A stretch of DNA of 62,523 nt, taken from Nocardioides sp. Its GTDB lineage: Bacteria > Actinomycetota > Actinomycetes > Propionibacteriales > Nocardioidaceae. The translations under genes and the position numbers were made by a program. Shown piece after piece: positions 1-62,523 of this stretch. The stretch spans positions 1-62,523 of the forward strand of contig JBPCQY010000052.1 of assembly GCA_050997635.1 (NCBI GenBank), in the 5' to 3' direction. The number at the start of each line of letters is the position of its first letter. Position 1 is the first letter of the stretch. The notes beneath the pieces were generated by a model that worked only from the letters and a program-made list of their open reading frames with translations, had not been told where the DNA came from and searched no databases.

Positions 1-2
1 TT

Positions 3-569
3 CTGTTCCCCAACGCCGAGCTCGAGCGCCGCGGACTGCTGCAGCGCAAGGGTTTCCCGGACTCCTACGACCGCAAGGCCCTGCTGCGCTTCGTGATCGA
101 CATCAAGTCCGGCCGTGACGAGGTCGATGCCCCGATCTACTCCCACCTGGTCTACGACGTGGTGCCCCACGAGAGGGTCGTGATCAAGCGGCCCGACATC
201 GTGATCATCGAGGGCCTCAACGTGCTGCAGCCCGCACGGACCCGCGAGGACGGCCGCAGCAGCCTGACCCTGAGCGACTTCTTCGACTTCTCGGTCTACG
301 TCGACGCGGCGCAGGGTGACATCCGCACGTGGTACCTCGACCGGTTCCTGCGGCTGCGCGACACCGCCTTCGCCGACCCGGCGTCGTACTTCGCCCGGTA
401 CGCCGGCCTGACCACCGACCAGGCCACCGACATGGCCGGCCACATCTGGGACACCATCAACGGCCCCAACCTGCGCGAGAACATCGCCCCCACCCGCTCG
501 CGCGCCACCCTCGTGCTGCGCAAGGACGGCGACCACTCGGTGCGCTACGTCAGGCTCCGCAAGCTCTGA
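3..569 (+). CDS. coaA: Type I pantothenate kinase, 5'-truncated by the window edge
   Basis: Frame is open from position 3: [23 protein letters not shown]...IIEGLNVLQ...[12 protein letters not shown]...[12 protein letters not shown], all CoaA motifs. Confidence 0.95.
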
Positions 570-608
570 GCCCGCTCACCGGCTGCCAGGGGCCTGGAGC
601 CAACCTGC

Positions 609-661
609 CCGACATCGGAGGATCGCCCGCACCAGGCGCCTGGGATGCTCCGGTGTCCCGG
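609..661. repeat. 53-bp palindromic intergenic repeat, family A copy 1
   Basis: 51/53 identical to 9256-9308; outer stem GACATCGGAG/CTCCGGTGTC, inner palindrome CCAGGCGCCTGG. Confidence 0.85.
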
Positions 662-775
662 CAAGCCCTCGCGCCTCCACCGGTTCTGAGCGAGTGGGTG
701 TTCGTTGCCCCGCCGCCGATTCCGGGCCTACATTGAGGCTTGCCCGATCCACCCCGCAGACACAGGAGCGTGGTC

Positions 776-2245
776 ATGTCGACGTCAGAGCCGAACTCCG
801 AGGCAGTCGGCACCGCGGGGCTACGCCGGGGCGCCGTCGGCTTCAGCGGAGTCCTGTTCCAGTCGATCACATTTATGGCGCCGGCGATCGCGACCGCCCT
901 GTCGATCCCGGCCGGCATCGCCTTCAGTGGAGGCGCGGCCCCGCTGTCCGTGATCTTCGCGTTGGTCGCATCGCTGATCGCCGCCAACTCGATCGGCCAG
1001 CTCGCCCGCCACCTGCCGTCCGCCGGTTCGTTCTACACGTTCGTCAGCCACGGCATCCACCCGCAGGCCGGCTTCCTGGTCGCCTGGGGGTTCCTGCTCG
1101 GCGTGATCGTCGGCGGCCCGTTCCTCGCGTTGCAGATGGGCTTCATCGTCGCGAACACCCTGAACTCCGAGCTCGGCTGGTCGACCGGCCTCTGGTGGAT
1201 CTGGACCGTGCTGGTCTGCCTGCTCGTGTTCGCCCTGGGCTACCGCGGCATCGCCGCCTCCACCCGCGCCGGCACCCTGCTCGGCGCGTTCGAGATCCTG
1301 GTGTTCGTGGCGATCTCGCTGACCCTGATCGTCCAGGCCGGCAGCGACAACACGCTCTCGGTCTTCGGGACGCACTACGCGAACAACGCGGACTATCCCG
1401 GTTTCTCCGGAGTCATCGCCGGATCCGTCTTCACGATCCTGGCCTTCATCGGCTTCGAGCAGGCCGCACCGATCGCAGAGGAGGCGCACGACCCGCGTCG
1501 CACCATCCCGCGGGCGGTGATCGTGTCGTGCCTCGGGATCGGGTTGTTCTACATCCTCAACACCTACGCCAGCAGCGTCGCCTTCGGCCCGGACAAGATG
1601 ACGGGCTTCGTGGGCGCTGGCGACGCCAACCCCTGGCAGAACGTGCTCGGCCGGCAGGCCTGGGGCTGGTTCGGCTTCTTCCTGGTCTTCGTCGCGCTGA
1701 TCAACTCCGTGATCGCCAATCAGAACGCCGCCAACAACTCCTCCAGCCGCACCATGTTCTCGATGGGCCGCATCAAGCTGCTCCCGACGTCGTACGGCGA
1801 GCTGACCGGCCTGGGAACACCGCGGCTGGCGCTGGTCACCCAGCTCGTGGTGTCGATCGGCGTGGCGCTCTGGCTGGGCTTCCAGTACGACCCCTACACC
1901 GGCTTCGCGCTCACGGCGACGATCCTGGTCGACATCTTCGCGCCGATGTACGTCCTGTTGAACATCGCCTGCCTCACCTACTTCTGGAGGTTCCGCCGCG
2001 ACGAGTTCCACTGGTTCCGGCACGGCGTGCTGCCCGTCCTCGGCGCGCTGGCGTTCATCCCGGCTTTCTGCGCGGGCGCGGGCATCCCGGCGTTCAGCTT
2101 CATCAGTCCGCTGCCCCATCCGTTGTCGTACGCCGGACCGGCCGCCGCGATCTGGATGGTGATCGGCGTGGTGTACCTCGTCGTGCTGAACGTGCGTCAT
2201 CCGCAACGGATCCTCGAGACCAAGCGCGTCTTCGACGAGGAGTGA
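776..2245 (+). CDS. APC-family amino acid/amine permease
   Basis: About 12 hydrophobic segments, LRRGAVG N-terminus, PSAGSFYTFV and FIGFE motifs; AGGAG RBS before ATG 776. Confidence 0.9.
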   Translation: MSTSEPNSEAVGTAGLRRGAVGFSGVLFQSITFMAPAIATALSIPAGIAFSGGAAPLSVIFALVASLIAANSIGQLARHLPSAGSFYTFVSHGIHPQAGFLVAWGFLLGVIVGGPFLALQMGFIVANTLNSELGWSTGLWWIWTVLVCLLVFALGYRGIAASTRAGTLLGAFEILVFVAISLTLIVQAGSDNTLSVFGTHYANNADYPGFSGVIAGSVFTILAFIGFEQAAPIAEEAHDPRRTIPRAVIVSCLGIGLFYILNTYASSVAFGPDKMTGFVGAGDANPWQNVLGRQAWGWFGFFLVFVALINSVIANQNAANNSSSRTMFSMGRIKLLPTSYGELTGLGTPRLALVTQLVVSIGVALWLGFQYDPYTGFALTATILVDIFAPMYVLLNIACLTYFWRFRRDEFHWFRHGVLPVLGALAFIPAFCAGAGIPAFSFISPLPHPLSYAGPAAAIWMVIGVVYLVVLNVRHPQRILETKRVFDEE

Positions 2246-2255
2246 GGACCCCACC

Positions 2256-3269
2256 ATGGACGTGATCAGCTACCGCCCCGAGCCCGCCGAGCTCGCCTGG
2301 ACCTTCGGCGGGGTCACGCCAGTGCGCCGCGTGCAGCCCGGCTCGGTGCTCGAGCTCTGGAGCGAGGACGCCTTCGCTGGCAAGGTCCGCAGCAGCGACG
2401 ACCTGGTGTCCGAGGTGATCGAGTTCCCGTTCGTGAACCCGCTGACCGGTCCGTTCTACGTCGAGGGTGCCGAGCCCGGCGACACCCTGGCGGTGCACTT
2501 CGTCTCGATCGAGCCGTCCCGCGACTGGGCCGCGTCCAGCACGATCCCGCTCTTCGGCGCGCTGACCTCTACCCACGTCACCGCCAGCCTGCAGGAGCCG
2601 CTGCCCGAGCTGGTGTGGATCTACGACGTCGACCGCGTCTCGCGGACCGTCGCCTTCCGCGCCCGCCGCAGCGACCACGAGCTGGTCCTGCCTCTGGACC
2701 CGATGCACGGCACCGTGGGTGTCGCCCCCGCCAACTTCGAGGCTCGTTCCTCACTGGTGCCCGACGCCCACGGCGGCAACATGGACACCCCCGAGATGCG
2801 GGCCGGCGTGACCTGCTTCCTCGGCGTCAACGTCGAAGGGGCGCTGTTCGCGCTGGGCGACGGCCACTGCCGCCAGGGCGAGGGCGAGACCTGCGGCGTG
2901 GCCGTCGAGGCCGCGATGGACACCGTCGTGATCCTCGACCTGATCAAGGGTGCCGCCACGCCGTGGCCACGGATCGAGTCCGACCGCTATCTGATGAGCA
3001 CCGGGTCCGCGCGCCCGCTCGAGGACGCCTTCCGGATCGCCCAGCACGACCTGGTGACCTGGATCGGCGCCGAGTGCGGTCTCGACCCGCTCGATGCCTA
3101 CCAGCTCGTCACCCAGGCCACCGAGTCCCCCATCGCGAACGTCTGCGACCCCAACTACACCGTCGTCGCGAAGATCTTGAAGTCCTACCTGCCACCCCAG
3201 AACGCCTACGCCGGCGCGCACACGCGGCTCCGGGAGAAGAGTCAGGCGTACGTCGCCGAGCACCGTTGA
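2256..3269 (+). CDS. Acetamidase/formamidase family protein
   Basis: NPLTGPFYVEGAEPGD, HGGNMD and GDGHCRQGEGE motifs; follows the permease with a GAGGA RBS. Confidence 0.9.
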   Translation: MDVISYRPEPAELAWTFGGVTPVRRVQPGSVLELWSEDAFAGKVRSSDDLVSEVIEFPFVNPLTGPFYVEGAEPGDTLAVHFVSIEPSRDWAASSTIPLFGALTSTHVTASLQEPLPELVWIYDVDRVSRTVAFRARRSDHELVLPLDPMHGTVGVAPANFEARSSLVPDAHGGNMDTPEMRAGVTCFLGVNVEGALFALGDGHCRQGEGETCGVAVEAAMDTVVILDLIKGAATPWPRIESDRYLMSTGSARPLEDAFRIAQHDLVTWIGAECGLDPLDAYQLVTQATESPIANVCDPNYTVVAKILKSYLPPQNAYAGAHTRLREKSQAYVAEHR

Positions 3270-3461
3270 GCCGCAGGGGCCTACCGGGGAAGGGGACCTC
3301 ACCGGCTCCGCAGCGCTGGTCGCGACCCATGGGGACTCGGTCGCGCTCGACCTGGCTTCCTGGGAGTCACGGGCCCACCGGCTCTGACCCGACGACGACC
3401 ACGCGGGCCATGATCGCGTCGATCGCCGCCGGCCGAGCTGGCGCCCTGACCCACGGGTGGT

Positions 3462-3893
3462 TCAGGCTGCCTTGCCGGTGACCGTCACGGGGACGTTGCC
3501 GCGGGTGGCCTTGGAGTAGGGGCACACCTCGTGGGCGGCCTCGACCAGGCGCTGCGCGGTGGCGTCATCGACGCCGGGGATGGTAGCCGTGATGTCGGCG
3601 GTGATGGCGAACGACTGGCCCTCCGGACCGAAGCCGACGGCGATGTCCACGACGGAACTCGAGGCGTCGACGCCCGCCTTCTTCGCGACCAGTCCGAGCG
3701 CGCTCTGGAAGCAGGCACCGTACCCGACCGCGAAGAGCTGCTCGGGGTTGGTACCTGTGCCGGGTCCGCCGGTCTCCTTGGGGGCGGTGAGGTTCAGGTC
3801 GAGGATCCCGTCTTCGGTGGAGGCATGCCCTTCGCGGGCTCCGGTGACGGTGGCCTTGGCCGTGTACACGATCTTTTCAGGAGTGTTGGTCAT
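3462..3893 (-). CDS. ohr: Organic hydroperoxide resistance protein (Ohr/OsmC family)
   Basis: TNPEQLFAVGYGACF and AHEVCPYSKATRGN conserved Cys motifs. Confidence 0.93.
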   Translation of the reverse strand: MTNTPEKIVYTAKATVTGAREGHASTEDGILDLNLTAPKETGGPGTGTNPEQLFAVGYGACFQSALGLVAKKAGVDASSSVVDIAVGFGPEGQSFAITADITATIPGVDDATAQRLVEAAHEVCPYSKATRGNVPVTVTGKAA

Positions 3894-3938
3894 ACCTGTC
3901 CCAACCGGGCGCCGGGCGGGTGTGTTCCCAGGCAGAGT

Positions 3939-4934
3939 TCATAGGCGCTTGTGGTACTCCAGAAGCTGCTCGAGGGCCCGATAGCCCAGCGCCTCATTGA
4001 CGTCGTTCATCCGCTGGTTGACGTCGGCGTTGCTCGTCTCGACCAGCTCGGTCTGCGGGTACGCCGCGTGCAGCTCCCGGTGGGTGGCCAGCTTCATCGC
4101 CAGGCCCACCCGGTGACCGCGGTGATCGGGCTCCACCATCGTGATGCCGATGCGGCCGATCCGAGGATCGCCTCGCATCACGCGGACGTCGGAGCAACCG
4201 ACCAGGGTGCCGTCGGGAGCAACGCCGGCGGCGATGAAGCTGTCCTGACCGATCTCGGCCGCGCGGCGCTCGCTCCCCCGCAGGCGGTCGACGGTCCACT
4301 CGCCGTCCTCGAGGGTGAGGTCACCGAGCGGGACCATCCCGATGAAGCGGCTCAGCATCGCGCAGAAGCCCTCGGCGTACTCATCGGGCACGGTGTCGCG
4401 CCAGCGCAGCACGCGGTAGTCCGCGAGCCGGCCGGCCGCCTCGTCCTCGAGCGCCGCCCAGCTCGGCTCGGCCGCGGCGAGGTCGACGGCCTTGATGGTC
4501 TCGAGGTTGGCCACGGTGTAGCCGCGCGCGTCCGCGAACAGGCTGCCCGGGCTCGATCCTCCCGGTGGTGCGAACACCTCGACCATCGCGGTGGCACGGC
4601 CGGCCTCGCGGGCACGGCGTTCCACGTCCGCCAGGAGGGCGGACCCGACTCCCGCGCGGCGGGTGGGCTCGGCGACGTACACGTCGACGTAGGCGAGGTG
4701 GGTGTTGTCGGACTGCGGCAGGTTGATCAGCCCGGCGCCCACCATCTGGTCGCCGTCGTAGGCGCCCAGCACGGTCCACGCGAAGTCGGGGTGCGGGGTG
4801 GGTAGGGCGACCCGGGTGACCTCCCAGGCCGGCGTGGTGTCGAGCGGGCGGTCGCGCAGCGCGTCGCGCCCGATCTCCCACCAGCGGTGCAGGCTCGTCT
4901 CGTCGTGCGGGTCGACGACCCGGATCTCGACCAT
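3939..4934 (-). CDS. Tandem-domain GNAT N-acetyltransferase
   Basis: Two acetyl-CoA motifs (RRAGVGSALL; HRGHRVGLAMK) and C-terminal N...M...NEALGY. Confidence 0.85.
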   Translation of the reverse strand: MVEIRVVDPHDETSLHRWWEIGRDALRDRPLDTTPAWEVTRVALPTPHPDFAWTVLGAYDGDQMVGAGLINLPQSDNTHLAYVDVYVAEPTRRAGVGSALLADVERRAREAGRATAMVEVFAPPGGSSPGSLFADARGYTVANLETIKAVDLAAAEPSWAALEDEAAGRLADYRVLRWRDTVPDEYAEGFCAMLSRFIGMVPLGDLTLEDGEWTVDRLRGSERRAAEIGQDSFIAAGVAPDGTLVGCSDVRVMRGDPRIGRIGITMVEPDHRGHRVGLAMKLATHRELHAAYPQTELVETSNADVNQRMNDVNEALGYRALEQLLEYHKRL

Positions 4935-4991
4935 CCCCGAACGCTAGGGCAGCATCGACCCGGCCGGCCACCCGGTTTCGTCAGACCAGCG

Positions 4992-5459
4992 TCATCGAGG
5001 CGGTCCCAGAACCTCCTGACCTCCCGCGCGGGCCGCCGCGACGAGCGCCGCCATGGACACGTCCCAGCCCTCCGGCCGTGGCTCCCGGACGTCGCGGCCG
5101 GCGGCGCGGAAGAAGTCCTCCATGCCGCTGGGCGTGCAGATGGTCAGCAGGTCGACCTCGGGGCTGGTGAAGCGGTAGGCGTGGGGAACGTCCCTCGGCA
5201 GGAACACGGAGCCGCCCTCGCCCACCTCGTGGCAGTCGTCACCGACCCAGAAGAGGCCGTGTCCCTTGAGGACGACGAACATCTCGTCCTCGTTGTGGTG
5301 CAGGTGCACCGGCGACGCAGCACCTTCAAGCAGCCTGCTGCGTACGGCGGTCACCTGGCCATTGGTCGCCGCCCCGTCGAGCAGGATCGTCAAGGAGGAG
5401 CCCCCGATCCAGTCGAGCTGCTGGTGGTCGGCCGCTTGGGCGATGTAAGCGAGACTCAT
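4992..5459 (-). CDS. Cupin-domain protein (quercetin dioxygenase-like)
   Basis: PVHLHHNEDEMFVVLKG and PRDVPHAY cupin motifs; AGGAG RBS. Confidence 0.85.
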   Translation of the reverse strand: MSLAYIAQAADHQQLDWIGGSSLTILLDGAATNGQVTAVRSRLLEGAASPVHLHHNEDEMFVVLKGHGLFWVGDDCHEVGEGGSVFLPRDVPHAYRFTSPEVDLLTICTPSGMEDFFRAAGRDVREPRPEGWDVSMAALVAAARAGGQEVLGPPR

Positions 5460-5518
5460 GTCGCGAGCTCCTTTCCTTACCAACAATCTAGTCAATATCT
5501 GAAGAGTAGACTGAACGT

Positions 5519-6160
5519 GTGATCAAGGTCAACAAGCGCCCGTACCGTTCGCCGCTCCGCGCGCAGCAGTCGGCGCAGAGCCGCCGGGCCGTCCTCAGCG
5601 CAGCTGGAGACCTCTTCCTGTCCCAGGGGTACGCCGCCACCACAGTCGAGCAGATCGCCCAGCGGGCCGGCGTGAGCAAACCGACCGTGTTCAACGCCGT
5701 CGGCAACAAGGCGCAGGTGCTCAAGACGGTGCGTGATGTCGTGATGGCCGGTGATGACGACCCGGTCCCGGTCACGGCCCGTCGCTCGGTCTCTGCGATC
5801 GCCGAGGCGCCGGACATCGACGCGGCGATCCGGGAGGCTGCGCGTCACCTCGGCGCTGTGGCGCGGCGCTATCACGGCATCCACGAGGTGCTCCGCGGCG
5901 CCGCACAGGTCGACCCCGAGATGGCGGAGCTCTGGGCCACCGCCGAACGCGAGCGTCACGTGGGCGCGGGGCACCTACTCGCCCGCCTGTGCCACCACGC
6001 CCGACCGGTCGTCACCCGGGCCCGAGCCCAGGATCAGCTCTGGCTGCTGATGGCCCCCGACCAGTACACCCGTCTCGTGGTCGACCGGGGCTGGACCCAG
6101 CGGTCCTATCTCGCCTACGTCGAGCGCGCGATCCGCTCAGGTCTCTTCGGTCGGCCGTAA
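5519..6160 (+). CDS. TetR/AcrR family regulator, divergent from the cupin gene
   Basis: GYAATTVEQIAQRAGVSKPTVF helix-turn-helix; TAGACT -10-like hexamer 6 nt before GTG. Confidence 0.9.
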   Translation: MIKVNKRPYRSPLRAQQSAQSRRAVLSAAGDLFLSQGYAATTVEQIAQRAGVSKPTVFNAVGNKAQVLKTVRDVVMAGDDDPVPVTARRSVSAIAEAPDIDAAIREAARHLGAVARRYHGIHEVLRGAAQVDPEMAELWATAERERHVGAGHLLARLCHHARPVVTRARAQDQLWLLMAPDQYTRLVVDRGWTQRSYLAYVERAIRSGLFGRP

Positions 6161-6164
6161 CCCA

Positions 6165-7514
6165 TCAAGCGAGCGCGAGCTGACGGCGTACGACGTCGGC
6201 GAGGCGTTCGGCGACATCGCGCGCCAGGTCGGGGGAGGTCGCCTCGACCATCACCCGCACCAGCGCCTCGGTGCCGGACGGGCGCAGCAGGATCCGGCCG
6301 TTGTCACCGAGGGCCGCCTCCTCCTCGGCCACCGCGGCGGCCAGCACCTCGTCGTCGTCGGCCCGGGCCTTGTCGACCTCGGGCACGTTGACCAGCACCT
6401 GCGGCATCCGGGTCATCACGCCGGCGAGGTCCTCCAGCGAGCGGCCGGAGGTGGCCATCCGCTCGAGCACGTGCAGGGCGGTCAGGATGCCGTCGCCGGT
6501 GGTGGCGTACTCACTCATGATGACGTGACCCGACTGCTCGCCGCCGAGCGAGTAGCCGGAGAGGTTCATCGCCTGCAGGACGTAGCGGTCGCCGACCTTG
6601 GTCTGACGTACGCCGACGCCGTGGTCCTTCATCGCGCGCACGAAGCCGAGGTTGCTCATCACCGTGGCGACGACGGTGTCCTTGACGAGCTGGCCGCGTT
6701 CCCTGAGCGCGAGGGCGAGGATCGCCAGCATCTGGTCGCCGTCGACGTCGTTTCCGGCGCCGTCGACCGCGAGGCAGCGGTCTGCGTCGCCATCGAGGGC
6801 GAACCCGCCGTCGGCGCCGTGCTCGACGACGGCAGCTCGCAGCGGGCCGAGGTGGGTGGAGCCGCAGCCGTCGTTGATGTTGAGGCCGTCGGGGTCGCTG
6901 TTGATCGCGATCACCTCGGCACCCGCCTGGCGCAGGGCGAGCGGGCCCGACACGGACGCGGCACCGTGGGCGCAGTCGAGGACGACGCGGAGCCCGGCGA
7001 GCGGCGACTGGAGCGTGGAGTCGAGGTGCGCGGCGTACTCCTCGCCGGCGGTGGGGTACTCGCGCACCCGGCCCACCTTGCCGCCGGTCGGCCGCTGCCA
7101 CGACTCACGCATCCGCTTCTCGATGGCGACCTCGATCGCGTCGTCGAGCTTGATGCCGCCGCGGGCCAGGAACTTGATGCCGTTGTCGGGCATCGGGTTG
7201 TGCGAGGCCGAGATCATCACGCCGAGGTCGGCCTTCAGCGAGTCGGTCAGAAAGGCCACGCCGGGCGTGGGCAGCACGCCGAGCAGCAGTACGTCGACCC
7301 CGGCCGACGCCAGTCCGGCCACGACGGCGGCCTCGAGGAACTGCCCCGAGATCCGGGTGTCGCGACCGACGACCGCGACCGGTCGGTGCCCCTGAAACTC
7401 CCCGGCATCGCCGAGGACGTGGGCCGCGGCAACGGAAAGGTCCAGGGCCAGCTCCGCGGTCAGCTGACCGTTGGCCAGGCCCCGGACCCCGTCCGTGCCG
7501 AAGATTCGAGTCAT
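6165..7514 (-). CDS. glmM: Phosphoglucosamine mutase
   Basis: [22 protein letters not shown] and GGEQSGH motifs; usual position after rpsI. Confidence 0.97.
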
Positions 7515-7530
7515 CAGACCCGAGCCCGGA

Positions 7531-8028
7531 TCAGCGCTTGCTGAACTGAGGAGCCTTGCGGGCCTTCTTCAGACCAGCCTTCTTACGCTCGATCACCCGG
7601 GCGTCGCGGGTGAGCAGACCGGCCTTCTTGAGCAGGGCACGGTTGGCGTCGAGGTCGACGGAGTTGAGGCAACGAGCCACGCCGAGGCGCAGCGCGCCGG
7701 CCTGGCCGGTGATGCCGCCGCCGTGCACGCGAGCGATCACGTCGAAGCGGCCCAGCAGCTGGGTCGTCGCGAAGGGCTCGTTGACGACCTGCTGGTGCAG
7801 CTTGTTCGGGAAGTACGAGTCGAGCGCACGACCGTTGATGGTCCACACGCCGGTGCCGGGCACGATCCGCACCCGGGCGACGGCCTCCTTGCGGCGACCG
7901 GTGGCCGCGGCGGGGGCGATCGTCGCGACGCGCTCGGGGTCGCCGGCCGGGTTGCTCTCGGACGTGTAGGCCACGCCCTGCTCGTCGGCCGAGAAGGTCT
8001 CCTCGGCCTCGGTGGTGGTGTCAGTCAC
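7531..8028 (-). CDS. rpsI: 30S ribosomal protein S9
   Basis: [12 protein letters not shown]...[19 protein letters not shown]; GTG 8028 has a GAGGA RBS (alternative start 8052). Confidence 0.97.
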
Positions 8029-8048
8029 GTTGTTGTCCTCTGCGGCGC

Positions 8049-8492
8049 TCACTGGGAGACCTGGGCGATCTCGAACGGGGTGGCCTGCTGGGCCTGGTGC
8101 GGGTGCGTGGGGCCGGCGTACACCTTGAGCTTCTTGAGCACCTGGCGGCCGAGCTTATTCTTGGGGAGCATGCCCCACACGGCGTTCTCGATCGCCTTGC
8201 GGGCGTCCTTCTCGATGATCTGGCCGATCGGGGTGGCCGTGAGGCCGCCCGGGAAGCCGGAGTGCCGGTAGGACATCTTCTTGGTGGCCTTGTCGCCGGT
8301 CAGGGCGACCTTCCCCGCGTTGATGACGATCACGAAGTCACCCATGTCCATGTGCGGCGCGAAGGTGGGCTTGTGCTTGCCGCGCAGGAGGTTGGCGGTC
8401 TGGACGGCCAGGCGGCCGAGGACCACGTCGGTGGCGTCGATGACGTGCCACTCGCGCTGGATGTCGGCGGGCTTGGGGCTGTACGTGCGCAC
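8049..8492 (-). CDS. rplM: 50S ribosomal protein L13
   Basis: VRTYSPKP...WHVIDA...[15 protein letters not shown]; true start GTG 8492 inside the long ORF. Confidence 0.97.
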
Positions 8493-8603
8493 AGTGCTGC
8501 CTTGTCTCGTTCGTAGGTCCCGGGAGGCGGTCGCCACCGGGTGGTGGTGCCGCGGCTTCTGACGAACACGGCCCGGCTCATCTTCGTCCGGATCTGCACC
8601 GAC

Positions 8604-8633
8604 GTCGTGGTCTCGACAGGCTCGACCAACGAC
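8604..8633. repeat. REP-like short palindrome, family C (GGTCTCGAC-N3/4-CTCGACC)
   Basis: GTCGTGGTCTCGACAGGCTCGACCAACGAC; related copies at 9352-9373 and 32206-32230 (reverse). Confidence 0.65.
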
Positions 8634-8732
8634 TTTCGGCGCGGCAGGAGTCGCGACCGCACAATCTACCGGTCCGTGCAGGTCAGCGCCAAACCAGCGG
8701 CGTACGCCCCCGGGAGGGGCTACGGTCGGTCG

Positions 8733-9236
8733 GTGCTGGACCTGCAGCGGCTCCGGCGCGACCACGCCGAGGCGGTCCTCGCTTTCGAGGTGGCCAACCG
8801 GGCGTACTTCGCGGGTTGGGTCACCGACCGTGGCGACGAGTTCTTCGAGCACTTCTCGCAGCGCTACGGCGCGCTCCTGGCCGAGCAGGACGCTGGGGTG
8901 TGCGTCTTCCACGTGCTCGTCGACGGCGACGGGACGGTGGCCGGGCGCTTCAACCTGTATAACCTCGTGGACGGAGCTGCCGAGGTCGGCTACCGCGTGG
9001 GCGAGCACGTGGCCGGTCGCGGAGTCGCGACCGCGACGCTGCGGGCACTGTGCCGACTCGCCGCCGAGGAGCATGGGTTGAGGACGCTGAGAGCGAAGAC
9101 CAGCAACGAGAACGTCGCATCCCGGAGAGTGCTCGAGAAGGCCGGCTTCGTCATCGTCGGGGCCGCTGCGGTGGGCGGTCGACCAGGGGCACGACGTACG
9201 AGTGCTGGCTCGACCTTCCGTGACCCCGTCGGCTGA
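8733..9236 (+). CDS. RimJ/RimL-type GNAT acetyltransferase
   Basis: [17 protein letters not shown] and [13 protein letters not shown] motifs; TACGGT 6 nt before GTG 8733. Confidence 0.85.
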
Positions 9237-9255
9237 CCCTGACCGCACGTCGACA

Positions 9256-9308
9256 CCGACATCGGAGGATCGCCCGCACCGGGTGCCTGGGATGCTCCGG
9301 TGTCCCGG
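9256..9308. repeat. 53-bp palindromic intergenic repeat, family A copy 2
   Basis: 51/53 identical to 609-661, same orientation, also just downstream of a + strand gene. Confidence 0.85.
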
Positions 9309-9351
9309 GTGAAGCGGGCGCTGCGTCGACTACGACGCAGGAGTTCCGGGC

Positions 9352-9373
9352 GTGGACTCGACTTCGCTCGACC
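9352..9373. repeat. REP-like palindrome, family C degenerate copy
   Basis: GTGGACTCGACTTCGCTCGACC matches the family C consensus with one mismatch. Confidence 0.5.
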
Positions 9374-9398
9374 GGCGGTCGGGGGCTAGGTTGAAGGA

Positions 9399-10688
9399 GT
9401 GACTGACTCTCTCACCGTCCGGGACAATCGCACCGGCCAGGAGTACGACGTACCCATCGAGAACGGCACCGTCAAGGCCGCTGACCTCGGCAAGATCAAG
9501 AGCGGCGAGGACCAACCCGGCATCGCCGTCTACGACCCCGGGTTCGTCAACACGGCCTCCTGCAAGAGCGCGGTGACCTTCATCGACGGCGAGAAGGGGA
9601 TCCTCGAGTACCGCGGCTACCCGATCGAGCAGCTCGCGGAGAAGTCGACGTTCCTCGAGGTCGCCTACCTGCTGATCCACGGCGAGCTGCCGACCAAGGC
9701 GCAGTACGAGCAGTGGGTGCACGACATCACCTACCACACGTTCGTGCACGAGAACGTCAAGTCGTTCATGGAGGGCTTCCGCTACGACGCCCACCCGATG
9801 GGCATGCTGATGGCGTCGGTCGGCGCACTGTCGACGTTCTATCCCGACGCCCGCGACATCTCCAACGACGAGATCCGTCAGCTCCAGATCGTGCGGATGA
9901 TCGCCAAGATGCCGACCCTGGGCGCGTGGTCGTTCCGCCACGCGCAGGGCAAGCCGTTCGTCTACCCCGACAACGAGCTCGGCTACACCGCCAACTTCCT
10001 CTCGATGCTCTTCAAGATGAGCGAGCACCGCTTCGAGGCCGACCCGCGCCTGGTCAAGGCGCTCGACGTGCTGTTCATCCTGCACGCCGACCACGAACAG
10101 AACTGCTCGACCAACGCCGTGCGCTCGGTCGGCTCCTCGCAGGTCGACCCCTACTCGGCGGTCTCCGCCGGCGTCGGCGCGCTGTTCGGCCCGCTGCACG
10201 GCGGCGCCAACGAGGCGGTGCTGCGGATGCTGCGCCGGATCGGGTCGAAGGAGAACATCCCCGACTTCATCAAGGGCGTCAAGGACGGCAACGAGCGGCT
10301 GATGGGCTTCGGCCACCGGGTCTACAAGAACTACGACCCACGCGCCACGATTATCAAGAAGGCCTGCGAGGACGTCTTCGAGGTCACCGGGGTCAACCCG
10401 CTCCTCGAGATTGCCCAGGAGCTGGAGAAGATCGCGCTCGAGGACGACTACTTCGTCTCCCGCAAGCTCTACCCCAACGTCGACTTCTACTCCGGCCTGA
10501 TCTACGAGGCCTTCGCGTTCCCGCCCGAGATGTTCACGGTGCTGTTCGCCATCGGGCGTACGCCGGGCTGGCTCGCGCAGTGGCTGGAGTTGGTGCAGGA
10601 CAAGGAACAGAAGATCGCCCGGCCCAAGCAGATCTACACCGGCGACCGCACGCTCGACTTCGTGCCGTCCTCGCAGCGGTGGGCCTGA
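9399..10688 (+). CDS. gltA: Citrate synthase
   Basis: YDPGFVNTASC, LHADHEQN, GPLHGGANE, MGFGHRVYKNYDPR and YPNVDFYSG motifs. Confidence 0.97.
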   Translation: MTDSLTVRDNRTGQEYDVPIENGTVKAADLGKIKSGEDQPGIAVYDPGFVNTASCKSAVTFIDGEKGILEYRGYPIEQLAEKSTFLEVAYLLIHGELPTKAQYEQWVHDITYHTFVHENVKSFMEGFRYDAHPMGMLMASVGALSTFYPDARDISNDEIRQLQIVRMIAKMPTLGAWSFRHAQGKPFVYPDNELGYTANFLSMLFKMSEHRFEADPRLVKALDVLFILHADHEQNCSTNAVRSVGSSQVDPYSAVSAGVGALFGPLHGGANEAVLRMLRRIGSKENIPDFIKGVKDGNERLMGFGHRVYKNYDPRATIIKKACEDVFEVTGVNPLLEIAQELEKIALEDDYFVSRKLYPNVDFYSGLIYEAFAFPPEMFTVLFAIGRTPGWLAQWLELVQDKEQKIARPKQIYTGDRTLDFVPSSQRWA

Positions 10689-10982
10689 CCCCAGCCCGAC
10701 CGCGCCGGGAGGTGGCCCGGACACACTAGTCACCGGTGGCCGATCGGCTATTTCCCGGTCCAGATCGCTTGATCGTCGGTGATTCGGCATCCATCGGTTC
10801 CCGAATCAACGCACGATGCCCCGGTGTCGACCTGGAGAGTCCCGACTGACGGCGCTCGTCGTCCTGCTCGCGGTGGCCGCATCCGGCGCCGCGGAGGGTG
10901 CGGCGTGGGGGCGCGCCGGCTCCGCTCCCGATCGGCACGAGACTCGTCTGTCGGGCACCGCTCGACACGGCGAGGCTGCACT

Positions 10983-11026
10983 CCGGACGCTGGGCGACGA
11001 ACGGGGGTCGCCGCCCAGCGTTCCGG
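10983..11026. terminator. GC-rich hairpin between convergent gltA and DUF2127 genes
   Basis: CCGGACGCTGGGCGACGA / TCGCCGCCCAGCGTTCCGG imperfect inverted repeat with a 7-nt loop. Confidence 0.5.
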
Positions 11027-11055
11027 GATGACCACGGCCCGGCTCCGGCACCTGG

Positions 11056-11838
11056 TCACCGCGCGATAGCGACGGCCGCCTGCTCGACCTCGAGCAGCGA
11101 CTCGCTCCCGCGCTCGGCCTCGAACGCGGCGTGGCCGCCACGGAAGCCGAAGAGCCGCTTGGTCCACACGATGTAGACCACGGCGAAGACGTTGAAGACG
11201 AAGGTGACCAGCCGCAGCCAGGTGACGCGCTCGACGATCTCGTAGATCTCGAGCGGGATGAAGATCGCCGTCCCGACGACGGCGACGTACTCGCCCCAGC
11301 GCCGCATCAGCCACAGGCCGATCGCCTCGAGCAGCTCGAGGAGCCCGTACGCCGTGACGCCGAGCGCGACGTAGAGCAGCGTGGTGTGCTCGGTGTTGAG
11401 CAGCTTGTCGATCAGCCGCACCGGGCCGGTGGTCTGCAGGTCGATCCCGAGCCGGTCGGCCACGGGCCGCAGCAGGGGCAGGTAGGTGTCGAACACCCGC
11501 CGCAGCGCATCGCGCGAGCCGTCGAACCGGTAGATGCCGTAGGCCAGTGCGAGCAGCAGGACGCCGCGGATCCCCCGCTCGACGGCCAGCAGGCGGAGGA
11601 TGAACGCGTCGCGCAGCTGCTTGCCCCGCAGCACCAACGGCGCCTCCTCGGCGGGCCCGCTCCCCCGGGGCTCGCCCGGCACGAAGGTCCCGCAGCGCAG
11701 GCAGCGCCAGGCGACGCCGACCGGCGTCTCGACGTGCAGGTGGTGGGCGAGGTCGTCCTCGGTGGGCTGGTAGGTGGCATGCCCCTGCCGGCCGCAGCTG
11801 CGGAGGTTCCAGTCCCATCGGCGCCCGGGTCGTTGCAT
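11056..11838 (-). CDS. DUF2127-type membrane protein with an N-terminal Cys/His cluster
   Basis: CGRQGH...WRCLRC N-terminus; EAIGLWLMRRWGEY and PLEIYE motifs. Confidence 0.75.
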   Translation of the reverse strand: MQRPGRRWDWNLRSCGRQGHATYQPTEDDLAHHLHVETPVGVAWRCLRCGTFVPGEPRGSGPAEEAPLVLRGKQLRDAFILRLLAVERGIRGVLLLALAYGIYRFDGSRDALRRVFDTYLPLLRPVADRLGIDLQTTGPVRLIDKLLNTEHTTLLYVALGVTAYGLLELLEAIGLWLMRRWGEYVAVVGTAIFIPLEIYEIVERVTWLRLVTFVFNVFAVVYIVWTKRLFGFRGGHAAFEAERGSESLLEVEQAAVAIAR

Positions 11839-11856
11839 GCGAGCACGCTACGGGAA

Positions 11857-13434
11857 TCACACGACAGCGCGGTCGCGCCCGGCCCAGTACGGCGCCCGCA
11901 GGTCGCGCTTGAGGATCTTGCCGGTGGGGTTGCGGGGCAGGGCGTCGATGACGTCGACGCTCTTCGGACACTTGTACGACGCGAGGCGGTCGTGGCAGTA
12001 GGCGACCAGCTCCTCCTCGGTGGCCGTCGTACCGGGGTTGAGCGAGACCACCGCCTTGACCGTCTCGCCCCACCGGGCGTCGGGCACGCCGATGACGGCG
12101 ACCTCCATGACGGCGGCGTGCTCGGCCAGCACCCGCTCGATCTCGGGGCTGTAGACGTTCTCCCCGCCGGTGATGATCATGTCCTTGAGCCGGTCCTCGA
12201 CGTAGACGAAGCCGTCGGCGTCGACCGTGCCCAGGTCGCCGGTGCGGAACCAGCCGTCGTCGGTCAGCACCGCGGCCGTCTCGTCGGGCCTGCCGAGGAA
12301 CCCCTTCATGAGCTGCGGCGTGCGGAGCCAGATCTCGCCGTGCTCACCGGTCGCCACGTCCTCCAGCGTGCCGGGGTCGACGACCCGGACCTCGCACTGC
12401 GGCAGGGGCTTCCCCGCGCTCACCAGCCGGCCGACGTCGCCGGACGCCATGGCTTCGCGGTGGTCCTCGGGCATCAGGTGGGTGGCGACGCCGCAGACCT
12501 CGGTCAGTCCGTAGACCTGGATGAAGTCGGTCTCGGGCCAGGCCTGCATCGCGGCGCGGAGCAGGGGCAGCGGCATCGGCGCGGCGCCGTACGTGAACGT
12601 CTTGAGGCGAGCGAACAGCGCTACGGCGTCCGGCCCTGCCTTGAGCACCTGCGCGAGCACCGCCGGTACCAGAAATGTGCGGTTGGCACCGGCCACGATC
12701 GCGCCCGCCAGGGACGCCGCGTCGGGCTCGCGGGTGACCACGCTGGGCACGCCGTCGTGGATCCCGAACAGGATGTACGACGAGCCACCGACGTGGAAGA
12801 ACGGCATCGAGACCATGTTCTTGTCTCCGGGCTCGAACACCCAGCCGTCGTGCGCGTTGAGGGTGTGGGCGAGCATGTTGGCGTGGGTCAGCATGACCCC
12901 CTTGGGCCGACCGGTGGTGCCCGAGGAATACATCACGAGTGCCGTGTCGTCGGGTGTGATGTCGTCCGCGCGGCCTCGTGGTGTCGCCTCGGCGAGCATC
13001 CCCTCGTAGGGGTCGTGCTCACCGGTGGGCGTGACCTCGATGATCTCCTCGACGCCCGTGAGCCGGTCGCGGATCTTCTCGATCGCGGGCATCAGCTCCG
13101 ACCCGACGATGAGCATCCGGGCTCCCGAGTCGTTGACGGCGTAGTCGATCTCGTCGCCGGCCAGCCGCCAGTTGATGATCGCGTTGGCTGCGCCGAGGCT
13201 GGCCGCCGCCAGCGTGGTCTCGACGCAGGCCGGGTGGTTCTTGTCGAGGAAGGCCACCACGTCACCGCGGCCGATGCCGCGCTCGTGCAGGGCGCCGGCC
13301 AGGCGTCGTACCCGCTGGTCCCACTGCGCCCAGGTCCAGGTGCGCCCGAGGTAGCCGATCGCCTCACCATCGGGGTCGTGCTCGGCCCACCAGGCGAGCC
13401 GGTCGTCGAGGAACTGGGGGGCCGGGGCGTCCAT
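11857..13434 (-). CDS. Long-chain acyl-CoA synthetase (AMP-binding)
   Basis: YSSGTTGRPKG, YGLTE, WFRTGD, DMIITGGENVYS and LPRNPTGK motifs; start chosen at ATG 13434. Confidence 0.92.
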   Translation of the reverse strand: MDAPAPQFLDDRLAWWAEHDPDGEAIGYLGRTWTWAQWDQRVRRLAGALHERGIGRGDVVAFLDKNHPACVETTLAAASLGAANAIINWRLAGDEIDYAVNDSGARMLIVGSELMPAIEKIRDRLTGVEEIIEVTPTGEHDPYEGMLAEATPRGRADDITPDDTALVMYSSGTTGRPKGVMLTHANMLAHTLNAHDGWVFEPGDKNMVSMPFFHVGGSSYILFGIHDGVPSVVTREPDAASLAGAIVAGANRTFLVPAVLAQVLKAGPDAVALFARLKTFTYGAAPMPLPLLRAAMQAWPETDFIQVYGLTEVCGVATHLMPEDHREAMASGDVGRLVSAGKPLPQCEVRVVDPGTLEDVATGEHGEIWLRTPQLMKGFLGRPDETAAVLTDDGWFRTGDLGTVDADGFVYVEDRLKDMIITGGENVYSPEIERVLAEHAAVMEVAVIGVPDARWGETVKAVVSLNPGTTATEEELVAYCHDRLASYKCPKSVDVIDALPRNPTGKILKRDLRAPYWAGRDRAVV

Positions 13435-13485
13435 GGCGTCACCGTTGCACCCCGCAGGCGCGCCGTCCAGCACTTCTTCAGGGCT

Positions 13486-13513
13486 CCCCAGGGATGTCTC
13501 AGCAACGTCACAG
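13486..13513 (+). promoter_or_regulatory. MprA/OmpR-type tandem hexamer box upstream of the htrA-like gene
   Basis: CCCCAG-N5-TCTCAG-N5-TCACAG with 11-bp period, ending 10 nt before CACAGT (-10-like) and 23 nt before the ATG. Confidence 0.65.
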
Positions 13514-13536
13514 GCTGACCCGGCACAGTCGGGGGC

Positions 13537-14787
13537 ATGACCGATGACCACGCCGACACCCCGGCCCCGTCGCAGCAGGACCCCGCCTGGACTCCCTACG
13601 GCTACTCACCGCCCGCACCGACGGCCGCCTTCCCTTCGCAGCCGAGCACCCCTTCCGCGGGCCGACCTGAGCGTCGTACGGGCGCCCGCACGATCGCAGG
13701 AGTGGCCGCCACCGCCCTGCTGATCGGCGGCGGAGCCGGGATCGGCGGGGCGGCGTGGTACGTCGACCACCACGGCGGCAGCGCCAACGGGGGCTCGGTC
13801 ACGACCTCGTCGGTCGTCAACGAACAGCCCCAGCCGGCGGTCTCCGGCAGCGTGCCGAACGTGGCCCAGAAGGTGCTCCCCTCGGTCGTCGAGATCAGGG
13901 TGAGTGGCGCCCAGGAGTCCGGCTCCGGCTCGGGCATCATCCTCAGCTCCGACGGCAACATCTTGACCAACAACCACGTGGTGGCGATCGCCGGCAACAA
14001 CGGCAACATCAGCGTCTCGTTCAACGACGGCTCGACCACCAAGGCCCGCATCGTCGGCACCGACCCGCTCACCGACACCGCCGTCATCAAGGCCGAGGGC
14101 GTCTCCGGGCTCCAGCCGGCCACCATCGGCAAGTCCTCGAGCCTGCAGGTCGGACAGGCGGTCGTCGCGATCGGCTCGCCGTTCGGTCTCGAGTCGACAG
14201 TCACCAGTGGCATCGTCAGCGCCCTCAACCGGCCCGTCGACGTCGGCTCCGACAGCTCGGGCAACGCGACCGTCTACCCCGCCATCCAGACCGACGCGGC
14301 GATCAACCCCGGCAACTCCGGCGGCGCGCTGGTCGACAGCAGCGGCAACGTGGTGGGCATCAACGCGTCGATCCAGTCGACGACGAGCAGCTCCGCCGGC
14401 GGTCAGGCCGGGTCGATCGGCCTCGGCTTCGCGATCCCGATCGACGAGGTGCTGCCGGTGGTCCAGCAGATGCTGCACGGCCAGACCCCCACCCACGCCC
14501 GGCTCGGCATCTCGGTGCGCAGCATCGCCGGCCAGTCCAGTGCCGCCACCGGCGGCGCCAAGGTCGACCAGGTCAACGCCGGGTCCACCGCCCAGGGCGC
14601 CGGCCTCAAGTCCGGCGACGTGATCACCAAGGTCGACAACCAGCTGATCACCAGCTCCGACTCGCTGATCGCCACGATCCGCTCCTACCGGCCCGGGGAC
14701 AAGGTCAGCGTCACCTACACCCGGGGTGGTACGCCGCACACGGTCACGCTGGCCCTGGACTCCGACGCGGCCAACGCCAACTCCTGA
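13537..14787 (+). CDS. HtrA/PepD-like membrane serine protease with PDZ domain
   Basis: TM segment, GSGSGII, TNNHV, DTAV, QTDAAINPGNSGG and C-terminal PDZ (GLKSGDVITKVD). Confidence 0.95.
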   Translation: MTDDHADTPAPSQQDPAWTPYGYSPPAPTAAFPSQPSTPSAGRPERRTGARTIAGVAATALLIGGGAGIGGAAWYVDHHGGSANGGSVTTSSVVNEQPQPAVSGSVPNVAQKVLPSVVEIRVSGAQESGSGSGIILSSDGNILTNNHVVAIAGNNGNISVSFNDGSTTKARIVGTDPLTDTAVIKAEGVSGLQPATIGKSSSLQVGQAVVAIGSPFGLESTVTSGIVSALNRPVDVGSDSSGNATVYPAIQTDAAINPGNSGGALVDSSGNVVGINASIQSTTSSSAGGQAGSIGLGFAIPIDEVLPVVQQMLHGQTPTHARLGISVRSIAGQSSAATGGAKVDQVNAGSTAQGAGLKSGDVITKVDNQLITSSDSLIATIRSYRPGDKVSVTYTRGGTPHTVTLALDSDAANANS

Positions 14788-14800
14788 GACCCCACCGCCA

Positions 14801-14852
14801 CCGGACGTCATACGATCCGCGCGCTATAGGTCACGTTTCGTATGACGTCCGG
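14801..14852. repeat. Inverted repeat, family B, between convergent genes (terminator/REP-like)
   Basis: Perfect 15-bp arms CCGGACGTCATACGA / TCGTATGACGTCCGG with a 22-nt loop; arms related to 27025-27074. Confidence 0.8.
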
Positions 14853-14869
14853 CCGCGGGCAGGCGAGGG

Positions 14870-16561
14870 TCAGCGGGTGCGCTGGACCTGGGTCTCGTCC
14901 CAGACCGGGCCGTCGGACTCATAGACCTCGCCCGAGGCGCCGTACACCAGGAAGCGCTCGAAGCCGCGCGCGAACCAACGGTCGTGGGTGACGGCGAGCA
15001 CGGTGCCGTCGAAGGCGGCCAGCCCCTCCTCGAGCGCCTCGGCCGACTCGACGTCGAGGTTGTCGGTCGGCTCGTCGAGCAGCAGCAGGGTCGCCCCCGA
15101 GAGCTCGAGCAGCAGGATCTGGAAGCGCGCCTGCTGGCCGCCCGAGAGGGACTCGAACCGCTGCTCGGAGGCGTGCGCGAGCTCGTAGCGGTCGAGCACC
15201 CGCGCGGCCGCCTCACGACCCATGCCGTCGCGGTGGTCGTCGCCACGATGAAGCACCTCCAGCAGCGTGCGACCCATCAGCTCGGGGTGCTCGTGGGTCT
15301 GCACGAACCAGCCGGGGCGCACCCGGGCGCCGAGCTTGGCCTGGCCGGTGTGCCGCACGGCCAGCACCGGTACGTCGCCCACCGGCTGGTGCTCCACGTC
15401 GGGATCCGAGCCCCCGGCGGCCAGCAGCCGTAGGAAGTGCGACTTGCCCGAGCCGTTGGACCCGAGCACCGCCACCCGCTCGCCGTACCAGACCTCGAGG
15501 TCGAACGGCGACATCAGACCGGTCAGCTCCAGGTCGGTGCAGACCACCGCACGCTTGCCGGTGCGGCCGCCCCTGAGCCGCATCGTCACCTGCTGCTCGC
15601 GCGGCTGCTCGGTCGGCGGGCCGGCCTCCTCGAACTTGCGCAGCCGGGTCTGCGCCGCCTGGTAGCGCGAGGCCATGTCGGAGTTGTAGGCCGCCTTCTG
15701 CTTGTACATCAGCATCTGTGCGCGGATCTTCGCGTGCTCCTCGTCCCAGCGCCTGCGCAGCTCCTCGAAACGCAGGAAACGCTCGCGCCGCGCCTCGTGG
15801 TACGACGCGAAGCCGCCCGGGTGCGTCCAGACCCGGTTGCCACCGCCGAACGCACCCAGCTCGACGGTGACGATCCGGGTGGTGGTGTTGTTGAGCAGCT
15901 CGCGGTCGTGGCTGACGAACAGGATCGTCTTGTCCGACTCGCGGATCCGCTGCTCCAGCCAGATCTTGCCGGGCACGTCGAGGAAGTTGTCGGGCTCGTC
16001 GAGCAGCAGCACCTGGTCGGGGCCGGCCAGCAGGTACTCCAGCACGAGCCGCTTCTGTTCACCACCGGACAGCGTCGTCAGCGCCCGGTGGCGCGCCCGG
16101 TCGTAGGGCACCCCGAGCCCCTTGACGGTGCAGACGTCCCAGGTGACCTCGAGGTCGTAGCCGCCGGCGTCGGCGTACTCTGCGAGCGCCTCGGCGTACC
16201 GCATCTGGGTGCGCTCGTCGTCGGTGTCCATCAGGGCACGCTCGGCGCGGTCCACGGCGTCGTACGCCGCCCGCACCCGCGGTGGGGCCACCGAGAGCAG
16301 CAGGTCGGCCACCGTCGGGTCGGGGCCCAGGCCCGTGCCGACCATCTGGCGCATCATGCCGAGCCCACCGGACCGGGTCACGGCGCCGGCGTGGGGCGTC
16401 AGGTCCCCGGTGACGATGCGCAGCAGGGTGGTCTTGCCGGCCCCGTTGGCGCCCACGAGGGCCACCTTCGCGCCCTCACCGACCCGGAACGAGACGTCGT
16501 CGAGGAGCACCCGGCCGTCCGGGAGCTCGTAACGCACACCGGCGACATCCACATGACCCAC
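14870..16561 (-). CDS. ABC-F family ATP-binding protein (two NBDs, no TM segments)
   Basis: GANGAGKT...LSGGE...LLLDEPDN and GSNGSGKS...LSGGQ...LLLDEPTDN; start GTG 16561 (MGHVDVAGVRYELPDGR), GACAAT 7 nt upstream. Confidence 0.93.
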   Translation of the reverse strand: MGHVDVAGVRYELPDGRVLLDDVSFRVGEGAKVALVGANGAGKTTLLRIVTGDLTPHAGAVTRSGGLGMMRQMVGTGLGPDPTVADLLLSVAPPRVRAAYDAVDRAERALMDTDDERTQMRYAEALAEYADAGGYDLEVTWDVCTVKGLGVPYDRARHRALTTLSGGEQKRLVLEYLLAGPDQVLLLDEPDNFLDVPGKIWLEQRIRESDKTILFVSHDRELLNNTTTRIVTVELGAFGGGNRVWTHPGGFASYHEARRERFLRFEELRRRWDEEHAKIRAQMLMYKQKAAYNSDMASRYQAAQTRLRKFEEAGPPTEQPREQQVTMRLRGGRTGKRAVVCTDLELTGLMSPFDLEVWYGERVAVLGSNGSGKSHFLRLLAAGGSDPDVEHQPVGDVPVLAVRHTGQAKLGARVRPGWFVQTHEHPELMGRTLLEVLHRGDDHRDGMGREAAARVLDRYELAHASEQRFESLSGGQQARFQILLLELSGATLLLLDEPTDNLDVESAEALEEGLAAFDGTVLAVTHDRWFARGFERFLVYGASGEVYESDGPVWDETQVQRTR

Positions 16562-16564
16562 GAG
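16501..16564. repeat. 64-bp direct repeat copy 1 (5' end of the ABC-F gene)
   Basis: 62/64 identical to 16829-16892. Confidence 0.92.
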
Positions 16565-16635
16565 GGCCATTGTCCTGGACCCCACCGGCGGACGCATCCG
16601 AGTTTCAAGGGCGTGATGATTCGGCCAACCAGGGG

Positions 16636-16800
16636 CTACCCCTTCGACCGTCGCGGCGATCGCCAGATGGCGAGCATCCCGACGATGAAAGCTGCGGCCA
16701 GGATCGTCAGCTCGATTGCCCCAATTCCACTCCCGAACAGGATCAGTACGGCGATCAGGAGGATGACCAGCCCGATGGTCAGCGAAGGTCGATTCCTCAT
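16636..16800 (-). CDS. Small 54-aa two-helix membrane protein (not in the ORF track)
   Basis: MRNRPSLTIGLVILLIAVLILFGSGIGAIELTILAAAFIVGMLAIWRSPRRSKG*; basic ends around a hydrophobic hairpin; ATG overlaps the upstream TGA. Confidence 0.7.
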   Translation of the reverse strand: MRNRPSLTIGLVILLIAVLILFGSGIGAIELTILAAAFIVGMLAIWRSPRRSKG

Positions 16801-16889
16801 CCGCCGCTCGCCTCGAAGTCGGTGGTTCCGAGGAGCACCCGGCCGTCCGGGAGCTCGTAGCGCACACCGGCGACATCCACATGTCCCAC
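16797..16889 (-). pseudogene. Truncated duplicate of the ABC-F N-terminus (30-aa leader-like ORF)
   Basis: MGHVDVAGVRYELPDGRVLL (same 20 aa as ABC-F) + GTTDFEASGG*; TGA overlaps the ATG of 16636-16800. Confidence 0.75.
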
Positions 16890-16892
16890 GAG
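16829..16892. repeat. 64-bp direct repeat copy 2
   Basis: 62/64 identical to 16501-16564; both differences are synonymous (GGT/GGA, CGT/CGC). Confidence 0.92.
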
Positions 16893-16933
16893 AGTCGGTG
16901 GTGCGCCACGGGGCCGGGCCGCGGCCACGTGCT

Positions 16934-19900
16934 TTAGCGAGCGTTCTCCCGCAGGGAGGAGGTGCGGGCCGAGCGGACGGTCACCGCGCCCACCAGGATC
17001 GCGATCGCGAGCAGCACCACCGAGAGCGCGGCGGCGAGCTGCAGGATCGCCGGTATGTCGAGGACCGGCAGGGTCCGGGGCACGCGCGCGCTGTCGGTGA
17101 AGCCGAGGGTGACGGTGTTGATCACGACGCTCTGGGCCAGCGCCCCGGCTGCGAGACCGGCCAGCGCGGCCGCGCCGAGCACCAGTCCGAACTCGGCGAC
17201 CACCGAACCCACCACCGTGCGCTTGGACATGCCCACGACCCGTAGCGAGGCGGCGTCGCGCCGGCGGGCCGGCATCTGGACGGCGAGGTTGGCGCCGAGC
17301 CCGGCCAGGGCCAGCAGGATCACCAGGAGCACCACGATCGTGTAGAGCCGCAGAGCGAGCGCGAAGGCGTCGTGGTCGAGCAACGAGCGGGCCTCGCTCT
17401 CCGTCTGGGGCCTCACCAGGCCGCGGTCGCCCAGGGCCCGTACGACGGCCGGCGGCGTGTCACCGCGGGCCAGGATGTGGACGTCGGTGGTGCTCAGGTT
17501 GAACGAGCCGTACCTGGCGAACAGGTCCCAGTCGACCAGCACACCGGACGGACCCAGCAGGGGCATCGACTCGCTGGTCGCCCCCCCGCGCACCGGGAAC
17601 GTCTTCGACTACCCGTTGGCCAGCCTTGGCGTCTGCCGCGCACCGCGCCCCCACAGCACCGGCACGCGTGCCGGGGCGTCGTCGGTGGTGACCGCGCCGT
17701 AGGAGTTGCTCGTGTCGGCCCGGAAGTCGAGCGAGAGCGTGCCGCCGGCGACCGTCGGTGCCCCCCGGACCGCCGAGGGCGTCCCGATCGGGGAGTCGAT
17801 CGCGCGCCAGCCGCGGTCGAGGGCATCAGCGACCCGATGCCCGTCGAGGGTCAACGAGGAGATGGCAGCGGACCCGTTCATGGACTCGACAAGTGCGTCG
17901 GGCCCACCGAAGACCAGGCGGAGCAGGGTGCAGCCCTGCCGACAGTGCGGGAGCCGGTTCACCTGCGTGCTCCGACCCGGGCGGAACGGGCCGACCGGGG
18001 CGCTGGTCGTGTTGCCCTGGTCGTCGAGGTAGTCGACCTCGACCCCGAGCTGGGCGAAGTCGCCCCGCACGCGGTTGTCCACGGTCATCCCCAGCCGGCT
18101 GCCGCGCAGCTCGATCGACGGACCGGTCAGCTCGAGTCGCTGTGCCAGCGCGCCCGGCCCGAGGCCGGGCGTCCAGCTGGTGGGCCAGTCGGCGACCCGG
18201 GCCAGACGCGGGGTGTCGGCGATCAGCCGGGCCTGGTCCACCTGCGGCAGCGAGTCCTCCGCGATCGCCATCAGCCAGCGCCCCTGCGGGTCGAGGTCGT
18301 GGGTGAGCCGCACCGCCTGGCCCATGCTCAGGGTCGTGGAGTACGACGCCGCCGCCCCGACCTCCGTCGCGGCCGTACTGCCCCGCCAGGCAGCGGCCGC
18401 TCCGGAGACCCCGGCCGCGAACACCGCGATCGCCATCGCCGCAGTGAGCGGGAAGATGACCAGCGTGCCCTCGCGCCGTCGGCGTACGGTCCGCGCCCCG
18501 ACGTATGACGCGAGGCCGCGCCGCTGGCGGGTGAAGCGCACCCACAGGTCGGCCACCACCAGCGCGGCTGCTCCGCTCGCGATGCCCGCCGCGACGGCCA
18601 GCAGGATCGGCAGCAGCAGGTCGGTGGCATCGGGTGCACCGGTATGGCCGCGGGTGGCGGCGGCGAAGGTGACCACGACCGCGGCCGCGACCATCAGGAG
18701 CTGCAGGACCAGCCCCAGTCGCCCGGCCTTCGACGGCCGTCGTACGCCACCGATCTGCGCCGATAGCGTCTCGCTCAGCGCGTCCCGCACGACCAGGACG
18801 GCCACCACGCCCGTCGCGACCACGACCAGCGCCGCCCCGGCCAGGCTGCCGAGGGCCAACGGCACCGGCAGACCCGGGACCAGCCACGAGCGGGCCAGCA
18901 CCCGGGCGGCCAGATAGCCCAGGACCAGACCCACCGGTGTCGAGACCCCGACGATGAGCAGCGGTTCGACCAGGCCCAGCACCCACAGCCGGCGCCGCGA
19001 CCACCCGCGCAGCGAGGCCAAAGCGAGCTCACCGCGTCGCAGCTCCATCGCCGCCGCGAGCAGCCGCGAGAGCAACACCAGGGCGACCAGCACCAAGGAC
19101 ACGACCGCCGGGGTCACTGTGTCCCGCGCCACATTCTGCCGGGCCAACACGTCGGCGGCGATCCTCGGGAGCGCGTTGCCCGGTTCCAGGAGGGCCGAGT
19201 CGGGCAGGGGGAGCGCGGCTGCCTGGTCGTTTATCAGAGCCGCGGTGTGCCGCGCCACGGCGGCGAGCTGGGTCGTCTCGAGATCGGGCGGGGTCTCCAG
19301 GGTCAGGTCGGCCACCACAGTCCACGGGACCAGCGTCTTCTCGAACGTGCTCTGGGGGGTGAGCCACGGGCCTGGGCGGTACGGATGGCCGGGGTTGATG
19401 GGCGTTGCGGGGACCGCCGGGCTGCTCTGCAGTCGGGTGTCCAGCAGCCAGAAGCCTGCGTCGGCCGCTCGGGGGCGGTAGGTGGCGACGACCTTGACCG
19501 TCCGGCTGTCGGCCCACGGATGGAACGAGCCACCGATCTTCACCCCGAGCTGCTGCGAGTCGGCCGCCAGGATGGCGATCTCGTTCAGGTTGGTCGGGCA
19601 CCGGCCGGTGAGCTGGACGTGCTGGCAGGCACCGGGCACCGAGACCAGTCGCGGCTCACCACCGTTGGGCCCGACGTTGGGCGCGAGGCCCGGCTGGGAG
19701 AACACGAACGAATGTGGAGCGGCGAACCCGGTGCCGGCGGCCTCGGTGGCCTGCGCGTCCGCGTCCACCACCGCGGCATCGACGCTCAGGCTCGCGTCGG
19801 GTGTGTAGTCGAAGGTCAGCGCCGTGAGGATCGGCGGCTCGGATCGGAGCTTCTCGACCAGGAACGAGCGGGTGGCACCCGTCTGGTAGATCGGGCCCAG

Positions 19901-20002
19901 CACGGCCGACGCCACCGCGATGATGGTGAGCACCAGCGCCCCGGCCGTGAGCAAACCGCGCGACCGCAGCCCGCGCAGGGCCGTGGCCAGCAGCCCCCTC
20001 AT
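16934..20002 (-). CDS. Large FtsX/MacB-like ABC permease (about 1022 codons) interrupted by an in-frame TAG at 17609-17611
   Basis: ORFs 17609-20002 and 16934-17593 are in the same frame (LANG*SKTFPVRGG...); RRGELALASLRG and RRRDAASLRVVG permease motifs. Confidence 0.85.
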
Positions 20003-22116
20003 CGGTCGTCACTTCGCAGGGCGGCCGGCCGCGACGCCGCGCTCGGCCGGGTCAGCACGAACGCGAGCACGAGGCCGCCGAGGACCCCGACGACCAGGGC
20101 GGTGGAGAGCACGAGCACGGGCTGGGTGGACAGGTCGACGGGCGGCATCTCCGGCGCTCCGCTCACCAGCCTCAACGGCGCCAGCAGCACCCGGTCGAGC
20201 AGGAGACCGACCGCGACGATCGCCACGATCGCAGAGCCGGCGAGCACGGAGGACTCGACGGCGTACGACGTGCGGGCGGCGCGGGAGCTGACCCCGACGA
20301 TGCGCAGCGAGGCGGTCTCGCGGCGCCGGTCGGGCACCCGAGCCCGCGCCCAGGCGAGGGCGTGCAGCAGCGCCAGCACCACCAGGGCCAGCGCCTGCAG
20401 GGCGGCGAACTCGACGCCGTGGGCCTCGCGGGTCCCACTGAGCCGGGTCACGGCAGCGTCGTAGGACGTCGGCGTACCGGCTCCGTCCGCGCGCAGCCGA
20501 TCGAGCACGGCAGCCGGCGTGTCCGCTCGGGCGACGACCCGCGCGATGGTCACCGGGATGCTGCCGGACCGGGCGTCGAGCAGGGTACGGCCGAGGTCGA
20601 GCACCAGCCCCTGCGCTCCGAGCAGGGGCGCCGCACCGATCTCGCCGATCTGGTGGAAGCCCTTGGCCTGCCCGTCCACGCCGTCGATCGACGCGACCTT
20701 GCCCAGCCCCGGTGTGGCGAACCCGGGCTCGCGGGGCAGCCCGTGCAGGGCGATCCGGTTCTGGTGGTTCGCAGGGTCCAGCATGTGGTTCCCCCGGACC
20801 AGGCTGGTCGAGCCGACGCGGACAGCGGTGACCGCGGCGTGACCCGGCCCGGCCGCGGTGATGTCGACGGCCGCGCAGCCCACCCGGCACCCACGGAGGT
20901 CGACGCCGGTCGTGCCGCTGTGGTCCAGCCGGATCCGGATCTCGCGCGGGATGTTGGCATCGTCGACCAGACGCACGGTGAGCCCGATCCGGCCGCTCAC
21001 CCCCGTGGCGTCGACCTCGAGGCGGGAGCCACGCAGCAGGGTGACGGTGGGTTCGCCCTTCAGCTGTCGGAAGGCGGCGCCGGCGTCGCCGAGCGAGGTC
21101 GAGCTCTGGAAGTCGCCGACCACACGTTGCCAGCGCGCGGAGTCGACGAAGACGCGTCGGTGGTCGGGCCGCTGCTCGTCGTACGCCGCGATCGGGAGCA
21201 GCCACCGTCCACCGGGATCCGCGTCGTGGGCGGCGGCGTAGGCCCGCAGGGCCCCGGCCTCGACCGGGAAGCTCAGCGGGCCGCCGACGGAAACCCGGGC
21301 GGCCTGGTCGCGCCAGTGGTGGCTGGCCGACATCGCCGACGCCGTCGTCACCGCCACGACGCCCGCGGCGACGATCAGGCGGACGACCCCGACAGCGAGC
21401 GCGTCGCGCCCGAAACGTCGGGTGGTCAGGAATCCACCGAGCCGGCGCCCGAACGGCGGCACGGACTGCAGCAGCCACACCAGCACCTGACCGACACCGA
21501 GCCCGACCAACCCCGGTGCGGCGATCGCCAGCCAGCCGTTGTCCTGCCGCGCCTCGTAGACCGCGACGACGGCGGCCACGATGATCAACAGCTCCGTGAA
21601 ACGCACCAGCAGCGAGGCGCCGTGCCGCCGCTGCCGCACCGCCAGGGCCTCGCCGAGAGGCTGCCGGGAGAGACCGAGGGCCACCGCGAACACGGTCACC
21701 CAGCAGCAGACCAGGACGGCCAGGGCGACCGCGATCTCGGGCAGCTTCACGGAGTACGACGCGTCCCACCGGTGGGCCAGCCGGCTCGCGAAGCCGACCC
21801 CCAGCACGGCGCCGACGACGGCCGCAACGAAGGTGAGCATGAGCAGTGGCGCGGCGGCGAAGGAGGTGACCCCGGCGCGGGTCTGGCCGCGCAGCCTGCC
21901 CAACGCCAGGTCGCGGCGATGGGCACGCATCTCGGCGCCCACCTGGTCGGCCAGCGCCGTGAGCCCGGCCAGGACCACCACGAACGCCACGGCCGCCGAG
22001 GTGTGGGTGACCCGCCCGGCACCCACCACCCCGACGCCGACGGTGGTCACGACCACCACGAGCGCCAGGGTCATCAGGGAGTCGGACCCGTGGGCCCGCA
22101 GGCGGCGAAAGAGCAC
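19999..22116 (-). CDS. Second FtsX/MacB-like ABC permease
   Basis: RRDLALGRLRG and RRRETASLRIVG motifs, multiple TM segments; paralogous layout to the downstream permease; start GTG 22116 is approximate. Confidence 0.85.
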   Translation of the reverse strand: MLFRRLRAHGSDSLMTLALVVVVTTVGVGVVGAGRVTHTSAAVAFVVVLAGLTALADQVGAEMRAHRRDLALGRLRGQTRAGVTSFAAAPLLMLTFVAAVVGAVLGVGFASRLAHRWDASYSVKLPEIAVALAVLVCCWVTVFAVALGLSRQPLGEALAVRQRRHGASLLVRFTELLIIVAAVVAVYEARQDNGWLAIAAPGLVGLGVGQVLVWLLQSVPPFGRRLGGFLTTRRFGRDALAVGVVRLIVAAGVVAVTTASAMSASHHWRDQAARVSVGGPLSFPVEAGALRAYAAAHDADPGGRWLLPIAAYDEQRPDHRRVFVDSARWQRVVGDFQSSTSLGDAGAAFRQLKGEPTVTLLRGSRLEVDATGVSGRIGLTVRLVDDANIPREIRIRLDHSGTTGVDLRGCRVGCAAVDITAAGPGHAAVTAVRVGSTSLVRGNHMLDPANHQNRIALHGLPREPGFATPGLGKVASIDGVDGQAKGFHQIGEIGAAPLLGAQGLVLDLGRTLLDARSGSIPVTIARVVARADTPAAVLDRLRADGAGTPTSYDAAVTRLSGTREAHGVEFAALQALALVVLALLHALAWARARVPDRRRETASLRIVGVSSRAARTSYAVESSVLAGSAIVAIVAVGLLLDRVLLAPLRLVSGAPEMPPVDLSTQPVLVLSTALVVGVLGGLVLAFVLTRPSAASRPAALRSDDR

Positions 22117-22124
22117 GGGCGCGC

Positions 22125-22796
22125 CTAGAACCGGCCGACGCGGTGGCGGGGCTCGTCGCCGACGAGCACACCCTCGTCGAGCACGACGTGCCGGTCGGAG
22201 ACCTCCACGACAGCGGGGTCGTGGGTGGCGACCACGACGACGGCACCGCGGTCGGCCTCCATCCGCAGCTGGTCCATCACGTGCTCGCGGTTGCCCTCGT
22301 CGAGCTCGCTCGTCGGCTCGTCGGCCAGCAGGATCTCGGGCGTGACGGCGAAACCCCGGGCGCACGCCACCCGCTGCATCTGACCACCCGACAGCTCCTC
22401 GACCTGCCGGTCACCGAGGTCGCCGATGTGGAAGCGGTGCAGCTCCAGGTCGGCTCGCTCGTCGGCCTCGCGGGGTGAGAGGCCACGGGCGCGGAGGGCG
22501 ACGCTGATGTTCTCACGGGCGCTCAGGACGGGCACGAGTCCGTAGACCTGGAGCACGAAGGCAACCTCGTGTCGCGGGTCGCCGTCGCCCTGCCACATCG
22601 ACTTCCCGGCGTACGACGCGGCGCCGGTCGTCGCGCGCACCAGCCCGCCCGCGATGGAGAGCAGGGTCGTCTTGCCGGACCCGGACGGCCCGGACAGCGA
22701 GGTGACGACCCCCGGCTCGAACAGCAGGCTGATCGGGGCCAGCGCGAGTCGGCCACCCAGGTCGAAGGACACGTCGTCCAGCTCGAGCGTGCTCAC
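22125..22796 (-). CDS. ABC transporter ATP-binding protein (LolD/MacB-like)
   Basis: GPSGSGKTT, LSGGQMQR, LLADEPTSELD, VATHD. Confidence 0.93.
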   Translation of the reverse strand: MSTLELDDVSFDLGGRLALAPISLLFEPGVVTSLSGPSGSGKTTLLSIAGGLVRATTGAASYAGKSMWQGDGDPRHEVAFVLQVYGLVPVLSARENISVALRARGLSPREADERADLELHRFHIGDLGDRQVEELSGGQMQRVACARGFAVTPEILLADEPTSELDEGNREHVMDQLRMEADRGAVVVVATHDPAVVEVSDRHVVLDEGVLVGDEPRHRVGRF

Positions 22797-23653
22797 GACT
22801 GTTCCTCAGGGTCGTCCTGGCTGGGCCGGGTCAGCAGCAGCCGGTCGAGCTTCTCGGGCTCGATCCGCACCAACGTGCCCTGCGGCCACTCGCGCGCGAT
22901 GTGGGCGGGCAGGTGCACGACACCCTCGGCGCCGACCACGACGTACTCGGCGCCGGCGCGGCCCTCCATGCCCACGCGGCCGCCGCGCATGGTGATGGTG
23001 CGCGGGAAGGTTCCGGCGACCTCTGGCTGGTGGGTGACCACGAGGATGGTGGTGCCGAAGTCGTTGCCGACCGTGTGGATCAGGTCGAGCATGTGGTCGC
23101 GGTCCTCGTGGCTGAGCTGGCTGGTCGGCTCGTCGGCGAGCAGCAGCTGGGGCACGGTCGTCACGCTGCACGCGAGGGCGAGCCGTTGGCGCTCACCGCC
23201 CGACATGCCGGAGACCACGTCGTCGGCCCGGTCGCTGAGCCCGACCCGGCCGAGCAGCTCCGCGTCGCCCAGCGACCGGTCGGGGTCGAGCGAGGCCGCG
23301 CGGCTGAACTGGAGGTTCTGGCGAGCGGTGGCGTAGGCGAGCAGGTTGCGGGTGGCGCCCTGGAGCATGGTGCTGACCCGGGAGGCGCGCAGGCGGGTGA
23401 GCTGACGCTCGGTCATCCGGGAGATCTCGTCGGGTCCGATGAAGATCCGGCCGGCGCTCGGGTGCTGGATGCCCCCGAAGAGGGTGAGCAGGGTGGACTT
23501 GCCCGACCCGCTGGGCCCGAGGAACGCGACCCGCTCCCCCGCCTCGATGGTCAGGTCGACGCCCTGGAGCGCCACCACGTCGTGCCCGGCGAACGTCTTG
23601 TACAGGTGCACCAGGCCCTCGCAGCGCACGCTGAGGCCACCGTCGTGCTCCAT
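22793..23653 (-). CDS. ABC transporter ATP-binding protein with C-terminal extension
   Basis: GPSGSGKST, MSGGERQR, LLADEPTSQL, VVTHQ; start ATG 23653 with GGGGGGAG RBS. Confidence 0.92.
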   Translation of the reverse strand: MEHDGGLSVRCEGLVHLYKTFAGHDVVALQGVDLTIEAGERVAFLGPSGSGKSTLLTLFGGIQHPSAGRIFIGPDEISRMTERQLTRLRASRVSTMLQGATRNLLAYATARQNLQFSRAASLDPDRSLGDAELLGRVGLSDRADDVVSGMSGGERQRLALACSVTTVPQLLLADEPTSQLSHEDRDHMLDLIHTVGNDFGTTILVVTHQPEVAGTFPRTITMRGGRVGMEGRAGAEYVVVGAEGVVHLPAHIAREWPQGTLVRIEPEKLDRLLLTRPSQDDPEEQS

Positions 23654-23782
23654 GTCTCCCCCCGTGGTCGGGCCCGCGGGCCAGAGGCAGTCAAGTGGTC
23701 CACGGGGCGCGGGGCAAGCGCCCACGCTCAGTCGTGACCAAATCGATGTGGTCCGCGCCCGGGTCGGAAACCGACATCGGGT

Positions 23783-23810
23783 GCTCGGCTGATTCACAGG
23801 AACGGCACAG
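23783..23810 (+). promoter_or_regulatory. MprA/OmpR-type tandem hexamer box upstream of the ApbE operon
   Basis: GCTCGG-N5-TCACAG-GAACG-GCACAG; same spacing to -10-like CACCCT (10 nt) and ATG (23 nt) as at htrA. Confidence 0.55.
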
Positions 23811-23833
23811 CCTGCGCGCGCACCCTGAGGGAC

Positions 23834-24157
23834 ATGAGGCCACCGATCCGCCGCAACCGGCGTACCCAGCAGGCTCTCGCGGGACTCAGCGTGGTCGGCG
23901 CCCTGGGCGCCGCGACCGCGCTCGACCTGAGCACCCAGACCGCGTCCGCAGGCAGCGACTCGGGGAGTACGACGACCCGGGCCCACGCCCGCTCGGGGAG
24001 CAGCGGCTCCGGGGGGCGGCTCGCCCGCGACCTCCGTCCCGCGGCCGACTCCCCCACCAAGTCGCCGCGGCAGAGCTCCCCCACCACCCAGCAGGCCCAG
24101 CCGCAGCCCGCACCCTCCGACGGCGGAGCGCCCCAGGCGACCACATCGGGGTCCTGA
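23834..24157 (+). CDS. Small exported or anchored Ser/Thr/Gly/Pro-rich protein ending TTSGS (candidate ApbE substrate)
   Basis: Basic N-region with RR pairs, hydrophobic stretch ALAGLSVVGALGAATAL, ASA cleavage-like site, low-complexity body; stop 2 nt before the ApbE start. Confidence 0.7.
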   Translation: MRPPIRRNRRTQQALAGLSVVGALGAATALDLSTQTASAGSDSGSTTTRAHARSGSSGSGGRLARDLRPAADSPTKSPRQSSPTTQQAQPQPAPSDGGAPQATTSGS

Positions 24158-24159
24158 CG

Positions 24160-25071
24160 TTGTCCACCCTCGCCGCCCACGAATGGGAGCTGTGGAGCAC
24201 CACGGCCCGGCTCGTCGTCACCGAGCCGGACGCGCTCGCCGAGGCCCGCGTGCTCACCGACGCCTTGCTGGCCGACGTTGAGCTGGCCGCCAGCCGATTC
24301 CGCGACGACTCCGAGATCCGCAACCTGAGGCCCGGCCTCAACATCGTCTCGGCCCTGCTCGCCGACCTGGTCCGCGAAGCCCTGTCGGCCGCCTGGGTCA
24401 CCGACGGTGCCGTCGACCCGACCGTCGGCGGAGCGCTGGCCCGACTCGGCTACGACCGCGACATCCGGCTGGTCGAGCGCAACGGCCGCAACGTCGCGGT
24501 GATCCGCCCCGTCCCGGGCTGGCGCGCCGTGGGCCTCGAGGGCAGCGTGCTGACCCTGCCGCCCGAGGTCGACCTCGACCTCGGCTCCACCGCGAAGGCG
24601 TCGGCCGCCGACCGCTGTGCCGCGGAGATCGCCAGCCGCCTCGGCGTCGGCGTACTCGTCAGCCTCGGTGGCGACATCGCCACCGCCGGCCCGGGTCCCG
24701 GTGCCGACGGCGGCTGGCAGATCCGGGTCGCCGACCACGACGACGACCCGGACGACCAGATCTCGCTGCCGCCGGGCTCCGCGATCGCGACCTCCTCGAC
24801 CGTACGACGCACCTGGAGCCGCGCCGGCGAACGCGTGCACCACGTGGTGGACCCGCGCACCGGCGGTCCGGCCGATCCCGTCTGGCGCTCGGTCACCGTG
24901 GCCGCGCGCGACTGCCTCACCGCCAACACCGCCAGCACGGCCGCCGTGGTCAAGGGCCACGCGGCCCTCGACTGGCTCCGCGGCCAGGGCCTGTCCGCCC
25001 GGCTCGTCGACCGGCACCACCGGGTCCACCTGGTCGGTGGCTGGCCCCGCGAGACGGGAGACGCGGCATGA
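24160..25071 (+). CDS. apbE: FAD:protein FMN transferase (ApbE family), no evident signal peptide
   Basis: SRFRDDSEI, TDGAVDPTVG, LDLGSTAKA, SLGGD, ATSS and HHVVDPRTG motifs; TTG start 24160. Confidence 0.9.
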   Translation: MSTLAAHEWELWSTTARLVVTEPDALAEARVLTDALLADVELAASRFRDDSEIRNLRPGLNIVSALLADLVREALSAAWVTDGAVDPTVGGALARLGYDRDIRLVERNGRNVAVIRPVPGWRAVGLEGSVLTLPPEVDLDLGSTAKASAADRCAAEIASRLGVGVLVSLGGDIATAGPGPGADGGWQIRVADHDDDPDDQISLPPGSAIATSSTVRRTWSRAGERVHHVVDPRTGGPADPVWRSVTVAARDCLTANTASTAAVVKGHAALDWLRGQGLSARLVDRHHRVHLVGGWPRETGDAA

Positions 25072-25628
25072 ATGAGGCACTCTGGGCCCTCGGCCGCGGC
25101 ACGGGTGTCGTGGCGCTGGTGCTCTTCACCGGGTCGCTCGTACTGGGCATCGTCACCCGCTCGGGACGCTCGGTGCCCGGCCTCGGCCGCTTCGGCGCCG
25201 CCGACCTGCACCGTACGGCGGCCCTGACCGGCACCGTGCTGGTGCTCAGCCATGTGGTCAGCCTCTCCCTCGACCCCTTCGCCCAGCTGCATCTGGTCGA
25301 CGTCGTGTTCCCGTTCCTCGGTGCGTACCGGCCGCTGTGGCTGGGCCTGGGCACCCTCACGCTGGACCTGCTCGCGGTGGTGACCGTGGTGTCGCTGCTG
25401 CGCCACCGGGTCGGCCCGCAGGTGTTCAGGGCGGTGCACTGGGCGACGTACGCCCTGTGGCCCACCGCCGTGCTGCACGCCCTCGGCAACGGCACCGACG
25501 GCGGCTCGACCTGGCTGCGCGGCCTCGCCGCGGTCTGCGTCGCCGCCGTCGCTCTCGCCGTCACCTGGCGCCTGCGTCCGTCGTACGACGGTCGCGGCTG
25601 GGTCCGCACTCCCCGGAGGACCGGATGA
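25068..25628 (+). CDS. Ferric reductase-like / MsrQ-like membrane cytochrome b
   Basis: About 5 TM segments with four His (LHR, SHV, VHW, LHA) spaced as heme ligands; ATGA overlap with apbE. Confidence 0.8.
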   Translation: MNEALWALGRGTGVVALVLFTGSLVLGIVTRSGRSVPGLGRFGAADLHRTAALTGTVLVLSHVVSLSLDPFAQLHLVDVVFPFLGAYRPLWLGLGTLTLDLLAVVTVVSLLRHRVGPQVFRAVHWATYALWPTAVLHALGNGTDGGSTWLRGLAAVCVAAVALAVTWRLRPSYDGRGWVRTPRRTG

Positions 25629-26794
25629 CGCTCACCAGCAGCCCACCCACGACCCGGCGGCTGCTCGCCGATGAGCCGCCCACCGGGCGCCTGCCCGACC
25701 TCGACCTGACGGCGCTGGTCGAGGTAGCCGAGGCAGCGGGCCTCACCGGCCGCGGGGGCGGGGGATTCCCGACCGCGACCAAGCTCCGGGCAGTGGCCCG
25801 CTCGCGGCGCGCCGTCGTCGTCGCCAACGCGATGGAGGGCGAGCCGCTGAGCCACAAGGACGCCGTGCTGCTGCACCATGCGCCCCACCTGGTCATCGAC
25901 GGCCTGGCGCTGCTGGCCCGGGCCGCCCGCGCCAAGCGGGCGATCCTCGCGGTGGGGCCCGAGATCGACCCGGCCCGGGTCCGGGCAGCCGCCCGCAGCC
26001 GGCGGCACCTCGAGGTCGTCCACCTCGAGGGCGGCGGCTTCGTCGCCGGCCACGAGAGCGCGCTGGTCAACCAGCTCTCGGGCCGTCGCGCGGTGCCGAG
26101 CGACCCGCTCGTGCGGGTCACCGAGTCCGGGGTCGACGGCCGGCCCACGCTCGTCCTCAACGCCGAGACGGTAGCCCATCTCGCCCTGGCCGCCCGCCAC
26201 GGAGCGGACTGGTTCCGCGAGGTCGGCACTCCCGACGACCCGGGCACGTCGCTGTTCACCATCGGGGGCGCGGTGCAGCACCCCGGCGTCGTCGAGGCCG
26301 CCCGCGGCAGCCGGCTCGCCGACGTGCTCGCCGGTGCCGGCCCGGTCGCGCCCGCGGCCGTGCTGGTCGGTGGCTACCACGGCGCCTGGGTGCCGGCCAG
26401 CGACCTCGACGTGCGGCTGACCCGCACCGACCTCGCGCCGTACGGCGCCAGCGTGGGCGCGGGTGTGCTGTCCGTGCTCGATACCCACACGTGTCCGATC
26501 GCCCACGCCGCCGACGTGGCGACCTTCCTGGCCGGCGAGTCCGCCGGCCAGTGCGGCCCCTGCCTCAACGGCCTGCCGCGGATGGCCGACTCGCTGCGCC
26601 GCCTGGCCGTCGGCGTCCAGGACGAGCACCTGCCCGCTCAGGTGGCCCGGATGCAGCAGCTCGTGACCGGCCGCGGTGCCTGCGCTCATCCCGACGGCAC
26701 CGCACGGTTCGTCGGATCGACGATGCGGGTCTTCCGCGGGCACGTGCGCGCCCACCTGGAGGGCTGGTGCCCCAGCGAACGGCGGCGACCGTGA
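25625..26794 (+). CDS. Stand-alone NuoF/HoxF-like NADH-binding flavoprotein with Fe-S domain
   Basis: GLTGRGGGGFPT, NAMEGEP, FVAGHESAL, NAET, ESAGQCGPC...GACAHPDG; ATGA overlap. Confidence 0.88.
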   Translation: MTLTSSPPTTRRLLADEPPTGRLPDLDLTALVEVAEAAGLTGRGGGGFPTATKLRAVARSRRAVVVANAMEGEPLSHKDAVLLHHAPHLVIDGLALLARAARAKRAILAVGPEIDPARVRAAARSRRHLEVVHLEGGGFVAGHESALVNQLSGRRAVPSDPLVRVTESGVDGRPTLVLNAETVAHLALAARHGADWFREVGTPDDPGTSLFTIGGAVQHPGVVEAARGSRLADVLAGAGPVAPAAVLVGGYHGAWVPASDLDVRLTRTDLAPYGASVGAGVLSVLDTHTCPIAHAADVATFLAGESAGQCGPCLNGLPRMADSLRRLAVGVQDEHLPAQVARMQQLVTGRGACAHPDGTARFVGSTMRVFRGHVRAHLEGWCPSERRRP

Positions 26795-26997
26795 GGATCC
26801 ACGTCGACTGGACCCGCTGCGACGGCCACGGTGCGTGCGCCGAGCTGCTGCCCGAGCTGCTCGGCGTCGACGAGTTCGGCTTCCCGGTCAGCCGCACCGG
26901 CGAGCGCGACCCCGTCGTACCTTCTGGGCTCGAGGAGCACGCGAAGCACGCCGAGAAGACCTGTCCGCTCATGGCGCTGCGTCGGCTGCCTGCCTGA
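26791..26997 (+). CDS. Single-cluster (3Fe-4S type) ferredoxin, 68 aa
   Basis: IHVDWTRCDGHGACAE...CPLMAL (CxxHxxC...CP); GTGA overlap. Confidence 0.9.
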   Translation: MRIHVDWTRCDGHGACAELLPELLGVDEFGFPVSRTGERDPVVPSGLEEHAKHAEKTCPLMALRRLPA

Positions 26998-27024
26998 GCC
27001 GCCTGCGCCTGCGCCTCTAGCGCG

Positions 27025-27074
27025 CGGACGTCATGCGAACTGGTCGCCAGGACGACCAGTTCGCATGACGTCCG
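27025..27074. repeat. Inverted repeat, family B, between convergent genes (terminator/REP-like)
   Basis: Perfect 22-bp arms CGGACGTCATGCGAACTGGTCG / CGACCAGTTCGCATGACGTCCG with a 6-nt loop. Confidence 0.85.
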
Positions 27075-27104
27075 ACGGGCTGTCGGCCGGCTGTCGGCGG
27101 GCTG

Positions 27105-27704
27105 TCAGGGCGTACGGCGCGACTCGAGCACCCGGAAGCCCTTGCTGCTCGCCAACCGGGTCGTGGGCCAGCCCTGCTCCCCCAGCCAGCGCTGCAGCGA
27201 GTCGGCGCCGAGGAACTTGCCGACCACGAGCACGGCTCGCCCGCCGGGGGCGAGCCTCGGCAGCCACCTGAGCAACAGCTCGTGCAGCGACTGCTTGCCG
27301 ATCCGGATGGGCGGGTTCGACCAGATCTCGTCGTACGTCGCGTCCCCGGCCGCCGCGGGTGTGGTCGCGACATAGCGGTCGGTCACGCCGAGCCGCTCGG
27401 CGTTCTCACGCGCCAGCAGCAGCGCCCGCTCGTTGACGTCGACGCCGGTGACCGTGACGCCGGGCGAGGCGACCAGCATCGCGAGGCCGATCACGCCGTA
27501 CCCGCAGCCGAGGTCGAGGACGTGCCCGGCCGTCGGGGGCGTCGTCTCGCGCAGCAGCACCGCCGTCCCGACGTCGAGACGGCCTCGGCTGTAGACGCCC
27601 GTGCCGCTGACCAGGTCGAGCCGGTGGCCCCAGACCTCGCAGGCGAACGGTTCGCGGGTGAACGGCACCGACGGGTCGGCGGTGAAGTAGTGCTCCTCGG
27701 TCAT
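27105..27704 (-). CDS. Class I SAM methyltransferase (MTS/RsmC-like)
   Basis: MTEEHYFTADP, GVYSRGRLDVGT, LDLGCGYG and SNPP motifs. Confidence 0.9.
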   Translation of the reverse strand: MTEEHYFTADPSVPFTREPFACEVWGHRLDLVSGTGVYSRGRLDVGTAVLLRETTPPTAGHVLDLGCGYGVIGLAMLVASPGVTVTGVDVNERALLLARENAERLGVTDRYVATTPAAAGDATYDEIWSNPPIRIGKQSLHELLLRWLPRLAPGGRAVLVVGKFLGADSLQRWLGEQGWPTTRLASSKGFRVLESRRTP

Positions 27705-28519
27705 CGCAGCCGCTCCCGGACCAGGTCGAGGGCGCGGCCGTCGGTGTAGCCGTCGCTGCCGAACGGCTCGACCCCGTGCGCCTCGCGGTGACCGCGGGTG
27801 GCCGCGCGGTAGACGAGGGCGCGCAGCAGCAGCTGGTCCCACCCGGGCTCGTCGGACCAGCGGTCCAGCAGGTTCGCGTCCGCGCCGCCGAAGCAGACCG
27901 CGTCCATGGCCGCCACGGCGAGCGCCCAGCCGATCGGACGGACGTACGGCGGCCAGTCGATCACGGCCGGCGGCAGACCCGGGTGGCGCAGCACGTTGCC
28001 GCCGAGGTCGCCGTGCACGACCTGGCTCGGCAGGTCGACGGACCTGCGCAGCGGGAGCGCCCGGGCCAGCAGCGTCAGGGTCTCCGGGGAGCCGAGCGGC
28101 TCGGCGCCGTCCCAGGCGACCCGGTCGCCGTGGGACCAGCCGTCCTCGCGGGTGGCCACGAACGCCGGCGGGTCGAGCCCGGCGATCGCCGCGTGGAACG
28201 CGGTGTGGGCCGCCCGGAACCAGTCGGGGTCGTCGGCCGCCGGCGAGGTCTCCCCCGGCAGCCACACGTGGGCACCCCAGCCGCCGTGGCACCAGTCGCC
28301 GGCCGCGGTCCGCAGCGGCTGCGGCACCCGGACCTCGGGCGCCGACCACGCGTCGTACACCTCGCAGAGCCAGGCGTGCTCGTCGGCGTGCGCAACCTGC
28401 TTGAGTACGGCGTCCCCCGCGCGCCACGCCGTACCGGAGAAGCCGCCGGGCAGCTGCTCGGGCACGTGGCCGACCCCGAAGGCCTCCCGCACGGGCACGG
28501 GAGGAGGGACGCGGGTCAT
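27701..28519 (-). CDS. Aminoglycoside phosphotransferase-like kinase-fold protein
   Basis: VLK, VHGDLGGNV and VIDW kinase-like motifs; ATGA overlap with the methyltransferase. Confidence 0.75.
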   Translation of the reverse strand: MTRVPPPVPVREAFGVGHVPEQLPGGFSGTAWRAGDAVLKQVAHADEHAWLCEVYDAWSAPEVRVPQPLRTAAGDWCHGGWGAHVWLPGETSPAADDPDWFRAAHTAFHAAIAGLDPPAFVATREDGWSHGDRVAWDGAEPLGSPETLTLLARALPLRRSVDLPSQVVHGDLGGNVLRHPGLPPAVIDWPPYVRPIGWALAVAAMDAVCFGGADANLLDRWSDEPGWDQLLLRALVYRAATRGHREAHGVEPFGSDGYTDGRALDLVRERLR

Positions 28520-28553
28520 GACGTCATCCTTGCCGACGGCCTAGCGTGGCGTC

Positions 28554-29429
28554 ATGGTCACCCACCGCGAGATCTTCCTGGCCGACGGCCGCCGACTGCA
28601 CGCGCACGAGGCTGGTGATCCGGACGGCCCGGTCGTGCTCTACCACCACGGGACGCCGTCGTGCGGGTTCCTGCTCGACGTGTGGTGTGCCGACGCCGAG
28701 GCCCGCGGCATCCGGCTGCTGGGCATCGACCGGTCGGGGTACGGCGACTCCGACCCGCAGCCCGGCCGCGGCCTGGCCGACGTGGTCGCGGACACGCTGG
28801 CCGTCGCCGACTGGGCGGGTGCCGAGCGGTTCTACACCTGGGGGGTCTCCGGCGGCGGGCCGCACGCGCTGGCCTGCGCTGCGCTGGCCCCCGACCGGGT
28901 GATCGCGGCCGCGTCGGTGGCCGGCGTCGCGCCGTACGGCCTCGAGGGTCTGGACTGGACCGCCGGCATGGGCGAGGAGAACCTCGAGGAGTTCGACAAG
29001 TCCCTCGTGGGTGGTGAGGTGCTGCGGGCCTACCTCGACGAGCTCGCCGGGCAGATCGTCGACCCTCCCGAGGGTGGTGGCGAGGATCCGCTCGACAGCC
29101 TGATGTGCCCGGCCGACACGGCCTTCGCCCGGACGCCCGCCGGCGAGCAGGTCACCGGGTCGATGCCGCTGGGCCTCGTGCGCGGGGGGCACGGCTGGTA
29201 CGACGACGACGTCGTCTTCGTGACCCCATGGCCGTTCGACGTCGCCGACATCACCGTGCCGGTGCTCGTGACCCACGGGGATCAGGACCGCTTCGTGCCG
29301 ATCAGTCACGCGCACTGGCTCGCCGAGCGGATCCCCGGCGCCGACACGCTGCTGCGGCCCGACGAGGGCCACCTGAGCCTCTACGGGCTGATCCCCGACG
29401 TGCACGCCTGGCTCCTCGACCACGCGTGA
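28554..29429 (+). CDS. Alpha/beta-fold hydrolase
   Basis: HHGTP, GVSGGG nucleophile elbow, HGDQD, GHLS; TAGCGT 6 nt before ATG. Confidence 0.9.
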   Translation: MVTHREIFLADGRRLHAHEAGDPDGPVVLYHHGTPSCGFLLDVWCADAEARGIRLLGIDRSGYGDSDPQPGRGLADVVADTLAVADWAGAERFYTWGVSGGGPHALACAALAPDRVIAAASVAGVAPYGLEGLDWTAGMGEENLEEFDKSLVGGEVLRAYLDELAGQIVDPPEGGGEDPLDSLMCPADTAFARTPAGEQVTGSMPLGLVRGGHGWYDDDVVFVTPWPFDVADITVPVLVTHGDQDRFVPISHAHWLAERIPGADTLLRPDEGHLSLYGLIPDVHAWLLDHA

Positions 29430-29437
29430 CGCTTTCC

Positions 29438-30226
29438 TCACCCACGCCGGGAGCGAGTGAGGTCGGCACGGGCGGCCAGCTCGGCGTCGGGCGGGAAGCA
29501 GACCTCCTCGAGCGTCAGCCCGTGCGCGGGTACGACGCGCACGGTCGCGTCGCGGACCCCGCCGACCAGGACCCCCGCGGCCCATTCCGGGGGCCGACGC
29601 CCCTCCCCCACCGCGACCAGGCAGCCGACGAGCGAGCGCACCATGCGGTGGCAGAACGCGTCGGCCCGCACGGTGCCGACCAGGACGCCGTCGTCGTCGC
29701 GAACCCACGACAGCTCGAGCAGGGTCCGGGTCGTGGTGGCGCCCACACGTTGCTTGCAGAACGCCGCGAAGTCGCGCAGGCCCACCAGCGGCGCGCCGGC
29801 CGCGCTCATCAGCGCCTCGTCGAGCGGTCGCCGCCGGGTCAGTACGTGTCCCCGGGTCAGCGGGTCCACCACCTCGACGGCATCCGCGATCCGGTAGACG
29901 TAGCGCCGCCATAGCGGCGAGTAGCGCGCGTCGAACCCGGCCGGGGCCAGCCCCACCCAGCGTACCCGGACGTCGGCGGGCAGGACGCCGTTGAGCCGGC
30001 GCTGCAGCTCGATGGTGGGCGGATCCGCGACGTCGACGTGCACCACCTGGCCGCGCGCGTGCACCCCCGTGTCGGTGCGGCCGGCGCACACCGTGCGCAC
30101 CGACGGCATCCGGAGCACCGTGGCCAGCGCGGCGTCGACCTCGTTCTGGACGGTGCGCAGCCCCGGCTGCGCGGCCCAGCCGTGGAAGCCGCTGCCGTCG
30201 TAGGCGAGGTCGATCCGCAGGCGCAC
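29438..30226 (-). CDS. truA: tRNA pseudouridine(38-40) synthase
   Basis: LAYDGSGFHGW, AGRTDTGVHA, ADAFCHRMVR motifs; start GTG 30226. Confidence 0.96.
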   Translation of the reverse strand: MRLRIDLAYDGSGFHGWAAQPGLRTVQNEVDAALATVLRMPSVRTVCAGRTDTGVHARGQVVHVDVADPPTIELQRRLNGVLPADVRVRWVGLAPAGFDARYSPLWRRYVYRIADAVEVVDPLTRGHVLTRRRPLDEALMSAAGAPLVGLRDFAAFCKQRVGATTTRTLLELSWVRDDDGVLVGTVRADAFCHRMVRSLVGCLVAVGEGRRPPEWAAGVLVGGVRDATVRVVPAHGLTLEEVCFPPDAELAARADLTRSRRG

Positions 30227-30363
30227 GAGGACGCATCCTACGAGCCGGTGCCGCGATCGACAGCGGTGCGCGCCGGAGCTGCCGCCGGGTCGACAGCGAC
30301 GGCCGCACCGCGTGCACGCAGGTATCTCCAAGGGTCGCGGGTCGTCCACGGGCCTCCGGAGGG

Positions 30364-31254
30364 TCAGCCCAGCTCGTGGCGGTACGGCGGCTCCGCGCCC
30401 GGCCGCGACACGTTGATCGCGGCAGCTCTGGTCGCGTGCTCCAGCACCGACCGGGCCGCGCGTTCGTCCAGCGTCGGCAGCCGGCCGCCGAGCAGCCCGC
30501 GCCCCCAGAGCGCGTCGATCATCGCCGCACCGAAGGTGTCCCCCGCCCCGATCGTGTCGGCCACCGCGACCGGCTCGGCGGCCACGGTCACCGAGCCGTC
30601 GCGCCCGACCCAGGTCGCGCCGTGGTCGCCCCGGGTGACCACGACCGCCGAGGGGCCGCGGTCGAGCAGCGCGGCGGCGGCGTCCTGCCACGACCGGTCC
30701 GGCCACAGGATCGCGAGATCCTCGTCGGAGGCCTTGACCAGGTCTGCCAGCGCCACGACCCGTTCGACGGCAGCGACCACGTCGGGCCCGGCGCCGGTCA
30801 CCGCAGGGCGCGCGTTGACGTCGTAGCTCACGGTGGCCTCGGGCCGCAGTCGCTCGAGCAGTTCGCGGACCGCGCCCGCCCCGGGCTCGACCACGGCCGC
30901 CAGCGAGCAGGCGTGCACGACAACCGGCGACTGGTCGGGCAGCGGGTTGAGCCGCCACGTCACGTTGAAGGTGTACGACGCGCTGCCGTCCTCACCGACC
31001 TCGGCCAGCGCCGTCGCAGTGTGGTCGAGGGCGACCGGGTCACCCACGACCCCGACCGCCGACTGGGTCAGGTGCCGCGCCAGCAGCCCGCCGTACGCGT
31101 CGTCGGCCCAGGCCGTGGCCAGCCGGACCGGGCGCCCGAGCCGCGCCAGGGCGACGGCCACGTTGGCCGCGCTCCCGCCCGGATGCTCGTGGGTGGTGCC
31201 GTCGCGATGCACCAGGTCGACCAGGGACTCTCCGACCACCAGTGCGCCGTCCAT
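30364..31254 (-). CDS. PfkB family carbohydrate kinase (fructokinase-like)
   Basis: GGSAANVAVALARLG, YDVNARP, VKASDED, DTIGAGDTF. Confidence 0.92.
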   Translation of the reverse strand: MDGALVVGESLVDLVHRDGTTHEHPGGSAANVAVALARLGRPVRLATAWADDAYGGLLARHLTQSAVGVVGDPVALDHTATALAEVGEDGSASYTFNVTWRLNPLPDQSPVVVHACSLAAVVEPGAGAVRELLERLRPEATVSYDVNARPAVTGAGPDVVAAVERVVALADLVKASDEDLAILWPDRSWQDAAAALLDRGPSAVVVTRGDHGATWVGRDGSVTVAAEPVAVADTIGAGDTFGAAMIDALWGRGLLGGRLPTLDERAARSVLEHATRAAAINVSRPGAEPPYRHELG

Positions 31255-31402
31255 GTCCCATCTGTACCCCAAACCGACCGCAAACGCCTCCGAACCGCCA
31301 CCATCGGGCGGTGACCCACGCTCGCCGAGGTGGAGTACGGCGCCGTCTTGGTCGACCAGACGGGTTCAGCTGGCCCTCCGGAGCGACCCGAGTCTCCGGT
31401 GG

Positions 31403-32152
31403 CTACTCGCCGGCGCGGGTGAACCCGGCCGCCTCGGCGGACTCCACGGAGTCGAACCAGACCTCGGCCACGGTCTGGGCGAACCATTGACCGTCGGGCT
31501 CGTGGAACTTCATGGAGTCCTCGTTGCCCTTGATCGAGAAGCCTTCGGGCGCCCGGTCGGCGTCCTCGAGCGGGACGTGCGAGCCGGCGTACTTGCCGCT
31601 CACGCCGCCCTCGGTCTCCTCGAACGCCTCGTCGTCACCCGCCACCTCGGTGAAGGTCTCGACGTGCGCGGCCTCGGCCTTGGCCTCCACCGGGTCCTCG
31701 ACGACCTCGGTCTCGGCAGCCGGCTCCTGCTCCGGGGCAGCCGGGGCCCTCTTGGCCGGTGGGGCCTTCTTGGCCGACGTCGCCTTCGGTGCGTAGGCCT
31801 CCCTCACGAGCTCGATGACCGCCATGGGGGCGTTGTCGCCCTTGCGGGGACCAATCTTGGTGATCCGGGTGTAGCCGCCCGGACGGTCGGAGAAGGTGGG
31901 CGCGATCTCGGTGAACAAGGAGTGCACGACCGACTTGTCACGGATGGTCTTGAGCACCTCGCGACGGTTGTGCAGGTCGCCCCTCTTGGCCTTGGTGATC
32001 AGCTTCTCGGCGTACGGGCGCAGGGTGCGCGCCTTGGCCTCGGTGGTGATGATCCGGCCGTGCTCGAACAGCTGGGTGGCCAGGTTCGACAGGATCAGGC
32101 GCTGGTGGGCTGGGCTCCCGCCGAGGCGAGGGCCCTTCTTCGGGGTGGGCAT
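31403..32152 (-). CDS. rplQ: 50S ribosomal protein L17 with long acidic linker and C-terminal extra domain
   Basis: [11 protein letters not shown]...[10 protein letters not shown]...[12 protein letters not shown] core followed by about 130 extra aa. Confidence 0.96.
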
Positions 32153-32205
32153 CGGGTGTCTCGTTTCTCCCCGGCCGTGTCAGGTACCGGGGTAGCTGGT
32201 GATTT

Positions 32206-32230
32206 CGGTGGTCGAGCGCAGTCGAGACCG
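32206..32230. repeat. REP-like palindrome, family C (reverse orientation)
   Basis: Reverse complement CGGTCTCGACTGCGCTCGACCACCG matches the family C consensus. Confidence 0.6.
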
Positions 32231-32235
32231 TGGGG

Positions 32236-33252
32236 TCAGTAGGACTCGTCCTCGATGAAGGCGTCGTCGTCGTCGTCGCCGTACGCCGCGAGGGCAGCCT
32301 GCGGGTCGAAGCCCGGCGCGCTGTCCTTGAGCGAGAGGCCCATCTCCACGAGCTTGGCCTTGACCTCGTCGATCGACTTGGCGCCGAAGTTGCGGATGTC
32401 GAGCAGGTCCTGCTCCGAGCGGCTGATGAGCTCACCCACGGTGTGGATGCCCTCGCGCTTGAGGCAGTTGTACGACCGGACGGTCAGCTGCAGGTCCTCG
32501 ACCGGCAGGGCGAGGTCCGCGGCGAGCTGCTCGTCGACGGGCGACGGACCGATGGCGACGCCCTCGGCCTCGACATTGAGCTCACGGGCCAGGCCGAAGA
32601 GCTCGACCAGCGTCTTGCCGGCCGAGGCGATCGCGTCGCGGGGCCGGATCGACGGCTTGGTCTCGACGTCGATGACCAGCTTGTCGAAGTCGGTGCGCTG
32701 CTCGACACGGGTCGCCTCGACCTTGTAGGTCACCTTCAGCACGGGGCTGTAGATCGAGTCGACCGGCATCCGGCCGATCTCGTTGTCGGCGCCCTTGTTC
32801 TGGACAGCCGAGACGTAGCCGCGGCCACGCTCGACCACCAGCTCCATCTCCAGCTTGCCCTTGTCGGACAGGGTGGCGATCTTCAGGTCGGGGTTGTGCA
32901 CCTCGACGCCGGCCGGCGGCTGGATGTCATGGGCGGTGACCACCCCCGCACCCGACTTGCGCAGGTACATCGTGACGGGCTCATCGTGCTCGGAGGAGAC
33001 GACGAGGCCCTTGAGGTTGAGGATGACCTCGGTGACGTCCTCCTTGACGCCCTCGATGGTCGAGAACTCGTGGAGGACCGTGTCGACCTTGATGCTGGTG
33101 ACGGCGGCCCCCGGGATCGAGGACAGAAGGGTACGGCGAAGCGAGTTGCCGAGCGTGTAGCCGAAACCCGGCTCCAACGGCTCGATGACAAACCGCGAAC
33201 GGAACTCGTCGACGGACTCTTCCGAGAGGGTTGGGCGCTGTGCGATGAGCAC
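32236..33252 (-). CDS. rpoA: RNA polymerase subunit alpha
   Basis: [25 protein letters not shown]; [17 protein letters not shown]...NFGAKS. Confidence 0.98.
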
Positions 33253-33266
33253 TGGTTCTTCCTTTC

Positions 33267-33294
33267 CGAGCCCACCCGCTATATGACGGGCTCG
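33267..33294 (-). promoter_or_regulatory. Hairpin immediately upstream of the rpoA RBS
   Basis: CGAGCCC-GTCATATAGCGGGT-GGGCTCG on the - strand, followed by GAAAGGAAG; function not determined. Confidence 0.35.
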
Positions 33295-33348
33295 AACTCC
33301 AGGTGATGGTGGATGGAGCAGAAGTGCCGGGTGTCCCCGGCACGGGAA

Positions 33349-33957
33349 CTACTTCTTGGAGTAGTACTCGACGATCAGCTGCTCGGTGACCGGGAGATCG
33401 ATCTGGGCCCGGACCGGGAGCTGGTGGACCAGGATGCGCATCCGCGACGGGATGGCCTCGAGCCACGCCGGCACGACCCGCTCGCCGTGGGTCTCACGAG
33501 CCACGATGAACGGCGTCATCTCCAGCGACTTGTCGCGCACGTCGATCACGTCGTGGGCGGTCACCTGGAACGACGGGATGTCGACCTTGCGACCGTTGAC
33601 CTTGAAGTGGCCGTGTACGACGAGCTGGCGCGCGGCGCGACGCGTGCGGGCGAACCCGGCGCGGTAGACCACGTTGTCGAGACGGCACTCGAGCAGCTGC
33701 AGCAGGTTGTCACCCGTCTTGCCCTGCCGACGCGAGGCCTCGGTGTAGTAGTTGTGGAACTGCTTCTCCAGCACGCCATAGGTGAAGCGAGCCTTCTGCT
33801 TCTCGCGCAGCTGGAGGAGGTACTCGCTCTCCTTGATCCGGCCGCGGCCGTGCTGGCCGGGAGGGTAGGGGCGACGCTCGAACGCCGAGTCGCCACCGAC
33901 GAGGTCGACACCGAGACGGCGCGACTTCCGGGTCATGGGTCCGGTGTAACGGGCCAT
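33349..33957 (-). CDS. rpsD: 30S ribosomal protein S4
   Basis: MARYTGP...YPPGQHG...LECRLDNVVYRAGFA...IVEYYSK. Confidence 0.98.
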   Translation of the reverse strand: MARYTGPMTRKSRRLGVDLVGGDSAFERRPYPPGQHGRGRIKESEYLLQLREKQKARFTYGVLEKQFHNYYTEASRRQGKTGDNLLQLLECRLDNVVYRAGFARTRRAARQLVVHGHFKVNGRKVDIPSFQVTAHDVIDVRDKSLEMTPFIVARETHGERVVPAWLEAIPSRMRILVHQLPVRAQIDLPVTEQLIVEYYSKK

Positions 33958-33989
33958 GGTTCGTCTCTCTCTTTCTCAGGTCGCGGGGG

Positions 33990-34397
33990 TCAGACGCGCC
34001 GGCGCTTGGGCGGGCGGCAGCCGTTGTGGGGGGTGGGTGTGACGTCCTGGATGGTGCCGACCTCGAGGCCGATGGCGCCCAGGGAGCGGATCGCGGTCTC
34101 GCGACCGGAGCCCGGGCCCTTGACGAAGACGTCGATCTTCTTCATGCCATGGTCCATGGCACGACGGCCGGCCGCCTCGGCGGCCATCTGCGCGGCGTAC
34201 GGCGTGGACTTGCGCGAGCCCTTGAAGCCGACGGTGCCGGCCGAGGCCCACGAGATCACCGCACCGTTGGGGTCGGTGATGGTGACGATGGTGTTGTTGA
34301 ACGTGCTCTTGATGTGGGCTTCGCCCTGAGCGATGTTCTTCTTCTCCTTGCGGCGCACCTTCTTGGCGCCGGCCGCGGAGCGGCTCTTGGGAGGCAT
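33990..34397 (-). CDS. rpsK: 30S ribosomal protein S11
   Basis: [11 protein letters not shown]...[10 protein letters not shown]...[12 protein letters not shown]. Confidence 0.98.
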
Positions 34398-34456
34398 GCG
34401 TTCTCCTAAACGAAAGCTGGTCGGATGATCGAGAGAGGGTCAGGCGCCCGAGGGCG

Positions 34457-34834
34457 TCACTTGACCTTCTTCCTGCCGGCGACGGTCCGCTTGGGACCCT
34501 TCCGGGTGCGAGCGTTGGTCTTGGTGCGCTGACCGCGGACCGGAAGGCCCTGGCGGTGGCGGCGACCCTGATAGCTGCCGATCTCGATCTTGCGACGGAT
34601 GTCGGCCTGCACCTCGCGGCGAAGGTCACCCTCGATCTTGATGTCGCGGCCGTCGATCTCGTCGCGGAGCTTGACCAGCTCCTCGTCGCCCAGCTCGTGG
34701 ACGCGCAGGTCGGGGTTGACCCCGGTGGCGGCCAAGACTTCCTGGGCGCGGGTACGGCCGATGCCGTAGATGTAGGTAAGAGCGATCTCGATGCGCTTGT
34801 CACGCGGGAGGTCGACTCCAAGGAGGCGTGCCAT
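34457..34834 (-). CDS. rpsM: 30S ribosomal protein S13
   Basis: [14 protein letters not shown]...[18 protein letters not shown]. Confidence 0.98.
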
Positions 34835-35014
34835 GGGTGGCGGTCCCTTCGGTAGGTCACAACGGTTTCGGTCGTGTCGCGTCCTGGCTGCCTCTCGTCG
34901 ATCTTCGTCGAGGCCAGGCTCCGGCCGTTGCTCCGGAGGTGAGTTCGCTGCATCCTTCGATGCAGCTAGCGATCACGTTGTAGTGGTGTTCAGTTGTGCG
35001 GGCTGAGCGTCAGC

Positions 35015-35128
35015 TCAGCCTTGGCGCTGCTTGTGGCGCGGGTTGTCGCAGATCACCATGACGCGGCCGTGGCGACGGATCACCTTGCACTTGTCACAGA
35101 TGCGCTTCACGCTCGGGTTGACCTTCAT
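35015..35128 (-). CDS. rpmJ: 50S ribosomal protein L36, Zn-ribbon type, 37 aa (not in the ORF track)
   Basis: [37 protein letters not shown]. Confidence 0.97.
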
Positions 35129-35159
35129 GTCAGCCCTTTCTCTTCTCGGCTGGTGGCAC

Positions 35160-35381
35160 TTACTTGTAGCGGTAGACGATCCGACCCCGCGTGAGGTCGT
35201 ACGGCGAGAGCTCCACCACGACCCGGTCCTCGGGGAGGATCCGGATGTAGTGCTGGCGCATCTTGCCGCTGATGTGGGCCAGGACCTTGTGACCGTTGCT
35301 CAGCTCGACCCGGAAAAACGCGTTCGGGAGAGCCTCGACGACGGTGCCCTCGATCTCGATCACACCTTCTTTTTTGGGCAT
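35160..35381 (-). CDS. infA: Translation initiation factor IF-1
   Basis: [20 protein letters not shown]...HISGKMR...[15 protein letters not shown]. Confidence 0.98.
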
Positions 35382-35605
35382 GTCCTCCGCTATCTGTTGG
35401 TCAGTCGTCTACCGTCGAACCCGGGAACCGCCCCGCTCGGGTGAGCGGGTGGACCTCGTCGGACCGCCGGCAGCACCGCATCCCGGGCACGCGTTCGATC
35501 CGCTCTGACGAGCTGGTCGAGGAGTGCTCGGGCAGCCGGATGGCGCCACGCAACGGACCCACGTTGGGCCGACACGCCAGTTTAGGCAATCCCTCGCCCG
35601 AACCC

Positions 35606-37060
35606 CTAATCGAGCCGGAGGTCGGCGAAGTAGAGGTCGACCCCCTCGGGTGCGTCGAGCAGCATGGTGCCCTGCTCCGGGTCGATCCGCTGGGTGCCGG
35701 TGTGGTCGACCAGGTAGTGGCGGCCATACGGGGTGCGCCAGACATACCGGCCGCGGCCGCACTGCCGACTGAGATAGCCCGCATGGGTCTTCCAGCGGTG
35801 ATGCCGGCGACCCAGCGGGCCGCAGTTGTGGGTGCCGGTCTGCCCCGGCGGACCGTCACGGTCGTACGGCGTGGGATGGTCCAGATCCACCTGGCCCGCC
35901 ATCCCCGGCACCGCGTTCGCGTAGGGGAAGTAGTCGCCCGGCGTGGTCAGCCGGACCCGCCGAGCCACCCCGACCGGATGCTCATAGCAGTTGACGTCCA
36001 CCCGGTCGTTCAGGTCAACCACGGGGGTCACCCGCACCCGGCAGCCGGCGAACAGATGGTGGTCGGCCAGCAGTGGTCCAATCCCCTCCACCCGCGCCAC
36101 TGGCGGCACCAACCCGGCCACCGCCAGGTCGGTCAGGTGCACGAACAGCTCGACTCGCGGCCGCAACCGCTCCGGGTCGACCTCGCGCAGCGCTGTGAGC
36201 AGGTCCGCGGGGAACGCGGTCGCCCGCGACACCTCCGGCTCCGAGGGCTGCTGCGCCTCCAGGAGCAGCTGCAGGACTTCGGCTGGCCGGGCCAGCCAGC
36301 CGAACGCGATCGATCGCAGCTCGTCCTTGGTGGTTTCTTCGGGGTGGCGGGGCGCGAGCAGGTCGGCGATCCGGTCGACCATGGCGTCGATCCAGACGGC
36401 ATCGCCGGCGTTGACCCGCGCGATGACCTGCCGCAACCCGTGCTCGTCGACCCGGGACAACGCCACGTAGCGGCGCCGCCGCTCTGCTTCGACCTTCGCT
36501 GCGTGAGTGGCCGGGTCGGCCTCGATCACCTTGGCCTCGCAGATCTTCAGCACCCGACCCGGCGACTCACCCGCGATCGCCTCGGCGACCGCGAGGTCGA
36601 CGATCCCGACGCTCGCGGCGGATAGTCGGCGGGACATCCGGGTAACCCTGCGGGCCAACCACGGCTCACATTCCAACGCCTCGACCCTGGCCCAGGTCAG
36701 CGGCAACCGGTGCTGCAGGTCCAGCACGTCGGCGATCGCGTGCTCGCACCCGATCGGGTGGACCTGTCGTGCCGCGGCCAGGTCACCGATGCAGAACTCC
36801 CGCACCCCAGGCGTGCCCTCTCCACCGAGGTGGACCAGTTGGTCCTCGGCCCACACCCGACGACCACTCCCCGGGTCACGGCGTGGGTCGGTGGAGTGCA
36901 CCGCCGCCCACGCCGCCACCACGCGCAGGTCGGCGACCTCGGACGACCGCCGGTTCCGCACCGCCTGCTCGGCGAGGTCCAACAGCTCGGCAGGCGGGAG
37001 CTCGGCCAGATCCTGGACCTCCAGGCTCCGACCGGAGCTCTCCGGACCGAGTGTCGACAT
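35606..37060 (-). CDS. DUF222 (13E12-repeat-like) protein with degenerate C-terminal HNH
   Basis: GGEGTPGVREF and LDLQHRLPLTW N-domain motifs; DLDH...N...HHRWKTH...WRTPYG HNH-like tail; TACCAT 6 nt before ATG 37060. Confidence 0.85.
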   Translation of the reverse strand: MSTLGPESSGRSLEVQDLAELPPAELLDLAEQAVRNRRSSEVADLRVVAAWAAVHSTDPRRDPGSGRRVWAEDQLVHLGGEGTPGVREFCIGDLAAARQVHPIGCEHAIADVLDLQHRLPLTWARVEALECEPWLARRVTRMSRRLSAASVGIVDLAVAEAIAGESPGRVLKICEAKVIEADPATHAAKVEAERRRRYVALSRVDEHGLRQVIARVNAGDAVWIDAMVDRIADLLAPRHPEETTKDELRSIAFGWLARPAEVLQLLLEAQQPSEPEVSRATAFPADLLTALREVDPERLRPRVELFVHLTDLAVAGLVPPVARVEGIGPLLADHHLFAGCRVRVTPVVDLNDRVDVNCYEHPVGVARRVRLTTPGDYFPYANAVPGMAGQVDLDHPTPYDRDGPPGQTGTHNCGPLGRRHHRWKTHAGYLSRQCGRGRYVWRTPYGRHYLVDHTGTQRIDPEQGTMLLDAPEGVDLYFADLRLD

Positions 37061-37072
37061 GGGTCGATGGTA

Positions 37073-37088
37073 TCGAACATCTGTTCGA
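37073..37088. promoter_or_regulatory. LexA (SOS) box of the DUF222 gene
   Basis: TCGAAC-ATCT-GTTCGA, a perfect match to the actinobacterial consensus TCGAAC-N4-GTTCGA, abutting the -10 hexamer. Confidence 0.88.
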
Positions 37089-37150
37089 ACCGCAACTGCG
37101 ATTCCACGTCCGGTACCACTCATCCGGCCGCACTACAGGCCTCGGGCCAA

Positions 37151-37168
37151 CGCACGGACATGCCGATG
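37151..37168 (+). repeat. Cassette-boundary repeat R0 (right half only)
   Basis: CGCACGGACATGCCGATG, 15/18 identical to the right part of R1 (CGCTCGGATCTGCCGATG). Confidence 0.5.
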
Positions 37169-37234
37169 TGAGGATGTCACTCGTCCGAAGGATCGTCGCC
37201 CTTGGCCTTACCCCCATGCGGCACAATACTTTCC

Positions 37235-37621
37235 ATGCCGACCTGGACCTTAAGCGAGATTGAAGCAGCGGTGCGCTCGTCCTGGGGGCCCGACACCTTC
37301 TTCGCCTCAGCTGACTACATGGCCCGGGGCAGCGGGCAGCCGTCGCGAGGTCAGTGCGGAACGACCGCCCTCGTCATCCAGAATCTGCTCGGTGGCGATC
37401 TGATGGTCGCCGACGTCGAGTACGAAGGCCGGGTGGAGGGTGTGCACTACTGGAACGTGACGCCCGGCGGAGTCGAACTCGATCTGACACGGGACCAGTT
37501 CACTCCTGCTGAATCGCTAATCAACCAGCGCTGGGTCACAACAGGACGGAATTCTTTCACAGCAGGCGAGCAACCGTTCCAGCTGCTCCAGGAGCGAGTC
37601 ACCGCCGCTCTGAGCTCGTAG
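37235..37621 (+). CDS. YunG-like protein
   Basis: SW.PDT...GQCGTTALVIQNLLGG...HYWN...DLTRDQF pattern; more A/T-ending codons than flanking genes. Confidence 0.75.
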   Translation: MPTWTLSEIEAAVRSSWGPDTFFASADYMARGSGQPSRGQCGTTALVIQNLLGGDLMVADVEYEGRVEGVHYWNVTPGGVELDLTRDQFTPAESLINQRWVTTGRNSFTAGEQPFQLLQERVTAALSS

Positions 37622-37734
37622 CAGACGCCGTACTTGATCACACGCTGGGAGTCGAAGAGAACCACCGGAGCCCGCATCGATGAGCGGTCAGTTCACCGGA
37701 CAGGAGGCGAGGGCCACGGCGGGATCTTGTCACA

Positions 37735-37811
37735 GGAAGCGCACGCTCATGCCGCGTAGCGTGCGCTCGAAGACGCACGCTTCTGCCGCGATCCGCTCGG
37801 ATCTGCCGATG
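37735..37811 (+). repeat. Cassette-boundary repeats R1' and R1 (tandem)
   Basis: GGAAGCGCACGCTCATGCCGCG followed 34 nt later by GACGCACGCTTCTGCCGCGATCCGCTCGGATCTGCCGATG. Confidence 0.65.
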
Positions 37812-37830
37812 GTCGGGCACTCGTCGAGGT

Positions 37831-38268
37831 ATGTCCGTGCAGACTGGGCCGATGCGTGAGCGAGTCGCCGCGATCATTGAGCGCGAAGCGCTGGTCCTGA
37901 TGGTGCGACAGCGCGCCAGAGGTGATGCAGGACGCCATGACGGCTTCGAATATTTGACGCTTCCTGGCGGGGGTGTCGAAGTGGGCGAATCGCCAGTCGA
38001 TGCACTCGCAAGAGAGGTCGTCGAGGAGGTCGGCCTGCGAGTGGTGAGCGCGTCATGCCTGCGGCGCGTCGAGCACGCGGAGCACCAGGGCGGTGCCACG
38101 AGCCTGTTCTACGTTGAGGTGGAGGAAGGACCGGCGACGCTCGGGTTCGATCCTGAGTTGTCGTGCGATTGTCCTCGATTGGTCGGGATCGACTGGATCA
38201 CCGCGCCGAGCCGCGCGGCTTGGAGGGGCGTTGAGGTGCGGTCGCTACTGAAGATCAGACTCTCGTAA
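37831..38268 (+). CDS. NUDIX hydrolase
   Basis: GGGVEVGESPVDALAREVVEEVG Nudix box (alternative start 37852). Confidence 0.88.
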   Translation: MSVQTGPMRERVAAIIEREALVLMVRQRARGDAGRHDGFEYLTLPGGGVEVGESPVDALAREVVEEVGLRVVSASCLRRVEHAEHQGGATSLFYVEVEEGPATLGFDPELSCDCPRLVGIDWITAPSRAAWRGVEVRSLLKIRLS

Positions 38269-38310
38269 CTGTGTCGCAGCGTCCGGTCGAGCAGCCAATG
38301 CACCCTGGAC

Positions 38311-38358
38311 CCTGACGCGACGCGGGTGCCTGCCGCGATCCACGCTGTCGTGCCGATG
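38311..38358 (+). repeat. Cassette-boundary repeat R2
   Basis: CCTGACG...TGCCGCGATCC-N9-TGCCGATG, same 20-nt internal spacing as R1. Confidence 0.65.
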
Positions 38359-38416
38359 AGCGGACAGTGTCGCGCTGAGGTCACGATCCAGCGACAAAGA
38401 GACTCCGCCTGGCCGC

Positions 38417-38782
38417 GAGGATGTCCCGGGTTCCGTGGAACTTCGGTGGCGGTCCGGTGAGCATCAGGCTGCGCTCACGTCGTGAGTGTTGCAGTCCGCG
38501 CCGACAGTGTGGTCGGCGACATGCTGTTCGAGTGCTGCCCGGAGGGTGGGCAGGTGCAGGTGACCGTTGACGCGGCGGAACTGGGCGGACGCTTCGACCA
38601 TGCCCGCGGCGCACCAGCGCAGCGCCATCTGCCCATCTCGCCAGCGTTTGACGTTCTTGGAGTGCTCGCGGCGGATGCCGATCATCGACTCCACGGCGTT
38701 GGTCGAGCGGAGCGTCCTGGCCAGGGTCGGCGGCAGGTCGAGGCGGAGCACGGTCAGGGTCTCGGCCATCCCTTCGCGCAGT
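38417..38782 (-). mobile_element. IS256-family remnant (transposase C-terminus plus probable terminal inverted repeat)
   Basis: LREGMAETLTV...LRSTNAVESMI...VKRWRDGQMALRWCAAGM..A..QFRRVNG; stop at 38464; probable IR end GAGGATGTCCCGGGTTCCGTGGAAC at 38417; 5' part absent. Confidence 0.82.
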
Positions 38783-38876
38783 AGATCCCGCGACATACGA
38801 CGTCTGTGCCTATGGCCCAAGCAGCGGGCGGTTCAACACGCCCCGGGTTCGGCAAACTTGCTGCCTGCCCTATAGA

Positions 38877-38916
38877 ACCTGACGAAACGCACTAACGCCG
38901 CGATCCGCTTGGATCT
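38877..38916 (+). repeat. Cassette-boundary repeat R3
   Basis: ACCTGACGAAACGCACTAACGCCGCGATCCGCTTGGATCT; GCCGCGATCCGCTYGGATCT is 19/20 identical to R1. Confidence 0.7.
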
Positions 38917-38936
38917 CACGAAGCGAGCGTCGACTC

Positions 38937-39377
38937 CTACGGCTTCCCTGGGTAGATCAGGAGGGCATGGGTTGCGCCTGTCTTGCTCAGGCACTCCCGC
39001 AGCACGGCTTCAGCATCGGCGCTCAAGACGCCGCTCAGGTCGTCGTTCCCGTCGAACAGCCCGCCCCCACCAGTGAAGCTCGAGTCAACCGAGGCATTCG
39101 GAGATCCGCGAAAGTCAGCCCTGAAGACCACCTCACGCCTTCCGTCGTCCCAGGACGTTCCCGCAGGCCAGAACACGACGCCTGTGCCGATCATCAAGCA
39201 GCCGTCGTGCAGCGCAAGGCGTCCGGTGACCAGAGCAGCCGGATAAGGAATCCTGGAATCCGCGACGCGGGTGATGACGGGGCTGGGGATCTTGGCCGAG
39301 GAGACTGACGTACCGCTGCTACAGCCGAGCAGCAACATCGTGAGCGTGAGCAGACCGAGACCTTGCCGACTCTTCAT
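38937..39377 (-). CDS. Putative lipoprotein of unknown function
   Basis: MKSRQGLGLLTLTMLLLGC lipobox; ALVTGRL...GCL...VFWPAGT body. Confidence 0.75.
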   Translation of the reverse strand: MKSRQGLGLLTLTMLLLGCSSGTSVSSAKIPSPVITRVADSRIPYPAALVTGRLALHDGCLMIGTGVVFWPAGTSWDDGRREVVFRADFRGSPNASVDSSFTGGGGLFDGNDDLSGVLSADAEAVLRECLSKTGATHALLIYPGKP

Positions 39378-39414
39378 GATCATCTGACGCCTCGGCATAC
39401 CAGATGGTTGCTCG

Positions 39415-39447
39415 CGAAGCGCACTCATCTAGCTAGGCCGCGATCCG
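39415..39447 (+). repeat. Cassette-boundary repeat R4 containing an 8-bp CTAGCTAG insertion
   Basis: CGAAGCGCACTCAT[CTAGCTAG]GCCGCGATCCG; 22/25 identical to R3 once the insert is removed. Confidence 0.7.
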
Positions 39448-39536
39448 AAAGTCAAGTCCCTTGGACTCGTGGATCCTCAACCCCGCCTCCGACGACTGCA
39501 CAGCGGGTGGCGACTATGACACGATGCCGCCGAGGT

Positions 39537-40295
39537 TCATCCGGTTGAGTGTCGAGCCTGCTCCAGGTTCGACTTGTGAGGCCCGGCGAGCCAGTCTTGC
39601 TCCAGACGCGCGTCGACCGGGTCCTCTCCCCGCCGCAGCGCATCGAGGTAGGCACGATCCGCGGCCAGGCGGGCTGCCACCTCGGGACCTTCGGCAACGG
39701 CGCCGTGGCCGGGGACGACGACCTCGACGTGCTCGGTGGCCTCACTCAGGCGGTCGAGTGCGGTCTCGTAGGCGTCCACCTGGCCGGGGCGGCGAGGGTC
39801 GAGGAGCGGGACCAAGACGTCGGAGAGCATGTCGCCGGCGAGCAGGACGCCACGGTCCGCGAGGAGGAGGGCGGCATGGCCGACGGCGTGCGCGTCGTGC
39901 TCGACGAGCGTACCCGGGACCGGTCCGCCGTCCGCGGGCAGCGGAGTGACCAGCCCGATCAGCTCGAGCGGGATGCCCGAGGCGCTCCCCGCTGCCATCG
40001 TCTGGGCTCGCTCTCGCGCTTCGGTCGCAGCCTGGGCGCAGTCGGGGGTGGCGTAGCGCGGCACGTCGCCGAACCGGGGATGCCAGAGCAGGTGGTCCCA
40101 GTGCGGATGGGTGGAGAACCCGGCAACCACCGGGAGGCCCAGCCGGCCCAGGTCATCGGCGAGCTGGTCCAGATCGGAACCGTCGATGCCGGGATCGACC
40201 AGGACCAACCCACCATCCACGCGCACCGCGATGGCATTGCTCCAGACCCACTCGCTCTGCCGGACCCAGACGCCCTCGGCCACCTCAGTCAACAT
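39537..40295 (-). CDS. Metallo-beta-lactamase-fold hydrolase
   Basis: LVDPG, THPHWDH (HxHxDH), HAVGH, LAGDM, VPGHG. Confidence 0.9.
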   Translation of the reverse strand: MLTEVAEGVWVRQSEWVWSNAIAVRVDGGLVLVDPGIDGSDLDQLADDLGRLGLPVVAGFSTHPHWDHLLWHPRFGDVPRYATPDCAQAATEARERAQTMAAGSASGIPLELIGLVTPLPADGGPVPGTLVEHDAHAVGHAALLLADRGVLLAGDMLSDVLVPLLDPRRPGQVDAYETALDRLSEATEHVEVVVPGHGAVAEGPEVAARLAADRAYLDALRRGEDPVDARLEQDWLAGPHKSNLEQARHSTG

Positions 40296-40387
40296 CGGCT
40301 CACCCTGTCAGGCACTTCCGCCCGGCACAATCTCGCTGGGACCTCCTCAGACGAATCAACGCTCATGTCGATGGCAGAGGGTTGCGT

Positions 40388-40792
40388 TCAGGTGCGGTGG
40401 ACACCGATCGCGTCCACCAGGAGCGTGGCCAAAGGTTCGTGGGCGAGAGTAGGCAACTCGCCGGGCAAGAACCACCGGATCTCGTCATGCTCATCGGGAG
40501 CCACGTTCGTCGCCGTTCCGTGCCACTCGCCGACAAGCCAGGCGCTGAGGAGCACGGACTCCTCTCCGGACCCTGCGTTCAACCGGCACAAGTGAACCAC
40601 CGAGCCCACCGATATGTGCACACCCAGCTCCTCGTGCAACTCCCTCGTGAGCGCGCCCAGTTCCGACTCGCCAGCCTCGATGTGTCCGCCAGGCAGATCC
40701 CACAGACCCGGGTAGGCGCGGCGGCTCGGACTCCGATGGACGAGTAGGACTCGGCCCCCACGAACCAGCGCCCCGCTCACGACCTCATGCAT
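40388..40792 (-). CDS. NUDIX hydrolase (MutT-like)
   Basis: WDLPGGHIEAGESELGALTRELHEELG. Confidence 0.9.
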   Translation of the reverse strand: MHEVVSGALVRGGRVLLVHRSPSRRAYPGLWDLPGGHIEAGESELGALTRELHEELGVHISVGSVVHLCRLNAGSGEESVLLSAWLVGEWHGTATNVAPDEHDEIRWFLPGELPTLAHEPLATLLVDAIGVHRT

Positions 40793-40874
40793 GCCAGGCA
40801 GTACAGCATGGGCTTCCGACCAAGCAAATCGTGCGCGATCTACGCGTCGGCGTCAGGCGAGCCACGGCCAGGCT

Positions 40875-43169
40875 TCAGCGTGGACGGCGCAACGAGGTCA
40901 GGCTCAGGGCGGCCCGGATCCGCTGCCGCCGACCCACCGCGGTCGACATGGCGCGGCGTTCGGAGTTGATCTCGCGCCAGTACGCCGCCGCGGCGTCCGC
41001 CTCGGGAGCGCGCGGGCCGAAGACCTGGCTGTCGGCCCGGCGGGCCAGCACGGGCGCGGACGTCGACGTGGCGAACGAGCGGGACTGCTCGCGCCGAGTC
41101 ACCCCCGCGGTCACGGGGATCGGCTGGCCGAGGTCGCGCGCGTGGTCGACCAGCTCGTGCCAGCCGCCGACGAACCGGGACGAGACCCGTCCGGCCCGCC
41201 GTCGGCGGCGACGGCGCAGGGCCTTGAGCCCCACGACGGCGCCCAGCAGCAACACGATCACGAGCACCGGCACGCCGCCGTACGTGAGGACGGTGGAGAC
41301 CCAGTGGGTCACCGTCCTCAGAGCGGCCGCCGGCGGCGGCGCAGGCGGCTTGGGCGCCGCCTTCTTGGACTTCTGGGCGCGCAGGTTGGTGTCGGCCTGG
41401 TCGCCGACGGAGGACGGCGGCGGCAGCGGCTGCGGGGGAGGTACGACGGCCCCGGTGAGCCGCTGCTCGCTCTGCGGCGGCTGCGCCGCGGGCTTGTCGC
41501 GGCTCATGAACGCGCTGGTGGGCAGGGTGCGCCACGAGTCGTCGGCGACCCGCACCTCGACCCACGCGTGCACGTCGCGGCCCCTGACCACGCCGGAGGC
41601 CGGCGTGACCGCGCCGAACACCACCCGAGCGGGGACGCCGATCCGGTTGGCCAGCAGCGCCATCCACGCGGCGTACTGCTCGTCGTCCCCGACCAGCACC
41701 CGCGAGTTGAGCCCGCCGGCGTCGTCGGAGAGCCGGTACTGGTTGTGGCCGGGGTGGTAGATCTGCTCGGCGGCGCCGGCGCCGTCGGAGTACTTCCCGT
41801 CTCGCTTGAGGTGGCGGGCGATGGCGAAGAGCCGCTCCATCGGCCGGCTCGCGCCCTCGGACCACGTGACCGCCTGGGTGTCGAGGAAGCCGCCGTCGGT
41901 CGACGCGTCCACGAGCGGGTCGCCGGGCTCGTCACGGCTCGTGAGCGACTCGTCGGGCTCGACCCCGGAGAACTCCCAGCCGTCACCCGGCGTCAGACCG
42001 GTGGGTACGACGCCCGTGGCGGTCGCCAGGTTGTAGCGGAAGCTCTGCTCCATCGTGTCGACGTCGCCGGACCGGAAGTGCAGCTCGGTCAGGTCACCGA
42101 CGGTCGGCAGCCACACGCCGGAGTAGCCGGGGCCGAGCGTGAGCGTGCCCGAGACCGAGCGACCCGTCACCGGGCTGTCGATCTTCGAGGAGACGCGTTG
42201 GAAGGTGTCGTCGACGGGGCCCGGCTCGGTGCCGTTGGACGCGCCGTACACCGAGCCGTCGTACCGGTCCAGGGTCGCGATCCGGACCCGAGTGCCGGCT
42301 GGGACGCCGGTGACCGTGAAGAGGGTGGTGTCGTGGAGGTTCTGCGGGGCCTTCTTCGGCTGCTGCACGTAGCGACGGAATGACGCGAGCGGCGAGGGAT
42401 ACTGCCCGACGTCCAGCGGCGGTGCGACGTAGGTGCGCAGGATGACCCGGTTGCCGTCGCCCCCGCTCGCCCAGGTGCCGACGGGCAGGGCGACCAGCGC
42501 GGCGAGCGCGACGAGACCCGCTCCGGCGACCACTCGCGGCACCCGCGAGGTCGACCCGTGTACGGCGCCGGTACGCCGGGCGTGGCGCAGGATGAGCCAG
42601 CACAGCGAGAGCACGGCGACCAGCACGCCCTCGACCCACAGCGACTGCGGTCGGTGGATGCCGAGCAGGATCACCAGCGCCAGCAGCCCGAGCGGCGCCA
42701 GCAGCGGCAGCGGAGCGGTGAACCAGAGGGGGCCGCGGTCGGCGCCGGCCAGGAGCGCGCCGAGCATGCCGAAGAACTGCCCCATCACGAACGGCAGCAC
42801 CAGCAGCGGCCCACCGGCGTCGAGCGGCGGCAGCGTGGTGAGCAGGTCCTTCCAGCCGAACAGCGCCGCCTGGGTCAGCAGGTGCGCGCTGCTCGGTCCG
42901 GGGGCGCCGGCGCCCTCGCCGCGCAGGCACAGCGGGCCACCCAGCAGGTAGAAGGCGGCGAGCACGATCAGTACCGTCGCGATCGCCGGCCAGCCGAACC
43001 CGCGCGTCACGATCGCGGAGCCGACACCGATCACGGCACCGACCAGCCCGACCACGAGGTAGCCGTTGCCCTGGTACGTCGGGGCGAGGCCGACCAGGAC
43101 GACGGCGGTCAGCACCAGCAGCACTCCGGCGTCGACCCAGGTCGCCCGGGTCGGGGGCGAGAACCTCAT
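40875..43169 (-). CDS. Multi-TM transglutaminase-like (TgpA-type) protein with altered catalytic residues
   Basis: About 7 N-terminal TM segments, SPLASFR, GDDEQYA...GVPARVVFG...HAWVEV, C-terminal TM; ATGA overlap with the DUF58 gene. Confidence 0.85.
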   Translation of the reverse strand: MRFSPPTRATWVDAGVLLVLTAVVLVGLAPTYQGNGYLVVGLVGAVIGVGSAIVTRGFGWPAIATVLIVLAAFYLLGGPLCLRGEGAGAPGPSSAHLLTQAALFGWKDLLTTLPPLDAGGPLLVLPFVMGQFFGMLGALLAGADRGPLWFTAPLPLLAPLGLLALVILLGIHRPQSLWVEGVLVAVLSLCWLILRHARRTGAVHGSTSRVPRVVAGAGLVALAALVALPVGTWASGGDGNRVILRTYVAPPLDVGQYPSPLASFRRYVQQPKKAPQNLHDTTLFTVTGVPAGTRVRIATLDRYDGSVYGASNGTEPGPVDDTFQRVSSKIDSPVTGRSVSGTLTLGPGYSGVWLPTVGDLTELHFRSGDVDTMEQSFRYNLATATGVVPTGLTPGDGWEFSGVEPDESLTSRDEPGDPLVDASTDGGFLDTQAVTWSEGASRPMERLFAIARHLKRDGKYSDGAGAAEQIYHPGHNQYRLSDDAGGLNSRVLVGDDEQYAAWMALLANRIGVPARVVFGAVTPASGVVRGRDVHAWVEVRVADDSWRTLPTSAFMSRDKPAAQPPQSEQRLTGAVVPPPQPLPPPSSVGDQADTNLRAQKSKKAAPKPPAPPPAAALRTVTHWVSTVLTYGGVPVLVIVLLLGAVVGLKALRRRRRRRAGRVSSRFVGGWHELVDHARDLGQPIPVTAGVTRREQSRSFATSTSAPVLARRADSQVFGPRAPEADAAAAYWREINSERRAMSTAVGRRQRIRAALSLTSLRRPR

Positions 43170-44359
43170 CGCACGCTCCAGCGCAACACCTTGGGCGCGT
43201 CGTCGCGGGTGGCCACGTGGAGCACCGGGAGGCCACCGGCCTCGCTGACCCGTGCGGTCGTCGCCGGGTCGATGAGGATCGCGAAGCGGCGTACCTCCGG
43301 GGCGAAGGCGGCGGAGGCCCGCAAAAAGGTGTCGATCGGCGACCCGGCACCACTGATCAGGAACAGCAGACTGGTGTCGGGCGCCGCCACGGCTGCCCGG
43401 GTGGCCGTGGCGATCAGACCGGCCTCGCCGAGCTGTGCTCGGCACAGGGCGTCGAGGGCCAGGTGTCCGCCGACGCCGCTCGCGGCCCGACGGCCGCACA
43501 CGAAGGAGACCTCGAACTCGTCGAGGATGGAGCGCCGGATGATCGAGGCCGCGATCGACATCGCCGTCTCGAAGTCGTCCTCGGTGGTCCACGCCGAGGC
43601 CGCGTCGTCGACGACGACGGTGGCGTGGCTACGGCGGGTGTCGAGGTACTGCCGCACCAGCAGCTGGTTCTCCCCGGCGGCGGCCATCACCTTGGCCGAC
43701 GAGCGCCAGTGGATGTGCCGCAGGTCGTCGCCGGGGACGTACTCGCGCAGGGCGTGGAAGGCCAGGTCGCTGTGCGAGACCGCGTCGGTCGAGACGCCCT
43801 CGAGGTCGCGCAGCAGCCCGGCGCCGAGGGCGTCGATCGGCACCATCGGCGGGCGCACCATGATCTCGGTGACCCCGGTCCAGGAGATGTCCTGGGAGCA
43901 GATGCCGAGCGGGTCACCGCGCCGGGTCAGCACCGGCCCCACGGGGATCACGCCGCGGCACTCGGTGCGGATGGTGAAGTTCTCCTCGCTCTGGGCCTGC
44001 GGCGCCAGCGAAGGTACGCCGTACCGGTGGGTCACCGGACCCACCGGCACCTCGAGCGTGGTCGGCAGCAGGCGCCAGCCGGCGACGTTGGTGACCCTGA
44101 TCGAGGCCGCCACCGAGGCACCGGCCGTGACCCGCTCGGGGGTCAGGCCCAGATCGATGCGCACCACGGTGCGGCCGACCAGGAAGGGCAGCGCGAGCAG
44201 GAACAGCAGCAGGCACGCGGCCGAGAACACGGCGACCTCGCGCCAGTCGGTGAGCGCGGCGAGCAGGGCCAGGCCGAGCCCGAACCCGGCGATCACCCAG
44301 CCGATCGGGTTGACCACCCCCACCACGTCGCGGACCCGCTCCATCGAGACCGACCTCAC
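43166..44359 (-). CDS. DUF58 domain protein (vWA-like MoxR partner)
   Basis: RGVIPVGP...GDPLG and FHALREYVPGDDLRHIHWRSSAK motifs; 2 N-terminal TM segments. Confidence 0.9.
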   Translation of the reverse strand: MRSVSMERVRDVVGVVNPIGWVIAGFGLGLALLAALTDWREVAVFSAACLLLFLLALPFLVGRTVVRIDLGLTPERVTAGASVAASIRVTNVAGWRLLPTTLEVPVGPVTHRYGVPSLAPQAQSEENFTIRTECRGVIPVGPVLTRRGDPLGICSQDISWTGVTEIMVRPPMVPIDALGAGLLRDLEGVSTDAVSHSDLAFHALREYVPGDDLRHIHWRSSAKVMAAAGENQLLVRQYLDTRRSHATVVVDDAASAWTTEDDFETAMSIAASIIRRSILDEFEVSFVCGRRAASGVGGHLALDALCRAQLGEAGLIATATRAAVAAPDTSLLFLISGAGSPIDTFLRASAAFAPEVRRFAILIDPATTARVSEAGGLPVLHVATRDDAPKVLRWSVR

Positions 44360-45324
44360 GCCACCCGGTCGGTGGGCGGCGAGACGGCATCGAGCAGCCG
44401 CCCGATGACGTCCTCGACCGAGACCCCGCTGAACTGGGCCTCAGCGTCGAGCAGCAGCCGGTGGCACAGCACCGGCTCGGCCAGCTCCTTGACGTCGTCG
44501 GGTACGACGTGGTCGCGGCCGTCGGCGGCGGCCCAGGTCTTCGCCACGCGGACCAACGCGAGGCAGCCTCGGGCGGAGAGCCCCAGCTTGACGTGCGGCT
44601 GGCGGCGCGACTCCTCGGCGAGCTCGGCGACGTAGGAGATGACGGCCGGGTCGACATACACGTCGTCGGCCAGGCCCGACATCTCCGCAATGGTCTCGGA
44701 GGTGATGACCGGGGTGACCAGCGAGGCCCGGTCGCGCACCTTGGCGTTGACCAGCAGCTCGATCGTGGCCGAACGGTCGGGGTAGCCCATGGCCGTCTTC
44801 ATCAGGAACCGGTCGAGCTGGGCCTCGGGCAGCCGGTAGGTGCCCGCCTGCTCGATGGGGTTCTGGGTCGCGATGACCAGGAACGGCCTGCCGACCGAGT
44901 GCGCGACGCCGTCGACGGTGACCCGGCCCTCCTCCATCACCTCGAGCAGCGCGGACTGGGTCTTGGGCGAGGCCCGGTTGATCTCGTCGGCGAGCACGAT
45001 GGTGTGGAAGATCGGGCCGGGGTGGAACTCGAAGCTGCCCTTGTGCTGGTCGTAGACCGTCACGCCAGTGACGTCGGAGGGCAGCAGGTCGGGCGTGAAC
45101 TGGATCCGTGCGTGACTGCCCTGCACCGTGTTGGCCAACGTGCGGGCCAGCATGGTCTTGCCGGTGCCCGGGAAGTCCTCGAGCAGGATGTGCCCCTCCG
45201 AGAGCAGGCAGGTCAGCGCCAGGCGTACGACGTGCCGCTTGCCGAGCACGGCCTGCTCCATGTTGTCGGTCAGCTTGTCGAAGGTGGTCCTGAACCACTC
45301 GGCCTGCTGTTCGGAGATCGTCAC
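44356..45324 (-). CDS. MoxR-family AAA+ ATPase
   Basis: EDFPGTGKT, RIQFTPDLLPSD, LADEINRASPKTQSALLE, ATQNPIE, LPEAQLDRF. Confidence 0.96.
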   Translation of the reverse strand: MTISEQQAEWFRTTFDKLTDNMEQAVLGKRHVVRLALTCLLSEGHILLEDFPGTGKTMLARTLANTVQGSHARIQFTPDLLPSDVTGVTVYDQHKGSFEFHPGPIFHTIVLADEINRASPKTQSALLEVMEEGRVTVDGVAHSVGRPFLVIATQNPIEQAGTYRLPEAQLDRFLMKTAMGYPDRSATIELLVNAKVRDRASLVTPVITSETIAEMSGLADDVYVDPAVISYVAELAEESRRQPHVKLGLSARGCLALVRVAKTWAAADGRDHVVPDDVKELAEPVLCHRLLLDAEAQFSGVSVEDVIGRLLDAVSPPTDRVA

Positions 45325-45371
45325 ATCGGTGCTTTCTGGGTTGGTGGAGGGCTAGCACGAGGTGGGCGCGG

Positions 45372-48300
45372 CTATCCGCCAGGCCAGACGAACGACGCGT
45401 GCGACTTGAGGATGACCGAGTACTCGCAGGTCACAGAGACCGAGTTTCCGGGCGAGCCGTAGTAGGCGTCGATCTGGTGGGTGCCCTCCTCGCCCTTGTA
45501 GGTGTCGACGAAGAGCTTGCCGGGGGCGCTGAACGAGCAGGTCGGGGCCTTTCGCTCGAAGCTCCGCACCGTCAAGACGATGAAGCCACAGCTGGAGTCG
45601 GTGCAGTCGCCGCCTGTCGCGGGGCCCTTGCGGTTGCAGCTGGGTTCCTTGGAGCCGGGGGTGTCGTTGCACAGGGTGCCCCGCGAGATCGCCACTGTCG
45701 GCGGCGGGGGCGGGTCGGTGGCGGCCTTCTCCTTGTCCACGGCCGAGCCACGACTGGGGCCGTTGTCGCTGAGGGTGACCACGACGTTCTCGCGGAAGTC
45801 GTAGCCGTAGTCGATGGCTTCGGACGTGAAGGTCTGCTCGCCCACCGGCACCGGCCACGACTGGGTGTCGCCGTTCTCGCGGGCGATGGTCAGCTGGGCC
45901 GGGTCGCCGTTGGGGTTGACCTTGATCGTCCACGACATCCGCGGCCCGCCGGGGTTGGCCGTGACCGAGATGATCGCCGAGTCCCGGAGTTGTCCGTAGG
46001 GCTGCACGCTCTTGGAGGAGCTGGTCGAGGTGCAACGCCGGCTCACGTCGGCGTTCTCGTTGCACACCCGTAGCGAGATCGCGTAGGGGTGGTCGTCGTT
46101 CGCGACCTGCACCTGACGGCTGTGGTGCCCGGTCTCGTTGGCGAAGGACCGGACCACGGCACCGTCGACCAGGATGTCGACGTTGGACTGCTTGCCGTGT
46201 GAGCTCGGCACGTCGTAGGTCACCTCGATGGTGCGGTCGTGGCCGGTGGCCTTGGCGTCCCACGAGGTCCACTGCGCTGGCGGCGCGATGGCGACGTACG
46301 ACGTGGCACTGCCGCGCGCCGAGGTGATGCCCTTGCCGCCCTCGTTGGTCGCGGTGGCCGCATAGGTGTGGGTGGCGCCGTTGTAGACGATGCCGGTGTC
46401 GTCGCAGCTCGTGCTGCGGGTGGTGCACACGACGTGCGAGCCGTCGCGGTAGAGGGTGTACTGGACCGGCCCGGGACCGTTGGGCGGGTCGACCACGGGC
46501 CAGTTCACCGTCAGCCGCGTCGTGTCACCCGGCTGCTGGGCGTCGGTGACCGTGGGCGCGGCCGGTGGGTTCGGCTGGCCGATCGACTGGAACGAGCCGG
46601 ACGGGAACGACTTGCCCGGGCCGATCCCGTTGTACGGGATGATCGTGAAGCGGTAGGGCCGGTTGTTGTCCAGGCCGGTGATCGTGGCCTTCTCGCCGTG
46701 CACGGTCAACGCCCGACCCGCGCCGGGCCAGGTCACCTTGTACTTCGTGACACCACTGCCGACGATCAGCGGCGGGTCCCAGGCGATCTTGAGGGTGTGG
46801 TCGCCGCGTGAGACCAGGCGCACGGCACTGACCTGGCCCGCCCTCTTGTCGGGCGTCACGGGCCGCGAGAAGGCGCTCCAGGCGCCCCAGCCGACCGCGT
46901 TCCTGGCTCGTACGGCGAGGTGGTACGTCGTGCCGTTCTTCAGGCCGGTCATCGTGCACGCGGTAGACCCGCAGGAGATCGTCTTGCCGTGGTTGTTCTT
47001 GAGCTGGTAGCCGATGATCGGCGCGCCGTTCGCCGCCGGGGCCGTGAAGGTCACCGGCACCGCCGAGTTGTGCCGGAAGCCGTCAGGCAGCGGCTTGTCC
47101 GGCCGCCCGGGGACATCGAGGATGTCCAGGGAGATCCGGCCGTCGACCCGGCGTTCTGGACCCGCCCCGGGGCCGGCGTCGCTCATCGAGACCCGGAACT
47201 CTGCATGCCCGTGCACGTGCCGGCTGGCGTGCAGCACGACCGAGGTGCCGCGCTTGGAGATCTGCACCGGAACGCCGGAGACCTGCGAGGCGCCGAGCAG
47301 GGTGGGCTGCGGGTTGTGCACGCCCGGCACGAGGTACGGCGCCAGGTTGATCGTGCGGGAGTCGCCGAACTTCAGGTCGGCGACCCGGATGGGCGTCAGC
47401 CGCGGCGGAGGCGACCGGGTGACCCGGACCCCCAGCAGCCCGGTGTCACTGCCCGAGGCCGAGACCCCCAGCAGTCCGACGCTGTCGGGCCTGGTGCTGG
47501 GCGAGGCCCGCACGGTGATGTTGGGCCCGTTGATGCTCGACACGGTGAGGCCGCTGACGTTCTGGCGCCAGCTGGCGGCGTACTTCAGACGCGAGAGCTG
47601 GGCAGGGTCGATGGTCCACACGTGGCACACCGAGAGCACGTTGATGGTCACCGACCGGCTCTGCAGCACAGTCAGGGAGGTCGCCGGGCAGCGCAGGATC
47701 GGCTTGTCCTCGCCGACCTGCACCGGGACGCTGAGCACGCTCGTCACGGCCCTCTTGTCGTGTGCGCTGCGCGCCGTGGTCACCTCGAAGACCAGGGCGC
47801 CCGGCCCGGCGTACTCCTGCGAGGCGTCGACGCGGAAGGCGTCCTTGCCGGTGAGGGCCACGTTGACCGACGAGGTCGGCGAGGCCCACAGCCGACGCGC
47901 CGACGTCACGTGCTCCGGGCGACCGGACGGGTTGACGACGTAGTCGGCGAGCTTGCCGGTCACCGAGCCGCCGGGCTTGACCCGGATCAGTGCGTCCGGC
48001 CTCACGTACGGCGCTGCGCCGCTCGCTGGCGGCACGTAGAGCGAGCCCGTCGTCCGGCCACCGTCGCGGTCGCTCACGACGAACGGCACGACCTCGGGGT
48101 CGGGTCCACGGGTGACCTGGAGCCGGCTGCCCCGCACGATGCTGGCCCTGACCCCACGGGGCGGGTAGACCTGGCTCACCCGCAGGGCGGAGGCCGGGCC
48201 GTCGGGGTCGTACGCCGTCGCAAGCACGTTGGTGGTCACGCTGCCGCCGTTGCCGGTCGAGCCGAAGGCATCGGCGACCACCGGCGGGTTGTTGAACGGC

Positions 48301-51300
48301 CTGGCGGTGCCGAGGGTGACCGTCGACTGCGACTCGTCGAGCCCGTTGCTGATCCGATAGACCACGACCGTGTTGCGGCCGTCGACGGACCGGGGCGCCT
48401 TGATCAGGACCGGCCCCTGGGGCCCGGCCAGCCGGACGCCCGGCGGCGGGCTGACCAGGTTGACGCTGACCCGGTCACCCGAGGCGATCAGGTCGTTGGC
48501 GAGCACGTTGATCATCGCCGTCCGGCCCGGCGCGACGGTCATCGTGTCGGCCACGGCCAGCGGCGGCTGCGGGTTGCTCGCAGGCGCGACCACGACCCGC
48601 ACGCGGCCGACACTCCTGGCGCCCCGGGAGTCGGTGACCTGGTAGGAGAAGTCGTCGGTGCCGACGCTGCCCGGGTAGGCCTGGTAGGCGATCGAGTTGG
48701 CGCCGATCTTGAGGATCCGCCCGAGCGCCGGCGCCGTCTGCAGGCCGACGATGGTCACGGCGTCGCCGTCGGGGTCGACACCGGACCCGGGCAGCTTGAG
48801 CTTCGTCTGGTCGCCCGAGACGACCCGGCCGTCGAGCTCGGGTGGCTCGGGAGGCTGGTTGTCCCTGTGCAGGGGTACGACGCGCACCGTGATCGTGCCG
48901 GGTGCGGCGTGCCCCTCGGCGTCGGTGGCGACGTAGGAGACCTCGACGTTCTTGTTCTGCTTCAGGCTCGCCGGCGCGACGTACCGGACCTGACGACCCA
49001 CGACGTAGGCATCGCCGAGGGGCCCTCTGGCCCCCTCGTCGCTCACCTGGAGCGACCCGGCCGTGCGGTCGGCGACGGTCTTCTGGAGCGCGAGCGCCGC
49101 CCCGGACGGCGAGAAGTCGTTGTCGAGCGGAGAGATCGCGACCGCGGTGCCGGCCCGCACGGTGGCGACGTCGTTGTTGGTGACTGGGGTCGGGTCGGCC
49201 GGGGCCGGGCGCAGCGAGACCACGATCTGCCCGGTGATGCCCGACTTGCGGCCGTTGCTGATCTGGTAGCGCACGACCTGCGGATTGGGCGACATCGTCC
49301 CGGACAGCGCGGAGATTCGGACCCAGCGTCCATCGACGACGCCGAGGTCGAGCTGGGTGGGGTCGTCCGCGGTGGCGTTCTGCACCTGGAGCAGCCCGCC
49401 GGCAGGGTCGGCGTCGTTGGCGAGCACGTCGACCAGGGTCGGCGCGGTGCCGTGGAGGGTGACCTGGTCGGGCATGGCCACCGGGTCGGGCGCGGGCTTG
49501 GCCGGAGCCCGGACGTCGACGCGGATCTTGCCGTCGGCGGACTTCGCGCTGCCGAAGGCGGCCTGGTAGTCCACGAAGTAGGTGCGGGGCACCTCGCTGG
49601 TCACCGTCAGGGTGCCCTGGTCGAGGTTGGTGTCGATCACGGCGCCGGCCTGCTGCGCCACCCGACCGGCCAGTGCGAGCGCCGCGTGCGGGTCGAAGGG
49701 GTCGGCGCCCGGCAGGTCGTTGAGCAGCGGTTTGACGGTGAGCGGCTTGCCCACCTCGCCGACGACCACGTCGGGCTCGGCGACCGCGGGGTACGACGTG
49801 TCATCGTCGGGGCTCGCGACCTTGAACGTCAGGCTGCGGCTGACCGGATCGCCGATGCCGTCGCTGGCGGCGTACTGGACCTTGACGATGCCCGGGTCGT
49901 TCGGCGCCTGGAAGCGCACGCCGCCGACCGACGTGGCGCTGGCCGCGGCCCCGCCGTCGATCTGCGACAACGGCCGGGCCGAGACGAGCGAGGTCGGGTC
50001 ACCGTCGTAGTCGCGCCAGTCGGCGAGGGCCGGGACGGTCATGGTGCCCCCGACGAGGACGTGCCACAGGTGTTCCTTGGCACCGCGCCGAGGCGCCGGC
50101 AGCTTGTTCTCGCCGGCGGTGCGGGCGGTGACATGCACCGTCGCGTGGCCCGAGACCCCGTCGCGCCCGTCGTCGACGTAGTAGACGAACGAGGTGTCGC
50201 CGCTCGCCCGGGTGGGCAGGGTGACCTGGAGCGTCTGCCCGTCGGGGCTGATGTCGACCCTGGCCCCCGAGCCGGTGGCCGGCGGGACCGAGCGGATGGA
50301 GAGCAGCCGGCCGACCGGCGCACTGTCGTTGTCGAGCGGATGCAGCACCGTCGAGCGGCCGGGCCGGGCGCCGAAGTGGTCGTCGCGTGCCTTGGGCGGC
50401 GTCTTCTCATCGACGCTCGGGTCGTCGTTCTTGTCGTGGTGGGTCGACTTCGTGGGCTTGGGTCGGAAGGCGTCCCAGTTGTCGAGGCGCTGGGCCTGGC
50501 GGTCGTCGAGCCTCCAGACGTCCCCGTTGGCGCGGTCGTTGAGCACGATCTCGCCGCGGTTGGTGCGGAAGACCAGATCGTGGGTCTGGGCCCGTAGCCC
50601 GGAGATGGCCACCGGGTCGGAGCCGCAGACGGTGGCGACGTAGCCGGTGCCGCCCGACCACGCGCCGTACTGGCAGGCACCGAGACGCACCGGGGCGGCG
50701 GGCAGGCCGTGGACCTTGGCGGCGAGCGTCGTGGTCGCGCCCGAGTGCAGGTCGACCGCGACCAGCCCGGTCGGCGTCGCGACGAGCACCGACCCGGCGG
50801 CCGGCCCCGGCTGCTGCAGCACCGAGTTGGCGGGCACCTTGAGTCTCGCGCCGCCGACCACGGACAGCAGGCCCTTGCGGGAGTCGAGCGCCACCGGGGT
50901 CTCGCCGACCGTCGTGAGCGAGAGAGAGCGACCGAACGGGCGCGGGAGCTTACTCTCGTGGGGGGGCCCGAAGGCCGTGCTCGTGGGCGAGAGCCGCAGC
51001 AGCGTGCCGGTCTCGGCCGAGGCGGCGTACACCGTGCCTGTCTCGGAGACGGCCAGGGCGGCGTCCTTGCCGGCCTTGGCCAGCGGCTTGGACTGGCGGT
51101 CCAGGGTCGGCAGCGCCGGCGTGCCGTTGACCGGGTCGACCCGTGCCGCCCACACGCCGCCGGCGGCGGTGTCGAGTACGGCGGCCGTGCCCCCGCGCAG
51201 CTGCACCGCGGGCGCGGCCGGCACGGGCACCGAGCCCCCGTCGAGCATGGTCATGGTGACCGGGTCGAGCACCGAGACGGCACCCCCGGAGAGGTCGACG

Positions 51301-51575
51301 CCGAGGACGGCCGAGCCGTCCTGCACGACGTCGAGGTTGGCCTTGTTGGGCGCGAAGATCGCACCGTCGAGCTGGCCGATCGGCTTGTTGATCCGTCCGA
51401 ACGCGCTCAGGGAGTTGTCGGTGACCCAGATGCCACCGTCGTTGAGCTGGGTCTGGTGGGCCCGGTAGCCCTGCGCGGAGATGGCGTAGACGACGACGCC
51501 GCTCACGGCCAGCACGAGCGCGAGCCAGGACGCCACCGCGGCGCGGTGGCGCCGGGCGAACGTCCCGAAACCCAT
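45372..51575 (-). CDS. Giant (2067 aa) exported protein with tandem Ig-like and fibronectin type III domains
   Basis: N-terminal hydrophobic segment; repeated P.A.DD / LxND / DPDGD Ig-like units; FN3 units (APAANGAPIIGY...GLKNGTTY...VRARNAVG); GGGGAG RBS before ATG 51575. Confidence 0.9.
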   Translation of the reverse strand: MGFGTFARRHRAAVASWLALVLAVSGVVVYAISAQGYRAHQTQLNDGGIWVTDNSLSAFGRINKPIGQLDGAIFAPNKANLDVVQDGSAVLGVDLSGGAVSVLDPVTMTMLDGGSVPVPAAPAVQLRGGTAAVLDTAAGGVWAARVDPVNGTPALPTLDRQSKPLAKAGKDAALAVSETGTVYAASAETGTLLRLSPTSTAFGPPHESKLPRPFGRSLSLTTVGETPVALDSRKGLLSVVGGARLKVPANSVLQQPGPAAGSVLVATPTGLVAVDLHSGATTTLAAKVHGLPAAPVRLGACQYGAWSGGTGYVATVCGSDPVAISGLRAQTHDLVFRTNRGEIVLNDRANGDVWRLDDRQAQRLDNWDAFRPKPTKSTHHDKNDDPSVDEKTPPKARDDHFGARPGRSTVLHPLDNDSAPVGRLLSIRSVPPATGSGARVDISPDGQTLQVTLPTRASGDTSFVYYVDDGRDGVSGHATVHVTARTAGENKLPAPRRGAKEHLWHVLVGGTMTVPALADWRDYDGDPTSLVSARPLSQIDGGAAASATSVGGVRFQAPNDPGIVKVQYAASDGIGDPVSRSLTFKVASPDDDTSYPAVAEPDVVVGEVGKPLTVKPLLNDLPGADPFDPHAALALAGRVAQQAGAVIDTNLDQGTLTVTSEVPRTYFVDYQAAFGSAKSADGKIRVDVRAPAKPAPDPVAMPDQVTLHGTAPTLVDVLANDADPAGGLLQVQNATADDPTQLDLGVVDGRWVRISALSGTMSPNPQVVRYQISNGRKSGITGQIVVSLRPAPADPTPVTNNDVATVRAGTAVAISPLDNDFSPSGAALALQKTVADRTAGSLQVSDEGARGPLGDAYVVGRQVRYVAPASLKQNKNVEVSYVATDAEGHAAPGTITVRVVPLHRDNQPPEPPELDGRVVSGDQTKLKLPGSGVDPDGDAVTIVGLQTAPALGRILKIGANSIAYQAYPGSVGTDDFSYQVTDSRGARSVGRVRVVVAPASNPQPPLAVADTMTVAPGRTAMINVLANDLIASGDRVSVNLVSPPPGVRLAGPQGPVLIKAPRSVDGRNTVVVYRISNGLDESQSTVTLGTARPFNNPPVVADAFGSTGNGGSVTTNVLATAYDPDGPASALRVSQVYPPRGVRASIVRGSRLQVTRGPDPEVVPFVVSDRDGGRTTGSLYVPPASGAAPYVRPDALIRVKPGGSVTGKLADYVVNPSGRPEHVTSARRLWASPTSSVNVALTGKDAFRVDASQEYAGPGALVFEVTTARSAHDKRAVTSVLSVPVQVGEDKPILRCPATSLTVLQSRSVTINVLSVCHVWTIDPAQLSRLKYAASWRQNVSGLTVSSINGPNITVRASPSTRPDSVGLLGVSASGSDTGLLGVRVTRSPPPRLTPIRVADLKFGDSRTINLAPYLVPGVHNPQPTLLGASQVSGVPVQISKRGTSVVLHASRHVHGHAEFRVSMSDAGPGAGPERRVDGRISLDILDVPGRPDKPLPDGFRHNSAVPVTFTAPAANGAPIIGYQLKNNHGKTISCGSTACTMTGLKNGTTYHLAVRARNAVGWGAWSAFSRPVTPDKRAGQVSAVRLVSRGDHTLKIAWDPPLIVGSGVTKYKVTWPGAGRALTVHGEKATITGLDNNRPYRFTIIPYNGIGPGKSFPSGSFQSIGQPNPPAAPTVTDAQQPGDTTRLTVNWPVVDPPNGPGPVQYTLYRDGSHVVCTTRSTSCDDTGIVYNGATHTYAATATNEGGKGITSARGSATSYVAIAPPAQWTSWDAKATGHDRTIEVTYDVPSSHGKQSNVDILVDGAVVRSFANETGHHSRQVQVANDDHPYAISLRVCNENADVSRRCTSTSSSKSVQPYGQLRDSAIISVTANPGGPRMSWTIKVNPNGDPAQLTIARENGDTQSWPVPVGEQTFTSEAIDYGYDFRENVVVTLSDNGPSRGSAVDKEKAATDPPPPPTVAISRGTLCNDTPGSKEPSCNRKGPATGGDCTDSSCGFIVLTVRSFERKAPTCSFSAPGKLFVDTYKGEEGTHQIDAYYGSPGNSVSVTCEYSVILKSHASFVWPGG

Positions 51576-51757
51576 ATCACTCCCCGTAGCTGCTGCGAGG
51601 AGCCTAAGTGGCACGGGTGGCCCGACCAACCCGATCTCGACATTTCGTGACCAATTGGTGTTCTCGGGAGCGAGTCCGGAGAGAATGGCGCCGGTACGCC
51701 GCTCGGCGTACGACCAGGAGACGGGGAGCTCGGGTGGCAGGGACCGGCGAGGACACC

Positions 51758-52813
51758 ATGTTCTACGCACCCGGCGCGGGGCTGCTCCTCGGCAGCGGCG
51801 CCCGCTGGCTGCTGCTGGCCGACCAGCCAGACGAGTCGGTGATCGAGCGACTCTGGGAGGCCCTCATCACTGTCGGCGTCGACCAGGCCCTCGCCGTCCT
51901 CGAGCAGGCCTATGCCGGCAATGTGCCCGCCGTCGCCACCTGGGACCGGGGCCGGGGTAGCGGCCAGGGCGGCGGCGAGGTGGGCCACGACGAGTCGCCG
52001 ATGCTCACGGTCGGGCTGCCGGTCGACGGGCCGTGGTTCCCCGTCATCGGCGGGATCGTCGCCGGTGGCGCCGCCCGCTGGTGCCCGGCGCGCCGGCCCT
52101 CCACGGGCCTGATCGACAAGATCCCCGACGAGGTCCGCGCGGCGGTGGGTCCCGACGTACCCCGCCGGTTCAGCGAGCCCGCACTCGCCGCCGAGGTGGC
52201 CGGACCCGGTCGCGTCGGGGTCACCGGCCCGGTCCCTGCGCCCGCCCCTGCCCCGGCCGAGCCCCGTGACCACGACGGGCACACCACGGTGCGGCAGCGC
52301 GCGGCGGCTGCGGCCCAGGACCAGCCCGTCGACCACCTGCGCCAGCCGACCCACGAGACCGTGCTGGCGGTGTGGTGCCTGCGCGGACACCCGACGCCGG
52401 CGTACCCGCCCCAGTGCCGGGTCTGCCACGAGCCGCTCGCGTCCCAGGAGCCCCAGCGGGTGCCTCGCCCGCGGCTCGGGCGGCTGCGGCTCCCGAGCGG
52501 CGAGGTGGTCCCTCTCGACCGTGGTGTCGTCATCGGGCGCCGGCCGGCGCCCGTCGACCAGCACGGTGAGTGGCCGCACCTGGTGACCGTGCCCCCGGAG
52601 GCGAGCCACGTCTCGCGGGTCCACGTGCAGATCGTGCTCGACGGCTGGCACGTCGTGGCCCGCGACCTCGGCTCCCGGGGTGGTACGACGCTGCTGGTGC
52701 CCGGCCGTGCCCCGGGGCAGATCCGCGCGCAGGAGCCCCACGTGCTCGAGCCGGGCCAGGCGCTCGACCTGGCCGAGGAGTTCCAGGTCGTCTACGAGGT
52801 GGAGCCCGGATGA
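51758..52813 (+). CDS. FHA-domain protein with Cys/His zinc-ribbon
   Basis: CLRGH...CRVC; FHA motifs IGRRP, VSRVH, DLGSRGGT (alternative start GTG 51734). Confidence 0.85.
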   Translation: MFYAPGAGLLLGSGARWLLLADQPDESVIERLWEALITVGVDQALAVLEQAYAGNVPAVATWDRGRGSGQGGGEVGHDESPMLTVGLPVDGPWFPVIGGIVAGGAARWCPARRPSTGLIDKIPDEVRAAVGPDVPRRFSEPALAAEVAGPGRVGVTGPVPAPAPAPAEPRDHDGHTTVRQRAAAAAQDQPVDHLRQPTHETVLAVWCLRGHPTPAYPPQCRVCHEPLASQEPQRVPRPRLGRLRLPSGEVVPLDRGVVIGRRPAPVDQHGEWPHLVTVPPEASHVSRVHVQIVLDGWHVVARDLGSRGGTTLLVPGRAPGQIRAQEPHVLEPGQALDLAEEFQVVYEVEPG

Positions 52814-54219
52814 GCGGCGGGCCGCAGATCCCGGGCTTCCGGTTCGTCTCGCACCTGGGCTCCGGAGGCTTCGCCGACGTCTTCCTCTACGAGCAGGAGT
52901 GGCCGCGGCAGCGGGTCGCCGTCAAGGTGGTGCGCCCCGACCTCCCGCTCACCGACCGCGAGAAGGCGATGTTCACGACCGAGGCCAACGCGATGGCGCG
53001 GCTGGCCGACCACCCCTACATCGTCTCGGTGATGACGGCCGGCACCACCAGTGTCGTCGAGGGCTCCCGGCCCTATCTCGTGATGCGCTACTGCCCCCCG
53101 CCTGATCTGGGCCAGCGGGTGCAGGCCCAGCCGATGTCGGTGCCCGACGCGCTCGCGACCGGCATCAAGCTGGCCAGCGCCATCGAGACCGCCCACCGCT
53201 CGGGCATCATCCACCGCGACATCAAGCCGTCCAACGTGCTCGTCACGGCCTACCACGAGCCGGCCCTGACCGACTTCGGCATCGCCGGCCGGCTGCAGGA
53301 CATCGAGGGCGACCACGAGGTCCGCATCTCCTACCCGTGGTCACCGCCCGAGCTGCTCGACGGCCGCTCGAACGGCTCGGTCGCCTCCGACGTGTACTCC
53401 CTCGGGGCGACCATCTGGAACCTGCTCGTCGGCCGCTCGCCGTACGCCGTCCCGAACGGCGACAACTCCTCGCGCGCGCTCACCGCGCGGATCCTGCACG
53501 CCGCTCCCCCACGCACCCAGCGGCCCGGCGTACCTCCTGCACTCGAGCAGCTGCTGGGGCAGTGCCTGTCCAAGACCCCCGACCACCGGCCGGGCTCCGC
53601 ACTCGAGCTGGCCCGCGCGCTTCAGCGGATCGAGGCGCAGCGGGGCTACTCACGCACCCCGGTTGCGGTCGAGGGCGACCGGCCCGACACCGCCGTACCC
53701 GTGCGCACCGGCGCCGACGAGGACCACACGCAGCTCAAACCGGTCAGCGTCGTGTCTGGCTCCAGTCCCCGGGTCGAGGCAGCGGCGCCCGGGGCGCCGG
53801 CGGCGCAGGTCCCACCCGCACCCCCGGCACCCGTGTCGTCGCTGCTGTGGTGGGGAGTCGGTGGCGTCGTGCTCCTCGTCGTGGCCGGGTTCTTGTTCTG
53901 GCACGCCGGTCGCGACGCGAACCCCGGCCCGGACACCGTCGTGCCCACCGCGCGCCACACGCCGATCGCCGTCGACCCCGACGCGGTCCCGGTGCCCTCG
54001 CTCACCGGCGCCCGCGCCGGCCGGGCGGTGACCTTCCGCTGGCAGGTGTCCCAGCCGAAGCGGGGCGACTCGTGGGAGCTGCGTCGGCCCGACACGGGCG
54101 AGTCGCGTCGTACGTCGGCCGACTCGGTGACGCTGCGCACCGACAAGCGGGTCTGTCTCCAGGTCCGCCTGATCCGCGGCTCGGCCACCTCCCTCTGGGC
54201 CGACGACTGCGTCTCCTGA
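52810..54219 (+). CDS. Membrane Hanks-type Ser/Thr protein kinase
   Basis: LGSGGFADV, VAVKV, HRDIKPSN, DFG, SDVYSLG; TM segment and small extracellular domain; ATGA overlap. Confidence 0.95.
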   Translation: MSGGPQIPGFRFVSHLGSGGFADVFLYEQEWPRQRVAVKVVRPDLPLTDREKAMFTTEANAMARLADHPYIVSVMTAGTTSVVEGSRPYLVMRYCPPPDLGQRVQAQPMSVPDALATGIKLASAIETAHRSGIIHRDIKPSNVLVTAYHEPALTDFGIAGRLQDIEGDHEVRISYPWSPPELLDGRSNGSVASDVYSLGATIWNLLVGRSPYAVPNGDNSSRALTARILHAAPPRTQRPGVPPALEQLLGQCLSKTPDHRPGSALELARALQRIEAQRGYSRTPVAVEGDRPDTAVPVRTGADEDHTQLKPVSVVSGSSPRVEAAAPGAPAAQVPPAPPAPVSSLLWWGVGGVVLLVVAGFLFWHAGRDANPGPDTVVPTARHTPIAVDPDAVPVPSLTGARAGRAVTFRWQVSQPKRGDSWELRRPDTGESRRTSADSVTLRTDKRVCLQVRLIRGSATSLWADDCVS

Positions 54220-54267
54220 CCGCCGAGCGGCGCCCTTCTCGCCGCCGAGGTGCGCGTTCCCGCCCGC

Positions 54268-55239
54268 TCAGCGGGCTGAACGGTCGTGCACGAGGCTGGC
54301 CACGCCGGTGACCGCCAGGGTGCCGACGATCATCACCAGCGAGACCCAGATCGGGATGTCGGGAGCCCAGCCGATGTGCTCGCCGCCGTTGATGAACGCC
54401 AGCTCGTTCTCGTGCATGGCGTGCAGCACCAGCTTCACGCCGATGAACAGCAGCAGGAACGCCAGCCCGTAGGAGAGGTAGACCAGGCGGGTGAGCAGGT
54501 CACCGATGAGGAAGTAGAGCTGGCGCAGGCCCATCAGCGCGAACACGTTGGCGGTGAAGACCAGGTAGGGCTCGCTGGTCAGCCCGTAGATCGCGGGGAT
54601 CGAGTCGAGCGCGAAGAGCAGGTCGGTCATGCCGAGGGTCAGGACGACGACGAACATCGGGGTGAACAGGCGCTTGCCGCCGCTCCGCTCGCTGAGGTGT
54701 ACGCCGTTCCACTCGGTGGTCAGCGGGAGCCGGCCCCTGGCCCAGCGCACCAGCCGCGGCTCGTCGTACCCGCCCTCGTCGTCGTTGCCCTCCCGGGCCA
54801 GGTTGACCGCGGTGATCACCAGGAACGCACCGAAGACATAGAAGACCCAGCTGAACTCGTTGATTGCGGCCGCACCGACCGCGATGAAGATGCCCCGTAG
54901 GACCAGCGCAATCACGATGCCGATCATCAAGGCGGTCTGCTGGTAGTCGCGCGGGACGGCCATCTTGCCCATGATCACGATGAAGATGAACAGGTTGTCG
55001 ATCGAGAGGGAGTACTCCGTCAGCCAGCCGGCGAAGAACTCGCCCCCCGACCTACCGCCGGCAAAGGCCCAGACGCCGATGCCGAACGCCACGGCCAGGG
55101 CGATGAAGACGGCCAGCGCGAGGGAGGTCTCCTTGGTGGAGGGCTCGTGCGGACGGCGCCCGATGACGAAGACGTCGAAGACCAGGATCGCCGTGGTGAC
55201 CAGCACCGTCGTCCACCAGACCCACGGCGCCACATCCAT
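54268..55239 (-). CDS. TerC/Alx family membrane protein
   Basis: EYSLSIDNLFIF, DLLFALDSIPA and ANVFALMGLRQLYF motifs. Confidence 0.93.
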   Translation of the reverse strand: MDVAPWVWWTTVLVTTAILVFDVFVIGRRPHEPSTKETSLALAVFIALAVAFGIGVWAFAGGRSGGEFFAGWLTEYSLSIDNLFIFIVIMGKMAVPRDYQQTALMIGIVIALVLRGIFIAVGAAAINEFSWVFYVFGAFLVITAVNLAREGNDDEGGYDEPRLVRWARGRLPLTTEWNGVHLSERSGGKRLFTPMFVVVLTLGMTDLLFALDSIPAIYGLTSEPYLVFTANVFALMGLRQLYFLIGDLLTRLVYLSYGLAFLLLFIGVKLVLHAMHENELAFINGGEHIGWAPDIPIWVSLVMIVGTLAVTGVASLVHDRSAR

Positions 55240-55248
55240 GCCGAGAAC

Positions 55249-56073
55249 CTACCGACCCCCGAAAGCCACACCTAACTCGGTGAGACGCCCCTCCCCGCCA
55301 TCGAGGGCGGTGAGCACCCAGGTGCCGGTGGCCGTGACGGTGAAGGTGTGCTCGAAGTGCGCCGACATCGACCCGTCCGCGGTCCCCACGGTCCAGTCGT
55401 CCTCGAGGAGCACGGTCTCCTTGGTTCCGAGGGTGACCATCGGCTCGACGGCGAGCGCGAGGCCCTCCACGATCCTGGGACCGCGCCCCGGGCGACCGTA
55501 GTTGGGCACATTGGGCGGCAGGTGCATCTGGGTGCCGATGCCGTGCCCGACGTAGTCCTCGAGGATCCCGTAGCCGCCTCCGGCCCGCACCCGCGTCTCG
55601 ATCGCGTGGGAGATGTCGGTGACCCGGCCGCCGAGCCGAGCCGCCGCCATGCCGGCCCACAGCGCCGCCTCCGTGACCCGCATCAGCTCCGCCACGTCGG
55701 GGGCGATCTCGCCGGCGCCGACGGTGATGGCTGCGTCGCCGTGCCACCCGTCCACGATGGCGCCGCAGTCGATCGAGATCACGTCGCCCTCCTCGAGCAC
55801 CCGCGACCCGGGGATGCCGTGCACCACCTCGTCGTTGACCGACGCGCAGATGGTGGCCGGGAACGGCGGGTGGCTGTAACCGAGGAACGAGGGGATGCCG
55901 CCCCCGGAGCGGATGTTGTCCTCGGCCAGACGGTCGAGCTCCCCTGTCGTCACGCCCGGGCGTACGGCGCTGCGGAGCAGCGCGAGGGTCTGCCCCACCA
56001 GCAACCCGGGCGGTCGCATCAGGTCGATCTGCTCGGGGGTCTTGATCTCCAGACCGCGGTCGAGGAGGCCCAT
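55249..56073 (-). CDS. map: Methionine aminopeptidase type I
   Basis: CASVNDEVVHGIP, SIDCG...HGDAA, GHGIG...H, AVEPM, AHFEHT. Confidence 0.96.
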   Translation of the reverse strand: MGLLDRGLEIKTPEQIDLMRPPGLLVGQTLALLRSAVRPGVTTGELDRLAEDNIRSGGGIPSFLGYSHPPFPATICASVNDEVVHGIPGSRVLEEGDVISIDCGAIVDGWHGDAAITVGAGEIAPDVAELMRVTEAALWAGMAAARLGGRVTDISHAIETRVRAGGGYGILEDYVGHGIGTQMHLPPNVPNYGRPGRGPRIVEGLALAVEPMVTLGTKETVLLEDDWTVGTADGSMSAHFEHTFTVTATGTWVLTALDGGEGRLTELGVAFGGR

Positions 56074-56077
56074 CGGG

Positions 56078-56653
56078 TCAGCTCTGGGGTACGACGTCGA
56101 GCGCGTCGAAGACCCGCTGCGTCACGACGTGGACCTCGCCCATGCCGTCGACCTCGATCAGGATGCCGCGGGTCTTGTAGACGTCGATCAGCGGTTCGGT
56201 CTGCTCGGCGTACACCTCCTGGCGGCGCCGGATGACGTCCTCGGTGTCGTCGGCCCGGCCTTCGACCTCGGCGCGCTGGATGAGCCGTTGCACGACTTCC
56301 TCGGCGTCGACGCTGAGCACCACGACCACGTCGAGCTGGTGGCCGGTGAACCTGATCATCCCGTCGAGCTCCTCCACCTGTGCCAGGGTGCGCGGGTAGC
56401 CGTCGAGCAGGAAGCCGGGGTCGGCGTCGGGCTCGTCGATGCGGTTGCGCACCATCAGGTTGGTGACCTCGTCGGGGACGTACTCGCCGGCGTCCATGTA
56501 GCCCTGGGCCTTGAGCCCCAGCTCGGTGCCTTCCGACACGTTGGCGCGGAAGATGTCGCCGGTGGAGATCGCAGGGATCGAGAAGTGCTCGGCCACGAAC
56601 TTCGCCTGGGTACCTTTGCCGGCCCCCGGAGGTCCCATCAGGATTAGACGCAT
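56078..56653 (-). CDS. adk: Adenylate kinase (short LID form)
   Basis: GPPGAGKGTQA, ISTGDIFR, FLLDGYPRT. Confidence 0.97.
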   Translation of the reverse strand: MRLILMGPPGAGKGTQAKFVAEHFSIPAISTGDIFRANVSEGTELGLKAQGYMDAGEYVPDEVTNLMVRNRIDEPDADPGFLLDGYPRTLAQVEELDGMIRFTGHQLDVVVVLSVDAEEVVQRLIQRAEVEGRADDTEDVIRRRQEVYAEQTEPLIDVYKTRGILIEVDGMGEVHVVTQRVFDALDVVPQS

Positions 56654-57958
56654 TTAACGCAAGAATCCTTCGTAGTTGCGCTGCTGGAGCTGGCTCTCGA
56701 TCTGCTTCACGGTGTCGAGCGCGACGCCCACCATGATCAGGATCGAGGTGCCGCCGAACGGAAAGTTCTGGTCGGCACCGATCACGACGAACGCGATCAG
56801 CGGGATGAGGGCGACAAGACCGAGGTAGGTCGCGCCCGGCGCCGTGATGCGGGACAAGACGTAGGACAGGTAGTCCTGGGTCGGCCTGCCGGCCCGGATC
56901 CCCGGGATGAAGCCGCCGTACTGTTTCATGTTGTCGGCCACCTCTTCGGGGTCGAAGGTGATGGAGACGTAGAAGTAGGTGAAGAACACGATCATGGCGA
57001 AGAACGTGATCATGTAGATGGGGTGGTCACCCCGCACCAGGTACTTGCTGACCCAGATCAGCACCGGATTGGTGGTGTTCGGGTTGAACTGCGAGGCCAT
57101 CGCCGGCAGGTAGAGCAGCGACGAGGCGAAGATCACGGGGATGACGCCGGCCTGGTTGACCTTGAGTGGGATGTACGTCGAGCTGCCGCCGAACATCTTG
57201 CGCCCCACCATCCGGCGGGCGTACTGCACCGGGATCCGGCGCTGGGCCTGCTCGATGAAGATGACCGCGGCGATGATGACGAGCCCGATGGCCACCACGA
57301 TCCCGAAGACCCACCAGCCCTTGGACTTGCCGACCGACCAGAGCGAGGTGGGGAACCGGGCGACCACCTGGGTGAAGATCAGGATCGACATGCCGTTGCC
57401 CACGCCGCGGTCGGTCATCAGCTCGCCCAGCCACATGATCACGGTGGTGCCGGCCGTCATGGTGATCACCATGACCAGGAACGTCGTGGTGCCGTTGTCG
57501 TGGAGCAGAGGGAACCTGGTGTTGTCGCAGCCCTGGAGCAGGTTGCCCGAGCGCGCCAGCGCGACGATGCCGGTCGCCTGGAGCAGAGCGAGACCCAGGG
57601 TGAGGTAGCGGGTGTACTGGGTGATCTTGGTCTGGCCCGCCTGGCCTTCCTTCTTCAGCGCCTCGAGCCGCGGGATCACCACGACGAGCAGCTGCAGGAT
57701 GATGCTGGCGGTGATGTAGGGCATGATCCCCAGCGCGAAGATCGTCAGCTGGAGCAGAGCACCGCCGGAGAACAGGTTGATCAGGTTGTAGACGCCGGTG
57801 TTCTGGACGCCCTTGATGCACTCCTGGACGTTCGCGACGTTCACCCCGGGCGCGGGAACCTGCGACCCGAGCCGGAAGATCGCGATGATGAAGATGACGA
57901 ACAGCAGCTTGCGCCGCAGGTCCGGTGTCCGGAAAGCGTTGGCGTACGGGCCTAGCAC
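56654..57958 (-). CDS. secY: Preprotein translocase subunit SecY
   Basis: FSGGAL...FALGIMPYITASII, GVGNGMS, KVNQAGVIPVIFA, GGFIPGIRAG; GTG 57958 with GAGGA RBS. Confidence 0.98.
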   Translation of the reverse strand: MLGPYANAFRTPDLRRKLLFVIFIIAIFRLGSQVPAPGVNVANVQECIKGVQNTGVYNLINLFSGGALLQLTIFALGIMPYITASIILQLLVVVIPRLEALKKEGQAGQTKITQYTRYLTLGLALLQATGIVALARSGNLLQGCDNTRFPLLHDNGTTTFLVMVITMTAGTTVIMWLGELMTDRGVGNGMSILIFTQVVARFPTSLWSVGKSKGWWVFGIVVAIGLVIIAAVIFIEQAQRRIPVQYARRMVGRKMFGGSSTYIPLKVNQAGVIPVIFASSLLYLPAMASQFNPNTTNPVLIWVSKYLVRGDHPIYMITFFAMIVFFTYFYVSITFDPEEVADNMKQYGGFIPGIRAGRPTQDYLSYVLSRITAPGATYLGLVALIPLIAFVVIGADQNFPFGGTSILIMVGVALDTVKQIESQLQQRNYEGFLR

Positions 57959-58118
57959 TGGTTCCTCTTTCTTCGGGCGGGTGGGCCCTCGCACAGCACC
58001 CGCGAAGACCCGAGGAAGCCTAACAGGCTCGCCCGAGCCGACCGGTTTGCGTCAGGCGCGGGCCCCGCGGACCGGAGTCCACGGTGGTCCCCTGCCTGCG
58101 CACGCGCGGTGGGCCAGC

Positions 58119-58559
58119 TCAAACGACGGTGGCTGAGCCGCCGGCCGCCTCGATCTTGTCCTTGGCCGAGCCGGAGAACGCCTGGGCGCTCACCCGGACG
58201 GCGACGGTGAGGTCGCCCTGACCGAGGACCTTGACCGGCTGGCCCTTGCGGACCGCACCCTTGGCCACGAGGTCGTCGACCGAGACGGTGCCGCCGTCGG
58301 GGAAGAGCTCACCGAGCTTGTCGAGGTTGACGACCTGGAACTCGACCTTGAACGGGCTCTTGAAGCCCTTCAGCTTGGGCAGACGCATGTGGATCGGCAT
58401 CTGGCCACCCTCGAAGGCAGCCGGAACCTGGTAGCGCGCCTTGGTGCCCTTGGTGCCGCGGCCGGCGGTCTTTCCCTTGGAGCCCTCACCGCGACCCACA
58501 CGGGTCTTGGCGGTCTTGGCGCCCGGCGCGGGACGCAGGTGGTGCAGTTTCAGAGTCAT
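58119..58559 (-). CDS. rplO: 50S ribosomal protein L15
   Basis: [19 protein letters not shown]...FEGGQMP. Confidence 0.98.
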
Positions 58560-58561
58560 CT

Positions 58562-58744
58562 CTAGTTGACCTCCTCGACCGTCACGAGGTGACGAACGGT
58601 CTGGACCATGCCACGGATCTCCGGGCGGTCCTCCTTGACGACCACGTCGCCGATGCGCTTGAGACCCAGGGTGCGTAGGGTCTCGCGCTGGTTCTCCTTG
58701 CAGCCGATCGTGCTCTTGAGCTGCTGGACCTTCAGCTGTGCCAT
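58562..58744 (-). CDS. rpmD: 50S ribosomal protein L30
   Basis: [14 protein letters not shown]...[11 protein letters not shown]...[12 protein letters not shown]; start 58744. Confidence 0.96.
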
Positions 58745-59367
58745 CAGTGAGTCACCTCCTCGGGAACCTCGGCCTGGGCCTTGAGCAGGGCAGCCGGAGC
58801 GACCTGCTCGACCGGTAGGCCGCGGCGGGCGGCCACGGCCTCGGGCTGCTCCAGCATCCGCAGCGCCGCGACGGTGGCGTGGACGATGTTGATCTGGTTG
58901 GACGACCCCAGCGACTTGCTGAGGACGTCGTGGATGCCGGCGCACTCGAGTACGGCGCGCACCGGGCCACCGGCGATCACACCGGTACCGGGAGCGGCCG
59001 GACGCAGCAGGACCACTCCGGCGGCCTTCTCACCCTGCACCGGGTGCGGGATGGTGCCCTGGATTCGGGGGACCTTGAAGAAGCTCTTCTTGGCCTCCTC
59101 GACACCCTTGGCGATGGCGGCCGGGACTTCCTTGGCCTTGCCGTAGCCGACACCGACGAGTCCGTCGCCGTCGCCGACCACCACGAGGGCGGTGAAGCTG
59201 AAGCGACGACCGCCCTGAACGACCTTGGCGACCCGGTTGATAGCGACGACACGCTCGACGTAGGCGTTCTTGTCAGCGCCCTGGCCACCACGACGGTCGT
59301 CACGGTTGCGTCGGTCGCCGGAGGCGCGCTCGCCGCCTGCGCGCTGTCCGCGCTGGGCTCCGCTCAT
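58744..59367 (-). CDS. rpsE: 30S ribosomal protein S5
   Basis: [25 protein letters not shown]...GTGVIAGG. Confidence 0.98.
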
Positions 59368-59396
59368 GAGAATTACTCCCTTACCTGTTCGAGACG

Positions 59397-59780
59397 TCAG
59401 AAGGTCAGGCCGCCCTCACGGGCGGCGTCGGCGAGGGCCGCGATGCGGCCGTGGTACTGGTTTCCGGCACGATCAAAGACAACCGATTCGATGCCCTGGC
59501 CCTTGGCACGGGTCGCGACGAGCTCCCCGACCAGCTTGGCCTTGGCGGTCTTGTCGCCGTCGAAGGAGCGCAGGTCGGCCTCCATCGTCGAGGCGTAGGC
59601 CAAGGTTTTTCCGACGGAGTCGTCGACGACCTGGACGCTGATGTGCTTCGACGAGCGGGTCACGACCAGGCGCGGGCGCTCGGACGTACCGGCGACCTTC
59701 TTGCGACCCCGCGCCTGGCGGCGCAGGCGCGACTTCGTGCGGTCGGCGGTGTGCTTGTTCTTGGACAATGAGATCGCCAT
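59397..59780 (-). CDS. rplR: 50S ribosomal protein L18
   Basis: [13 protein letters not shown]...[24 protein letters not shown]. Confidence 0.98.
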
Positions 59781-59782
59781 GA

Positions 59783-60325
59783 CTACTTACCGGCCTTTCC
59801 GACCTTGCGGCGAATCTGCTCGCCGGCGTACCGCACGCCCTTGCCCTTGTAGGGCTCGGGCTTGCGCAGCTTGCGGATGTTGGCCGCAACCTCGCCGACC
59901 AGCTGCTTGTCGATGCCCTGGACCCCGAGCCTCGTGGGGCTCTCGACGGTGAAGGTGATGCCGTCGGGTGCGTTGAACGTGATCGAGTGCGAGTAGCCGA
60001 GCTGGAACTCCAGCTGCGTCGGGCCCTTGGACAGAACCCGGTAGCCCACCCCGACGATCTCGAGCCTCTTCTCATAGCCGTCCGTCACTCCGGTCACCAT
60101 GTTGGCGATCAGGGTGCGGGTCAGACCGTGCAGCGAACGACTGTTGCGCTCGTCGTCGGGACGCCGGACCTCCAGCGCACCGTCCTCGCCGCGCTCGATC
60201 GTGATCGGGGCGGCGACGTGGTGCGACAGGGTGCCCTTGGGACCCTTGACGGTCACCTTGCTTGCGTCGACGGTGACGTCGACACCCGACGGGACCGTGA
60301 CCGGAAGCTTGCCGATACGTGACAT
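59783..60325 (-). CDS. rplF: 50S ribosomal protein L6
   Basis: MSRIGKLPV...GVGYR...[11 protein letters not shown]; start 60325. Confidence 0.98.
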
Positions 60326-60350
60326 TGCTTGTCTCCTCCTGGTCCTGGTC

Positions 60351-60770
60351 TCACCAGACGTAGGCGAGAACTTCCCCACCCACGCCCTTCTTGTTGGCCT
60401 GACGGTCGGTGAGCAGCCCCTGGCTGGTCGAGATGATCGCGACGCCGAGTCCACCGAGGACCTTGGGCAGCCCGGTGTGCTTGGCGTAGACGCGCAGCCC
60501 GGGCTTGCTGATCCGGCGCACGCCGGCGATGGAGCGCTCACGGTTGCGGCCGTACTTCAGTGTCACGGTCAGCGTCTTGCCGATCACGTCGGCGCCTTCG
60601 GCGTCCACGTTGTCCTCGACCTTCCAGGCGGTGATGTAGCCCTCCTGCTGCAAGATCTCGGCAACCCCTGACTTGAGCTTGCTGTACGGCATCGCAACCG
60701 TGTCGTGGTACGCCTGGTTGGCGTTGCGCAGACGGGTGAGCATGTCTGCGATCGGGTCTGTCATTGTCAT
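60351..60770 (-). CDS. rpsH: 30S ribosomal protein S8
   Basis: [17 protein letters not shown]...ISKPGLRVY...GGEVLAYVW. Confidence 0.98.
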
Positions 60771-60927
60771 GGCCGGCTCGGCCCTTCCTCGTTGTGGTTT
60801 CCCGGGCAACGCCTGGGACCTTCAGCGTTCGTTTTGTTGTCGGACCCCGATGGGAACCGGGACCAGTTGACGGGGGTGCGGAGGCGAAGCCCCCACAGAG
60901 TCGCGGGGGGAAGCCCCGAGTGCCTTC

Positions 60928-61113
60928 TTACCAAGAGCTCTTGGTCACGCCGGGCAGCTCGCCGCGGTGCGCCATCTCTCGCAGGCAGATCCGGCACAGA
61001 CCGAACTTGCGGTAGACAGCCTTGGGGCGACCGCAGCGCTGGCAGCGGGTGTAGCCGCGGACCTTGAACTTCGGCTTGCGAGCCGCCTTGACCTTCAGGC
61101 CGGTTTTCGCCAT
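60928..61113 (-). CDS. rpsN: 30S ribosomal protein S14, Zn-binding type Z (61 aa)
   Basis: RCQRCGRP...[10 protein letters not shown]...LPGVTKSSW. Confidence 0.97.
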
Positions 61114-61114
61114 G

Positions 61115-61723
61115 TCAGTTCTCCTTGAAGGGGAAGCCCAGCTGCTTGAGCAGCGCGCGACCCTCGTCGTCGTTCGTGGCCGTGGTGACGACCGTGATGT
61201 CCATGCCGCGTGAGCGGTCGATCCGGTCCTGGTTGATCTCATGGAACATGACCTGTTCGGTCAGACCGAAGGTGTAGTTGCCACGGCCGTCGAACTGCCG
61301 GTCGGAAAGACCGCGGAAGTCACGGATCCGGGGCAGCGCCAGGGCGAGCAGCCGGTCCAGGAACTCCCACATCCGGTCGCCACGCAGCGTGACGTGGGCG
61401 CCGATCGGCATCCCCTCACGCAGCTTGAACTGGGCGATCGACTTGCGGGCCTTGGTCACCTGCGGCTTCTGGCCGGTGATGGCGGTCAGGTCGGTCACCG
61501 CGCCCTCGATCAGCTTGGAGTCGCGAGCGGCCTCGCCGACACCCATGTTGACCACGATCTTGGTCAGGGCAGGCACCTGCATCACGTTGGCGTAGCCGAA
61601 CTGCTCACGCAGGCTCGGCAGCACCTCTTCGCGGTACCGGGTCCTGACGCGCGGGGTCACCCGCTCGGCCGGGGCCTCGGTGGTCGTCTCTGCGCTTGCC
61701 GAATCGGTGTGCATGGTGGTCAT
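61115..61723 (-). CDS. rplE: 50S ribosomal protein L5
   Basis: [11 protein letters not shown]...[15 protein letters not shown]...PRIRDFRG. Confidence 0.98.
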
Positions 61724-62079
61724 CAGATCTCTTCACCCGTCTTGCGTGCGATGCGCACGCTGCGCTGCGCGGTGTACGTCGAACCGTCGTTCCGCCGCTT
61801 GCTGACCTCGTCACGGCGGAAGCCGATCCGGGTGATGCCCTTGCCGGACACGAGCATCACGTTGGAGATGTGGATCGCGGCCTCGGTCGTGATGATGCCT
61901 CCGGACTTGCCGGCGCGCCCACCCTGGTCGATGGACTTGGTGTGCTTCTTGACCCGGTTCACACCCTCGACAATCACCCGGTCGGCCTCACGGAGCACCT
62001 GGATGACCTTGCCCTCGGCACCCTTGTCCTTGCCTGCGATCACCTTGACGGTGTCGCCCTTCTTGATGTTGACGCTCAT
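61723..62079 (-). CDS. rplX: 50S ribosomal protein L24
   Basis: [16 protein letters not shown]...EGVNRVKKH...EAAIHISNV. Confidence 0.98.
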
Positions 62080-62447
62080 CAGAGCACCTCCGGCGCAAGC
62101 GAAATGATCTTCATGAACCGCTTCTCACGCAGCTCGCGGCCGACGGGACCAAAGATGCGCGTGCCCCGCGGCTCACCGTCGGTCTTGAGGATGACGGCGG
62201 CGTTCTCGTCGAAACGGATGTAGGAACCGTCGACACGACGACGCTCCTTGACGGTGCGCACGATCACGGCCTTGACGACGTCGCCCTTCTTGACGTTGCC
62301 ACCGGGGATCGCGTCCTTGACGGTGGCAACGATGACGTCGCCGATGCCGGCGTAGCGCCGACCCGAGCCGCCGAGCACGCGGATGCAGAGGATCTACTTC
62401 GCACCGGTGTTGTCGGCGACCTTGAGTCGCGACTCCTGCTGGATCAT
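62079..62447 (-). CDS. rplN: 50S ribosomal protein L14 (122 codons) with an in-frame TAG at codon 18
   Basis: [31 protein letters not shown]...SLAPEVL; TAG at 62394-62396 where Glu is expected. Confidence 0.95.
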
Positions 62448-62523
62448 CACTCTCTCCTTGTCGCCCTGGTTCTCACCTCGCGGTGAGCCTTGGGGAACTT
62501 CACTTCTTGGGCCGGCTTCGCCG

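Follow-up and report, generated by a model that had tools for sequence, protein, structure and literature searches.

Two-armed sites with two core types beside a small tyrosine recombinase: a candidate gene-cassette system in Nocardioides and other soil actinobacteria

What separates the short, unrelated genes at positions 37151 to 40870 of a 62,523-nt stretch of Nocardioides sp. DNA (contig JBPCQY010000052.1, assembly GCA_050997635.1; hereafter the window), and could the same repeats have brought them together? An earlier note on this DNA had pointed to GCCGCGATCC, which is present, as it said, at 37785, 38332, 38897 and 39437, every copy on the plus strand. There are five copies in the window against 0.90 expected, a number reached in 0 of 100 shuffled sequences. 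The 10-mer alone is ordinary genome-wide (89 copies vs 81 expected under an order-5 Markov model); for four copies on one strand within 1.66 kb, the expectation is about 3e-4 clusters per genome. The likeness among the first three copies (R1–R3) does extend beyond the 10-mer (48 nt, 65–71%). The match claimed between R3 and R4 requires an insertion in R4 that had been left unmentioned. The segment is A/T-richer, as described, with 65.9% GC over 37151–40870 vs 70.9% for the genome.

Each repeat copy is a site of about 28–30 bp in which degenerate inverted arms flank a nearly invariant 6-bp core. The layout is 11-6-11, with the dyad centred on the TGCCG(A/C) core; the arms formerly drawn around 'cgcac' in R3 are not a symmetric unit. 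Two core types occur, TGCCGA (A type) and TGCCGC (C type), and both arms follow one consensus. Arm positions are conserved symmetrically, with C at −5 and G at +12 in 93–97% of 881 A and C sites. When the arms alone were used for scanning, TGCCGA/C lay at the centre of 466 of 672 array matches, compared with 0 of 469 elsewhere in the genome of the window. The site scores given below come from a PWM trained on the same loci as it was scored on. Rfam gave no match at E up to 0.1 within 35000–41500.

The two cores around one gene differ systematically, A on the left and C on the right. Each gene has an A site on one side and a C site on the other, and neighbours join at close C-then-A pairs: this order accounts for 153 of the 177 close pairs, and A-then-C for none. 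The 168 A-to-C intervals have a median length of 608 bp, and the genes in them point with the site direction in 91 cases and against it in 76, by crude ORF calls. In relatives, arrays occur at many loci, the longest same-strand run comprising 29 sites; runs of at least four same-strand sites number 44, spread over 37 of the 53 loci examined. Most sampled array ORFs (82/119) have no Pfam match, and the families among the others include GNAT, APH-family, glyoxalase, immunity-like and ParE proteins. Arrays are present in Nocardioides and in other soil actinobacteria. A loose site pattern was positive in 123 of 201 genus genomes, where a reversed control also matches often, and only genomes with 8–21 matches stand out. 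A strict double-site pattern found nothing in 401 phylum genomes; since it misses even the genome studied here, which is among them, it is too strict to be informative. A plasmid search returned two records, both distant.

At the head of the array in the window lies a DUF222/HNH-like gene (35606..37060, minus strand), multicopy in the genus, which matches the L023 protein at 29% and has no Pfam match of its own; the neighbouring gene at L064 is PF02720 plus HNH. A perfect LexA-type box (37073..37088, plus strand; consensus from PMC3381160) stands 13 bases 5' of its start. The sites that follow are all on the plus strand. The first is a lone A-type site (37149..37178; core 37161–37166; score 30.4), whose arms (10.6 and 10.9) exceed the 99.9th percentile of background and which is a candidate for the primary, attI-like site of this array. 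Next come the YunG-like cassette gene (37202..37621, plus strand; PF24585, E 5e-26) and a broken A-type site (37677..37692) with a core two bases short, a right arm of 11.6 and a left arm at background. R1 belongs to a C-C-A cluster (37738..37821; C cores 37750 and 37784, A core 37804; scores 32.2, 32.6 and 25.7). Its C cores form a 34-bp tandem unit, which is tandemly repeated in G045 and G096, and 40 bp of the cluster are 100% identical in G005. The copies that the earlier note had placed at 37151 and 37735 are accordingly strong sites (PWM 30 and 32).

A NUDIX cassette gene (37831..38268, plus strand; PF00293) leads to the C-A pair R2 (38319..38368), which combines a weak C core (38331, score 7.0) with a strong A core (38351, score 24.7). 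The next interval is filled by an IS256-family transposase remnant (38464..38781, minus strand; NF033543, E 7e-9, residues 10–75), and its IS homology in metagenome contigs stops at 38781. R3 is a decayed C-A pair (38884..38933), with one change in the core at 38896 and three in the second core at 38916; the right arm of its C site scores 7.2 (about the 99.9th percentile) and the remaining arms are weak. A predicted secreted or lipoprotein-like ORF (38937..39428, minus strand; an ORF call) occupies the following cassette position. The C site R4 (39418..39453) has a left arm of 12.3 and a 6-base insertion that makes its core 12 bases long, and it is probably inactive. For the metallo-beta-lactamase-fold (MBL) hydrolase gene (39537..40295, minus strand; PF00753), array L075 has an 86% homolog at its edge, where a C-like site stands at the corresponding end; the gene is likely a cassette whose flanking sites have decayed. 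The two weak copies noted earlier, at about 40346–40374 and 40832–40840, could not be confirmed on their own: the A-like copy (40354..40383; core 40366–40371; arms 0.6 and 1.8) and the C-like copy at the right border (40820..40848) score at background level and are indistinguishable from chance. Between them, the second NUDIX gene (40388..40792, minus strand; PF00293) is a member of the array by position only. The labels given from sequence to the YunG, MBL and two NUDIX genes agree with Pfam, and that of the IS256 C-terminal remnant with NCBIfam; only the 'lipoprotein' has no family match in either. The array in the window is probably a partly decayed orphan, whose recombinase would act in trans or have acted formerly.

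A tyrosine recombinase that might act on such sites, as the earlier note proposed looking for, does accompany them. Members of one clade of small tyrosine recombinases have a site no more than 1 kb away at 93 of their 102 loci (duplicates and kin among the 102), compared with 1/12 and 3/22 in the sister clades (4/34 together) and 0/4 for XerC/D. Clade and sites co-occur in five actinobacterial families. The recombinase gene stands on the linker, that is, the non-cassette side at 81 of 90 flanks (upstream 47/47, downstream 34/43); of 507 ordinary intervals, 377 are on the cassette side. A site is found 11–62 bases past the stop of the recombinase gene or within about 190 bases upstream of its start, which corresponds, in arrangement only, to the primary site beside the integrase of integrons. 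The protein, of about 300 residues (in Nocardioides currus, for example, encoded at L066:2168-3091), has a core-binding domain and the R-K-H-R-H-Y set of tyrosine recombinases (PF00589, 81 bits, plus PF13495), with R160, K186, H250, R253, H276 and Y285 invariant across eight sequences; the mean pLDDT of its AlphaFold model is 52.5. It falls below the XerC and XerD equivalog cut-offs (117.8 vs 335 and 120 vs 330), and it is not IntI (TIGR02249, 53.6 bits vs a cut-off of 265, with only residues 223–290 matched). It aligns to the XerD profile without a large insertion and lacks the integron-specific one, and a quick tree separates the clade from phage integrases (SH-aLRT 99). No LexA box was found 5' of the recombinase genes at 88 loci (best, three or more mismatches).

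The recombinase was found neither in the genome of the window (77% complete) nor in five array-rich genomes of 92–100% completeness. A match of at least 57% identity occurs in only 26 of 201 genus genomes. A single-protein search of 401 phylum genomes, with five candidates scored per genome, gave four genomes, all with sister clades at about 45%.

Traces of movement were sought in segments shared between arrays. After an IS30-like element was dropped (6 of 15 shared segments), 20 of 36 segment ends fell within 25 nt of a core, compared with 7.5% under the null, and 16 lay away from any site. A 624-bp unit, 98.9% identical between two arrays of G087, spans core to core. Two contigs in which the upstream DNA differs have the first NUDIX unit of the window starting at 37806, within the A core. 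In metagenome contigs (X1 records 3 and 4; X8 record 29), its gene follows an A site, and the DNA farther upstream is not that of the window. Some contig ends lie 13–40 bases off the cores (37174, 37203 and 38281). One cassette has its core reversed between two arrays and another shows a changed core type with a 2-base shift; strict spacer homology predicts neither. In seven run comparisons, the metagenome contigs contained no excised junction or joint across a cassette; run X3 has no cover over 40022–40774, yet no contig joining across.

With the site anatomy, the A-gene-C and C-linker-A order, the many arrays, the segment ends at sites and the linker-side recombinase gene established directly, we put at roughly two in three the probability that the ~28-bp two-armed sites are double-stranded crossover sites at which one small tyrosine recombinase excises and integrates single-gene cassettes. 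The comparative data point to the cassette array with recombination-type sites and a recombinase in trans that was first suggested, recombination itself being inferred. One protein would bind both arms, and like cores would recombine, A with A and C with C, with cleavage predicted at the edges of the 6-bp core. A gene with its short linker would leave as a circle and integrate where a lone site adjoins the recombinase gene; this gene would itself be a C-to-A linker in its long form. Now and then A would recombine with C, or a core with a reversed one, which would produce single sites, 34-bp tandem units and inversions.

Could host enzymes do the same? If XerC, alone or with XerD, acted on the sites as on Acinetobacter pdif, the small recombinase would be a rider; we consider this unlikely. 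The likeness to chromosomal dif holds for one half only: against five genus dif sites, the A-site profile fits the XerC arm (6.9 of 11), whereas no XerD arm is found at dif spacing (2.4 of 11). The five array-rich genomes that lack the array recombinase (G129, G087, G096, G144 and G010) do carry XerC/D-type genes, which favors the host enzymes. However, the sequence that would have to serve as XerC arm lies at the centre of symmetry of the site, and a rider would be expected on the cassette side, not on the linker side. The sites are also co-oriented, whereas neighbouring pdif sites, in C and D modules, are inversely oriented according to PMC13141974. Somewhat more improbable are REP-like or transposon-end repeats, with short terminal inverted repeats and the core as duplicated target, or mere insertion hot spots, without a dedicated site-specific recombinase. 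Many arms start with TG and finish with CA, cores at several loci contain an IS30-like element, and both the flipped core of a shared cassette and the 34-bp tandem expansions fit such an origin. Target duplication would not, however, make left and right cores differ systematically; the two ends of a cassette show no more complementarity than do ends taken from different cassettes, and it is a tyrosine recombinase to which the sites are tightly linked.

It is very doubtful that the DUF222/HNH element founds or drives the array. Of 40 repeat-selected arrays (the window counted), 5 have such a gene within 25–100 bp of their first site, vs 1 of 38 array ends; the gene has the LexA box, and 13E12 elements carry phage attachment sites (PMC3381160). 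Nevertheless, it is missing at 35 of 40 array starts and present at 0 of 32 recombinase-selected loci, its orientation varies, and only 1 of 11 such loci in the same genome has an adjacent strong site. The attC-like alternative, in which the C-A pair is recombined as a folded single-stranded hairpin, was rejected and retains hardly any probability. The pair does resemble two simple sites with a central bubble, it folds more stably than shuffled sequence does (−9.8 vs −7.9 kcal/mol), and Actinoplanes linkers measure 54–74 nt. Yet outer and inner arms do not covary (z −2.5 to +1.4, 133 pairs), real pairs gain nothing in folding over arm-swapped controls (p 0.27–0.57, 102 pairs), z falls below −2 in only 2 of 11 long linkers, and the recombinase has no integron insertion.

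The arrays resemble integrons and CALIN elements in their one gene per interval, co-oriented sites and small accessory genes, in the lone site beside a tyrosine recombinase gene with double sites between genes, and in the many arrays without the enzyme. They differ in an enzyme that is not IntI, an invariant 6-bp core, the lack of attC hairpin pairing, cassette genes that point both ways and arrays that can extend on both sides of the enzyme gene. Complete integrons are lacking in Actinobacteria in the IntegronFinder survey (PMC4889954). With the dif modules of Acinetobacter they share 11-6-11 double-stranded sites, two alternating module classes and IS elements that target the sites; according to PMC13141974, pdif recombination tolerates a single-base spacer mismatch. 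In contrast to pdif, the sites here have one arm consensus and no XerD arm, alternate by core type while up to 29 stand on the same strand, and have one near-constant core where pdif has many spacers; the arrays are chromosomal and linked to their own recombinase. Contrary to the earlier suggestion, the site itself is neither attC-like nor a pdif site. Chromosomal dif of actinobacteria has GCCGAT of its XerC arm in common with the A-type core region, but it is single-copy (one per genome, 5/5 genomes), has the XerD arm and is not scored by the array PWM (0 matches in L218–L222). The simple, arm-less actinophage integrases (Arthrobacter phage Isolde gp36, Brujita Gp33) are likewise small two-domain recombinases. 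Those of Arthrobacter phages are about 45% identical to the array recombinase, and Brujita Gp33 (5vfz) matches it at E 1.5e-9 only. No array site lies near the Isolde gene, however, and the array recombinase forms a separate clade, outside prophages at the loci examined.

A search of literature listings, with few subscription journals among them, returned no description of this site and recombinase system. We think it rather probable, though slightly less so than the crossover function itself, that the system evolved independently, as a third kind of gene-cassette system after integrons and pdif modules. It would rely on one simple tyrosine recombinase of phage origin, which would capture and shuffle genes through double-stranded sites of two core types, be carried along as a lengthened version of its linker and leave many dispersed arrays in genomes of at least five actinobacterial families. 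Site and enzyme are small and defined, which makes the claim directly testable; with its one protein and two core types, such a system could be of use in engineering high-GC hosts. If our reading is right, soil actinobacteria possess a modular platform of their own for gene capture, built differently from integrons, invisible to attC-based tools and filled mostly with unannotated genes.

The four copies of a shared 10-mer that the earlier note had placed at 37785, 38332, 38897 and 39437 (R1–R4) lie at these positions, all on the plus strand. The 10-mer itself is ordinary in a 71% GC genome (89 copies versus 81 expected), whereas its clustering has an expectation of about 3 × 10−4, and the similarity claimed beyond the core holds, R1–R3 being alignable across 48 nt. 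The repeat sites are real, and chance does not account for their cluster. A profile built from relatives detects five strong sites in the window (cores at 37161, 37750, 37784, 37804 and 38351) and one weak site (core at 38331). R3 is a decayed site, and the core of R4 is interrupted by a 6-base insertion. The two rightmost weak copies suggested previously, at about 40346–40374 and 40832–40840, score as background. Outside the window, the same genome carries scattered weak sites only, single or paired. Extra bases producing CTAG in cores (window 39430–39441; array loci L075:16084–16143 and L038 near 1500) are possibly insertion-sequence footprints.

Comparison of the infA-map locus among relatives, as the earlier note had advised, identifies the block at 35.6–40.87 kb as an insertion. 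In four of the five fetched loci having both flanks, the flank-to-flank gap is 93–176 bp; the fifth is filled by a different 1.5-kb insert. This insert (L032, G004:C58 about 10060–11600) fills the infA-proximal gap just as the window's block does, which makes the locus a possible insertion hot spot. The empty locus of genome G023 (L009) has one A-like motif, unscored, between its flanks, possibly an unoccupied target. The block also includes a DUF222/HNH-like gene (35606–37088, counting the perfect LexA box that precedes its start by 13 bases). Such genes are multicopy in the genus, and in 5 of 40 arrays one lies 25–100 bp ahead of the first site.

A search with 131 bp of the repeat against 151 genus genomes gave clustered matches at unrelated loci. 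We examined 53 loci (the window, 12 picked as relatives of its locus and 40 picked by repeat), some of them adjoining pieces of a single array. In 37 of these loci there are 44 runs of at least four same-strand sites, the longest up to 29 sites, and single genomes hold several array positions. The A-to-C intervals (n = 168) have a median of 608 bp and 64.7% GC and, by crude ORF calls, mostly contain one ORF each in either orientation; 37 of 119 ORFs scanned, from 167 such calls in total, have a Pfam match. A 34-bp C-type unit, which we call an empty cassette, is tandemly repeated up to five times and nearly identical between species (L069:8614–8777, L063:11943–12059, L079:8509–8664).

Of 1014 distinct sites, 545 have the core TGCCGC (C type) and 336 the core TGCCGA (A type). 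The arms are degenerate yet symmetric around the core, the most conserved positions being the mirror pairs −5/+12, −8/+15 and −9/+16. Since the profile had been seeded on the core, the core was masked in a control scan; with arms only, these cores were centred in 466 of 672 matches in arrays versus 0 of 469 elsewhere in the window's genome. In 153 of 177 close pairs a C site precedes an A site, and the reverse order does not occur. Pair spacing has peaks at 20, 22 and 24 bp, with inner arms overlapping; 42 C–C pairs lie 31–40 bp apart. In Actinoplanes, spacing is about 60–80 bp. At L180, L199, L200, L204 and L188, which belong to Actinoplanes or to one uncultured actinobacterium, the C-to-A linkers measure 54–74 nt; the folding of two of them is better than that of shuffled controls (z about −2), and the others show no such gain. 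Tyrosine recombinase sites consist of protein-binding arms on double-stranded DNA flanking a crossover core. A hairpin reading of the arms was rejected, as the covariation it would need is absent; therefore, the arms are probably of this double-stranded, protein-binding kind.

Evidence for movement comes from 15 segments shared inside arrays in an all-against-all comparison. Six are a single 1.2-kb IS30-like element (HTH_38 and rve domains) located in site cores, and these were removed from the segment-end statistic. In the nine that were kept, a core is no more than 25 nt away at 20 of 36 ends, against 7.5% by chance; for the four with at least 90% identity, the count is 15 of 16. In genome G087, two arrays have one unit in common, 98.9% identical core to core, and in G005 a shared unit occurs in two copies between which the core at one end is reversed. 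In two metagenome contig records the window's NUDIX unit begins at 37806 and is preceded by unlike DNA, and in a third record it follows a different A site; other contig ends are 13–40 bases off cores, and no excised junction was seen in these contigs. The IS30-like element, encoding a 383-aa transposase, lies in cores at three G087 loci and one G136 locus (L134:10635–11850, L127:4788–6062, L135:7686–8900, L131:10128–11412), which suggests that it prefers array sites as target.

The search for a co-occurring tyrosine recombinase, proposed earlier, yielded one clade in which 93 of 102 loci (a count with some duplicates between searches) have sites no farther than 1 kb away, compared with 1/12 and 3/22 in two sister clades, 0/4 for XerC/D genes and a background of 0.23 sites per 10 kb. 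The 308-residue enzyme, located within several arrays, has a complete catalytic set, scores under the XerC, XerD and IntI cut-offs, and occurs, among the best 80 of 281 matches, in Nocardioides, Propionibacteriaceae, Intrasporangiaceae, Actinoplanes and Actinomadura. Among annotated relatives, Arthrobacter phage integrases come closest to it (~45%); no array site was found beside the Isolde integrase gene. A 6.7-kb unannotated record filed as bacteriophage (H3, MT837522.1) carries a 93% identical piece of the array recombinase. The recombinase gene is not placed as a cassette would be: across 96 distinct loci, it occupies the linker side of its nearest site in 47/47 upstream and 34/43 downstream flanks, whereas 377 of 507 ordinary intervals fall on the cassette side. 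A second recombinase clade (36–41% identity) lies in or near arrays at six loci (L228, L234, L024, L230, L232, L240), at no fixed distance from sites.

The array recombinase was not found in the window's genome or in five array-rich genomes, and matches of at least 57% identity, frequently fragmentary, occur in 26 of 201 genus genomes. This patchiness speaks against a simple picture and leaves room for a host enzyme. A search seeded with the Frankia dif site (PMC3025954) found the genus dif once per genome in five of five genomes, in the window's own at G000:C223:27907–27934 (L222), with an XerC arm similar to the A-type core region. In the comparison with dif raised in the earlier note, the A-site profile matches the XerC arm at 6.9 of 11 positions and the XerD arm at 2.4 of 11. 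We consider it improbable that host Xer works the array sites, since they lack the XerD arm, their centre of symmetry coincides with the would-be XerC arm, and the recombinase gene is specially placed.

The system would function similarly to integrons yet fails integron-defining tests; its construction is closer to pdif modules, yet it fails pdif-defining tests as well. A literature search at the level of titles and abstract openings returned no description of it, and the available portion of a simple-recombinase classification (PMC8138268) names no such group. Integrase-less CALIN arrays, as outlined in PMC4889954, parallel the arrays here without a recombinase gene. Lone sites and tandem units would result from crossover of A with C, in which the core edge carries one mismatch; a single mismatch of this kind is tolerated at pdif sites (PMC13141974).

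For the array recombinase, we propose that one protein binds both site arms and that recombination occurs between like cores. The recombinase gene would be the long version of the C-to-A linker. A gene with its linker could exit as a circle and enter at a lone site adjoining a recombinase gene, and a double exchange, once at A and once at C, could swap a single gene.
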